From the NCBI RefSeq assembly GCF_000150275.1, contig NW_002060943.1, forward strand, positions 10,912,878 through 10,976,877: DNA of 64,000 nt, in the 5' to 3' direction. The position numbers were made by a program, and so were the translations under genes. Below, piece by piece: positions 1-64,000 of this stretch (its first letter is position 1; the number at the start of each line of letters is the position of its first letter). This DNA is from Trichoplax adhaerens. Its lineage: Eukaryota; Animalia; Placozoa. The notes beneath the pieces were generated by a model. It saw nothing but the letters and a program-made list of their open reading frames with translations. It was not told where the DNA came from and ran no database searches.

Positions 1-167
1 GTTAGAGCAATACTATTTGCACAGTAATGTACAACGTTAAATCCTAATCATGAAATACCAATAATTTCAAATATCACTATCACACTCTTTACAATTTATG
101 ACAGTAGATTAATAAAAGGATTACGAATGATAACTTTTATCAATTTTTCTTTATACCCCGAATTTAG

Positions 168-3100
168 ATGTACCTATACAGTCTAACTTTGCAAAAATCA
201 TCATGTATAACATGTGCTGTTCACGGTAATTTTTCTGGTACCAAACAACAAGAAATTATTGCAGCGAAAGGTAAAGTGTTGGAATTACTTCGGCCAGATG
301 CAAATAGCGGTAAAGTTCACTCGATAACGACATTAGAAGTATTTGGAGAAATTCGTTGTCTTGCTCCTTTTCGCTTAACTGGTGGAAGCAAAGGTCAGAT
401 GTCTTGTTTGATTAAGTTAAATGCTTGTGTGTTTTACCTTCCTAAGAAATTTTTAAATTTTACTTTAATAACTCACACCTGAAATACTTAAGCTAACGCT
501 AGTAGTACTGTTACTTTAAATGTTACATATATTTTTAATTACGATCAAATCCTGCTTTTAGATTATGTGGTGATTGGTAGCGATTCTGGCCGTATTACTA
601 TCTTAGAGTATATTCCATCTAAGAACACTTTCGAAAAGGTAATTGATAATAAATGGTATTATCTATAGACTAGCTAAAAGACTTAAAATATAATGCTTAA
701 GATGATTGTTGATGAATCACCTAACTATAGATTCATCAAGAGACATTTGGTAAAAGTGGTTGTAGACGAATTGTTCCTGGTCAATATCTAGCAGTCGATC
801 CAAAAGGAAGAGCCGTAATGATAGGTAAGAATAAAGTATAGTATCGTTAGCTTGTGGAACCTCGTATTAAACTTAGATTATATTCAGTATAGAACTGATT
901 ATTATTTTAGTTGTGAATATACAGTACTACTTTCGCACTTAGAAAATCCAAATTACTCCTTCTCAATTTTTTGATCATTCCAATTTTATCACTTTAGGTG
1001 CAATGGAGAAGCAAAAACTTGTTTACATTTTAAACCGTGATACATCTGCCCGATTAACCATTTCGTCGCCGCTTGAAGCTCATAAATCTCATACTGTAGT
1101 ATTTAGTGTTGTCGGTATTGACGTTGGATTTGAAAATCCGGTGTTTGCTTGTCTTGAAGTCGACTACGAGGTACGGTTTAAAAAAAATTTAATAAGTTCA
1201 ATAGAACTTATTGACCATTTCATTTCTTCTCAAATTTTAAAGCTTCATCATAATGAATGTAATCATTTTTCGTAGGAGGCTGATAATGATCCAACAGGAG
1301 AGGCTGCTTTGACAACCAGACAGGTTAATCAATGACTTTGTAATGGAATTATTACACTATAGAAGTTGCTAAGTGTAGCATATATTTACAGATGCTTACA
1401 TATTACGAATTGGATCTTGGTTTAAATCATGTTGTTCGAAAATTCACGGAGACATTACAAGATTTTAGCAATATGCTGATTCCAGGTAAAAGGAAATGCT
1501 AGCGTCATTAATGTTTAAATTATTCTTCGAATATTTCTGACTGCGCTTGATAGTAGTTTACATATTACGAACTGATACTAAGCTTTGATAAGGTGCACAG
1601 AATAAATTGTAATTGATGTTATTCTCCTAACAGTACCTGGGGGTAATGACGGACCAAGTGGTATTTTAGTTTGTTCAGAAAATTTTATTACTTATAAGAA
1701 TTTTGGTGATCAACCTGATATTCGGATGCCAATTCCCCGCCGCAGGGTAAAATTTGCATTTCTTTTTGCTGTTGGTGGCTCGTTTAACGTTACCTGTAAA
1801 TTTATATAATATTCAATATAATAATACTTTGGCACTTAATTTTAGTACGACTTATCCGACCCTGATCGTGGTATACTATTTGTTTGTTATGCCGGTCATA
1901 AGACAAAGGTAATATAGACTAATTAGCTAAGGAATACTTGAAGGAGAGTTATACCATTAAGAAACCCTCTTTGATTTGAATTGTTCTGTAGCTATTCCAC
2001 TACTGTGAAGAGTTCTGATTAATTCGGTATTGTCATGGTCATAAATTTTATAATCTTGATTTTTTGCAGTCTCTATTTTTTTTCTTCATTCAAAATGAGC
2101 AAGGCGATATTTTTAAACTTACTTTGACGGTTGAAGATGATATGGTTAGTATAATGCTTACACTGATAGCAACGTAACCGTTTTTCGTGGTGATTTAAAT
2201 ACTAAATAAAACATTACGATTTTTATTCCAGGTATCATCTATTAAACTAAAATATTTTGACACTATACCTGTTGCGTCATCGATGATTGTTCTTAAAACT
2301 GGTTTCTTATTTGCTTCATCGGAATTCGGCAATCAGTAGGTGTTTCAGTTTAAACTTTCGATTTAGATGTGCTCACAACCGTAACAGATGCATTTCTTCC
2401 GTCTGATCTTTTTGTAGCCATTTATATCAAATTGCTCATCTTGGAGATAACGATGAGGAAACAGAATTCTCTAGTACTATGCTTCTTGACGAAGGTGAAA
2501 CATTTTACTATTCTTTGCGACCACTTAAGAACTTGGTTGAAGTTGATGAAGTTGATAGTCTTTGCCCTATAACTGGGTGCCAGGTAAATGCACACGAACT
2601 GAAAATTTGATTTAATAATCCAGCATAGATTTCTTTTAATTTAATACCAATTAAATCTTCTATGTTTAATATCAATACTACGATTTTTTGAAAGGTTGCT
2701 GATTTAGCTAATGAAGATACCCCACAACTGTATGTATCCTGTGGCAGAGGTCCAAACTCGACTTTAAGGATTTTGCGGCATGGATTGGAGGTTAAATTTT
2801 TATCTAGTAGTCACTACTTTGTTAAAATATCTCTCATGCCCTACAAATTCCAAATCCTTCCATAAATTCGATAGGTAACCGAAATGGCTGTTTCTGAGCT
2901 TCCCGGTAATCCTAATGGTGTATGGACAGTGAAAACAAGTGCTTCCGGTAATAGGACGTTTATTTTTTTCTAAAGTTTATTATTATTATACTCTATAGCA
3001 AGCTTGTTCAACTTCTTTTTCTTATTATCTCCACTTACTTTAGCGGAATACGACGCCTATATTGTAGTTTCTTTTGTAAATGCTACCTTAGTACTGTCTA

Positions 3101-6100
3101 TTGGCGAAAGTGTAGAGGAAGTCTCTGATAGCGGATTTTTAGGAACGACACCAACGTTACATTGCTGCCAAATTGGAGATGATGCTTTATTACAAGTAGG
3201 TTATGTCGTATTCCTTGATATTATCCCTAATACTTGGATACTGAATGTGTATCTATGTTACCAAGGTTTATGCCAATGGCATTCGTCATGTAAGAGCTGA
3301 CAAACGTGTAAATGAATGGAAGGCCCCTGGAAAGAAAATAATATCAAAGTGTGCCGTGAATAATCGTCAGGTATGCTATAAAGATATCCTTCAAACTAAG
3401 ATACTTTGATGGTTCCTGCATTAAATTTAATTACAATACATTGATTAAATTTACTATTGCACACGTACTGTAGGTCGCAATTGCTTTAACTGGCGGGGAA
3501 CTGGTTTACTTTGAGATGGATTTGGTAATAAGATATAAATTGGCGATTTCGTGATTATTTTTCCGTTAACGTTAAACTTATAGCTTACATACATTCGTCA
3601 ATGTTGAACAAGAGTTATGTGTTGATGAGACCATTTCATGTTAATGATAGTCTGGTCAGTTAAATGAATATACCGAAAGAAGAGAATTTTCTAGTGAAGT
3701 TATTTGCATGAGTATTGGTTCGGTTCCAGTCGGAGAAAAAAGATGTCGATTTTTGGCGGTTGGATTAGCGGATCATACAGTTAGGATGATTTCGTTAGAT
3801 CCTTCGGTATGTAAAGATTTTTCGTTGTAGCTGCATTATTTGATTACTTTTTGCTATCCCTAAGACCATCCGAATGGTTTAAGAATCAGTTAATGTTTCT
3901 TGTTAAATAGGATTGTCTTCAGCCTATGAGTATGCAAGCTTTACCAACTGTGCCGGAGTCTTTATGCATAGTAGCAATGGGAAGCGGTGACTCTTCAGAA
4001 AGTGAGCAAGGCGTTCTTTCAACATATTATTTAAATATCGGTTTACAGGTAAGTCGCAAAATTTAGTTGCTGCTAAAAACATGCATCTTCGCGCGTAACA
4101 GCGGTACTAAATGACTATATTTATTTGATAGAACGGTGTACTTCTTAGGAGCGTTCTAGACAGCGTTACTGGAGACATGTCGGATACGCGCACAAGGTCA
4201 GCTATAAATCATAATTTCTGTTCTTGGTGTGTTTTATAGCTACCAATGTAACATTTTAATCTAATACTCGATAGGTATTTGGGGTCGCGACCTGTAAGAC
4301 TGTTTAAAGTTAAAATTCAAAACTCTGAAGCGGTAAGAAATGCTCATTTTACGAGTTTGAATCGTTTTCATGAAAACATATCTTTGTATTATTGCTATAG
4401 GTACTATATATTTATTTCTTCCATTTTATAGGTACTTGCCATTTCAAGCCGGTCGTGGTTAGGTTATATGTTTCAGTCGGTATCCCGTCTAACCCCTCTA
4501 TCTTATGACGCGCTTGACTATGCGTCTGGATTTTCATCCGACCAGTGCCCAGAGGGTGTCGTATCGATAGCTGGAGATACCCTAAGGTATGTTTCATTTT
4601 GTCTGGTTCTCTATCTAATATAGTATGATACTTGTGATTTTAATCCTTTTTAACTATCTACTTAGGATTTTAGCGCTAGAAAAACTAGGAGCTGTTTTCA
4701 ATCAAATGACAATCAACTTGAAATTAACCCCTCGAAGATTTGCTATAGATCAGCAGAATAGCAACTTGGTTGTTGTTGGATCTGATCATTTATGTTTTAC
4801 GGATAGCACGAAGTCCGAAAGAAAACAGCAAATGGCAAAAGTACAAATTTTACATTTACATAGTAAAGTAATATGCTAAAAAATCATTTACTCTTTTTTA
4901 TTGTATAACCTGCTAGGAAATTATTGAGAGCGCCGGTGACGAGGAAGCGGAATTAGCTAAAGAAGTTGCAGAATCATTTATGAATGAAGTTTTACCAGCT
5001 ACGGAATTTGGTGAGCCTAAAGCTGGCAATGGCCAGTGGGCCTCTTGTATTCAATTACTTGCACCAGATCAGGTAAGGATGACATGTTAAGAAATCAATT
5101 TATTTGCTTATTTGATTTTGCTAATTATTTTGATTCTCAATTTGTAATGGGTTAGAAAACAATTTTGCAGTCTCTTGAACTTGATCAAGATGAAGCTGCT
5201 TTGAGGTTCGTATATCACGTAATACACGGATGCGACATGCTATGAACTAGCAGCTGTGGTATATACTATATATATATACAATATGAGGACATGGGCGAAA
5301 ACATTATAAGCGTTGTCCTTATTTGATATTGCAGAAACGATTACGCGTATGACAGATTGATTATCTTAATTTCAGTGTGGCTATTTGTCGCTTCGCTTAC
5401 AAGCCTGATGAAACCTTCGTCGTGGTAGGTGTTGCAAAAGAACTTAATTTAAATCCTAGCAGCTCGTCCGGAGGATTGATGAACACTTACCGAATGGCTA
5501 ATGGACAGTTAGAATTAGTCCACAAGGTAATTCCTATAAAGCACTACAATCTATGAATCGAGTACTTAGCCTAAATCACGAAAGTACAACTGCCATTAAC
5601 AAGATGTTTGCAACTTTAGACTGTAGTCGAAGAAGTACCACGAGCCATGGCAGCTTTTCAGGTATTGCTTCTTGAATTTTATGTAAGATGAAATTTTTAC
5701 TTATCTATGGTAAACTGACTTTATGTGAATAGGGACGCTTACTTGTCGGTACTGGTAGAATTTTAAGAGTTTATGACCTTGGCCGAAAGAAGTTATTAAG
5801 GAAGTGTGAAAATAAGGTTAGTTATGTCTAGTGGTAATAGTATTACAAGCCAATTTTATAGTTTAATTTAAATTGAAACTAAAATTATATTGGTTCAAAA
5901 TACTAGAATTTTCCGTATCGAATCGTGACTATAAGTAGTATGGGTAGTCGAGTTATTGTTGGCGACGTTCAGGAGTCAGTGCACTTTGTTAAGTATAGAG
6001 CGAAAGAAAACCGCCTTGTTGTATTCGCTGATGACGTCAGTCCTAGGTATTGTCAACTAAAATTCAATTATGTATTAAGGAGTCCACAGGATAAAGTTTC

Positions 6101-7297
6101 TGTTTATCAATAGATATGTTACCGCTACATGTTTCCTCGATTATGACACAATTGCTGTTGGGGATAAATTCGGAAGTATCGCTATATTGCGGTTGTCTGA
6201 TGATATTAATGATGAGATTGAGGAAGACCCAACAGGTGCGAAGGCATTCTGGGATCGTGGGCTACTAAATGGCGCATCGCAAAAGGTATTACAGGATATT
6301 TCTATATTCGATATGTGATTGGAACAGTTTTAAAGGACATGATAATAGCAGCGATGATGGAAGCAGCTTTGAAGTGCCATCGCAAATAGTTACTAGACTG
6401 TGTATTGGATTTATTATTTTTGTAATTAAAGTGATATATTATCAGCTTCTATTACTATGCTATCATACTACAGTATAGTATTATCAGGTACCTATGATTT
6501 GTTCAGGCGTTAGTTTAATCTTAGTCAGCTCTGTAATGGACAGTTACACATACAGTCGCGATACGCATCTTATGTCGGCCCTGTTTTGACACGCTGGTTG
6601 TATTAACGTTAATTTTAAATGCAGCATTTAATACTTCATATAAACTGCTTAGGCTAATCTGGAAGCATCATTTTACATTGGCGAAACTGTAATGTCATTA
6701 CAAAAGACTACGATAATACCGGGAGGATCTGAATCTTTGATTTACACTACACTTTCTGGAAGTATAGGTGTTCTGTTACCATTTACTTCTCGAGAGGTAT
6801 TACAAGTTTTTATAGCCATGCAATCCATACCTATTGAGAGGCATGAACTGATGCGAATAATGTTTTTGTAGGAGGTTGACTTTTTCCAGCATCTAGAAAT
6901 GCATTTACGCTCGGAAAATGCTCCAATTTGTGGTAGAGATCATTTAGCTTACCGATCTTATTATTTCCCTGCAAAGGTAAGGCTCCGATTCATTCTTTAT
7001 CATATATTACTTTAATTACAATCAGATGTTGTTCTTGACGATAAAGATATTGACTCTAAATTCTGTTAGAATGTCATTGATGGTGACATGTGCGAACAAT
7101 TTAATGCTTTGGATGGATCTAAGCGACGAACTTTAGCGATGGAGCTTGATCGGACACCCCCTGAGGTAGGCATAATTTTCAATGTAATTAAATAACAAGT
7201 TGTATTAAAGTAGGTATGTCTGTGACCTGTGATATAATCATTGCATTAATAGATATCTAAGAAGTTGGAGGATATGCGAACCCGTTACGCGTTTTAG
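168..7297 (+). CDS. SF3B3: Splicing factor 3B subunit 3 (SAP130), 33 coding exons
   Basis: Spliced translation starts [10 protein letters not shown]...[12 protein letters not shown] and contains [49 protein letters not shown] and EEDPTG. It ends [12 protein letters not shown] at TAG 7295-7297, followed by a second TAG. Introns are GT-AG with consistent phases. The ATG directly follows TTTAG, suggesting an upstream UTR exon outside the window. Confidence 0.97.
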
Positions 7298-8338
7298 TAG
7301 CCGAAATAGATTTCTAACACTTTTGATAGTTATCTAAGAGATATCACTTTTCTCGTTACATGAGTCTGTGTAACACCCTGAAATGTAATTAGTTACTTTA
7401 ACTTATATTAAATTAGATATATATTAATACATTGGCCTCTTCAATGTTACGATATGTTTTAAACCCTATCAATTCCTGAATGGATTCAACGGCATTTTAT
7501 CAATTTTGTACTATATTTTGTGTAAGTTATGAAACCTGCTGTACGTATGTTCCTTTAAAGTTGCCTAATATAGCTTGTAATGTATTCTTGCTATGTGTTT
7601 GTTAGATAAGATTATTTCCTGTTGCAAGGTAATAAACATTTTGCAGTTGTAGCTTCTTGGGGTAACAGTACCGAATTTGCATAGATATCGCAATATCATT
7701 GGTCAACTTTTATTTATTAGATCCAATGATGTAAGAAATACATTTTGTCCATAATATCGGTATTAAAAACAGACTGTAAAAGTAACCAGAGATATGATCA
7801 GAAAAATATTCTTAAAGATAGGGAAAACTATAGTTCTTGTGTATATAGCCAGAATTCAGAAATATATAAAGAGATGCAATTGTTAGTTACCATTACCATT
7901 TCACAAAAGATGAAACTGGAGAGTGGGTAGTGATTTTGCATTATAGTAATCGTCGGCATGCTAATGCAAGTAATCAAATTCGATCCAATGAGAAGCGATA
8001 ATAGGGGTTAATTACGTACCATTTAAATTATTTATAGTTTATAACACATTACTCTGAAATTTAATTACCACCTGTTGACAGCTGTACATACAAGTCGAAT
8101 TCTAATAGCTTCCGATAAGATAAATTTGCTAACGATGAGTTTAGGATCGTTTACTCGCACGATTACAAATTGGAGATAGCGCGTTAATTTATTTTGCAGT
8201 TACATAGAACGGATGCTACATATATCTTCACTAAATCACTTGTGCATGTAAAGAGGAATAGAAGCATAGTATTGGCTGTTTAAAATAATGGATTGAAATA
8301 TCATCTATGTTATTGTAGTTATTAGTGACTACATCTAG

Positions 8339-10852
8339 CTATTTTGTAGTCTGGTTGCTAGAGTCTTTACAATTCTTGCACGACATTATTGGCTCTCCAA
8401 CTCCTGCACAATCAGTCCCAAAACATTGACAACAACCATTATCGAACCAGCGAAGCTTGGACGCGCCGTAGTTATAGCATTGTTCCTTGCAATGTTTAAC
8501 GGGGATGCAGGTATCAATATTGATAACTTTGCAGGTATCATCGCTGACTGAAAGAAAGATGAACCTAACATTAGTATTTTTATAGACATTTGTACAATCC
8601 ACGGCATACATTCTCTCTAAAAGGCAATGCTATAAATTTCTATGATAATAGTCATGATTTATAACTTATATCAAATTGATGAACGATAACATATTAGAAT
8701 ATGATCAGGAAGGCCATTACAAGTCTTGATGGCAAGTGCATACAGTACAATAACCTGATATTAAGCAAAATATTGAAAATTTTTATAGACGTAACCTATT
8801 GCTGTGCTTTATCATAGCTCCTTTTGCTTTATATCTTAAAAGTATGGCAAAGATAAACTTTGCTTGCATTTTAAAGTTAATAGAATGAGTTAAATTTTGT
8901 TGTAGTTTTATGTAGAAGATTTTTAATTGTGAGACATTAATTAAACACCGAGCAATTAATGGAGCCGTTCCTATAAGTAACACCATCAATTTCGATCTTT
9001 GAAAATTTAAAATGTCCGTGAAATTAAAACCTAGCGTATATCTACTGCACACGCATACGCGTATGTTATACACAAGTAAATTATCAGATGATTTAGCATG
9101 GAGCTTGAACTTGGAAGGTAGGTAAACTTATAAATTAAGTCGTATTCACTTGAGAAAACATATGAAGCAAATATACATTTCATTTGCTACGTAAAATAAC
9201 GCACGATTCAATCCGAAGTATTAGCACGATGTTATACTGTATACTAACGCTAATTAGACAGCTAGCCTATACAAGGGACTCAATATCGTTCGTTTTGTGT
9301 ATAACGTCATACATATAGCATTGCTTTATAATATAATATTGGGAATAGAGGTAGAATAACGCAACGCGGTGGTTGGTCTTTTACTTTTGAAGCATTTTTT
9401 TGGTCAATTCAGGAATGATTGATTGAATCGAAAATGTAAGATTGACTGTCGTAAATTATATATTACTCTCGGCATTTAGTTTAGCTGTAGCAGTAATCCG
9501 GAAAAATTTATTAAGTATATTGGTGACTACATAGAATAATTTAACGACTAACTACTGATCGAGTCATACGAGTTTAGGGTATACTGTACTACTTAATTTT
9601 CATTATTATCGATATTGGTACTATTTTAGCCACTGAATCACGTATAATTTTGTTAAATATAGATGTATGGTACTGTTACCGTCCAAGTACAAAATCCTAT
9701 ACGTCTTTAGTGGCGGCAAAAGAACAGACTGGATTAATAACATGATCATTATACACAATTCCACAGTAAACGTTTTAGCGAATGCATGACATATTTATTT
9801 CTGTGCTGAGATGTAAAGAAACCATATTTAGATTACCCAAAGTGTAGTACACATAGTAATTAATAAGGAAAGATCTTTCCATATTCTAAACGATGGATTT
9901 CTCAATAATAGCTAAGTAGAATTGTTGCCTATCATCTTAGAAGGATATTATTGCACGATGGGGCAAGTCGATAAATTAATCTTTTAATATCATCAAATGC
10001 AGATATATTTCTAATGATTTCATTTAACATAAGCCGAAATCATCTTTTTAAACTGTTTAAAAGAGGTGAAGATGTTTGATGATGTCTGAATTGATCTCAG
10101 GTCAATGTTTTCTTACTGTTTTAATACGATCTAGAAATTTATTACAATTATAAAATTAAAATATTTTTTATAGCCTTTTTTTATTATTTTGAGTGCCATC
10201 AAGTTATTAACTAATGAAATATCTGCCTCGCAGACATCATAAAAATGTTAGCAATATCGAAATATGACTGAATTAATGTCATCAAGAGTTGTTAATTTTA
10301 GCTACCCTAATGGACTAGTATCATTTCTACTTTTGATCAATGCGCTTATACTTTATCGTGATCAAAATGCTTACCGGATGATGTCTTGATAACTGAGATC
10401 GTGGTATCTTTAGGACCTTTTCCTAAAGATGTAAATGCGTTAAATAATCCTTCAACTGGCTTTTCGAGTGAGACTATGGTATGATTAACCTCTTTTCGGT
10501 TGGCAACGGATTGAGAAATAAACTGACAAATGCTTAAACATCCACAGCAGGGAAAAGCCAAGTGATTTAAACAATCAATACAATCTGTTAAATTTTTATT
10601 TTGACTGCCTACAGCTGTAGCTGCAGTAGGAAGAGGAGTGTCAATAACAGTCGTATTCATGATGATTTGTTGATCAAATAGGCATAAATGCATTAGTTGA
10701 CAGGCAAGAACTCTTGATGCGCATAATTGCCTGTTACAATCTTGAACGTCTTCGCTTTCCGTTTGAGAATTTTCTCCTGTATCTTTATTCTGTTGCGCGA
10801 AGACATCCATGATAGCTAGCAGCATGATAAGAATGATTACGATAGTCCTCAT
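8339..10852 (-). CDS. TWSG1: Twisted gastrulation-like secreted BMP modulator, 2 coding exons (10852-10375, 8547-8339), ~228 aa
   Basis: Signal peptide MRTIVIILIMLLAIMDVFA. The N-domain CNRQLCASRVLACQLMHLC matches Tsg CNKALCASDVSKCLIQELC. The C-domain CIPVKHCKEQCYNYGASKLRWFDNGCCQCFGTDC...CKNC matches Tsg [28 protein letters not shown]. Phase-1 donor TCCG|GTAAGC and acceptor TTTCAG|TC give 687 nt in frame. Confidence 0.88.
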
Positions 10853-12098
10853 TATTTCTTACTCACTCTCGCTCTAACTCTTTCTTAACCACTCATATAA
10901 TTCGCTCTTCTACTAAAAGTAGTAGCGTATATCCGGTTTACAAAGATCCTAATCAATAAAACTGAAGGATTTGTAGCGCCAATTAGCGACTTTTCTAAGC
11001 TGAAGCACGTCGGTTAGCACAGGTATCTTACTTAATGACTGATTAAGTGGATTATCGGAAAAATGCAAATACAACATTGTAACACTTATAAAGCACAGCA
11101 TTGTGTCAGTATGACAGCTAATATGTTGTGTCTGAAGTATCCAAACTTATACCGACATTATAATGGCGTTGTTAAAATTTCTTTTGCGAGAGGACAATCA
11201 AATTTGAAGAACATCTCTACGGGATAGAAGTGAAACAATGTTCATGCATTAACAAATTTATGACGTCAATCAATCCTACATTAATGATCACTAGATTGGG
11301 TACGCTAATCTTGTCTATCCCCTGTAACTGCTTCTATTATCGATAGTAATGCAATTTTATAAGTTAATCATTCTCTAGTGAAGAGAATGCCTTGATTAGA
11401 TTTATAGTGTGATAAAAGTTGATCCGTGCAGTAAAGATCAATCTGTCTTGTTTCGATATAAGTTGACTAAAGTTAAACTCGTCTTCAATTCTGTTACTAT
11501 TGTACAGTATAATTATATATCTACGATAGCTCTAGAATTCAATGAGCAATAACGATAGAGAATAAAGGTAGCAGTAATACGAGTTTATTCAACAACTAGT
11601 TGAAATATGTATGTACATCCTACAAATTTTAGGGAATGTCATTTGTTAGGATCATCATCTGAATTAAGACAGTTTAACGTTGTCTTTTACTCCAGTATCG
11701 TGATTATATCATAGCGAATTAAACGTTCAATAGAACTTATGTATTACACCGTGTTAGATAGGCAGATAATTACAGAAGGGTGTCGTAGGAAATTGACTGA
11801 TTTCTATAGCAATGGAATATCCTTGAAGAATAATTTCCTCGTTCATCATTAAACATATCCGTGTGATGGTTACGTTATACATTACATTATCATGGTTCAT
11901 ATACAGTACTACATGCTATTTTATCTGATAGATTTACAATAGATTCTAGAATAAAAAAGTAGTATGGTTAATTGGTATATCATGGGCCACTTACTAATAA
12001 AAATAGAAGATAAATATATAGTGTAGTTAGCAATCCCTCTCTGAATGAAGAAATGTATAATATTAAAAAAAAGGACTTGGCTAATAAAAATTTAAAGT

Positions 12099-12170
12099 TG
12101 ACCCGGACGTGATTCGAACACGCAGCCTTCTGATCTGGAGTCAGACGCGCTACCGTTGCGCCACCAGGCC
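12099..12170 (-). tRNA. tRNA-Trp (anticodon CCA)
   Basis: Reverse complement is GGCCTGGTGGCGCAACGGTAGCGCGTCTGACTCCAGATCAGAAGGCTGCGTGTTCGAATCACGTCCGGGTCA (72 nt), a eukaryotic tRNA-Trp cloverleaf with A and B boxes. The anticodon is at 12136-12138. Oligo-T Pol III terminators lie downstream (A-runs at 12086-12090 and 12065-12072 on +). Confidence 0.97.
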
Positions 12171-12279
12171 ACCTATTGGATAAAGCTGCTTTTGTATGTA
12201 TATATAGATATACTTGATTAAAGTTGGGGTGTAGGGATCATCGGCGAGTCGGATTCCTTTTATCTGAATCAAAGCGATG

Positions 12280-12772
12280 CAGTGTACAGTACATAGCATT
12301 CCCTGTGACTTTGTATCCTTGCCTACTTTGTCTTCATGTTGTGTTTGTGATGCCCAAAAAAGACCACGTTCCAGTCAAAGGGGATTAGTACGTATAGGGA
12401 TTAGGTTTACAGTGTACACTAGACTGAGTAGTTTATGATTTCTCAGTCAACTCTTCACTGTTAGGGACTGTACACCATACAGTACAGTATGGTGACTCTG
12501 GTTGACTACAGTATCGCTAAAGAAATTGGTGCGGTGACGCCCAATCAGGACTCGCCACATCATGCGCCTCATCATTGGGATACGTAATCGTTCTGGTACT
12601 CATTTTGTTTATAAACAGTTCGAGGGACTACAGTACTAAAGACTGTACCTTACAGTGTACAGTACGCAGCATACAGGTGGTACAGTACTGTACAGTACTG
12701 TACAGTACTGTACCATCGGGTGTTTTTACAGTCATAAGAGACGACTTGCTAGTATTGTAGTGGACCAGTACA
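12280..12772. repeat. TACTG/CAGTA/TGTACA palindrome-rich low-complexity island upstream of HERPUD
   Basis: Dense CAGTA, TACTG and GTACA units, including GTACAGTACTGTACAGTACTGTACAGTACTGTAC at ~12680-12713. Confidence 0.8.
12541..12559 (+). promoter_or_regulatory. ER stress response element (ERSE-like, CCAAT-N9-CCACA)
   Basis: CCAAT caggactcg CCACA has the exact 9-nt spacer and lies ~230 bp upstream of the HERPUD start. It is flanked by ATTGG boxes (12525, 12574) and a TGACG half-site (12535). Confidence 0.7.
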
Positions 12773-12789
12773 ACTTGGCACAACGTAGA

Positions 12790-15700
12790 ATGGCTGCGGC
12801 ATCTGGAATGGAAAACGACAAAGTCCACAACAATCCCAAACTCCTGTAACCTTAATTATTAAAACCCCAAATCAAAAAATTAAGGATATTGTAGTAGATT
12901 GTTACCTGGAATGGTCGGTTAAAGAATTAAAACAGCTGTTATCATCGCTTTACCCTACTCAACCGGTAATAAAAGTGACTCAACCTACAATACTGACAAT
13001 ATCGCCATTGAAAACAATATTATTATTATCGATTCATTCCAAGTAATAATTATTACTTGGAAATGATGTAATGCCGAGACATAACTTACAACATATAGCG
13101 TCATATTTATTTTAATCACGTCCTTTAGAAGTATATTATTATATCCGATGCTCTTAATCGTCGAAGTCGAACTGGAAAATACATAGGCTATCTTTATTAT
13201 GGACGATGTCAAAACTTGAGTTGCTAACAGAGTATCGACAAGAATTAATTAATCGACAATCGTTATGAATGATAGCCAGCAACACCTATATGCTAAATAG
13301 AACACTGCTCACTGAATACCGTGTAATGGAGCAGCGATGGAAAATAATGTATACATTAGCATTGACACTAAATTTTGACGTCTTTACTTTAGTAATTTTA
13401 TTTACTACTAACGGATGTAACTGAGTTGTGAAAATGAATTCAAGCCTTTTCAAGTCTTGAAACTGACTGCACTTTACTATACTGTACAATGCGCGTACGC
13501 ATAGGAACACTGCGTATAAGAAAGTGATTAAATAAATATCTAAAGTTCGAGCGCCATTACTATTCTATTAATGTCAAAGTTTATGCTGGTACTATCAATT
13601 TAGAATCACTCAGTTACTGATCTAATGACCAGTAATTCAATACCGAAATTACTCTCCAATATTTTATTCATTCTTACTTGCCTAGTGGTCATAAATGTGA
13701 TTATTCACTGTAACATATCGATAATGGGTAACTAGGTATTTATTAACTGTACGAATGCCTGCTGTTATCTTACTCAATTTATAGCTACCAGATACTCAAA
13801 AGTTAATATACGGCGGTAAACTACTCAGAGATGGTGACACGCTCACCCAGGCTTTGCGACAGGTATTGTCATACTCTCCATACCGATGTAATAATCCGAT
13901 GTAGACTGATGATAGCTTAAATTAAATCGAAAAAAGAATTTGAATGCTAACCTCTCTATTATTACTATCTACTACTGTATGGTATATATGCACTTATGAT
14001 AAAGGTACTAGTATTAATAATACTCGTAATATTGTATTTGGTCTTTAGTTCAAAGTTGGAGAAAAACCAATCATCCATATGGTTTGCAGTACGCTATTAA
14101 CTACTGACCAGAAGAAAGTAAGTATACCTGCGTATTACCTGAAGCGATTCCTTTAGATAACTAGAACTGCTATAATGCGACTCTGATTATAAAAATGTAA
14201 TATTCTTACCAGTTAATACTCAGTGCTAAAATATACGGCGATTTTATTATCTGTACACTACAAATACACTTATATAGGTTTTGTACTGGTTAATAGCACT
14301 CCTAACGTCACTGTAAACTGTAACTCAATAGGAATCTACAGACATTGAGCGAATTGGATTCCCTAATATTTGATTAATTGACTTTTAGAATCAGAAGGAA
14401 ATAGAAACTAGCACTGAACAACAGCCCACAGAAACTCCAAGTCAACTTAGTTTACCAACAACAGCGAATGAGAATCAGACCATTTCAAATGATAGTTTAC
14501 CAACAACAGCGAATGAAAACCAGACCATTTCAAACGCTAGTTTGCCAACAACAGCGAATGAAAGCCAGACCACTTCAAGTGATGGGCTAAGAAACAGAAT
14601 GCCAGGAACCAATTTCCCACCTCAATTTCCGTTCGCAAGGTTAATTAAAAGACCATATAATATAGTTAGGAAAATATCTACGTTTCATCTCAAAATATAT
14701 CATTAACTTTAATTTACCTCCTTTTAAATAGCGGTACTCTAGGAAACTGGCAATTTCCTTCGCCAGTGGATAATCAACCTGTAATAAGGCCAGCCGAGGT
14801 GGCTCATGCAGCCGCGGCAGCTGCTAGCTCAGCTTATTGGTCCTATTACTATTGGTATATGTATTACAACGCCGTCGGAAATAATAGACCGTCAAATGTT
14901 CGGTAATGTCTATAAAGAATTTTTAATCAATATAAAGTTATTCGCGAAATGAAATATTATTCTGTAATGTATATATTTAATCTAAATTAAGAAACATCTT
15001 ACGTTACTGATCTCACATTTGTTGCCTTGACAAGAGTACTGCTATACCATGAAGTATAGCTCGCATTTATATTGTATTAATCATAACATGTAATAAATTT
15101 TGGTTAATTAGATCAGCTAATGGGTACTTTAACGGAATTAATACTGGTGGCCAAGGCGAAAATGTCGCTGATGAAGGACAGAGATCAACTCCAACAAATG
15201 ATACTAATAACGATAATAGTAATGTCAACAATAATGGTAATAATAATAATAACAATAACGTCAATAATGCTGCGAATGATAACGTGGCAATGAATGTGGC
15301 TGCGGGTGTTTTCGACGATGAAGAACAGGATTTGATGGCTAACGATTGGTTATCATATATTTATGGCTTCTTTCGCGTCGGACTGGTCTTAATAGTATTA
15401 TGGTTCCATTCTACTCCTTTACTTTTTGGAATTATGCTTGCGATTGTGATAATTACATACTTGTTAGTCATGAAGTGCTTTTAATAGTAGCCAATAAAGG
15501 TGTTAAACCTACTAACATACATAATTTTTCATAACAGATACCAAAGTGGATACCTAATAATACAACGACTCCCCATAAGAAGACCGGTTCAAAATGAAAG
15601 TAAGCTAAAATTGTGCTCTGCAATTATTTTTATTGAGCCATAATGTATAGTTCTAATGATTTCTTTAGATGCTGAAAATGTCAGAAATGAGGGTGAACAG

Positions 15701-16097
15701 AACTTAGCTGATAATAATTCGGTAAATTATGTAAATATGCGATTTAGCCTAACTTAAGATTTTCAGTTACTTATACGCTGCAGTATTAACATCTAATCGC
15801 ACCTACATGCCTGTCTATACTCTTCATGATTTACTATGTGCATTACCACTGTTGTACTATAATAATTGTACCATTAAAAGTTTGGCTTCCTACAAACTTA
15901 TAAAATTAACAGTTTTACTCTTGATTGGTAAATATAAAATGTAGGACGCAAGAGAGAATGAAAGTGGCGATGTTAACAATGCCAACGTAAATCAGGAATT
16001 GGAGCCGGAGTCACCTCCGTCTTTCATGTTTGTTGCTCGCTCTTTTATCGTCTCATTTTTTACATCTCTTATTCCACAAAACCCGGAGGCAGCATAA
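12790..16097 (+). CDS. HERPUD: Herp / homocysteine-inducible ER protein with ubiquitin-like domain, 9 coding exons; 1-nt frame discontinuity near the start
   Basis: UBL domain PVTLIIKTPNQKIKDIVVDCYLEWSVKELKQLLSSLYPTQP|LPDTQKLIYGGKLLRDGDTL...IIHMVC. Also DGLRNR motif, DDEEQDLMANDWLSYIYGFFR followed by a hydrophobic segment, and C-terminal FIVSFFTSLIPQNPEAA* (TAA 16095-16097). Exons ~12790-12965, 13785-13862, 14049-14117, 14389-14639, 14732-14902, 15112-15462, 15538-15599, 15669-15721, 15945-16097. Confidence 0.88.
14449..14583 (+). repeat. Coding 45-bp tandem repeat x3 (SLPTTANENQTISND) in HERPUD exon 4
   Basis: Units begin at 14449, 14494 and 14539: AGTTTACCAACAACAGCGAATGAGAATCAGACCATTTCAAATGAT and two variants. 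Confidence 0.95.
15196..15283 (+). repeat. Asn-rich AAT/AAC coding microsatellite in HERPUD
   Basis: Encodes NDTNNDNSNVNNNGNNNNNNNVNNAANDN. Confidence 0.85.
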
Positions 16098-16801
16098 CCA
16101 TGCCTTTATAAACAAAATTTTAAATATCGTAAACTCTTTTTTATATAACCCAAGGTTAAATTGATTTGATTTAATTCTATGCAATTATGTGTCATTAAAT
16201 TTCTTCAGAGATACATTCTTAACGTAATAAATAAATTTAACTCACGGGTACTCATCATTAAGTCGGTTATAATACACCTTCTATTTAGTTTGGGGTATTT
16301 GAGGATGTACTATTTACAATGGACATGATATGAATTAAGTTTATCAGATTAATCTATGATTGAGAATTCACTCTGTCAAATGTGCAAACTGAGAATTATG
16401 TCTTGTAATTTACCCGGCAGCTTAGGCTGGAAGTCACTACTAAATATACTTCTGGAATAAAATTATTAATCTAACAATGTGACCATTTTTTATAAGACTT
16501 TTTAGATTTTATTAAGATTTGATCTAGTAATTGACTGTTTTAGCTTTCTATTTAAAACTTTACGAAATCACATAGATTTCACGAATGAAACATTAAAAGA
16601 GCGTCGTAAACTTCAGTCAATGCAATCTGCGGGATTTTCGATTTCTGAATACCCTAATCCTGCTAAATCTCACTCCAAAGCAATTTTAGAAATTCAATAA
16701 ACAACTAATGTTGAGTACATCCAATATTTATTGCTTCTCAAAATCTATGCATTAAAATAGCATGTATTAAAGTATAAATGAAGTAGCTTTTTTTGATTCA
16801 G

Positions 16802-19434
16802 TTATTTTACAGGAGGCTTGTATGCCAACTTTCTGGTCTTCAAAACTGACCACTTATGGCGTTTATAATACCACGAGATACCAGTCAAAAAGGATATTAT
16901 GAGAAAGGCCTATTTGAAATAGTTACATTTCAAAAATTTAAAAATAAATTCTTGTGGACAATTTCGAAATTTAAAAATTTTCAATTCACCTTCATAAACA
17001 TTCTTTTCTTATCATCATAGTAAGGCTCTATAAGATTATTAACAAAAGAAATAATTATTAACCCCATAAATGTTAGTAGATTCCTTGTATCGTAATATAG
17101 TATTTGTCTTTTTTAAGTGTTACCTGTACACCACTTTAAGAACACCGATACATCTTTCGCCAATTGACTAACAGTAGCCGGAGTACCTAATTAGGCAAGG
17201 GATTAATTACCAATCAAACTCTTTCTACAGCAATATTACAAAAAGCATGATCTTTAATCGTAAATTAGACCCTAACCATCTTCATATTCAAGCATGTCAT
17301 CAAAAAGTTGTTGTGGCATTCCTATAGCACCTCCAGTGAAATACGGATTATAACTTAGACCTTCTCTTACAGTAATTCCAGCTGGAGGATCACAATATCC
17401 CGTTAAAAGTGAAAACATGTAATCCTATAATAATTGGCAATTAATAATGTTAATTTCGCGGCTAAATTAATGGCATACGGATATTGCGCCTATTTAATAC
17501 CTCTCCACCATGTCTGGCCTTGTTCATTAAACTCAAATCGGGTGGTAAGGCACCTAATAATAAATATTTGAAGTTAGTTTAGAGAGAATAACAATTACAC
17601 AGAATCAAGTATCGAGTCCAAATTCTAATTAGCGTCCAAAAATTGGCTTGTACGGTAGTAAGTAAAGTTGTCAATTTTACCGTTATTGGCAGCTCTTGCT
17701 TCTTCATCATTTTTATAGGGTGGAGGAAAATAATCCGATAACTACAGGTTTATAAGGCGGTTTAGAGCATATTATTTGAGGGAAAGAAGTAGTCAACTTG
17801 ACAGCAGTTACGTCAATCAAAAGAATAAAATACCTTGCCCGGTCTTAAAAACATTTCACCATCTTCATTTGGACCATCCTCGATATTGACCTGAAAGATT
17901 AAAGTTATAAATTTGTACTCAAGTAGGTATCTGATGCTTTATTGTAAGTCAGATTTCCATGCACATCAAGTACACTGCAATCCAGTAAACTATAAGATAG
18001 CTTTATTCGTCAGTAATACTTACTGATTCAGCTAATGCTTTCGCTTCTTCTTCAGTATGTGAGACTCCAACAAGATTACGAAAAGCGATTTGATCTAAAC
18101 TATGACAAGCACTACATACTTCTTTGTAGACTTGATATCCGCGACGAATACTGTATCATTGGACAGTATAAAATTCATGAGTATAAATAGAGAGATATGA
18201 TACGGTAAGTAAGCAGCATTTCCAATAGGAAAGAACGGGATAACACACTCTCAGTTCAGCATTTATTGAATAAAGAATGCCACTGTTTATCAATTCGTAA
18301 GTGGTACGCATTCATACCTTGCATGATCTAAAGACGATAATATTCCATCATGAGACCAAGGATAATGAGGAGGGTGCAGTTGGTCATCGGCTTCAACTCT
18401 AAGCATGTTAATTCCAAGTCCTATACCGCAAGCAGCAGCTGCGCCACCCATTACAGTAAAAATCTAAAAAATATATAAAGTAATTGATTGATTGATTCAA
18501 CATTGTACAGCGATAAAATTGACGGGAATAACTGGATGGATTAATTCACTTTACGGTACAGTAGTGTCTCTCTCTATTTGGAGTCTCCGCTCCTTAAACT
18601 ACTAGCCGTTGAAGTAACGATCTTAAAACTAAATTGTGTACACTAAACAGTTTTCAGTTTTAGGGCTATTTAGAGAGCTAGGCATTACAGTATCATCATT
18701 TTATCATAGTTATACCGTACAGTGCGTGTATTCCTAAGCATTGAACATTTAAATAAACTTACCAATTTACGTCCCTTCTGTCTACCATCGGCGGTTGCAG
18801 ATGCCGAGAGCGTCTGATTATGGCGAAGAGAACAAATTTATCAAAATGATATAAACAAGTGAATTTAATTTTTTTTAATTGACATGATTAATAGATACTG
18901 TAGTTAAAAAAATGGTACACTTGATTCCAAGTGAGCTCAACTACGATATAGCAGCTCAAGGGAACGCTTGGCTGATAGCTAGACTAGCAGCTACAGTCAT
19001 AATAGTAGTTGTCTTCACGACAGTACTTGATGACATCTAAGACTATCAAAAAACGTCTTAAGTTGAATAGAACAGCAATCTTACAATGAACTATCAAAAT
19101 CATGCACTAGTCGAAAAGGCATAATATAGGAAAATATTACAGTTAGGCGACACAGTGATGGCATTCTTAAAATCATTACTATTTTTGACTACTATTTCAC
19201 TAAAGGTTGCCGGTTGCGTTCGAAACTGTCGCCTCTACCCGTCAGTCACCAGATGCCAGAATAAAAGTGGGCTAAATCGTGCATGTAAGCTGATGATGGT
19301 GTATCTATTCATCGTGTTATGCATTATGTTGATAACTTTAATATTGGTTGTTATCCTATATGACAAATTACCCTTCTGAAAGGCGCTGAAATTGTAGAAG
19401 GATTGAACCGAGAGAACATCTTGGCAGGAAACAT
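16802..19434 (-). CDS. CYC1: Cytochrome c1, heme protein, mitochondrial (complex III), 11 coding exons
   Basis: Presequence [21 protein letters not shown], then [38 protein letters not shown] with the CxxCH heme motif at 18102-18116. Also [18 protein letters not shown], and C-terminal anchor ...[20 protein letters not shown] (TAA 16804-16802). Confidence 0.96.
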
Positions 19435-19619
19435 GGCCGCTACCCGAGTCCAGTAGTGTTGACCTAATACGCAAGCGTTACTGTCAAAGTACAGCACCGT
19501 CAAATGGATCTTCAAACGTCCGGTAGTAACGCGTAGTCGATCGCCCTATGGTAGTTTTACTATGGATTTCCTCGGTTGAAGGTCTACCATCACGTCCACA
19601 TGCTGTATGCTTGCGGTCA

Positions 19620-21462
19620 CAGTCCATTGTACTGTACAATGTACTGTACCGTAGAGTGCATTTACTGTGCAGTACTGTACTGTACAGTACATACAGTACT
19701 GTAGAGTACAGTACTACAGTACATAAATCTCTATGGATACAGTACTGTCCAGTATCTTGCTTTACAAAACTTTCACTTTATACGGTACAGTATAGCGCAA
19801 TATTGCATAGTTGGCCAATATTGCTTCTCGAAACTATCCAAACTAGCGATAAAACTACTACGGTTGTGTTAGAAATGACCCGATCATTTTGCCGACTTTC
19901 ACTTAGGCTACTTTCAAAATGATCAAAATGAAATTTTATTCAATGTAGCTGTTAGTTTGCAGTTAGAGAGTACTGCACCACCATCTACTCATGGAAAAAA
20001 GTACTTTGGGCCCTATCATCGATATACTGTAGCATTGCCTACTATACCGTAAAAACGTAGCATGCTTGGACTGTGCCAACGACTAAGCATAGTGTACACT
20101 GTACTGTACACTCAGTTCTGTCTGGGCGCCAGATTTTAGGGGTTTCAGACCAGTGTTGCGCGAATATTGTATTGTAGAGTACAGTACAGTACTGTACAGT
20201 GTACAGTACTAAACGGCGACTAAAACGTGCATGTGCAAAGTACTGTACTGTACTGTACGATCATGGATTATTACGACTGTACACTGTACAGTACAGTACA
20301 ACTCATCAGGTAAGATTTCAGTACGCCGAGTGGTTGAATGATTGGACAGTACTGTACACTGTATAGTGTCAGCAGTCGGAGTTGGGAATGACGACTCATT
20401 GCGAGGACGCAGAAGACTACAGTGTACAGTATTTCGAAAAAAGAAATACTGTAAAGTACAGTACAGTACTGTACTGTACTGTACTGTATTTTGAAAAAGC
20501 TTTCTACTGTACTGTACAGTACTTTACTGTACTATACTGTACTGTACACTGTACTGTACAGTACAATGACAGCTCATTCCCAGGACGCAGAAGTACAGTA
20601 CTGTACATACTGTACAGTACGGTACTGTACTGTACAGTACAGTGTACAGTACAGTATTTCGAAAAAAGAAATATTTCATTCCCAGGACGCAGAAGACTAC
20701 TGTACAGTGTACAGTATTTTGAAAAAGCTTTGTACTGTACACTGTACAATGTCAGCAGCCGGAGTTGAGAATGACAACTCATTCCCAGGACACAGAAGAC
20801 TGTATTTGGAAAAAAGCTTTCTACTTTACTGTACAGCACAGTACTGTATAGTGCGGTGTCTCACAATTGTGAGCCACCGTAGTATAGTACAGTACTTCTC
20901 TCTCTCTTCTCCAGAGTATTGTGTACTGTACTAGAGAAGCTGTAATCGATACTTTCACACACGATTATACAGTACAGTATTTTAGCGTCCATCGTCAAAT
21001 ATACTGTACAGTGTACAGTGTACAGTACTTGGATTTCTGATAACAGCACATACAGTACAGTACAGTACAGTACTGTACGGTACTGTAACATTGCACAGGA
21101 CTACAGGTACTGTACAGTACAGTGATGAGTATGAGTAGAGTTAGTTAGCTCCAATCATTCTTGACTTCATAAGCGTTAACACACCCACATTGAGGCGTTG
21201 GTCAACTACAGTACAAAGCACTCTGTGAGCTGACAGTTTACTGTACTGTACTGTACTGTACTGTACCATACAGTACTGTACAGTACTGTACGCCAAAAGG
21301 GACCATTCAGTACTGTACTGTACACTGTAGTCCATCGTGATTAGCACGAAATGAAACCATTTCCACTGTCCATATTTTACCATCGTTACTGAAACATGTC
21401 CCCCTTTTGTACTGGACAGTAGGAAACAATGTACAATGTGCAGTGCAGCCATTGCATTGTAC
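19620..21462. repeat. Large TACTG/CAGTA/TGTACA palindrome-rich low-complexity island between the divergent CYC1 and GCSH genes
   Basis: Runs of (TACTG)n and (CAGTA)n in alternating orientation, joined by CAGTACTG/TGTACA palindromes. These give the spurious STV/YCT/QYS ORFs on both strands. Confidence 0.9.
20366..20828 (+). repeat. Four degenerate direct repeats (core TCATTCCCAGGACGCAGAAG...GTATTTnGAAAAAAG) with variable GTAC filler
   Basis: Cores at ~20396, ~20574, ~20676 and ~20779. Copies 1 and 4 share the leader TGTCAGCAGyCGGAGTTGrGAATGAC. The consensus can form the hairpin GGGAATGA-nnnn-TCATTCCC. Confidence 0.85.
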
Positions 21463-21503
21463 TCTTTGCCTCAAGGCGAGCGCTTTGCTTTACTCTTATA
21501 GTA

Positions 21504-21519
21504 CGCCATATTGACGTCA
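21504..21519 (+). promoter_or_regulatory. Putative GCSH promoter motifs: CGCCAT (YY1-like) plus full CRE TGACGTCA
   Basis: CGCCATAT-TGACGTCA lies ~220 bp upstream of the GCSH ATG, just before a good donor site (CAG|GTAAGC, 21532) that would define a 5' UTR exon. Motif match only. Confidence 0.4.
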
Positions 21520-21737
21520 GTCTGCAATCAGGTAAGCGATTATTTCCTCAATTCATTAGCACTCATTGCAGTTGTTAATACTTGCCTATCAACTAACGAT
21601 AGTGCACTTCTGCTTTTTGAAAAAAAGCCTTCACGTCATTATCAAAGACAGGATAGCGCTGTACCCAACAGGCAATCGCGTTATACAGCTTGCCAAGATT
21701 GAAGTCATTTGCAACTCAAAGAGATAAACAAAGGAGG

Positions 21738-23496
21738 ATGGCTGCTCTTACCTGCTTAAGAAATTTATCACGAATTGTGACTGCTTCTCGCTTTAACAGC
21801 GCTAAAGCGATCAATTTGCCTATTTTTAATGCTTCAAAGAATGCTCATAGTCGTTGGATTCATCAAAGTACTATCTTAAATGCGGGTTTGTGATTGATAT
21901 CGTCAATTTTGCTCATGACAGTACTTGCTATCAGATCAAGATAATGTAACGTTTTGGACGTGTATTGCTGCATAGGATGCAATAATCATTCTAGTTGCTG
22001 CACTTCAATCTTTGATTGTTTTATCTCAACTTCAGTAAAATAAATTTTGATTCCATTAGTGTATTGAAAAATAGAAAATAAACGAGATGATCGATCATTA
22101 CAATAAAATGCATGCTAGCTTTTCCACCAAAAAAAACCAATCAATCAATCATGATTCATGAGTTAGCAGCATTTTCCAATGACAAATTTGGAGTTAATTT
22201 ATTTTGCAAGTGATGGTGCCTTGTTAAATCAACATGATTTTGTCTCGGTCAAACAGTTGCTCTATAGAGTGTGTGAATGTTGTTTTCCAGTTATCCTTGC
22301 TTTCACCTACTACATGATACCCCAATTTTTCCACTAGTTGATTCGACTACAATGGATAATAATACCATTCCATTAGTATAGGCATATTACTGTAATGCTT
22401 TGCAAGATCAGACAACCTTTTTGTGGTCCAATAACCTGACAGCAATTTGCATTTGCTATTTTGAATATTCATAGAAAGGAAATATAGTAAAGAACATGAA
22501 TGGGTTTCCATGGAAAATGGCGTTGGGACTATCGGCATTTCCAAGTACGCTCAGGTAAGAAGAGACATCAATGACAGATGATCAAGCCATCCAATACTAG
22601 TCATTAGTAAGCACCTTACATGCTATCCAACCACGTCGTAAAACGAAATTCATACTATAATAACACGTATGCTTTGCTTATCGTGATGTCATACGCTAAC
22701 GTAACACTCATTCGATCTTCAGGAAAAGCTAGGAGATGTTGTATATGTTTCCTTGCCAGATGTGAGCGAAACTATTATTACGGATGGTAAGTATGCAATG
22801 TCACACAGCTGTTAATAGCATGATAGCACATACTACATTATCAGCTATTTACTCACATCATCAAGTAGATAATTAATACTGTCCTTTTTCCAAAATAATT
22901 TACCTCATACCAAAAGATTTCTTCTTATACTATAGAGGAATTTGGTATTTTGGAAAGTGTTAAAGCTGCCAATGATTTATTTGCGCCCGTTAGCGGTGAG
23001 GTTATCGAAATTAATGATGATGTCTTGGATAGACCTTCATTAGTCAATTCTTCACCCTTTGAAGAAGGTATGGTATATTTAGCCATTTATACAGTCCTTT
23101 ATTCTATCTTGCATTAATTTATCCTACTATTTCGAAGCATTGTAATTAACAATACCAAAAACTGCAATCAATTTTGGTACATGTGTGAATAGATGATGAC
23201 TTCGTTCATGGACTATTCAAGAATATTTCTTGAGTAGTCCATGTTTGGTTGTATCTTTTTGCTCTATCTTGGGTCACTGTTTTTAATTACTTGATATATA
23301 CTGTATCTTGAGCTCTGAAATAAGTAATTAAATTGTAAGTGGATTTTAACTAATTCATAATTCTTAGAGTAACATTGAACGTATTTGGTTATCAATAGGT
23401 TGGTTGATTAAAGTACGTCTCAGTAACAAGAAAGAGTTGAATAATTTAATGAGCGAAAGTGAATATGAAGATTTTACAGGAGGCTTAAATCAATAA
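21738..23496 (+). CDS. GCSH: Glycine cleavage system H protein, mitochondrial, 5 coding exons
   Basis: Arg-rich presequence [19 protein letters not shown], then [11 protein letters not shown]...[10 protein letters not shown]|[12 protein letters not shown], the lipoyl-lysine motif [22 protein letters not shown] (Lys codon 22962-22964), and [13 protein letters not shown]. Stop TAA 23494-23496. Confidence 0.95.
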
Positions 23497-25785
23497 ACTT
23501 CTTGATGATTATAGAATTACATCATGCAGTTATATGTGGTTTTGGTTGTACTTAAAATTTGATAATTATCAATACTGAACCTGTCAACAGTCTCTGTCTT
23601 CTAATAAGTATGCGATAATCAATAGATTTTCCTACAACATTGCAGTGGAATTGGTGGCGTTATATCATTAATTAAATTTGTCTTATTACGAATCAGCTTT
23701 GTACGATTGTTCGAATAATCTAGTACTGTACTCTGATATTGTTTCGCGCTGAGGCATTACAGGTTGTGAATTTCAAGAGAGAAATTTACTTGATTACAAA
23801 ATGTCAAGGTTGTCATTCTCTAGGACTTTATTGCGATAAAATATAATAGGTTGTACCAAAAGATGCGTGGAATCTATTGTGGTCATACTCATAAATTCCG
23901 TGAACGTAGCAAATTGTCATGGCTGCGTTTCATTATCATGAAGCTACAGTTTCTCAAATAATGTATACCATATATAAATACACTGACAGCGATAAGATAC
24001 CAGTACTGTATGTTTTAATGAGGCTATCGATAGCAGCTAATCGACAACACCTTGCACTATATTACAGATTATTGATGTCATTAAGGAGTTCAATGCAATT
24101 GTTAGTGAATGCTGAATTATATATAGTCGTAGACCTCCATAAATACGTCACATTTGATTAACTGTAGCGGTTTACTCTTCCAGTTAATACAAAGTTGATT
24201 AAAACAAGAATTACTAATGTGTGATGTATTATCAATTAACAAACGCTGAAAATGCTTATTGCTTTGATACTTGAAGGTAATCAATCAAAGATATTTTGTT
24301 TAAAACGTTGTAGGACATATTGATTTGGAAAATTGTACGATCCCTTCTCAACGGCTATCATTGCTATTTCATTCAAACAATATAGTGCAATGAATGGGCT
24401 GCTGTCACATTGATGATCAATTTATTAGCAAAATAGATGTTGTTGATGGACGGCGTAGGTGATCCTTAGTTCCACAGTAAATAGGCTAAAACAACATGTA
24501 ATACTACTATAGCGAATTAGTAGAATAAGCATTCATACGAATAGAAGGGCTATAAATGTAATATTGCATCGAAATGGCACACTACTTATAAATGTATCCG
24601 GTTATAATTTATGCCATCAAATGTAGTATCAACTGCTTTATTTATTTTTTAAATATTGATCACCTACTTGTAAGACCTGCTATCAGAATAAATAGAGCAA
24701 CTTGTATTTATACACATAACCCTTAATCGGATCTATTGTTAATTCCAAGGATGTAGAACGAGGCAAATGTGTGTATTTCCAAAGTGTTTATGATCGCACT
24801 GATTACCATTTAAAAATGATATAATCAATTCACGAACGTTGTCATATATACTCCCAAAATAATGTCAATGCCGCTACAATAAACCTTATATATAATATAA
24901 GGGTTTTCTAGCCAAATCTTGTCAGATATAACCGTATTTAATTTTAAATAGAAAAAAATATTAAAAAAATATATGTATCGAAATGTTAAATATGACCAAT
25001 CGTACGTCATAAGTGAACGTATAAATTACTTTATATGCAAATTTCTACAATCAAATATAGTCTGATAATAATCAGACCATACCATTGAATAGATACCACT
25101 GTTTTGGACAATATGACCTGTAATATTTGCATATGCATTACTGTGAAGCTTGCACTATACTGAATATGACAGTTATAAAGTAAAGGATAAAGCAGCCGCG
25201 CTCTATAATGTATTCTAGAACTATGATGTCAGAGATGTTGAGGTTGTTACAGGCTTTAATACTAATACTATGGTAATAATAACCTCCATCATCTTTTGCA
25301 TAGTACCGTACCTTTGCATTGCCTTATTATCTTGCCTAACCGTAGAGAAAAATATTACGATATTTATTTTTAATTTTATTCGATTTTGCTAAAAGTATTA
25401 ATAACAATCTTCTATAGTTAAATCAATCAATAGTGGTAATATCATATTTCAGTACGAAGATGTATTTAAATGAGCTGATCTGTGAGGTTTTTATCCGAAG
25501 TGACAATGAAGGAAATATCGTCATAAATGTATCCATAACAACTCTGGGAACAATGACGTTAACGCCCGAACTTGTATTATGGACAGCTTGTTGACTACAA
25601 TTCTTTCTCGTCAACAGTTGGATCTACATCGACTGTACTTCATAATAACATATCGTGTTTATGCAGCATTGGAGAACAATATGTAAAGTATTATAATATA
25701 CTTCTTTTATTGGATGTAAATCGATAGCAATTCTAATATTAAATTCAGTTGGAATATACACGGTAATTAAGCTGGAACTTCAATC

Positions 25786-28700
25786 ATGGCTGAAATGAAG
25801 TTCATTTTTATCCTTTTACTGGCTCTAACCATCCAGGTATGAAATTCATAGTTAATTTTTACCTTCCATTGGGCAAATATTGCCAATGCTATTTTACGTT
25901 CTATATCAAAACTAACACTAATATATCATGCAATAGGTACAATTTAATTTTAATAAATTTGAGTATGGCATTAATTCAATTTTGCTTTCTGCGTATAACT
26001 ACTTCACAGAATTTTATATAGCATCATCATATAAATCCATAGGTCATTTCATTTGAGCTTGCAAGTAAATCTTTATTACTATTTTAATAAGAATTTAGTG
26101 TCCGTTTAATCCAATGTATAAAACAAAATTTATTTTACTTGTGTGACTTCTCGATTTCAAGCTCAATTAGCCAGCCTTCGTTTCTGTTTATATTGAAAAA
26201 TTTTTATAAAAAAGTTTTATCTAAGTGTCATTAATCAAAAATGACTGAACAATATTTTTCCTATTGATATTATTGTAATTTTAACTACTATTTCCGCGTA
26301 CGACTTCCTAACAAGCTATTTTTGGTTTACAGAGGTGATAAAATTATAACCAAAATTGATTACTTGAAATTTTTCTCCCGAATCTTGCAAATAGTAAACC
26401 TGTCCTACTATTTCATATTCGATATGTTATGGGCGGTATTATATCATAAGAAGGAAAACCTTTTTCATCGTGTCATTTCCACACTTGCCTAAATGATTAA
26501 CATAAAGCCATTAAAGACATAAAGGGACTGTCTATCTGTTCTTCATAAATAATATCTTTGTAACAGTATAGCTGTGGATCATAATGATAGTCTTGTTCAA
26601 GCAATATAAGCACTCTTAATAGACAAATAGAAACGCATTTCATAATATCATTTTCCAAAGTTGATCTCAACGACTTACATGAAGTAATTATAGTTTGAAG
26701 CTTAATTTCCTATTTTTCAGCGGCTGATATTCTATATCATTGTTCTACATAATAATCTATTATATCAGAATTCCTAGTAGTAACTTTACACTTGCAATAA
26801 ATTTAAAGCTGATTCATTACAATCGCATTTGAAAGTACTCGTTACAAACTGCCCCAAGGTAATATTTTACATTGGTTTACTTCACATTTTGTACCCTGAA
26901 TATAAACGTAATGTAAAGATATATCGTATTCGTACTCAATTTATTTTACAAAGACAGTACTTTACTAAGATCATCAAATGTTAAATATTTCATTTCTTAA
27001 CTTGATCTTCATCAAACGAATGGGTATAGTTATGAGCATAAAATATAAGAAACTTTTTCATACCAGGTTTGGTACTGAATTTAGCTATCGCTCCTAAAAG
27101 TAGGACGTCAATAGATAAATTCGCTTTTAACGCTAACAATTCAACGACGTTAATTTATGATGTCACCTTGTCTACAACTTGATTGAAAAAATTGATGAGC
27201 AAACTGATCAGTTGATCAATTTGCTCATCAATTTTTTCATACCAGTCAGTAGTACGTTTTCCTATTTAAGTAACCGAATTTAAATGAATATTGAAGCCAA
27301 AGAGCAAGATATCATGACGCAGTGTATGTAGTTTTATAACCGAACGGCACATTATTCTAGATACCTACCATATTGGTATTCTGTTTAAATGTAAAATATT
27401 GATATAAAAAATTTCGAGATTATAGTAGAAACGAAGAATATTTATTAATTTGTATCCGTATAGTCTAACTAACTGACTATTCGCCACATTAATTAGTGAA
27501 CTTTAAAATCAATTATTACGTTTCACTTTAGTTTCAATTATTTTTTCATTTTTGTTATAGAAAATAAATTATGATCGATAATAAATTGTAAATTACAGGT
27601 TTTATTCTTTATTAGTTATAGTTTACTGTTATGTGCTGTGAAAGTTGAAAGTGTATAAAGTTAAACTCTTTAAAATTGAATCAGTCGTTAGTTTGTGTCT
27701 ATTTATCCATCACTAGTAATAGGCATTTTAGATTGAATTAAGTAACATGAGGACGGTACTCAATTTCAATAAGAAGAGTATATACGTGTGTCCCTGTAAA
27801 ATAGCAATATCAATTATGACAGTCTTAAAAATAGTATGTCGCTTGAGGCACTTTGTATCGTCAGACAATACTTCAGAACAGTCTTGCTAAGTCTCATTAT
27901 ATTATCTATATTATAGTTGGGGGTTTCGAAGCTTTAACAAATCACGGGAAATAGAGCGTAAAATAAAATTTTCTTTCAACTATATCCTTAAATTTTTAAT
28001 TGAGATATTTGCCTGTGTTTCGAAACCTATTGAATTGTCAATGGCTTTACTTGTTTCGTACGGTAACCATCAATGAGAAGTTACGGTATCAAGTAATAAC
28101 TATATTGTAATATCATTAAATAAAGTGAAGAGAATGATACATTAATACCGCTATGATCGAAGACTTTTTTCATGTCTTTGTCGTACAAATGAGCCCTTGA
28201 TACTTCAACTATCCAAACATTTTAGCGATACTATGCATCACTTATCCAAGTTATCCAATGAAACATGATCGTGTTTGTCATAAAAGGTGTCTCACAATAA
28301 CTATCTTAGTCAAATGGTATTTTCTAAAAGGCTTTTATTACAAGGTTTCAGGAATAGTAGAGCAATAATTAATTACTACAAGAATCTAGTCTAAAATCTA
28401 AAGTGTTCCGAGCTCAAAGCAAAGTGAAGTCTCTTTCCCTAAAAGCTCATCTCTACAGTTCTTATATACATTTCGTTAAATCCATTTAATCTTCAATCAG
28501 ACATGAGTCATCAAGCAAAATATTTTCTCAAATAGCACATTACCTTCTACAATCTAAATCATTCTTCTTAAGATGTTACTACTCTTATATTAACGTCTAG
28601 CTCCTTTCGGAGTATTGCGACTTAATGGGCAAGACAAGATTTGTTACAGTAAAAGCATTTTGTAACTAATCGTATATAAATCGTGAATTTTGCTGTAAGA

Positions 28701-31700
28701 AGTAGATTGTCAGATAGTCAGATAGTCCTTGGTAGTTAGACGAACCTAACTTCTGTAATAAAGTGAAATTTGCAAGAAACTGTAGTTCTTGATTTATTGT
28801 TTTGAAGATCACTTTATCACAGGCACCTTAATAAGCCACAGTGTTTCTAGCCTCATAAGTCTTGTATCATAATTAGTCAACTGGCTAATATTAGTCATCA
28901 ACAATTTCTAATATAGTAGTTAACAATTATTTAATAGAAGCTTCGCAATATTATCTATTCAAAGTAACCTAACTATATCATATAGCCGTTTGCATAATCA
29001 AATATAGCTATTCTTATAATCAAATATGGGTGCATCACTACACTGTTATAGAGTAATATGCTTTGTTTTAAATTTTCGGATAGCTATGGAGCAATGCTGG
29101 ATTAATTCATGTAGAGAATAGTATTTTATAGTTATTAAGTATTGCTATCTAAATCGTATTTCGTATTTTATCTCCGGTAGATACATTTCAATTCTAATTC
29201 TAATTGTAACTTAACTATAGGTGAGCCACAGTCAAAATGTGACCGTCAGTAAACCAGTTTCGACACAAGGTAAGCGTTTAATTAAATCTTAGATTGGATT
29301 CTTTTCCTTGCTAAACAAAGGACCAAATGCTATATAGAGATCTTATTAGAAAGTGCAGAATAATCGCTATTTTTATACTACATAAAGCAAATAATAAGTT
29401 ATAACTTTAATGATAGCTTCATAATTCCTAGCTGTTATTTGCTGTAGTAGACAAATAATAAAGCAGAACTTGTCTGGAGTCCATATTTATCTAAGAATGA
29501 GTCTGACAATAAGTCTATTGGGCGCATTTATAAATCATCGATGCGAACAAGAAATATCAATCGAGCTTTTAGCTAACAATACTGATCCTTTCTGTTATCG
29601 ATAATATGCTAGGTACACAATCCCATTCTACAAATGTTACTGGTAACATACGTCCTACAAATGCTACAGGTAAAGAAATATTTGGTTAAAGCGAAAGGAA
29701 ATGCATAAATTATTTATGGGATTCTTTACATAATATGGACGTGCGATAGAATCAATATAAATGAATTGTTTCAGATACGGAATCAATTAATTGTAATTGC
29801 TAATTATCCTTCGTAGCTCCTAATGCTTGCATGTCAATGCCTTGTGTTAATGGTCGTTGTTACCATTGGACTTTCGGTAACCAATCCTACTACAAATGTT
29901 CATGTCAAAGTGGATACACAGGAGATCGTTGTGATACAGGTAAACTTAATTTTGGCTAAATAACTTTGTGCAAATGCTTAAAATTTAGAATTTGGGGCAA
30001 TTTACATCAAACATTTATTGATAATAAAATTTCATTTCAGTCTTTAAGTACTCGTATTGTGCCAATCATAATCCATGCTACCAAGGTCGATGTGTAGATA
30101 CAAATAATGGATATTCTTATCAATGCATCTGTTTCCAAGGATATACTGGAGCTACTTGCAATAACGGTAAGGCGGCTACAGTTTTTTTCAAATACTTTCT
30201 AAATTTATAAGCAATATCCTACGCTAAGTAAAATTTATTAAGCAAACAAATAGACAATAGTTCATAAAACAATTACTTTTCTCATCCAGCAAAAAATCGA
30301 ATTTTATTTTATTACTTTCATTATGCAAGACTAAGTATAGCAGATACAGCAATGCTAGCGTTAGAAAATTTTTATAAAGGACTAGCTTCTACCGTATAGT
30401 TATAATATGAAGGGACTATAAATTATTAAAGATAGACTTTGCTAAGGAGCCATCTTTTTAATGTGTATCAGCTTTAAATGGTGCTTCTTATCCTTGCGAT
30501 AAACGACCTTGCCGGGTTGGTCGTTGTATTAATGTACGTATTGGCTTAAAACTTTCATACATTTGCAACTGTAGCAAATATGACAACGATCCTTCCTGTT
30601 ACCGAGGTAAATATTGTTCAATATAAGACTAAATAATAAAAATTTAGGATCATAGCTATACGTAACCATAAGAGCGGATTTTTTGTAGCTAATTGTATCT
30701 CTATTGGTTTCGATATTTATACATTACGAGCACTTCTTCTATAAATTCAATGTTTGCCAACTATTTTAGAACTTTCACGACTTACAGATAAAGTTTACGC
30801 TTATTTTAGATCGTGCTTGTGGAAATCCATGTGCTGTTAGCGATCCTTGCATCAATGGAAAATGTAAATCTGATAATCATGGCGGCGTTTTCTGCACTTG
30901 TAACCCCGGGTTTACTGGACCTCGATGCCAGTGGTCTAGTAAGTTTAATACTTAAGAAAATGTCAAGTTAATTGTTAGACATTCATGAGGTTGTTGATTG
31001 GCGAACTAAATATGTCATGCTAATTTTTGTGTATAGGTGGAGTTACTCAAACACCATTTACAACTGCGTACGTATTATTTTAATTATCATGGAATTAATG
31101 CGTATTATTGATAATAATTATTAATCACGAGATATAGCTGGCATAAGTTTAGACAGAATAATTATTGACTTACTTGATACCATGCTATGCATTTACATAT
31201 AGCCTAATTTTAACGATAATTTTATCTAATTCCAGTTGATGGCACCTATTGCGTTTCTAATTTACTCTTATCCTAGCCTTAACCCTAAAATAGTAGTATT
31301 TACAAATGTATTACATTCGCTTTCTAGACGACCAACGATTCCTCAACAGATGCAAGTCTGTAAACCATATACCGGCTTCCTATGTAAACGTTATTTGGAA
31401 GGACGAAATATATATGTTGCTAATCATTCCATCATTGGTACTGAAGCTACCCTATTTACTGGACTATTTTATGGCCATGCTACTGGACTATTATCACCGA
31501 CTTGTCTCAAGGCAGTGTTACCAATAATTTGTACTACTTCGTACTCAGTATGCGACGGATCAAAACCTGCTCGTTTGTGCAGAGAGCAATGTCAACCCTT
31601 TTCCAATATTATACAAACTTGCTTAAAACGATTAGACCCTAATACAGTCGATTGCTCTAAGTTACCATCAATGAATAGTACTGGTATTAAGTGTAGTCCA

Positions 31701-34700
31701 ATCAAATTGCCACAACCTGATCAAGGTAAATAAATAAAATTAATTATAACATTCGATAATGAGAGATTATATTGTATTGTAGTATGTAATATCCAGCAGC
31801 TCGCTAGGACTTATTGCATCTCAATTTCAATATCAACATAGAGTCACACTGTTTAACTCAAAATAGTTCTTATGTGTTTCATAACTATTCGAAATTATCA
31901 TCTTCGTAAAGACTAACTACTTCATCTGTCTATATCTTCATATGTAGTGGCTCCACCAAATCCGCAGACTCAGTAAGTTAATTGAAAAAAATTTTTTATT
32001 AAATGTTTATAGTAGCTTACTCTATACAATCAATTTGTCTGCACTAGGTGACTAAACTAAGTTGCAAGGATCCCTTAACTACTATTGTTAATCGCTATTT
32101 GCTTACTTTCAAATCTGACAGGGTTGAATGCGTTTCTTATCAAGGAAGCCTTTGTAAAAATGCTCTACAAGGCTCCCAAATTGCCTTGTCATCTAACTTT
32201 CCGCAACAGCAAGTAGAAGAAGGTTTAGAAAAGATCATCAACTCTAATATGGCCATCAGTAAGGAATGTCGTGCTAAGCTAATTTCACCAATTTGTCGAG
32301 CGGCTTATGTAACATGTTCGCAAAATCGACCCGTTCGAGTATGCAGAAAGAGTTGTCAATCAGTTGCGACACTTATCCGTCAATGTATGCCCTATCCTGC
32401 TAGTCAAATGATACTACGATTCTGGAATTGCTCGAAATTTCCCGATATGAATTGTACTAATACTAATGCAGCTCCAATCGGTAAGAATTGCAGTAGAACG
32501 TGTTTTTTTGAGAAGTATCTAAACTGTATTTATCCTATGTAATAGAAAGATAATTATCTGTTGCAACGCTTTATAATTTGATTATATAATTGTTTCACAC
32601 GATCTAAATTTTCTATTTTCTATATTCTCTTGCATGTCCATTCATATATTAGTTAATTACGCATTAACTTATGCTTTTTAATTCATATATTGCCTACAGT
32701 ATAACAGTTACGTCAAGTCGCTTCTATGTTCACGCGATGGAGGCAATATCTTATACATAGTCCTATTTATTTTAGGTAACGGAACAATTCCTGTACGTCT
32801 AACCAATACTCACTTAAGGAATCAAGGTACCGTTGAAGTCTACGTCAACGGCCGTTGGGGAACTGTGTGCGACAAAAATTGGAACATGCACAACGCTATG
32901 GTAGTTTGTCGTCAGTTGGGCTTCAGTAAAGCACAAGCTGCTACTTGCTGTAATAAATTTGGTCAAAGCACAACATCATTCGCTCTTACTAATGTCTACT
33001 GCAAAGGTAACGAGCCTGGTCTTGGTTCATGTTTCCATAACGGATTTGGCAATGCTAATTGCTCTTCTGGGATGACTGCTGGAGTTATTTGTTCCAGTAA
33101 GTTAGAATATTGATCTATATTGAACAAATTACGACCTCTTTTATCGATCCTTTCTTCAGATATTTGAGAGTTGATTGTCGAAATAAAAATAATTAACAGC
33201 TGATATATAACGTAACCATCAATTCATAGGTACCACCAATAACACTAATAATTTGACTGATACGTCCACAAAAGATCCCATGACACAACCAATGCCTACG
33301 GGAACTATGAAGTAAGGACTATAGCGATTATAGTAATGTCATTTATTCCACAGTATACACTATTATAATCTTGACTTTCACGTAATCATGCTTGTTGATC
33401 TACTAGGAAAATAATTGATTAATAGTAATAATTATACATTTGCTTATTTGTTCCCAGCTTTAATATGACGACTATGAAACCGACGCAGATGATGACGATG
33501 GGACCAACACCATTTAATCCATCCAAACCCGGTCAGGCTGTTTGTGTTCAATATACCTCTACACTTTGTAACCCGTACTTGTTTACAAGTTCTATTGCCC
33601 AAATTGGATCTCGGGCTCCTCAAGATGAAGAAAGAAATATGGTATTGTCCATACTATTTGCACATGCTACCGGATCATTATCAGCTCAATGTATTCAGAG
33701 AATATTGCCATTTATGTGCGAAACGGCATTCCCTGAATGCTACAATAACCAATCATACTTCTTGTGCCGCGAAGACTGTCAAAGTCACAAGCCAACTGTT
33801 ATGGCATGTTTACAGAACATGCCTAATGTCCATCTTCCAAATTGTTCTCAACATCCTAGCCGCGCTAACAATGGCACATGTAATGATATCGTTAGCGATT
33901 CTACTGGTTGGTAACTATCTGTAATGAATCTTTTTCACTACCAATTTAGGATATCAATAATTGTTATTTCGATTTGCAGTTTCATAGTTATGCTATACAT
34001 ATACAATATTTTACCTATTATTCAGTAACTAATTCTTATAATTCAAATTTGTCTTCCATTTCTAGAAATGACACCAACAGCAACGTAAGTTTTAATCAGC
34101 CATTAAATAATTATGATTTAATGGTATAGTACATACTAGTTATATTATTTATCACTCTTCTGCAGCTACAAACTAATCAGGAACTGTAGTATATGGTTGC
34201 AAAAATTATAATTATCAAATAGCTTGGTCTTAATACAATATGTACGCGTATATTAGTTATAATCAGTTGACATATTAAAATCACAGTATTTCTTTAAAGT
34301 AGATATCCTATCGTCGAAAAGCATCAGTTGCCGACAGTCGTTTTGGATATCCATTTTATTATTTTGCTTAACACTCACCAGATAATTGCAAAATCTAACA
34401 TTCTAATCAAGCTCATAGTTTCAATTAAAATTTTTGCCGAAATAAGACTTCTTGTAAAATCGTAGTTGATAGTAGAAGACAAATCAGATATAGTTTAATG
34501 GACAGCTAATTAAGATTAATCGTGATTCCTTTTCCTTGGTCTTCGTAGAGCATCCATGTGTGTTCCATATCAAAGTGGCATTTGTTCTAATTTCTTCAAT
34601 CAAACCAATGTTACTATGATATCAAATGACCAATACCTTCCAAAGTCTCGCATCGAAGCCATTGCTAATGATCTTCTAGGTAGTGGAAGTGATCTATCAC

Positions 34701-37700
34701 ACGAATGCAAGAAGAGATTATTAGCTAGTTTTTGCGTGCTTAGTTATTCCCCTTGCCGAGGAGGCATGCCACGTAACTTATGCCGAAAAGATTGTATGGA
34801 AGCTATGCGTTTAGTTAAAGAATGTGTGCCTTATCCAGCTAGCAAAAGTGTAATTAAAATTTTTAATTGTGAGCGCTTTACCAATGCAACTTCAAAATGT
34901 ATAGCTGTCAATCAAAAGCCGATTCAAGGTATAAACAAGATTTTGATTCTATCAATTCAAAATTAATCTCATTGTAAAATAGTCGTTCAATACAATCTAA
35001 AGTAGTAATCTTAATTTCTTGATTGTAATATTTAGTAAATCTGCCTGATATTCGCCTTGTTGGTGGAAATTCAAGTAGAGAAGGTCGCGTTGAAATATAC
35101 CGAAACAGCACTTGGGGATCTATTTGCGGTCACAACTGGAATATCCAAGCTGCTAACATTGTATGCAAGCAATTAGGATACCATGGAGCACAAAGAACAG
35201 CCTGCTGCGGACAATTTGGTAATGGAACCGGTCATTATATGCTAAGTAATGTCCACTGTGAAGGCAACGAAAAACTTATTACTGACTGCTTTAATTCCGG
35301 AAATGGCATGATGTCCACCTGTAAGAGACCTGGTGAAGAAGCTGGCGTCGTCTGTAAGTCAATATCGCTAGGACTAAATAGGATTGATTTATCTTACGAA
35401 GACAAAATTACCGATACGTTTCTTAAAATTTTACTTCTAGGTAAAATGGACCCTACTACGCCTATGCCAACGTAATTACAGATTATATAGCAGCATGCGT
35501 AGAATCTTTTCGTTTTTGGCATACACAGTATTACATTCAGTTATAATTCAATTGTAAAGATTGGTTGTTAGTAGCTTGAAATTATAGTCCAACAGTTTAA
35601 ATTGATAATTGTAGTCGTTCTAATACTAGTCTTGCTTAAATTAATTTAGTGCAATTTTTTGTTTAGCACCATGAAACCTCCATCTCCTACATTTTCAAAC
35701 AACTTAATCTGTCGAGAATTTAAGCCAAGCTTTTGTAAAAAGTTCGTCAATCACACCAGTGTACTACAATTAGGATCACAATCGCCTGAAACTATGGAAG
35801 GACTAATTGCAACAAATACGTTCTACGCTCATTCATCTGGTTTAGTTACGAAACAATGTCTAGAAGTCCTTTTACGCTTTTCTTGCTTACAAGGATTCCC
35901 TCAATGTCATGGAAATAAAATCTATACCATATGTCAAGAAGACTGTAATGCTGCTTTACCTTATGTGCATAGCTGCTTAGCTAGGCTAAAGAATGCGTCA
36001 ACGACCATGCAGCTACCGTCATGTAAAAATGCGCCGAGTAGAAAGGCTGGCTACAAATATTGTATCTCACTACCAAATATGAATATACATATGAATAATA
36101 TGAGTGGCAATTCGACAGGTTAGATATGTATTTGTCTACTGTTAGGACAGCTTTTTATGATAATCAGTGAAACAGATTAAAAGATCTAAAACAGTTAATA
36201 TTTAAATGGTGCTATCATTAAATTACGGAGGACATTTGAATTTGCTATGCATTTGAGGATAGCTAATAACATTATATCTGATAGCATTGATGCAGTGGTT
36301 ACTTTTGGCATAGATTTCTAGAAGTACATAGTTCTAGAGTCTATGCTTTTGGTCATCACTTTTACCATTATTTAACCTTAGCCGCATAAAGAACAGCACA
36401 TGACTAGCAAAAGTAAATTCACTAATATTATAATATTATCTTTAAAAAAAAAATAGCTACTCCACCAACCGCACAACCAGCGTAAGTTTAATTTAATATC
36501 GTAGGCTTACCTCTGCATAATAAAGTAGCTATCTTTATAGCTCAATTTTGTCTAAATTGTACTTAAAGTGAAAATTATAAAGTAATTTATTATCGTAATT
36601 CTCTAATTTCTTAGACCGACATGTACAAAATATACCGGAAGTATTTGTAAACAAGTTTACAACACCACACAAATATCATCCTTAAATTTCTTGCCCCAAG
36701 AGAGCATCGAAAAGGACATAATGCGATTACTAGGAAATCCTAATAGTCTCTACCCTCCATGTCGTGAAAGAATCCTTAAAGCTCTTTGTGTAGCTTCGTT
36801 TGTTCCATGTAGAAATGGAACAGACCAAACTTTATGTCGCGAAGATTGTCAAAATCTGCTCGGATTATTGAAGAATTGTATACCAACACAGACTACTCTT
36901 TCTCTGTTGTCTGTCTGGAACTGCAGTATATTCCATCGCAGCAACAATACAAATGGAAGATGCAAGCCAATTAACATTAAGCCACTTGGAAGTAAGTCAT
37001 TTTCAATTTTAATGTAATCTCTGCGTATTGAAATGGCAAAGGCATTAATCTTACTACAATAGTTATAACTTTGTATTACAGTCTCAGATATAACGAAAAC
37101 AGAAGTTAATATACTGAATTCCTTGTACTCTGCTTATGCTCGTGATCACTTTTGTAAAATAATTGCTATTTCATTTACTACTATAATACAAAACTTAATA
37201 GACAACGATACAGCACCGGTTCGCTTAGTTGGCGGTAAGACACGCAATGAAGGAAGAGTGGAAGTTTATCGTTTCGGAAAGTGGGGAACTGTATGCGATT
37301 ATGGATTCGATATGAAAGATGCTAATGTAATTTGTAGACAACTTGGTTATGAAGGAGCTGAATCGTGGCGTTGTTGTGCTCAATACGGCAACGGTACTGG
37401 TCAAATTTGGCTATCTGGAGTTGATTGTAAAGGCAATGAAAAATCGATTGCTCAATGTCGCCATTACGGTTGGGGCAATACCAATCATTGTAACCATTTC
37501 AAAGATGTTGGAGTAAGATGCAAAGGTACGATTCCGTATGCTATTAAAAACGCCGGTGTCGGTTTCAGTATTTATAGTACATTCTATAGGATTATTAATA
37601 TAATTAAAATAGATATTACAATATATTTGTAATATAACCCTTAAGAGGTCTAAAGTATACTATAAATTCTAATGGATTGTAATTCTTCATATTTTCAGTT

Positions 37701-40700
37701 CCAGCACCAACATGTTTCCGACCACCACAAGGTAGTAAGATGTAGTAATTGATGTATTAATTTCATCGTTTGTGTTTCTATTTCTATTATTGAAAGCAAC
37801 GTCTAAATTTAGTTAGCATAACGATTCTTATAAGGTTCTTAGTTCTATGCCTAATGTAAAATGTGTTTAAATAGATTTCGCACTACCATGCGCTGGAAAT
37901 CCTTGCGGTCCTGGAAATCAATGCCAAAACGTTATGAATTACACCGCTTACATTTGCCACTGCAGTTACGGATTCTTTAATGGAAGGGGTTGTGTCGGAG
38001 GTATGTAGAAATAAATTGAAGCTTTTAAGAAGTCAAACATGAATATACTTGCATGGGCTTAAGCCCTTAATTGTTGACGTGGAGATGTCGAAAAAATTGA
38101 ATAGCAGACATATTTGACAACTGACGTTCTTAAAATTCTAAAAATAATGTTTAGGTATTCCGGTTACAAAAAACACTGTATCTTACTATTCTAGTCCGAA
38201 CAGACTAGAAGTTGGTGCAGCAATTAAATTCATCTGTACTGCTAAAGGTTTCCCAGCACCTAAAGTGGAAATTTACAGAAACGGAAAAATGATGAGAAAT
38301 AGCTCTGGCGTTGCAATCTATTCATCTAAACTCAATGATTACAGTACTCAAACAATATTGAAGTTCGATGCATTCTCTCATAACCACACCGGTATTTATG
38401 AATGCCGTGCTGGAAATCAATATAACAAGCAGCCAGTATCAATTAAAATACCAGTCGGTGCGTTTTACTTTCCTCTAGTATCTCTATACTATCAATGATA
38501 ATCAATGTAGGATTGAACAAGTCTCCTTTTCATCAATTTATATTCGATATTTTTTCCGTAGACATCAATGAATGTCTTACCAGCCCTTGCTCTCGGGGAG
38601 TCTGTATTAACACTATTGGATCGTTCAAATGCCAGTGTTTCCGAGGTTGGATGGGTAAACTCTGTAATCAAGGTAATTCAGAATAGATTGTGCATTCCAA
38701 TCTGAATATAAATTAGATATGACTGTTAATCAAAGTATTTACTTCAATAATATGAACTTATATGAATTTTGTAACTAATCATTTATCCTATGCAAGGTTG
38801 TGCCAACTTTGTTTCGTGCAATTATTTATTATTGATATTTATATCCCTTCCATCCATTTTAGACATTAACGAATGTAACTCACAGAAAAAGGTTTGCGAT
38901 CCAGATGCTAATTGTACCAACTACCCAGGTTCATTCTCATGCAAATGTAAACCAGGTTTTATTGGCAATGGATTTTCTTGTACAGGTAATAATGATATTA
39001 ATGAATCATTTCTTAATTAAAGTAACTATTATTATTTGCTTACACTTTGAGATGAAATGTGCTTAGTGTATAAGAATTGATTTTTTTGAATGTAGAAGTT
39101 CTTTTACAATATAAAAATTATTCCTGTAATTATGAATAACGATTATGTATTTTAATTGCGTGAAACAGAATTAAGACTCTATCCTTATGGGTACAAGTAC
39201 TTCGATAGAGCATTTGGCTATACCGATGATGGCTATCGTCGTTATAACCTGAAAGTTCCTGTATTCTTTATGAACAAATTTCAAAAAACAATTTACGTAA
39301 GTTTCACACGTTCGCAAGTCATTAGATAATTATAGTATAGGAACATTTCATAATCATTTGTACCATAAATGGCCTTATTAACATCGTAATCATCAAAAAT
39401 CTTTCTTATTCTGGTACATTCATTTATTAATAGGTATCTATGAATGGATTCGTTTCTCTTGGTAGACCATACTTTGGCTCACCACGCAATCCATTACCAT
39501 TAAACCGAAAAACAAGCATTATTGGACCATTTTATAGTGACGCTGATGGCCGAAATCCTGTAACAAGAGTCTACTTCCATCAGTATTATAGAGCTGATAG
39601 AAATCCGATTTCTACTGAAATATTAAAGCGAGCAACAATGGACGTAGCCAAATTTCAAGCCGCTTTAGCTAACGGCCAAAACGATACCAAAAACTTTGGA
39701 TTTTTCACTAAAGTTGTGCCTAACTTTGTTGCAAAACAAGTTATTATTGTTACCTGGTCAAAATTAGTACCTTATCCAGGCTTTATCAATTATAAATATA
39801 ATTCGGTAAGATACCTAGCTGTAGCAATACGTAACACTTATCGTGCAGTATACTGTAATATTTATTATTCTTATAATTAATTTAATAAATATCGCTGTTG
39901 ACATAGAATTTAAATTAATCATTTCTATACATAAGAGTGTTTAATTAATCATTCTCTTTACAATTTATAAATTAATATTTCCAGTTCAACACTTTCCAAC
40001 TTGTATTGGCTTCCAACGGCAATAATCTTTTTGGTTTCTTCGTTTATGAAGATGAAGGCATGAACTGGTGGAAGCGATTCCCTTACATTAGGCCCAAGAT
40101 TGGTTATACTAATTCGACACCATCGTATACTTATTTAGTACCCGGTTCTGATACTACTAGTGCATTAAGAGTTGATTCTATGATCGGTAATTTCAAAATG
40201 AGGGGTCGATATGGATTCCGTCTAGATGATTCAGCCATTGGACGTACTAATTACGAAGAGAAGTGCATGGAATGGTTTAATAATCAGCCATCACCAGAAA
40301 ATTATCTCATGGCTTTACGACGTCTATCGTGCCCATGTACTATCTTCCAAGCTCGACGAGACCGACGATTCCGTGTTGATTGGAGAACATACTGTGCAAG
40401 ATCATTTTTCCGGCGTGCATCAGATGGTGAAAGAGTAAGTTGACGTGGACTTGTACCATGCTTGCACAAAATAGTATATGGAAATTACTCTATAGCACTT
40501 CAAAATTCATCCCTTATATAATTTATTGATCAGTACTGAAACTATACGTTTACTTTAGTAAATCGACAAGGAGGTCATGTAAGCTTTATTAGAATTAATA
40601 ATATAATCAAGAGATAACTATAATATGATGAAATATTGATAGGTTCGCCAGCAATGCTGCTACCAGCGATTTAGACCAGGCTTTGGGGCATTGATCAGAC

Positions 40701-43700
40701 AACCACCGTTGGCGGTTTCATTTACTTTCAGGAATAGAACTTGGCGTAATGCCGAAGAAGAGGCGCGTCGCGATTGCTGTTTCAGATCGGGTTTATGTCG
40801 CTATTATTACGAAAAGATGCCATTCGATAACTGCCGTAACTACAGACCACCAAGAAGAGGTATTGTATAAGTAGAAGATATCTGCAAAGTGTATATTGAT
40901 TTTATTACTTCTGTACTATGTTATACAATGATTCATTCAACTATACAGTTCACCACTATAATTCTAGTTTTTGTTTAGTTTAGTTCAGTCATGCATTAAG
41001 CTTACTGTATGTAGTTATTTTAAAGGTAAAATTTTGATCACATTAGCTTGTGTTAAATATTTCGTGACTCCTTCTGAGTTCGTATCTGATCTTAGACAGC
41101 TTTTATGAAAAAAATTGCATATCATCTCGCTCACGATCATGTCGCCGAAACTAGACCGAGATAATAATAATGATGTCTTTTAATTTTAACTAGCACTTAT
41201 GTGGGGAGATCCTCATATTACTACCTTGGATACAAAAACGTACAGCTTTAACGGCCATGGCGAATACACCTTATTGGATGTCGACGGTGGCTTCTTCGTA
41301 TTACAAGGTCGTACCATGAGAGCTATACAAAATGGCTCTGCATCTGCATTAGCAACAGTTTTTGCATCATTTGCCTCAAAACAGAATGATTCCGATACCG
41401 TTGAAGCTAGCCTTAATAGCAATAGCGATGGAATTGATATTTATGTCAATAATAATAGTACTTCATTCTCCTTCAGTACCATTGGTGAAAATGATACCCT
41501 ATCGTATAACAACGTCGAACTGTCACGAACTATTGATAACAAATTAGTTATTGCATTTACAAGTGGTATTAACGTCGAAGTTCAACTATTAACAGAAATG
41601 TTAGCTATTACTTTTAGTGCACCAGATACCTATAAAGGCAATACTAAAGGTTTATTGGGTACATGGAATGATAATATTACTGATGATTTCAAGAGACCAG
41701 ATGGAACTTATTTGGACATCAATGCAAATGAATCTACTATCTTTTATAATTTTGGTCGACTCTGTAAGTTTATAAATTATAACGCTACGTAAATGTGGGA
41801 AACGTGTAAAAATTACATTTAGCAATTGTTCCATTTGTGTATTAGTGCGGTAATTAATTATTTGCCAATATATTAAGAGTAACAAATTAATCTATGTTAC
41901 TGTATACCGTCGTTGGATATTAGATTTGTCTTACTAATTTAATATGCGTAATACTTCAATCTAACAGGGCAAATAAATAGTGGAAGTTCACTTTTCACTT
42001 ATCCAGCTGGTACAACCGCAGCTAATTATAGTGATCCTAGCTTTGTTCCTATTTTTGCCGAGAATATCCCAGCATTGTTTGGCAATAACACCGCCTTTTA
42101 CCAACAATCCGTCAACGCATGTGGCAATGATACACAGTGCTTATATGATGCTGCATTGACTTTGAATTTGAATGCTGCAACAAGTGGCAAGAATGCTTCT
42201 AATGAATATCAGACAGGAAATACTGAATTAGAAAATTTCCCACCAACAATATCTGGCTTGGACTCTTACAATGTTACTTACGGCCAAGTATTCATGACTC
42301 AACTAAACGTTTCTGATGCTAATGCTGGTGATAATGTTACCGTAGTTTTAGTCAATCCACCACCCGGTGCTTACTTTGATAATATGACCATGGTATTCAA
42401 CTGGACAGTTTCAACTTATGACAACATCACTATCAAATTTGTAGCTACTGATTCAAAAGGAGCCAGTAGTGAATTATCACCATCAATAACGATGTGCTAT
42501 TGTGATAATAACAGCACATGCGATTACAATGCTGAATCAGTTGTTGTTAATGATATAACACAAATTTCTTGTACCTGTGACGCAGCTTGGACTGGTGATC
42601 ACTGCACTGAAGATTTAAATGAATGTGCTGATAGCCCTTGCTTTGCAAATGTCACTTGCACTGATAATCCAGCACCTCAATCTGGCTATGTTTGCAACGG
42701 TTGCCCGGCAGGTTACACTGGCGATGGACAAAAATGCTACGATATCGATGAATGTACTAATGGTACTAATTCATGCCAACAAACTTGTACCAATAATGAA
42801 GGAAGCTATACTTGCGGATGTAACAGTGGTTATATCTTACGTAATGATACTTATTCCTGCATGGATATTGACGAATGCATGAATGGCGATGCTAATTGTA
42901 GCTCATCAGCAACCTGCGTTAATACAGCAGGCTCATACCAATGTGTCTGTAGCTCCGGTTATATGTTAAGCAATGGAAATTGTACTGATATTGATGAGTG
43001 CGCTACTAATAATGGAGGCTGTAGCCAAGTATGCACCAATTCAGAAGGAAATTATACCTGTTCATGCTATAGCGGATTCACACTTGGTAGCAATAACCAT
43101 AATTGTACCGATGTTGACGAATGTACCCAGACATTACCTTGCCAACAAGTTTGTGTTAATACACAAGGTTCTTATTTCTGTGCCTGTAATCAAGGTTTCC
43201 AATTGAATGTTGACGGAAAATCATGTAATGGATCTATTAGTTGCAGCGCCAATCATACTTGCTCTTTTGGTTGTGCTGTTGTTAACGGAAAAGATACTTG
43301 CTATTGCGATCAAGGATATACTTTAGGCAGTGACAATAAAACTTGTGTCGATCTTAATGAATGTAATGGTAATGGTCAATTATGCCAACAAATTTGTGTT
43401 AATACCCCTGGAAGTTATCATTGCCAATGTAATTCAACGTATAAGCTTAAAGCTGATAAAATCAACTGTGAAGATATTGATGAATGTTTGAATAGCACTT
43501 CATGCCCAGCTACATCCAACTGTACTAATTCCATTGGTTCACATTCTTGTCAATGTTGGCCTGGTTATACTGGTGCACAATGTACTGATATTGACGAATG
43601 CTCTCAAGCCAACTCTTGCTCAAGCGATGCAACATGCAAAAATACTCCAGGCTCTTTTACTTGCTCTTGCAAGCTTGGATTTTTCGGTAATGGTACGACC

Positions 43701-44834
43701 TGCGAGGCCATTAAGCGTTATAATGCCAATGTTAGGCTTAATGGAACATTTACTAGTGATTTAACCAACAATAGCTCAGCACAGTTTATAGCCTTGAAGC
43801 AACAGGTTGAAACTAGTCTTAATACTATTTACTCAAATAATGCTAATACTAGCAGTACATTTAAGACTGTACAAGTTACTGAATTTAAAAATGGTAGCAT
43901 TATAGCTGATTATATTATATTAATAGCTGCGACTAGTAGTGTATCTACATCACAGTTACAATCTGCTATACCAGCGGCTTCAACTATTGGTGGCTATACA
44001 ACATTACAACAAGCAGTAGTAGTCGACTTTAATGAATGCGCTAATCCGGCTGACAATAATTGTACAAGCTTGCAAGATTGTGTCAATACCGCTGGCTCGT
44101 ACAGATGTCAATGTAAAACTGGATATACTGGACAGTTTGAAAGTTGTACCGACATTAACGAATGTCTTGGATCTCCATGCCCGACCAATGCCAACTGCGC
44201 TAACACCATAGGATCCTTTACTTGTACTTGCCATGTAGGCTATACCGGAGCAACATGTACAGATATCAATGAATGCTTAACAGCACAATGTCCTGCTGAT
44301 TCAAACTGCGTCAATACAGCTGGATCCTACAGATGCCAATGCAACACCGGGTATATCAATCAATCCAATACATGCAACGATATTAACGAATGTGCTAGAA
44401 ACCCTTCGCCATGTACATCCAGCAATAATCGATGCGTCAATACCAAGGGTTCATATACTTGTAGTTGCGCACCCGGTTACAGAGGATCTGCCAATAACTG
44501 TACTTGTATGTTAAACTGCTTAAATGGAGGTACATGCCAAGTTGCTAATGGAACGGCTACATGTAACTGCATCAATGGCTATAGAGGAATTACATGTAAT
44601 GTGGCTGGTGATATGCCTACAGGTGCCATTGTTGGAATATCGGTTGGAACTGTTGCTGGTATACTGTTAATTATTGCTATTATAGTTATTATTAGCAAGA
44701 GCGGACGTGGTAAACGTATTGGACCAGGAATGTGTGGTGCAGAAAATCCTGGCTTTGTACAAGAAAACCAAGAGTTGCATGAAACTGGGCGCAAAAATCG
44801 AAATATGGATGAAGAAAATGAAATGCAAGCTTAA
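25786..44834 (+). CDS. Giant mosaic type I membrane protein (MUC4/SUSD2-type core): SP-EGFx4-[FZ-FZ-SRCR]x3-EGF-Ig-cbEGFx2-NIDO-AMOP-VWD-EGFx10-SEA-EGFx5-TM-tail; 33 exons, ~3,186 aa
   Basis: Signal-peptide exon 25786-25836 ([17 protein letters not shown]|VSHS). All 33 GT-AG exons chain in compatible phase and sum to 9,561 nt, a multiple of 3, ending at TAA 44832-44834. Domains were recognised from cysteine spacing and motifs: GRVEVY..WGTVCD (SRCR), NTFQLVLAS (NIDO), QQCCY..DCC..C.NYRPP (AMOP), [13 protein letters not shown] (VWD), FKNGSII (SEA). A single transcript is inferred from phase continuity, not shown. Confidence 0.82.
27184..27239. repeat. Near-perfect 56-bp inverted repeat in intron 1 of the mosaic gene
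   Basis: TGAAAAAATTGATGAGCAAACTGATCA-GT-TGATCAATTTGCTCATCAATTTTTTCA: 27-bp arms, one mismatch. Confidence 0.9.
31328..37525 (+). other. Three tandem FZ-FZ-SRCR modules (six 10-Cys ROR/MuSK-type Frizzled CRDs, three SRCR domains)
   Basis: FZ exons 31328-31725, 32122-32480, 33458-33906, 34549-34928, 35667-36118, 36615-36991 (pattern C..Y.G..C...C...C...C...LCREDC...C...C...C). SRCR exons 32776-33096, 35036-35353, 37202-37525. Confidence 0.8.
39169..41763 (+). other. NIDO-AMOP-VWD block with GDPH motif (41205-41216)
   Basis: [96 protein letters not shown]; domain order as in MUC4. Confidence 0.88.
43708..44022 (+). other. SEA domain with GSII cleavage motif (43893-43904)
   Basis: Cys-free ~105 aa insert between EGF arrays: [38 protein letters not shown]...[17 protein letters not shown]. 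Confidence 0.85.
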
Positions 44835-47545
44835 AAATGTCCCTAAACATAAAGTTGCTAGAATGTAGTTATAGATCATGCTATGACCTCTGATAGCTTA
44901 TCCTGATAAGCCTATCATTTAATTCATGTCGATTTAATAAATCGATAATTATTATTATATTACCCCTCATCTTATTAACAAATCCTCTTAATAAGCTATA
45001 TCATAAATTTTAATTATTTTTATCATATAGGACATTATGAAATATTGCTTTCACGTACGAATTATTTCTATCATGTTATTGGGTAGTTTGTTCGTATACA
45101 AATCAATTCTGACTATCTTAATGCTTTCATTATTTTTTGCTTTACCGTATAACATGTGACCAATTACTGGTTCGTGCTATACAGTAGTTGACAATGCCTT
45201 CGTTTAGTTATTTGGCAGCCATAGAAAACTTTATAATTTGACTTTTAATACGAATAATTTAAGTCATTTAGTTTACTTTACTATAAGTATTTCATTCTTT
45301 TATCTTCGTACTCTAAGCGTTGTTTTCTGATTAGAAAACAAGGAGGTCATACATATTTTTAATTTATAGATGTATTGCTATTTTACCATTTAGAGTAGTT
45401 GACAATTTTGTCCATAAGTGAATCCCTAATAGAAACTTGTTAGGATTAAAATAAAATAAAATAAAGCTTTCAATTGCATAACTCCTGTGCATAATCAATG
45501 CGATTACTGATTCTGGCTTATGAGTTAATTAGAATTAAGATTGATGCTAATACAATAACCGTACCCGAATTTTATGGTACCGAGGACTACAGAATTTATA
45601 GGAACGTAGGAATACTACAAAACATGTTTTAATCATCGAGAATCCTGAAAGACAAGATTTCTTCAAGGAGTAAGCTTTGAGTGAAAGTAGTTCGGTATGG
45701 TTTGTACATTTGTAATGAACTTAGGTTATGTATGTTATATACAATTGATACTACACTGCACATTTGGCTAAAAGGGCTTATCATTGAAAGAGTATCAGCT
45801 TCTCAGCTAAGTTAGTGTACGGCCGTAAGATGCAATAATCATTATCATATATTTTCCAAATACAGCTGGAGAATTTAGAGTGCTGAAAAACCCTTAAAAA
45901 TCTTTTAAGTTGAAAATAATCTTGAGCAAATGTAGTCGAACATTGATTAACTATTCTCAATTTGTATATTATTCTTATAGTTGCATGAGTAAGTATGGAT
46001 AGATAGTATTACAATATAAAATCATTGCACCTCATTGAAGGTTAATATACTATACTATAATGTCGATCATATTGGATATACACGAGTCTTCGAGTTAAAT
46101 TATATAGAGTTTAGTTGCAAGTGCATTCTATAACTCTTTATAGTAAAATCGGTACCGAATTAATAGGCATTTATAGGATGATAGCCACCGTGAATTACCA
46201 TGCAACATAAAATCTCTACAATATTCTTAATATTGGCTTGATCTAAAGTATTTAACCTATTGTTTATTCAATCGATAACAGCAACATCCAACTAATGAAT
46301 GGCGCTATAAGATTAATGGCTTTAATTTCAAATCTATTCTAATAAATAAAACAGAACAATAGTGGACCCATTATCATTCTATAATTAATCAGCTAGATCT
46401 TAGAAGCATATGATGGAGCTCAGACTGCTAATTTTTATTACATACTGCATAAGGAATTTTTATAAAGTAGTGTACTGTACAGTGAATTTATTCTATCTAA
46501 CGCGATGAAACGCAGTAGATCGCATGCGATATCCTGAACTAGCTAATCGATTATGAATTGCATACACATAGTATGACTATAAAGTAAGTAATAGATATTG
46601 TAAACAAAATTATGCTTTCCATTTTAAGATGATCAGCAAAATATATCAGAATATTGTCTTCTCTTTTATACTTTTAGTCAACCTAATGTAAAGACATAAG
46701 CTGCTATAATTCTAGTCATTCGAAGTAAAAGGGCTAATTACTATTTCAACTCGCAAAAATTGACTTTAAATATTAATCTTATCATAGTCTTTAAAAAATT
46801 TTCGTAAATTATCGTGCCCGGATAAGATCAAACGGAATAGAGTTAAAGTAGCTGCAATGGCATTTCGATTATTACTGCAACATGCAGATATTTATGGGAA
46901 GTAATTGGTTTCATAATGGAATTCTGTTAATTCGTATATAGGTAGTAGTGTAAGGTTTTCCGTACACCATCTAATGTTGAAATAGAAACGTATGGTAGCT
47001 TGTCATAATATTTAATCAAACAATGTTACGAATCCTTTACTCGAACATTTTTTTGAAAATGAGGAAATTAAGTCAATATCCTTGAAATTGTACCGTAAGT
47101 ATTTCATGTTTGTGTATGGCAATAAACACCACGTAGAGTTAGAATATGCTATTAATTGTTAAAGAACAATCAAAATACATGAAGTATATTCTGCTCATTT
47201 GATGACCCAATGATTACAGTATATCCAATATTATTTACTTAAGGCTGACAATCAATGCACACGATTAATAGTGTCCGTAAATCAGATATTTTCATATTTG
47301 ATGATATTATGACAAGCGATGATGATTCAGATTCCAGTTTAACATATCTTCTTGGTTGCAACGAATAATACGTGAGTATATTGAAGTGAATTGATATCAT
47401 TACTTGGTAGAAGATTAGTCATTGTTATGTAAGATTTTTCTGCATTACTTCCAAAGCCAGATTGCTGTTTGATGTTATATAATTATACATAGAAGTAGAC
47501 TAATCCTGATTATTGCCGTCATAAATAAGAATTAAAGAAAACAAT

Positions 47546-50500
47546 ATGTCAGAAAAGATTTATAGCAGAATTCGAAGCGATTTTGGTTCTAGTGGAAGCG
47601 CTATTACCAATGTCTACAGCCGGCAACTGGGCCCTCGAAACGATTACTACAAGCAACGACCACCACGATATCGCGCAAGAACAAATACATCTGTATTTCG
47701 AAAAAATTATCGTAGCAAAACTTCACAAGCGCCAACCATTAGAGAGAAAGATATTTCATATGGTTTACATCAGGTAAAATACTCACAATCATTCATTACG
47801 ATTAACAGACATCTTGGTGTTTCTAAGAAGTATATTCATTGATGCAGTAGGGCTTTTTTGATATAAAGTTACATAAACTCACGATCGCAACTAATCTAAT
47901 AATATACGCGTATAATCAAGAGAGTTACTATTACTTCTAAGTTTCAAGAGTCAGAGAAATTTTATTCAATTAATGTATTCAACAGGCAGCTAGAGATGGA
48001 ATTGTAACAGCAGTTCGAGCTTTACTGAAAAATTCTGGTGCATTTGATGAAGAATATGATGTCGACATGTTGGATGATTTCGATTGGACACCACTTCATT
48101 ACGCGGCCAAAAATGGCCACTCTGATGTTATAGCTTGCTTACTTGAAGCTGGAGCAGGTACATTATTAAGCTGTTTTTGATAAATCTCGTTGCAGTTTAA
48201 ATTTTTAGATAGAAATCTATTCCTAACGATAAATTTAACACTAAAGATAACGTCAATATGATTAAATAATTCCATCAGATTGATAGAGTCGTAGAAGTTT
48301 CTCTTAATTGTTACTTTTGTAATGAAGATATACTTTAAAGTTAGCTTAAATTGATTATAAAAGTGTAAAAGCAGTAAATACAATGGTTCACAAAGTTTTT
48401 ATTTTTATCTAAGAGACAACATGCATTATAGGAACCCTAAATGAACGTCTTGAGTACTTAAGATTTTTTTTACGTAGATGTCAATATCTGCGGTTGCATG
48501 GATCTAACACCATTACACCTGGCTGCAAAATATGGAAGCTTGCAAGCAATTCGTATGTTAATGTCAAGCGATGCAGAATTAGAGTATCCTGATTCCTTAA
48601 CCGGGGCAACAGCGCTTCATATGGCTGTGCGATATAGTAATAAAGACACAGTGGAGGTACAGTACTTAAAGATTTATAATTTTAGAGTTATAAGCAATAT
48701 CCACAAGACGATTCCATTGGATCAATACATATGTTAGGTCAAGTTTACTGAGCTAATAGTTTTATAGAGTAATGAGCTTATTCTTAAAGTCATAAAATCA
48801 TTGCTAATTTTATAAAGCTAGCCAGTCATTTTATAGAATACCTCTTTGATGATTATTTTATAAAGCAAACTACAGAGTTACATTTACGAGATGTTATTAA
48901 TATTTGCAACCGCTCTAGGCGATATTTTCCGCAGCAAAAATTCTACGTAAGCCTTTTGATATCGATATTACTGATAATGAAGGTACAACGCCGTTGCATC
49001 AAGCTGTCTTGCATGGGAAACTAGAAATTTGTAAACTTCTGGTAATAATATCACCAGAACTAGCAAGAGTATTATACGTATAATATTATTTCATTTACTT
49101 TAAAAGCAGCACGATAACGATTGCAGAAGTGCAAATGTATCTTTTAAAATAAATGGTTATACTATTTATTAGCTCCAACGTGGTGCACTCATTACAAGTA
49201 CTGCATTAGATGGCAGTACTCCATTGCATGTGGCGGCTAATAAAGGCAACAGTGAAATCATGGAGCTCTTACTGGAAACAGGTACATTAGCATAAGTATT
49301 ATATTGTATAGGTCAAATTCTGCCCTTAAAATATTTCATAAGTTGCGATACAATCTAACAGTAATACATTAGCCAAGTTCTAAAATCTATTTTATTATTC
49401 TATAGCATCCTATACGGATGCAAGTAGTCAGATCTTAATTGAGAGCTGCGATAAAGATGGTAATACCCCTTTACATCTTGCAGTCCAAAGTGGAATTAAA
49501 AGGGTAAGGAAAATGCAAGAATTCGCTTAAAAATGTAGTAATAACAGCAGATTAATGACTTTTTTATCGGCTACTTTTAGACTGATACTAAGAACTACTA
49601 AAAGAAATAATACTGATAAAAATTGATCGAATAAATGATACCGTACGCTTCGAGTTGGATATGTGCGATGGAAATTTTATGATTTAATCAAATTTTTCCC
49701 TTATAGACTGTTGAAATTTGTATTGAATATAGTGCGGACATTAATGCCGTTAAGGTAAGTTTATTTTTGCTAGTTGTAAGGTTTACAAATTTCTTTTGAT
49801 TTAATATGATTTAGGATATCATAGTACTGACTATAATGAATTGATATTTTAGAGCAAAGATTGCAATTAGCGAATGTAGATTTACAGTATCAATAAGTTG
49901 ATTTTTATTCCAATTAAAAAAATTGCAAAATGGTCATAACACACAGTACTATAAATTGACTGACTCGCTAATAAATATATTTTATCAAAGCGATGTATTC
50001 ATTAATAGATTATAGTAGCAATCAGTCTTACAAGATGTTTTCAGGAAGTTATTTACACGATTATTCCCTCTTTATCGAATTATATGAGGAAACATGCTAC
50101 AGTTTTTAGCAAATCTTAAATATGACAGGAACTAAATCTGCTTTATGGTAAAGTTCACGACGGATAAAATCTTGCAGTTTATGAACAATGGGCTTTGATA
50201 CGAAGATAATAAGCCGTTACTTAGAAGTTATTACTACTTTTAGTCAAATTTTTAATAGTTCGGATATTCTGTTTAGGAGAATCTTTCATCGCCTTTGCAT
50301 ATAGCAGCACTGTATGGCTATATGGATATTGTAGAATTATTAGTGCAATCAAATTGTCGTTTACATGTCAAAGATTGTTCACAAATGACTCCTTTGCATA
50401 AAGCAGCACTATTCAATAGGGTAGATGTTATCGAATATCTCCTATCCAAGGTAAAGTGGCAGTAAAATATGGCGTTTAGTTAGTTGATTTATTTTTCATT

Positions 50501-53500
50501 TATTTATAATTACAGGCAAATTCTTGGCTAGCTATGATGCCTCTTGCATTTATATTAGTAAAATTAATAATTGCAATAAATAGATCATGTGTTTAGTCCC
50601 GATTAGTTTACGACAAATCTTCTATTTATTTTGTTCTTGATAGTGTCCGGTATAATGAAATTTTCCACTAATAGTTATTTCATTCGATTATCTTGCCACA
50701 CGGCTATTTTTGCTACTTGTTACAAGTAGCAATAGTTATACTCATATCATAGATGTTACTTGCAATTTTAATTGCAATAAGATAGTGTATAAAAGAGCTT
50801 GCCAAAGATATAATATTTGCATCGTCCATTGCATAAAATACGTAGAAATGCCGAATTAATAACCGTGATATCAAAAGTTATACGCCGCTAATGTGCGCTG
50901 TTTGGAAAGGCAATGTTGAGAGTACGAGACTATTATTGGTTAAAATGGCTTCGATTGACTACAGAGACGCAAATCGTAAAACTTGCGTTCACATAGCGGC
51001 GGAAAATAATAGCTGTGAGACCTTGGAGATTCTAATGGAGGTAAAATCAAACCCCTATACATAAATTCAATATTATGCAATAATCAAATAGTTAAATTGT
51101 GTTTAATATTATAGTACGACGGGATGAAGTTGCTCAATTCTAGGGATAACGCTCAAAGAACGCCATTGTTTTACGCATCTATGAATGGTTATTATAAGGT
51201 AAGTAAGGACCATAGTATTGATTACTACATCATGCAATCTTATGATGTGATAATGAACATCATAATGGTTTTACATAAATTGATAGATGGCAAAGAAACT
51301 TCTAGGCTATGGTGCTATCGTTGATCACTTAGATGAATTAGGTTATTCACCATTACATTGGACGGCTGAAAATGGCCATTTAACTTGCTTAAAACTGTTA
51401 GCGGCAGCAGCTCCATCCATCATCAATACCGGAAACCTTGAAGGCAGGAATCCACTTCACTTGGCTGTGATCAACAATCATTATGAAGTAGTTCAATTTC
51501 TGATCAAGATGGGTATTGATTTGGATAGCAGGTGATTCATTTGCTAAATCTAAACTATCAGCCTCATTTGTTGATAGTAACAGGGATGAAATAGTTAGCC
51601 TGTGTAGTAATGAAAAGAACTAATTATTAGTACTACCACCTGTATTACAGTGATGAAAATGGTCGTGTTGCTCTATCCTATGCTGCCAGTCAAGGTCTCT
51701 GTGCAATTATGGAAATAATTCTTGAAAATGATGCAGAAATTGATTCTTGCGATAAGGAAGGGGTAGTGTTTACCATACAAGATAAAATATATTTTACACA
51801 ATTTTAAGAGGATCTTTACGATGAAAATGTTATCCAAGAGACCAAGATCTAATAGTAAATGTCATGTTATTTATTAAATTAGAATACGCCGCTTCATCTT
51901 GCTAGTAGTTCGGGATATCAAATGCCAGTGAAACTGCTACTCTCATATGGTGCGGATGTTACTTGCAAAAATATTTACGATCAAACCTGTCTCGATCTGG
52001 CCATCGAGAATAATAGAGTCGATGTTGGTTTGTTATTTATTTCCAACAAAAGGTAAGAAAACATCTTCTATTTATGCTTTGATGTGATGGATTATGGATT
52101 GCTAGATATAGATACAAGATACTAGGTACACCAAGTAGTCCGCGGATAGATCTTTTATACTTATAGTTACCAATATAAATAAAGTGGATGTCTTAATGTA
52201 ACTATCACACTGAACATAACTAATTTGAATTGGTATAACAAGAGGTTCAAAAATTAAAAGACGTACCGTAATTAGTCCATAGATTATCGCGTAGTCTTTA
52301 TCATAATTATTTATCTTCATATCTAGTCTATAGACTGAATAGAGTGTAATTATCAGTAAAATAATATAGAAATTTTTGCATATTAAAGTTTATAGATTCA
52401 AATATAATGTAGTGCATTAATTGATCGATATTTAAATAACTGATTATTACGTATTTTCTATTATTTGATCAGCATGCAATATAATGGCATATAACCAAAT
52501 ATAAATTAATTTTACTGTTTTATGCAGATGGAGAACATTCTTGGAAAATACTGAGAGAAATACTTTACCAGTAAAACGAATGATCGAAAATGCTCCTCAA
52601 CTGGCTGAGGTACGGTAATTTATAATGAAACATCTTAAATAGTGTAGGTACTGTACATACTGTCATGCCAATTAACTAAAAATTGGTGAAGTTTTAAATA
52701 GCGATGGTGTCGTTGTGAAAGTGTTATAAAGACTAATCTTTGGATTTAATGCCTTTTAGGCTGTTTTTGATAGATGTACAGAATTTTCCAAGCATCAGCC
52801 AACTGATTTCAATTTTAATGTACGGTTAAAATGATGTACTTGGATTGTTGGTATAAAATTTTGTGTGTCGAACGAGAGGAGTAATTCAAAAATATATTTA
52901 AAGTTGCTACGCTATTTGGTACTAAAGATGGCAATATAAGATTCAAGCTGTAAATAAATGTTGAATGACTATGATTACTGAATTACTGACTAATTAACCA
53001 TTAATCGTAAACTAGAAATTTTGATAAGATGGCAAATTTATAATTTTACTATACTATCATGCAAAAATATTACTTAACTGTTAATATAATTCGATGTCAT
53101 AGATTACGTATAATTTTCAATATATTGAACCTAATCCGAACAAAAAATTCGACTCTGATACTCAAGAACTATTTGAGCCGTTAAAGGTATGAAATTGATT
53201 TATCTATCGAAGAAATTGTTAATCAACATTTTAACTAATGAAAAATATCGTTTTAAGACAGTGATGAAATGAATTATCCTGTCTTAACTATATCATATTG
53301 TTTTACTCATATTTCTCATACAGACATGTTTACTTCAGTTCTTAATTGATATTATGATTTCTTTGTCCCGATATTGATGCTATTACTGTGGAACTTTTTC
53401 AATTTCAAGTTAATGGTAGAGAATAACCGAGTAAGATTGCTCCAACATCCTCTAATTCAAACTTACTTAACAAGGAAATGGTGCGTTTAAATTAATATCG

Positions 53501-56500
53501 AAGAATTTACAACTGTTTTTTTGGATCAATATTTTACGTTTTCATTCTTGAAGTACTAAAATAGCTATATAAATCCTTTAATTATGCATGAGACCATTGC
53601 TCTTAAACAAAGCCAACTTATAGCCTAATAGTATTAAATAGCTATAATATATTATGTTATGATTAACCGATATGAAACGAGAATCTCCATTGCAAGCTAG
53701 TAATACTCCTATGGCCATAATTTGTATATTGTTCAATGAAATTTTGGATATATTTGATGAATTAATAACATCATTAATAAAAATAATGAACTTATCTTTA
53801 TTAACAGCTCTTTTTGTCCCTATAAAGGAACTCCGGGGCTCAATATGTTTTCCTTTTAAATGTAGCAGTCTATCTGCAATTTGTTATTATGCTAACGCTA
53901 TATATCACTGGCTTACCGCGTATAGCATTTCATAACATAAGATGCAATGGCACTATTCAAAACGTATCATCGAATGTCTCAACACCCAACCAGGTAGGCC
54001 TCAACACTTTCAGACTACGTATATTTTAAAGTATTTTTAGGAAATTTATTTATTACTATTTATAAAGTAATATTTCTATATAACACATTGCCTTCTTGAA
54101 CACAGTAGCAGCTATTTTATAAATTCAATTTATTTTATTAGAAAATTATAGTAATGGTATGAATGTTTAATATAATTTCGAAGTAGATCGGTTTTTAAAA
54201 TTTCTTTCTGTCTCTACAGATTAAACTAGATCCTTATTTGTCTGCTTATCAAATTTTCGTATTTGTTATGACTTGTATTTGCATGGGCAAAGAATGCTTT
54301 CAAATGCACCATAAAGTATGTATTTGTATATTGTATACTTTATATTTCAAATCAGGCTACTGAATGTTAGAAATTAAACTAATCTGAATATCTGTATATA
54401 GTTTTCTTTAGAGCTAGCATTTATAAAGTAATCCAGTGATATTATGTAGTTTACCTTATATGATGTTAAGATAATCCTACTTCAACAACTGCATTTCGAG
54501 AATAAGTTGCACGCCTAGAAATAACTGTTCAAAAGCATATTTCATAATCTTGTACATTATTTTGGACTCGGAATTAACTTTCAATCTACATGCATTTGTT
54601 AATAATTTGTTAATTAATCTTTGAAATTAGTAAAGAAACAATCGATACAGAGTAATATAAGCTATTCCAGCGTTATTTTTTCGTATGTTATCTTCTACCT
54701 CTGATATTAGAAGTTTTCGTAATTATTCCAGTTAGTTATAAGTAAATTGAAAGACATCTGAATGGTACAAGACATTTTAAAATATTTTTACATGAAGTTT
54801 TATAGATATGTAAAGCTTCTTTTGAAATTTAATTAGTTATATCTTAGCAACAGAGAGATAATAAATCTTTCTAGAATACGGTATTGTTATTAATGATGAT
54901 ACCCATAAGAATATTTACCCTGATAGAAATGACAATATTGCATAACTAGGACAAAATCGTATTATTGTAACAGCATAACCGCATATTAATGACTGATAGA
55001 ATGGGATTAGAAAGTGCTATAAGAAACTTAAAAGTTCTCTCTGTAACCATTTACATTACTGAGTACCCAAGAGAACATCTTAGATCACCATTTAAGGCTT
55101 TCTTATTAAAAGCTGTATCTATCAATTTTCATTCTAGGGTTTATCGTATTTTAGCGAAATAAGTAATTTTTTGGAATGGGCCCTTTACTTATCTACATTA
55201 TACTTTATGCTGCCTTTATATTACGTACCTCTATGCCTTCAAATTGAAATGGGGGCAGTGGCAATATTTTTTGCATGGTTTGATTTAATTATTTACTTGC
55301 AAAGGTAAATTTGTCAGTATAGAGATTTTAATTGTATAATTAACCGCAAATTGTTGGATTATTGTTACTTAATCAATATACCTACAAGTAATTGATTCAT
55401 CTCTTCGTACTTGAATTTCTTAGAATGAAATTAGGAAATATTGGTCTTTATGTCATCATGTTCAACTCAGTATTTGTTACAGTCCTGAAGGTTCTACCTC
55501 TCTTTATATTCTTTGTAACCGCTTTTGGCTTGGCATTTTACATCTTATTACACAAAAATGTTAGTCTGAGAAATAAGTAAATATAATTAAAATATTTTAT
55601 AAATTGAAATTGATTGAAAATAGACCTTCAAGATGCCATCACGATAGCAGCAATAAAATAATTAACGTAATTTTACTTTTGATTTATTTCCCTATCATCA
55701 CTTAAAACAAGTTGAGGAATAATTTCGATAAAAGTTAGATCATTTAACGTTTGCTAGCTGAGTTAGTTTTATCTACTACCACTATTGTTATTTTTTAATG
55801 ATTTTGTCATGATTTTATAATCTTCTTAGGAACCCTTCAGCGAAGGCCACTTATCTATTATCAAAATGGTTTATATGACCCTTGGAGAATTTGATTTTGC
55901 TAATGTATTCTTGGATAGCCAGCATAAAGTCAATTTTGGAGTTTTAGCCGTCTTGCTTTGCGTTATAATGTGTTTTATAATGAACATAACCCTTATGAAC
56001 CTGCTGGTATGATGGAAACATTATATGACCTTAGCATGCTGATAATTAAAATTGCCTTTGTTTCTAAGCTAGATTTTAAAGTTGTAGGTGTACTGTATAC
56101 TACTTATACAGTACAGTGTAGCAAACGAGATAATAACTTGATAAAGGTTGCTCTTATTGTAATTTGTGTAAAAATTAAATTGGTAGATCGGTTTAGCTGT
56201 TGGAGACATTGACCAAGTAAGACAAAATGCAAACATGCAAAGACTTGCGGAAACTGTTCAGTTTTTAACTGATACCGAGAATTCGATACCAAAGTGGTTA
56301 AGAAAACGCCGGTACTATAAACAGATTGTAATATATCCGAACAGGAATACAACTATCTTATCAAGGGTAAGCTTATAACCACTATAAATCGTTGTGCATC
56401 TCCAGATTGTTACATAATTGAATGAAAATCATATACTGAACTATAAAAAAATTTTCCGTACAGTTTATCTCTTACTTTAAAAGCAAAGAACTAAAACGAG

Positions 56501-57195
56501 ACAATCCATCCGAATTAGCTGCTAACAATCTCACCTTCATGAAGCAATCTATTGCCACACATAGAGAGGCGTAAGTCTACTGATCACTTAAGCATCTACA
56601 GTACGGGTACTAAGTTTGCAAGCTTGGTCTACCGAAGTTAATAATTTTTATTAATGTTAATATTGCTTTAGTTGTAACCTTTGAGCTGTACAACATCTTT
56701 ACAGTTAGCTGGTGATCAATACATTTGTATAATAGCAACGCCTAATACTAATCTAGAAATTAAACTATGCCTGATAATCAATATTATCGTAAGCTGTGAT
56801 TTGCTATACGAAAATTCTTTTTTCACATTCTCTAAAACTTGCCTTAGGTAGACTATCTATGGTTGCACCTATCTCTAACATAATCTGTAGATTTTCGTTT
56901 GACTTTTCTGATATGCTACACAGATACAGTTTTTAGATTATTTGCACCTGATTCTATTAGTTATGAATACCTAGGAGAGATCATACCATAAGATTTCTTG
57001 TTTCCAATATTGAGCAATCTGTAAATCTTAAAATTTTTTAGCATTCAAGCAATGGCTAGCCAATTACAACATGTCACCGAAGTTTTACGGGTTGTTTCCG
57101 CTAAAGCTGATCTTCCTCATGAGCGTGAAGATGAAAATCAATCAGAATCGCAATCTAGTATCATGCAAATGGAAGCTGAATCATCATCGTCGTGA
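47546..57195 (+). CDS. TRPA1: TRPA1-like ankyrin-repeat transient receptor potential channel, ~25 coding exons
   Basis: About 17 ankyrin repeats (TPLHYAAKNGH, TPLHLAAKYGS, TPLHKAALFNR, TPLHLASSSGY and others). Pre-S1 LLQHPLIQTYLTRKW, six hydrophobic segments, pore MTLGEFDF, and the TRPA signature MNLLIGLAVGDIDQVRQNA. Stop TGA 57193-57195. The exact subfamily and start codon are less certain. Confidence 0.88.
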
Positions 57196-57895
57196 AAATC
57201 GTAATATTAGTTTGATGATAATTTCTACTTGTGTTAGTGTTATATTCCGAGAGAAATAATTCGTTACAATATTAGACTTTTCATGTGGTAGCTTCAAGTA
57301 CAGACTTGATGCAAATAGCGCTACTATGCTATCTAAAAGAGTAAGATTCTTCTACAGTTGCTTTACATATTTATTTTCCAAAATGATGTGGTCACCTAAT
57401 TTAAAGAGAAATCTATACAATCTTCCGATGGTAGTAAAGTCGCTCATAGGGCATGATGTGTTGGAAAACGGTAGAGATAAAAATTAATTTAATAGTAATA
57501 AGTATTTTAAAATCATAGGTGCAATATATAGCTATTACAACACACAGCACTTGGGTATTTTTAAAATAGATATATGATTACTGTAGCCTTACAATTGATT
57601 TAACAGATGTCCTTATTTTATGTCAAAGGTGCAATAATTGCCATTATAATGCAACACTTACGTATTAGTTGGAATAGAAGTGGAGTTATTGCAACTCTAC
57701 AATTAAAACTCATTTATTACACTCACATTCTTTACAATCTGAACTCTGTAAGATGTTACACAATTTTATTTGTGTGAAATATTGAATAATTTCAATGTAC
57801 TGCCAATAAATAAGAAGTTTTGATCGTATCAACGACTATATTATTACTCTTTTCCAAAGTTAGTATTTAAAAAAATAAAGCTAAATGTCTCTAAC

Positions 57896-58033
57896 CTGTG
57901 CAGTCGCACAAATTTTACCATTAAGATCCATATTTAAAATAAATGCTAATCTATCCACTACTCCAATCGTACTGATCATTGCCAATAATACAGCATGCAA
58001 TAACATGAAAGTGACAGTTGATGAACTTTGACC
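57896..58033 (-). other. Possible isolated exon encoding a hydrophobic segment (unassigned)
   Basis: AG/GT-flanked 138-nt open phase-0 segment GQSSSTVTFMLLHAVLLAMISTIGVVDRLAFILNMDLNGKICATAQ. No convincing partner exons were found. Confidence 0.2.
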
Positions 58034-61000
58034 CTATCGTATTGGTGATCATGAAGCAAGAAAATCATCTAAGCTCTTACTATGCTTCCATTCCACCTCC
58101 ATTTTTAACTTATCGTGATGACTCAGTAATAAAATTTTTTTGTATAATGTACGCTGAAAGTATTGCAAATATTAAATCATTGCAACTGAGATCAAGCTAT
58201 GCTGTTAAATGACATTAAAGTTGTTTATGTTTATTAATTACTTGCCAGAGGAAGTCAACGTCATCATAAAATTATACTACACTGACATTAGCCAATCCAT
58301 ATTTGGCTGCTCCGTATTGTAGTACTGTACGATGGGTACAATAACAAGTATTAACATAGATACGCATTCATATTGCACTACATCAAACATTGAAAAACAT
58401 TACTGTGAAATTTTTAACTACTTTTCAAGGTACTTTTACATTACTGCCTAACCCTTGATCCAGATCTTAAAATTAAATTTCTTGCTAAAGGTATCATGTT
58501 ATCATTGAGCAAAATCTCGGAGTTAATAATCATGCTAGAATCCGAAGTAAACGAGCTTTGTAAACCTTCTTAGAACTAATAAAGTCGGCACTGAGCTTGA
58601 TTACTTTTTGAAAAAGGTAATACTGTACATTGTTGTAATTCCAAATATTTAAAAAATAATAAAACAATGGAAATTAAAATATTTTTCCGATAGCAAGCAA
58701 AATTGATAAAGTACCGACGCAACATGTGATTTACATTACATAAATTACATTTGCAATGCTATAAATATGATCATGGCAAACAATTGACATGGTTGTTTTG
58801 ATGAACACGAATTAAGTGCTATACGAGATATTTAATGTTAGTCTAAGGCGTAAGGGTATGCTAGAGGAATTTAGGTTGGTGCTTCTACTTGTTATTTATT
58901 ATTAGTACTAAATCTTAAAGAGAAATTTTAATAGGAGATACTGCGAGCCTTCCTATTGATGGCTTATGCCATACAGTCCTCTATGCTTTAAAACTGAAGC
59001 TGATTGAAGATTTTACTAGGCGCCATAACAGTCATGGTTGATACTTGTTGACCCTAGTGAACGATCAATCATGATAATAAATTAGCATCTTGGGCGGATG
59101 CTGATTTATAAATATTTACCGTTATACGTTTATCCAAATATCGGAAAACATATTAGGACCGCACTAAATTCTGTCTACAAGCAATTTTGCATTTACTACA
59201 TACCTTTGTTGAACGACTATAAGTTGGTTACAACTACCGTATTTGATATAATCAACAAATAAACGTATGGTGTAGCAATAGGAATCCTGTTCTAAATTAT
59301 TTTCAATTGTACTACTCGTGCTTCGTTGTCACTGTACGTACAGTAATAATGGCCTATTCTATTTGCAATAAGCATTGCAGCATTTAACAACAATTAGCTT
59401 CTCCTAGATTTGATTTATAATGATACCAATTCTTATGCTTGTTGCCCGAATTTTTTGACAATGACTGTAAACAATGATTAAAACAGCTATAAAATCGTAG
59501 TATGTCCAATAACTACAAACTAAATAGTACTTTAAGCTCGCCACAATGAAATAGTAAGACCATTATAATAATGAGTACGTATTATGTAGTTTTGGCCTTT
59601 TACGTGTGCTATGCCTGCTAAATAATCGATAAATGATCTTACATTAAGCATTCCAGGTGCATTTGGTATCTTCCCTGTTGCTTTAAATTCATACTTATAA
59701 ATGTTGTGCAACTATGTGATTGGAATCTTTATACTATGATTGTTAAAAATGATAATGTATTAGATTATGTAACGATCAACTTGGAGGGTTTAAATCTTAG
59801 TTAATCTTACTTATTAGCAGTTTAAATATATCAGTTGTCTGCTATTATTCAATACTTTAGCTACTCATTAAATAAATGCAAATTTCTGCTATCTATATTT
59901 AGCTTTTATGCTTATACATGCTTTGCAGCGTGCTAATCACATGATTGTAATATTGCTAGCCTAAAGTTTATTCTTTACAAACTCTGCACTGTACAGTACA
60001 GTGTTCATCGAAAATCAAAGATTATTATAGTACTGCCTTACAAATTCTACTCTTAAAATTAGCAGTTTTAGTTAAGATGATTAAGTCATTAAAAAATGGA
60101 TTACACATTTAATATAACGGGCCGATCTGTATCAGAACTTTTCTTCTCCCGAATTGCTACGAGGCTTTGTTTGCAAAGCTAATTAACCAGATAGGTAATA
60201 GGTTTAATTTGGGGAATGCTAGCTATCCTTTGGTTCTGTCTCACATACATATTTTTTCTTGGAATGAATTACGGTAACAAATATATCTTAACATTATCGT
60301 ATACAGGATGGCGGATTATCTACATTTAAGCAAGGCGTCTACATTCCCTTCTAACATTTTCGATAATTAATAATATTATGCTTAGAAATTTTACTAGATC
60401 ATTTACTTTAATTGGATATGTATCATCGCCGACTTTAAGTATAAATTGTCAAGGTGTTACATCATTAATATAACAGCACTCACTTTTTTATTCGTAGTCT
60501 TTGCAATTCAGATATACGATAAAGCACAATATATCATTTGTGTAATTCACATGAATGTTGCTGTAATGATTAAATTAATTTACTATAATTTGTAAAATCA
60601 GAATTTATATCAATAATAGACTTGTAAGTGTAGCATAGAGATTTATCATCTACGATAACTAGTACCATTGAATAACTCTAGTAGTGTTTCATATTTCCGC
60701 AACAAAGTTTGGGACATTAACTAATATCTTCTCGCATCTTAATTATCGAAGTGTATAGAAGGACAATCTTTCAGCTCTACTGCAACACAATTTATAGTTA
60801 CAAGTTTCTAGAATGGCTAAAGAGGACTGACAGTATTACGTAACTAAGTAATTTCGTATCATATTGCGGTTGATTCTTACGCATCAAATTGCTATATCAA
60901 AAGTCCTAAGTTTGCTGAATTTTATATCATTATATTATAAGGTATAGTTTATTATAGAATGAACTCTACATGCCGCAGCATAGTAGAAAACTACCACAAA

Positions 61001-64000
61001 TTCTTAATGACGATGTCGTTTTTAAAAACCCATCAGAACTGCCCTAAATCAAAATGCAGTAATGATGCTTAAATACAGAATTATTAATATGAAGACATTT
61101 ATAAGTTTTCATGATAGCTGGAAAAACTGTAAGAAGTTTTTACGCGTTGTTACATCTGCATTTCTGTTCTTGCTACGGAAGAAGGAAGTATTTTTCACAC
61201 CATACAATATTGTGTTCTATCAAAGTTATATACCGGTACCTTATGCCATGGAATAAAACATTGCTTTGCATTACGAATTGTATAATAAAATTGTTTTAGA
61301 GGATTGAAATTTTGGAGCTATTGCATTAATTGTAGAGGATTGCATCTCTTAACAAACGATTCGAACATGTCGTGTGCTATTTATTAACATCAAAAGATGT
61401 CAAATCATGATTGCATCGATGCATGAGATGCTATCAAGGAGTTGAATAAACGTGTCTTTCAACTAGGGTATGACAATGCAATACATATGTAGACATTATT
61501 AACAAATTAAATAATGTCTGACAACCCGATCAATATTGTCCATTGGAGTAACATTCTAGACAAACCCTGTCTGTACATCCTTAATAGTTTTATGATAGTA
61601 CGCTGTTAAGTATTGTACAGTATAACATTGAGGGTAAGACCAACTATTTTCTACTATCATTACTATTAGACTACGTGACGAAAGTACGTAATTTAAAAGC
61701 ACAATATGAGCAAAGGGCATAGGGCAAAGATCAATTACGACGTCAGATGAAAACGAAGCAACACTTCCATGTTAATATTAGGTTGCCCGCTCATACAATT
61801 ATATTATGATCGTTACGTCCTTGGTCAATAAAATTTATATATTATTACGCGGAAACACCACCATGTAAACATAACTTTTACAATTATCATGCAACATAAT
61901 GCTCTTATTCACAAATTTTCTCGTAAATCTATATCGTGATACCTTTTTATCCTTGATATTAGTTGCTATTCTAAATAATTGCTGTTTATTTCGGTCACGA
62001 TTGTAATTAAAAGTCTATAATATAATGCATGCGTATCATAAAGTAAACATCAATTCTTATTTTAATTATGAGATCGATAACTCTTATGAAATATTCATAT
62101 TGTAGCCAAGATGACTAGCATTAGTAAAATAGATTACTCATCAAGTGCCTTTAGTACTTATTGTTATTGATATAATGGTACCCGGTACATATTGAAATTA
62201 TGTTTTAAGGTTTCATGTCTAAGTGGCTGAAATCTTCGCTTAAGTTCAGAAATCATTAATGGCTGATAGCTTCAATCTGTAAAATGATAAATGATAAAAT
62301 TAATAGACGCTTGCTACGACACCCGATAGGGAAAATTATAACGTTGAATTAAAATAAAAGAGTAAATTAGTTGTAGATGACTATTGCTATGATATAATCC
62401 AGTCATTTAAGCAATAAAAGGACTGAATACTTAAAATAACTTTTTCTTCAAATGAAAGACGCAACGTAAAGATGGAAGTCAATCGCTAACGATACGAAGA
62501 ATAATTTTCATACTGGTTGATTTTGCAGATCTAATTGGAATAATTGAATAAAGAGTACATTCAATATGTTTGCTCTCGATTACTTTGTAAGCTATTATTG
62601 ATGCGTAATATTACCGTTTCATGTTATTAAATAATAATAATATTAAGGTTGAGATTGTTTAAGCAAGATTCAAAGTTATGGAGAAAGTTTCTGCTGTCAT
62701 CATTTACTTCGGTACCGTTTAGTTCGATAGCCTTACCGGTTATCTATAACAATTTATGTGAATCTGTTAAGATGCTGTATATTCTACAGTATTTATTATT
62801 ATTAATAAGTTTGATTGAACAAACAGTCTGGTATACCTAATCTGAGGAATATCGATGTGTTGACGGTGTAATGAATACGAGTAAAAACTAAATTCAAATT
62901 AATTATATTAACTATGTATTATAAATATGCTGTAGTATGCATTGAATTACATCAATTATTTTTTATTATAGTTAAAATATATTGTCATTAGCATCAAACT
63001 TTAATATTAATACCGATATTTAAACTTAAATGACGTTCAAAGAGTAAGCATGCCTAATAACTTTTTTATAAAACACTTGTAAAAATTCGTAAATATGCGT
63101 TTAATTGAAATTGATCAAAAAGAAACATCTCAGCTAGAATTATTTTATTGCCGTAAAGTATAGAAGGAGGAGTAAAAATAACAATTTATTTACCAAAACA
63201 AAATATAGAATTTATAACAATAAAAAGGAAAAACCCTACAATCTTGACGTTCTTAACGATGAATTAAAATTACAATGATGATTAAGCTATAATTAAAATC
63301 CCTATTTCTCAATCTTCTTTATCGACTAGCCTTCAACACAAAAGTACAATTAAATATGTAGCTTGTCACTAGTGTCTTCGCAAAAAATTTCTCGACATTA
63401 TCATCATTGTTGTTGGTAAGCAACACGTGGGATCAACAATTATTCTAAAGTATCAATGATAGCATATTCTTAATTATCCAACAATAAAGAAAGTAAATGC
63501 ACGCCCTGCCCTGGGGGTAAAGGTCGCTAATTAGGTTGCGATGTATTAGCTAAATTTTCTGCCTAATTACTTATCAAATCAAATATGAGAAGCATTGCTT
63601 TCTATATTGCAGCTGATATTTGAGAGCGTCTAGTGATCGCAACGTATCATGAAAAGTTAGGGTGTAGATAGATACTGTGAAAACTAGTAAGCCCTTTCGT
63701 AATAACGCATTCTAAATTGACCAAGCTAAACTAGGAAAATATAGATTTTAAATAAAAGTGGGCTGAGGATATTTTAATTATTGCCGCAACTATCCTACTT
63801 ATTATTACTAGATAGTTGCTGTATCAATGGAATTATTGATAGTGTAACACTGTAGATAGGTACAACATACATATGTCTTACCTTGTATGAAGCATGTTTA
63901 CATATCGATTAATAATAGCTGCGTAGCTTATCATTAATTATAATTTATAATAGATTGTATAATATAACTAGATATCAGTTCGCCCTCATTAAGTTATACT

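What the first reader, a model, noticed from the sequence alone, without database searches (positions are those of the whole stretch)
25786..44834. Candidate novel receptor: MUC4-type membrane protein fused to six Frizzled CRDs and three SRCR domains
Seen: 33 phase-compatible exons run from one signal peptide to one TM helix, encoding EGFx4-[FZ-FZ-SRCR]x3-EGF-Ig-cbEGFx2-NIDO-AMOP-VWD-EGFx10-SEA-EGFx5-TM (~3,186 aa). No internal stop or second signal peptide is needed. Known: NIDO-AMOP-VWD-EGF-TM is the MUC4/SUSD2/Mesh-type core for epithelial surfaces and adhesion; FZ-CRDs bind Wnt or lipids; SRCRs bind microbial and other ligands; FZ and SRCR co-occur in corin. I know no described protein with this full combination. 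A ligand-binding array sits where MUC4 has its PTS mucin repeat. Inference: a tall, sheddable surface sensor or trap linking lipid/Wnt-type ligand capture and pattern recognition at an epithelium (for example feeding, microbe sensing or morphogen sequestration). Automated annotation would probably split it into several genes.
Basis: partly seen in the sequence, partly recalled or inferred. Interest (0 to 1): 0.85.

Follow-up and report, generated by a model that had tools for sequence, protein, structure and literature searches.

The report
Placozoan MUC4-like receptor with Frizzled/SRCR array
This is a real, expressed and conserved gene of the placozoan Trichoplax: a giant single-pass surface protein with a mucin-4-type stalk carrying three repeats of two Frizzled-type domains plus one scavenger-receptor domain. 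The design is uncommon but not unique, because lancelets have a similar Frizzled-array version.

Summary
On the + strand, 25786-44834 encodes one gene.

The domain order is exactly as described:
- SP-EGFx4-[Fz-Fz-SRCR]x3-EGF-Ig-cbEGFx2-NIDO-AMOP-VWD(GDPH)-EGFx10-SEA-EGFx5-TM-tail

Evidence for a single, conserved gene:
- RNA contigs from three studies splice without a break from Fz5/Fz6 through SRCR3, NIDO and VWD into the last exon. One contig is 10.1 kb, the size of the whole mRNA, so the "two genes" refutation fails.
- Genomic contigs of two other placozoan lineages keep the same exon order from Fz1 to the stop codon. Across the exons compared, Fz3 to the last exon, dN/dS is 0.04-0.20.
- A paralogue in the same genome also combines Fz, SRCR and NIDO-AMOP-VWD.

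The novelty claim is only partly right:
- The C-terminal core belongs to the widespread "mucin-like protein"/MUC4 family.
- SRCR plus this core occurs in several phyla.
- Two Branchiostoma proteins carry 8 and 15 Fz domains on the same core. Their Fz domains form a separate clade, so that array was probably built independently.
- I found no paper describing such proteins.

Both Fz subtypes fold like MuSK/ROR2 CRDs, which lack the Wnt-lipid groove. Wnt or lipid capture is therefore unsupported.

Most likely this is a sheddable apical ligand-binding or scavenger glycoprotein. The scan holds no earlier finding of this on other DNA.

The parts
25786..25836 (+). Exon 1. ATG plus the hydrophobic signal-peptide start ([17 protein letters not shown]); phase 0 donor GTATGA.
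   Evidence: Sequence read. Inferred, not covered by the reads laid. Consistent with the 3,590 nt that RNA contig X7 holds upstream of 36615.
26043..26064 (+). Putative exon 2 (22 nt, phase 0 to 1) completing the signal peptide (VISFELA). It is followed by a 3.75-kb intron.
   Evidence: Gene-finder script and frame check. This is the weakest part of the model.
29817..30938 (+). Four EGF exons (29817-29939, 30041-30166, 30472-30606, 30810-30938), all phase 1-1.
   Evidence: Pfam EGF hits (the third EGF-like exon gave no hit). Splice candidates.
31037..33096 (+). Triad 1: linker micro-exon 31037-31067, Fz1 (type A) 31328-31725, linker micro-exon 31948-31972, Fz2 (type B) 32122-32480, SRCR1 32776-33096.
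   Evidence: Pfam. From Fz1 onward it is collinear and conserved in L007; exon 31037-31067 lies upstream of L007 and is inferred from splice logic only.
33230..35353 (+). Triad 2: linker exon 33230-33311, Fz3 33458-33906, 19-nt linker exon 34066-34084, Fz4 34549-34928, SRCR2 35036-35353.
   Evidence: Pfam. Conserved in L005 and L007, including the micro-exon splice sites.
35441..37525 (+). Triad 3: linker exon 35441-35471, Fz5 35667-36118, linker exon 36457-36481, Fz6 36615-36991, SRCR3 37202-37525.
   Evidence: Pfam. RNA joints 36991|37202, and 36118|36457|36615 through the loose end. L005 conservation.
37699..38985 (+). 33-nt linker exon 37699-37731, EGF 37875-38000, Ig 38155-38457, cbEGF 38562-38672, cbEGF 38863-38985.
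   Evidence: RNA joints in three runs. Pfam Ig_3/I-set and EGF_CA hits (the EGF-like exon 37875-38000 gave no hit).
39169..41763 (+). MUC4-type core: NIDO (39169-39296, 39434-39805, 39985-40434), AMOP (end of 39985-40434 plus 40643-40859), VWD beginning WGDPH (41194-41763).
   Evidence: RNA joints. Pfam NIDO and VWD, with a partial AMOP hit. GDPH motif.
41968..44834 (+). Last exon (954 codons plus stop). It holds an unassigned region of about 175 aa (the paralogue's equivalent hits He_PIG), EGF x10, SEA with the G|SIIA motif, EGF x5, a TM helix, and a 45-aa tail with a conserved NPGF. Stop codon at 44832-44834.
   Evidence: Pfam. Translation. RNA joint 41763|41968. Orthologue P0257 is 80% identical.

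Best explanation
One gene of Trichoplax adhaerens encodes a type I membrane glycoprotein of about 3,158 aa that belongs to the placozoan-expanded MUC4-like ("mucin-like protein") family.

Shown:
- It is transcribed as one spliced mRNA of about 10 kb.
- Its exon order is kept in two other placozoan lineages, and the exons compared from Fz3 to the last exon are under purifying selection.
- The membrane-proximal part is the family's standard NIDO-AMOP-VWD(GDPH)-EGF-SEA-EGF-TM stalk.
- The N-terminal part is three copies of a five-exon, phase 1-1 cassette: linker, Fz type A, linker, Fz type B, SRCR.

Inferred:
- The protein sits on an epithelial apical surface.
- It is cut autocatalytically at GDPH and/or at the SEA G|S site into non-covalently held subunits.
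- It presents a tall, N-glycosylated array of six MuSK/ROR-type Fz CRDs and three 8-cysteine (group B-like) SRCR domains. These domains carry the GRVEV/GTVEV/GRVEI...W segment that I recall as the bacteria-binding site of DMBT1.
- The array captures particulate or macromolecular ligands such as microbes, food-film components or matrix proteins.
- Bound material could then be shed with the outer subunit, or taken up through the conserved NPGF motif in the tail.

Confidence by part: about 0.95 that it is a single gene with this architecture, and about 0.4 for the scavenger/shedding function.
For: - Domains.
- One spliced RNA in runs X5, X7 and X14 from three studies, with 12 GT..AG joints over 36615-42400 and a 10,105-nt contig.
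- The RNA-confirmed exons give an open frame of 2,008 codons ending in a TM helix and a tail.
- The full 32-exon model is open.
- Orthologous contigs L005 and L007 are collinear with the window. dN/dS was computed against L005 only (Fz3 to the last exon) and is 0.04-0.20.
- Micro-exon splice sites are conserved.
- The Fz domains have 10 invariant cysteines.
- Both Fz subtypes take the Fz-CRD fold.
- Family placement among proteins named mucin-like protein or mucin-4.
- GDPH, the SEA G|SIIA motif and the NPGF tail motif are conserved in the orthologue.
- The SRCR domains have 8 cysteines, are single-exon, and carry a GRVEV/GTVEV/GRVEI motif.
- A placozoan "mucin 4-like glycoprotein" with VWD, SRCR and EGF domains is reported in upper-epithelial metacells and proposed as a glycocalyx component: PMC12013895.
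- Placozoan SRCR receptors are described as expanded, with domain combinations mostly restricted to the phylum: PMC6321704.
Against: - No ligand, cleavage, localisation or cell type was tested for this gene.
- The gene described in PMC12013895 may be one of at least 15 paralogues rather than this one.
- Exons 1-2 and the long second intron are inferred only.
- The AMOP hit is partial and below Pfam's cut-off, because the domain is split by an intron.
- The DMBT1-type motif is a general SRCR consensus, and its role is recalled from memory.
- NPGF as an uptake signal is a guess from NPxY/NPxF motifs.
Confidence: 0.6

Rival explanations
1. It is a membrane-tethered Wnt sink or co-receptor. The six Fz CRDs would bind placozoan Wnts, as sFRPs, ROR or MuSK do, and so shape or relay Wnt signals at the epithelium. 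The MUC4-type stalk would only position and shed them.
For: - There are six genuine Fz-CRD folds, conserved under purifying selection.
- PMC11219042 reports that the ROR2 CRD still binds WNT5A weakly and independently of lipid.
- The same Fz-array-on-MUC4-core design recurs in amphioxus, which suggests the pairing has a function.
Against: - The nearest structural class (MuSK, ROR2) lacks the palmitoleate groove.
- The Fz domains score near Pfam's cut-off and are divergent.
- The SRCR, Ig and EGF partners, and the family context, point to surface binding or defence rather than signalling.
- No Wnt binding was tested.
Confidence: 0.15
2. It is a cell-cell or cell-matrix adhesion or junction component, like Drosophila Mesh (NIDO-AMOP-VWD in smooth septate junctions) or SUSD2. 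The Fz/SRCR/Ig/EGF array would act as a homophilic or heterophilic adhesive face.
For: - It shares the NIDO-AMOP-VWD core with those families.
- It has Ig and many cbEGF domains.
- Its tail is conserved.
Against: - The closest relatives are named mucin-like or mucin-4, not Mesh or SUSD2.
- GDPH and the SEA cleavage motif fit sheddable apical proteins.
- The roles of Mesh and SUSD2 are recalled from memory, not tested here.
Confidence: 0.15
3. Two adjacent genes, an Fz/SRCR gene and a MUC4-like gene, have been wrongly joined, or the RNA contigs are chimeric assemblies.
For: Contigs assembled from short reads can in principle chain neighbouring transcripts (caveat stated).
Against: - Every junction from 36118 to 41968 is a spliced GT..AG joint in the same frame, in three runs from three studies.
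- There is no stop codon, second signal peptide or polyadenylation gap in between.
- The linker exon 37699-37731 between SRCR3 and the EGF exon is 90% identical in the orthologue.
Confidence: 0.02

Closest known systems
MUC4 and the invertebrate "mucin-like protein" family (NIDO-AMOP-VWD-EGF-TM)
   Same: NIDO, VWD with GDPH, EGF arrays, a single TM helix and a short tail. The best non-placozoan sequence relatives carry these names. SEA is present in many invertebrate members.
   Different: There is no PTS tandem-repeat mucin domain, only Pro/Thr linkers of 6-27 aa. An Fz/SRCR array sits in its place. The C8-3_MUC4 Pfam model was not hit in this gene at E <= 0.01.
Branchiostoma uncharacterized proteins XP_066276376.1 (3,573 aa) and XP_078670161.1 (6,305 aa)
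   Same: Repeated Fz domains lie N-terminal of the NIDO/VWD(GDPH) core with one C-terminal TM helix; for XP_066276376.1 Pfam confirms NIDO, VWD, C8-3_MUC4 and EGF and the Fz domains come in pairs. This is the same overall design.
   Different: In XP_066276376.1 the third unit of the repeat is SEA, not SRCR, and it carries a thyroglobulin-1 domain and no Ig. Its eight Fz domains form their own clade (100/100), and on the NIDO/AMOP tree both proteins lie outside the placozoan group. The array was therefore probably assembled independently.
Trichoplax adhaerens paralogue on G000:C1378 at about 320-339 kb, and the other placozoan family members (for example "Mucin-like protein, partial" of Trichoplax sp. 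H2, P0003)
   Same: The same core. The C1378 gene also has Fz pairs, SRCR, EGF-Ig-EGF and NIDO-AMOP-VWD. P0003 has SRCR x4 plus the core plus SEA.
   Different: The C1378 gene has a different domain order (Fz-Fz-SRCR...SRCR x3...Fz-Fz) and a 118-aa Ser/Thr-rich stretch. P0003 and several others lack Fz. Several paralogues lie in intron-free open frames of 1,500-1,800 aa.
Corin (Fz-LDLa-Fz-LDLa-SRCR-protease)
   Same: It is the best-known protein that combines Fz and SRCR domains on one membrane protein (from memory).
   Different: Corin is type II with a serine-protease domain and LDLa repeats. None of these are present here.
DMBT1 / SRCR group B scavenger proteins
   Same: Single-exon, 8-cysteine SRCR domains with the GRVEV...W segment. 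One placozoan paralogue is even named DMBT1 by NCBI.
   Different: There are only three SRCR domains, no CUB or ZP domains, and the protein is membrane-anchored through a MUC4-type stalk.
MuSK and ROR2 Fz-CRDs
   Same: They are the best structural matches of both Fz subtypes (TM 0.62-0.70).
   Different: There is no kinase or Kringle domain. Sequence identity is about 20%.

Membership tests
MUC4-type / mucin-like protein family | NIDO domain | tested here: met
   PF06119 on two exons, E 2.8e-10 and 1.5e-11, covering profile positions 5-104 and 101-185.
MUC4-type / mucin-like protein family | AMOP domain between NIDO and VWD | tested here: inconclusive
   PF03782 hits only profile positions 2-44, at 23.1 bits against a cut-off of 25. 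The next exon alone gives no hit. The domain is split by an intron, and the joined protein was not searched.
MUC4-type / mucin-like protein family | VWD domain with the GDPH autocleavage motif | tested here: met
   PF00094, E 6e-15. WGDPH lies at the start of the domain and is conserved in the orthologue. Cleavage itself is not testable here.
MUC4-type / mucin-like protein family | EGF domains, one C-terminal TM helix, short cytoplasmic tail | tested here: met
Mucins in the strict sense | Long Pro/Thr/Ser-rich tandem-repeat (PTS) domain | tested here: not met
   Only seven short P/T-rich linker exons of 19-82 nt. The paralogue on C1378 has a 118-aa S/T-rich stretch.
Frizzled-type CRD (Pfam Fz) | Ten conserved cysteines and the Fz-CRD fold | tested here: met
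   Nine cysteine columns are invariant and the tenth is conserved in at least 90% of 14 domains. Pfam E 9e-7 to 7e-9, with three of six below the 32.1-bit cut-off. AF2 models have pLDDT 78 and 82, and the top Foldseek hits are all Fz-CRDs. Atlas score 0.92.
Frizzled-type CRD (Pfam Fz) | Open hydrophobic groove that binds the Wnt palmitoleate | not tested
   Only the fold class is known. The nearest structures are MuSK and ROR2, which lack the groove according to PMC11219042.
Frizzled receptors / sFRP | 7TM bundle (Frizzled) or NTR domain (sFRP) after the CRD | tested here: not met
   No such Pfam hits in any exon.
SRCR group B | SRCR domain with 8 cysteines encoded by one exon | tested here: met
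   PF00530, E 1e-25 to 1e-31. Eight cysteines each; in SRCR2 the eighth Cys codon spans the splice site (read from the sequence). Each SRCR domain is a single exon.
SEA-domain autoproteolytic proteins | SEA domain with a G|S[VI][VI] cleavage motif | tested here: met
   PF01390, E 3e-11. FKNG|SIIADY is conserved in the orthologue, paralogues and amphioxus proteins. Cleavage is not testable here.
Corin-like proteases | Trypsin-like protease domain and LDLa repeats | tested here: not met
   Absent from all exon scans.

The most novel reading that the evidence does not exclude
Fz-array mucin-like proteins are a distinct receptor class that has gone unrecognised and arose at least twice, in Placozoa and in Cephalochordata. 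In this class, paired Frizzled-type CRDs on a sheddable MUC4-type stalk act as an apical sink or sensor for Wnt-type or other lipid-modified or CRD-binding ligands. In the placozoan version this is coupled to SRCR pattern recognition. That would make it an early link between morphogen handling and surface defence in an animal without nerves or gut.
Probability: 0.12. Interest if true: 0.8.

Novelty: new variant of a known kind. Interest (0 to 1): 0.55.

Why it matters
- It documents, with RNA and cross-species evidence, a 3,158-aa placozoan surface protein. Its ligand-binding head, six Frizzled-type CRDs and three SRCR domains, replaces the mucin repeat of a MUC4-type protein.
- It shows how the head was built. 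A symmetrical phase 1-1 cassette of five exons was triplicated before the sampled placozoan lineages split.
- A similar Fz-array head sits on the same stalk in amphioxus, probably built independently. This hints that the pairing has a function.
- The gene offers a concrete candidate for how placozoan epithelia bind microbes, food or signalling proteins.
- It gives a natural set of non-receptor Fz CRDs for testing what MuSK/ROR-type CRDs bind.

Tried and rejected
- **Annotated model of this gene.** I looked for one with phmmer on the NIDO/AMOP exon, with the last exon, and with a paralogue's NIDO-VWD region over lengths of 1,430-4,550 aa. No 100%-identical protein appeared. Self records seem to be withheld, so the claim that annotation would split the gene is untested.
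- **First gene-finder run.** It over-predicted micro-exons in the 3.75-kb intron and split Fz exons. I kept only exons backed by conservation, by analogy between the triads, or by RNA.
- **First model.** It had a TGA at a direct Fz3-Fz4 junction. The orthologue showed the true donor at 33906 and a conserved 19-nt exon.
- **Literature.** The supplements of PMC6321704 do not mention Frizzled, NIDO or AMOP. The supplement of PMC12013895 gives no gene id for its "mucin 4-like" gene. The sponge aggregation-factor paper and the red-coral skeletome paper list Fz and NIDO proteins separately, not fused.
- **Common origin of the amphioxus and placozoan Fz arrays.** The two trees argue against it. However, they lack outgroups and rest on 130-150 columns.
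- **Joined (spliced) protein.** It was never sent to any search, family or fold tool. It was only checked for frame, stops and simple counts inside local scripts. This is why AMOP stays inconclusive.
Full report
**Organism and setting**

The window is G000:C1414:10912878-10976877 of a 105.6-Mb assembly in 1,414 contigs. Earlier notes of this scan call the genome Trichoplax adhaerens. This fits the results: the closest protein relatives are named Trichoplax adhaerens or Trichoplax sp. H2, and GC content is about 32% with short introns. No other ORF of 60 aa or more lies between 26021 and 31236 on either strand.

**Observation**

Stop-free + strand stretches between 29804 and 44831 are cysteine-rich.
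- EGF x4
- Fz, Fz, SRCR, three times over
- EGF, Ig, EGF_CA x2
- NIDO on two exons
- the start of AMOP
- VWD
- a 954-codon last exon with EGF_CA/cEGF arrays and SEA

The six Fz hits have E-values of 9e-7 to 7e-9, but their scores sit at the curated cut-off (29.9-36.7 against 32.1 bits). I therefore tested them further:
- An alignment of 14 such domains (six from the window, four from the orthologue, four from the paralogue) has ten conserved cysteine columns, nine invariant and one in at least 90% of sequences.
- The ESM Atlas places Fz6 next to Fz clusters at 0.92.
- The AlphaFold2 model of a type B domain (Fz6, pLDDT 77.8) and of a type A domain (Fz5, pLDDT 81.6) hit Fz-CRD structures almost exclusively in the PDB. 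MuSK (3hkl) and ROR2 (9fse) come first, followed by Frizzled 4, 5, 7 and 8 and Smoothened.

**One gene or two**

I laid contigs of four public runs on 36500-42400. Three runs from three studies (X5, on record as RNA-seq; X7; X14) each have a contig that lies spliced over the whole stretch. The GT..AG joints are:
- 36991|37202
- 37525|37699 and 37731|37875, which reveal a 33-nt exon
- 38000|38155
- 38457|38562
- 38672|38863
- 38985|39169
- 39296|39434
- 39805|39985
- 40434|40643
- 40859|41194
- 41763|41968

The loose end upstream of 36615 matches a 25-nt exon at 36457-36481 preceded by the last bases of the Fz5 exon.

The X7 contig is 10,105 nt long. It extends 3,590 nt 5' of 36615 and 2,948 nt 3' of 42400.

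Joined in a local script only, the RNA-confirmed exons from 36457 to 44834 form an open frame of 2,008 codons. It ends with a TM helix, a 45-aa tail and the stop codon at 44832-44834.

**The 5' half**

I had no reads left for the 5' half, so I built the model from three sources:
- splice logic;
- the parallel exon structure of the three triads;
- conservation in other placozoans.

A direct Fz3-Fz4 junction gave a TGA codon. The orthologue showed the real donor at 33906 and a conserved 19-nt exon at 34066-34084.

The final model has 32 exons, all with GT..AG introns, a CDS of 9,477 nt and 3,158 aa with no internal stop. Its exons up to 36481 sum to 3,476 nt. This fits the 3,590 nt in the X7 contig and leaves about 114 nt of 5' UTR.

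Exon 1 (25786-25836) encodes [17 protein letters not shown]. Exon 2 (26043-26064) is the least certain part of the model.

Each triad is a five-exon cassette with the same phases:
- linker exon (phase 1 to 2)
- Fz type A (2 to 1)
- linker exon (1 to 2)
- Fz type B (2 to 1)
- SRCR (1 to 1)

The cassette as a whole is phase 1-1. The linker exons encode Pro/Thr-rich peptides such as [14 protein letters not shown] and KMDPTTPMP.

**Conservation**

The last exon found a Logan ORF at 80% identity (P0257). Its contigs L005 (14,567 nt) and L006 are genomic DNA of another placozoan. L005 is collinear with the window from 33458 to the stop codon. It holds Fz3, Fz4, SRCR2, Fz5, Fz6, SRCR3, the linker exons, EGF, Ig, cbEGF x2, NIDO, AMOP, VWD and the last exon.

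Comparison of the exons with L005 shows:
- Every exon is open.
- Amino-acid identity is 62-90%.
- dN/dS is 0.04-0.20, with synonymous sites near saturation.

The Fz1 exon found P0375 at 73% identity. It lies on an ENA contig, L007, that is collinear with 31325-33807 and holds Fz1, Fz2, SRCR1, a linker block and Fz3. L007 is only about 70% identical to L005 where the two overlap, so it comes from a third lineage. The linker exons keep their AG and GTAAGT borders in these contigs. The array of six Fz and three SRCR domains on the MUC4-type core is therefore older than the split of these lineages.

**Paralogues and family**

The genome holds at least 15 loci with the NIDO/AMOP exon. Several of them lie in intron-free open frames of 1,500-1,800 aa.

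Fz domains of this type occur outside the gene mainly on C1378 at 322-330 kb, upstream of a NIDO/AMOP exon at 334.7 kb on the same strand. That locus reads as follows:
- EGF x2, Fz, Fz, SRCR
- EGF x2, SRCR
- EGF x4, SRCR
- EGF x2, SRCR
- Fz, Fz
- a 118-aa Ser/Thr-rich stretch
- EGF, Ig, EGF and further EGF-like exons
- NIDO, AMOP, VWD, He_PIG
- EGF and further EGF-like exons

Whether that locus is a single gene was not tested.

Other family members are annotated "Mucin-like protein", "Fibrillin-2" or "Deleted in malignant brain tumors 1 protein" in Trichoplax sp. H2. They carry SRCR, MAM or EGF heads without Fz.

Outside Placozoa, the 120 best relatives of the NIDO-AMOP-VWD region are mostly named mucin-like protein, mucin-4 or uncharacterized protein. 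They span corals, annelids, echinoderms, hemichordates, molluscs, amphioxus and vertebrates. None lists Pfam Fz. A few list SRCR: Acropora palmata, Amphiura, Ruditapes and Mercenaria.

**The amphioxus counterpart**

I searched all 375 fetched proteins locally with an HMM built from the Fz alignment. Only two proteins besides the Fz1 orthologue hit:
- P0019, Branchiostoma lanceolatum XP_066276376.1, 3,573 aa;
- P0015, a Branchiostoma hybrid, XP_078670161.1, 6,305 aa.

Pfam on P0019 gives Fz x8 (433 bits), SEA x4, thyroglobulin-1, NIDO, VWD, C8-3_MUC4 and EGF_CA. Read with the Fz coordinates, the order is [Fz-Fz-SEA] x4 ahead of the core. Both proteins have GDPH and one C-terminal TM helix, and P0015 has a signal peptide.

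Two trees bear on whether the arrays share an origin:
- On a tree of the NIDO/AMOP exon (192 rows), the placozoan genes form one group (SH-aLRT 88-94). The amphioxus Fz proteins lie elsewhere, next to proteins that include two from the annelid Owenia. Well-supported branches force at least two origins of the Fz label.
- On a tree of Fz domains, the eight amphioxus domains form their own clade, separated from all placozoan ones (100/100). The placozoan domains fall broadly into type A (Fz1, 3, 5) and type B (Fz2, 4, 6), though these groupings are only weakly supported. Each domain pairs with its orthologue.

Neither tree has outgroups and both are short. Independent assembly of the arrays is the better reading, but it is not proven.

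**Function**

Shown:
- the architecture;
- transcription as one mRNA;
- purifying selection on the exons compared with L005, Fz3 to the last exon;
- conservation in the orthologue of WGDPH at the start of VWD, of FKNG|SIIADY in SEA, and of a tail with NPGF.

The SRCR domains have 8 cysteines, are encoded by single exons, and carry GRVEV/GTVEV/GRVEI...W. From memory, this is the segment that binds bacteria in DMBT1.

The Fz domains resemble MuSK and ROR2 CRDs most closely. PMC11219042 reports that these CRDs lack the hydrophobic groove that holds the Wnt palmitoleate, although ROR2 still binds WNT5A weakly. Wnt-lipid capture is therefore not supported, but lipid-independent binding of Wnts or other proteins is not excluded.

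Two papers give context:
- PMC6321704 describes 45 SRCR receptors in Trichoplax sp. H2 with domain combinations mostly restricted to the phylum, and does not mention Frizzled.
- PMC12013895 reports a "mucin 4-like glycoprotein" with VWD, SRCR and EGF domains in upper-epithelial metacells of three placozoan species and proposes it as a glycocalyx component. Which paralogue that is remains unknown.

I therefore favour a sheddable apical ligand-binding or scavenger glycoprotein. A Wnt sink and a junctional adhesion protein are the rivals.

**Novelty and score**

I found no paper describing a NIDO-AMOP-VWD protein with Fz domains. The core is a known, widespread family. SRCR heads on this core occur elsewhere, and an Fz-array head exists in amphioxus predictions. 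The exact Fz-Fz-SRCR triad on this core was seen only in placozoans. This makes it a new variant of a known kind and not a new kind of system: well supported as a gene, moderately surprising, and with an open and testable function.

**Limits**

- Exons 1-2 are inferred.
- Run and organism names are coded, so the species behind L005 and L007 are unknown.

Noticed in passing
G000:C1378:320000-339000 (loci L001, L003, L002): A second gene-sized locus in the same genome combines Fz x4, SRCR x4, a 118-aa Ser/Thr-rich stretch (L003:7756-8109), Ig, NIDO-AMOP-VWD and He_PIG, all on one strand. It is a paralogue with a different domain order, and no RNA check was made.
   Followed up: partly
P0019 and P0015 (Branchiostoma XP_066276376.1, XP_078670161.1): Amphioxus proteins annotated as uncharacterized carry 8 and 15 Fz domains, interleaved with SEA, on a MUC4-type NIDO-VWD(GDPH)-EGF-TM core. 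The neighbouring Fz copies are nearly identical, which points to recent tandem amplification.
   Followed up: partly
G000:C1412:3992626, C1406:13649, C1412:3927412, C1409:4295314: The closest paralogues of the NIDO/AMOP exon (54-57% identity) lie inside uninterrupted open frames of 1,539-1,820 aa, whereas this gene has 32 exons. They may be intron-poor or retro-copied family members.
   Followed up: no
G000:C1409:4677457-4698751: Five weak Pfam Fz hits lie on one strand within 21 kb, with another at 4800357. This may be a further multi-Fz gene or a gene cluster.
   Followed up: no
window 44700-44831 and the C-terminus of P0257: The 45-aa cytoplasmic tail is about 80% identical between the two placozoans and contains a conserved NPGF, an NPxF/NPxY-like motif that may be an endocytosis or PTB-binding signal.
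   Followed up: partly
window 19628-21291: Arrays of degenerate pentanucleotide repeats (TACTG/CAGTA, periods 5, 10, 15 and 24) sit in the most GC-rich part of the window. They give long open frames on both strands that are not genes.
   Followed up: partly
window 26065-29816: The putative second intron is 3.75 kb, about ten times the usual intron length of this gene. It is AT-rich (GC 0.29-0.32) and has no ORF of 60 aa or more on either strand. It could hold regulatory sequence or missed small exons.
   Followed up: no
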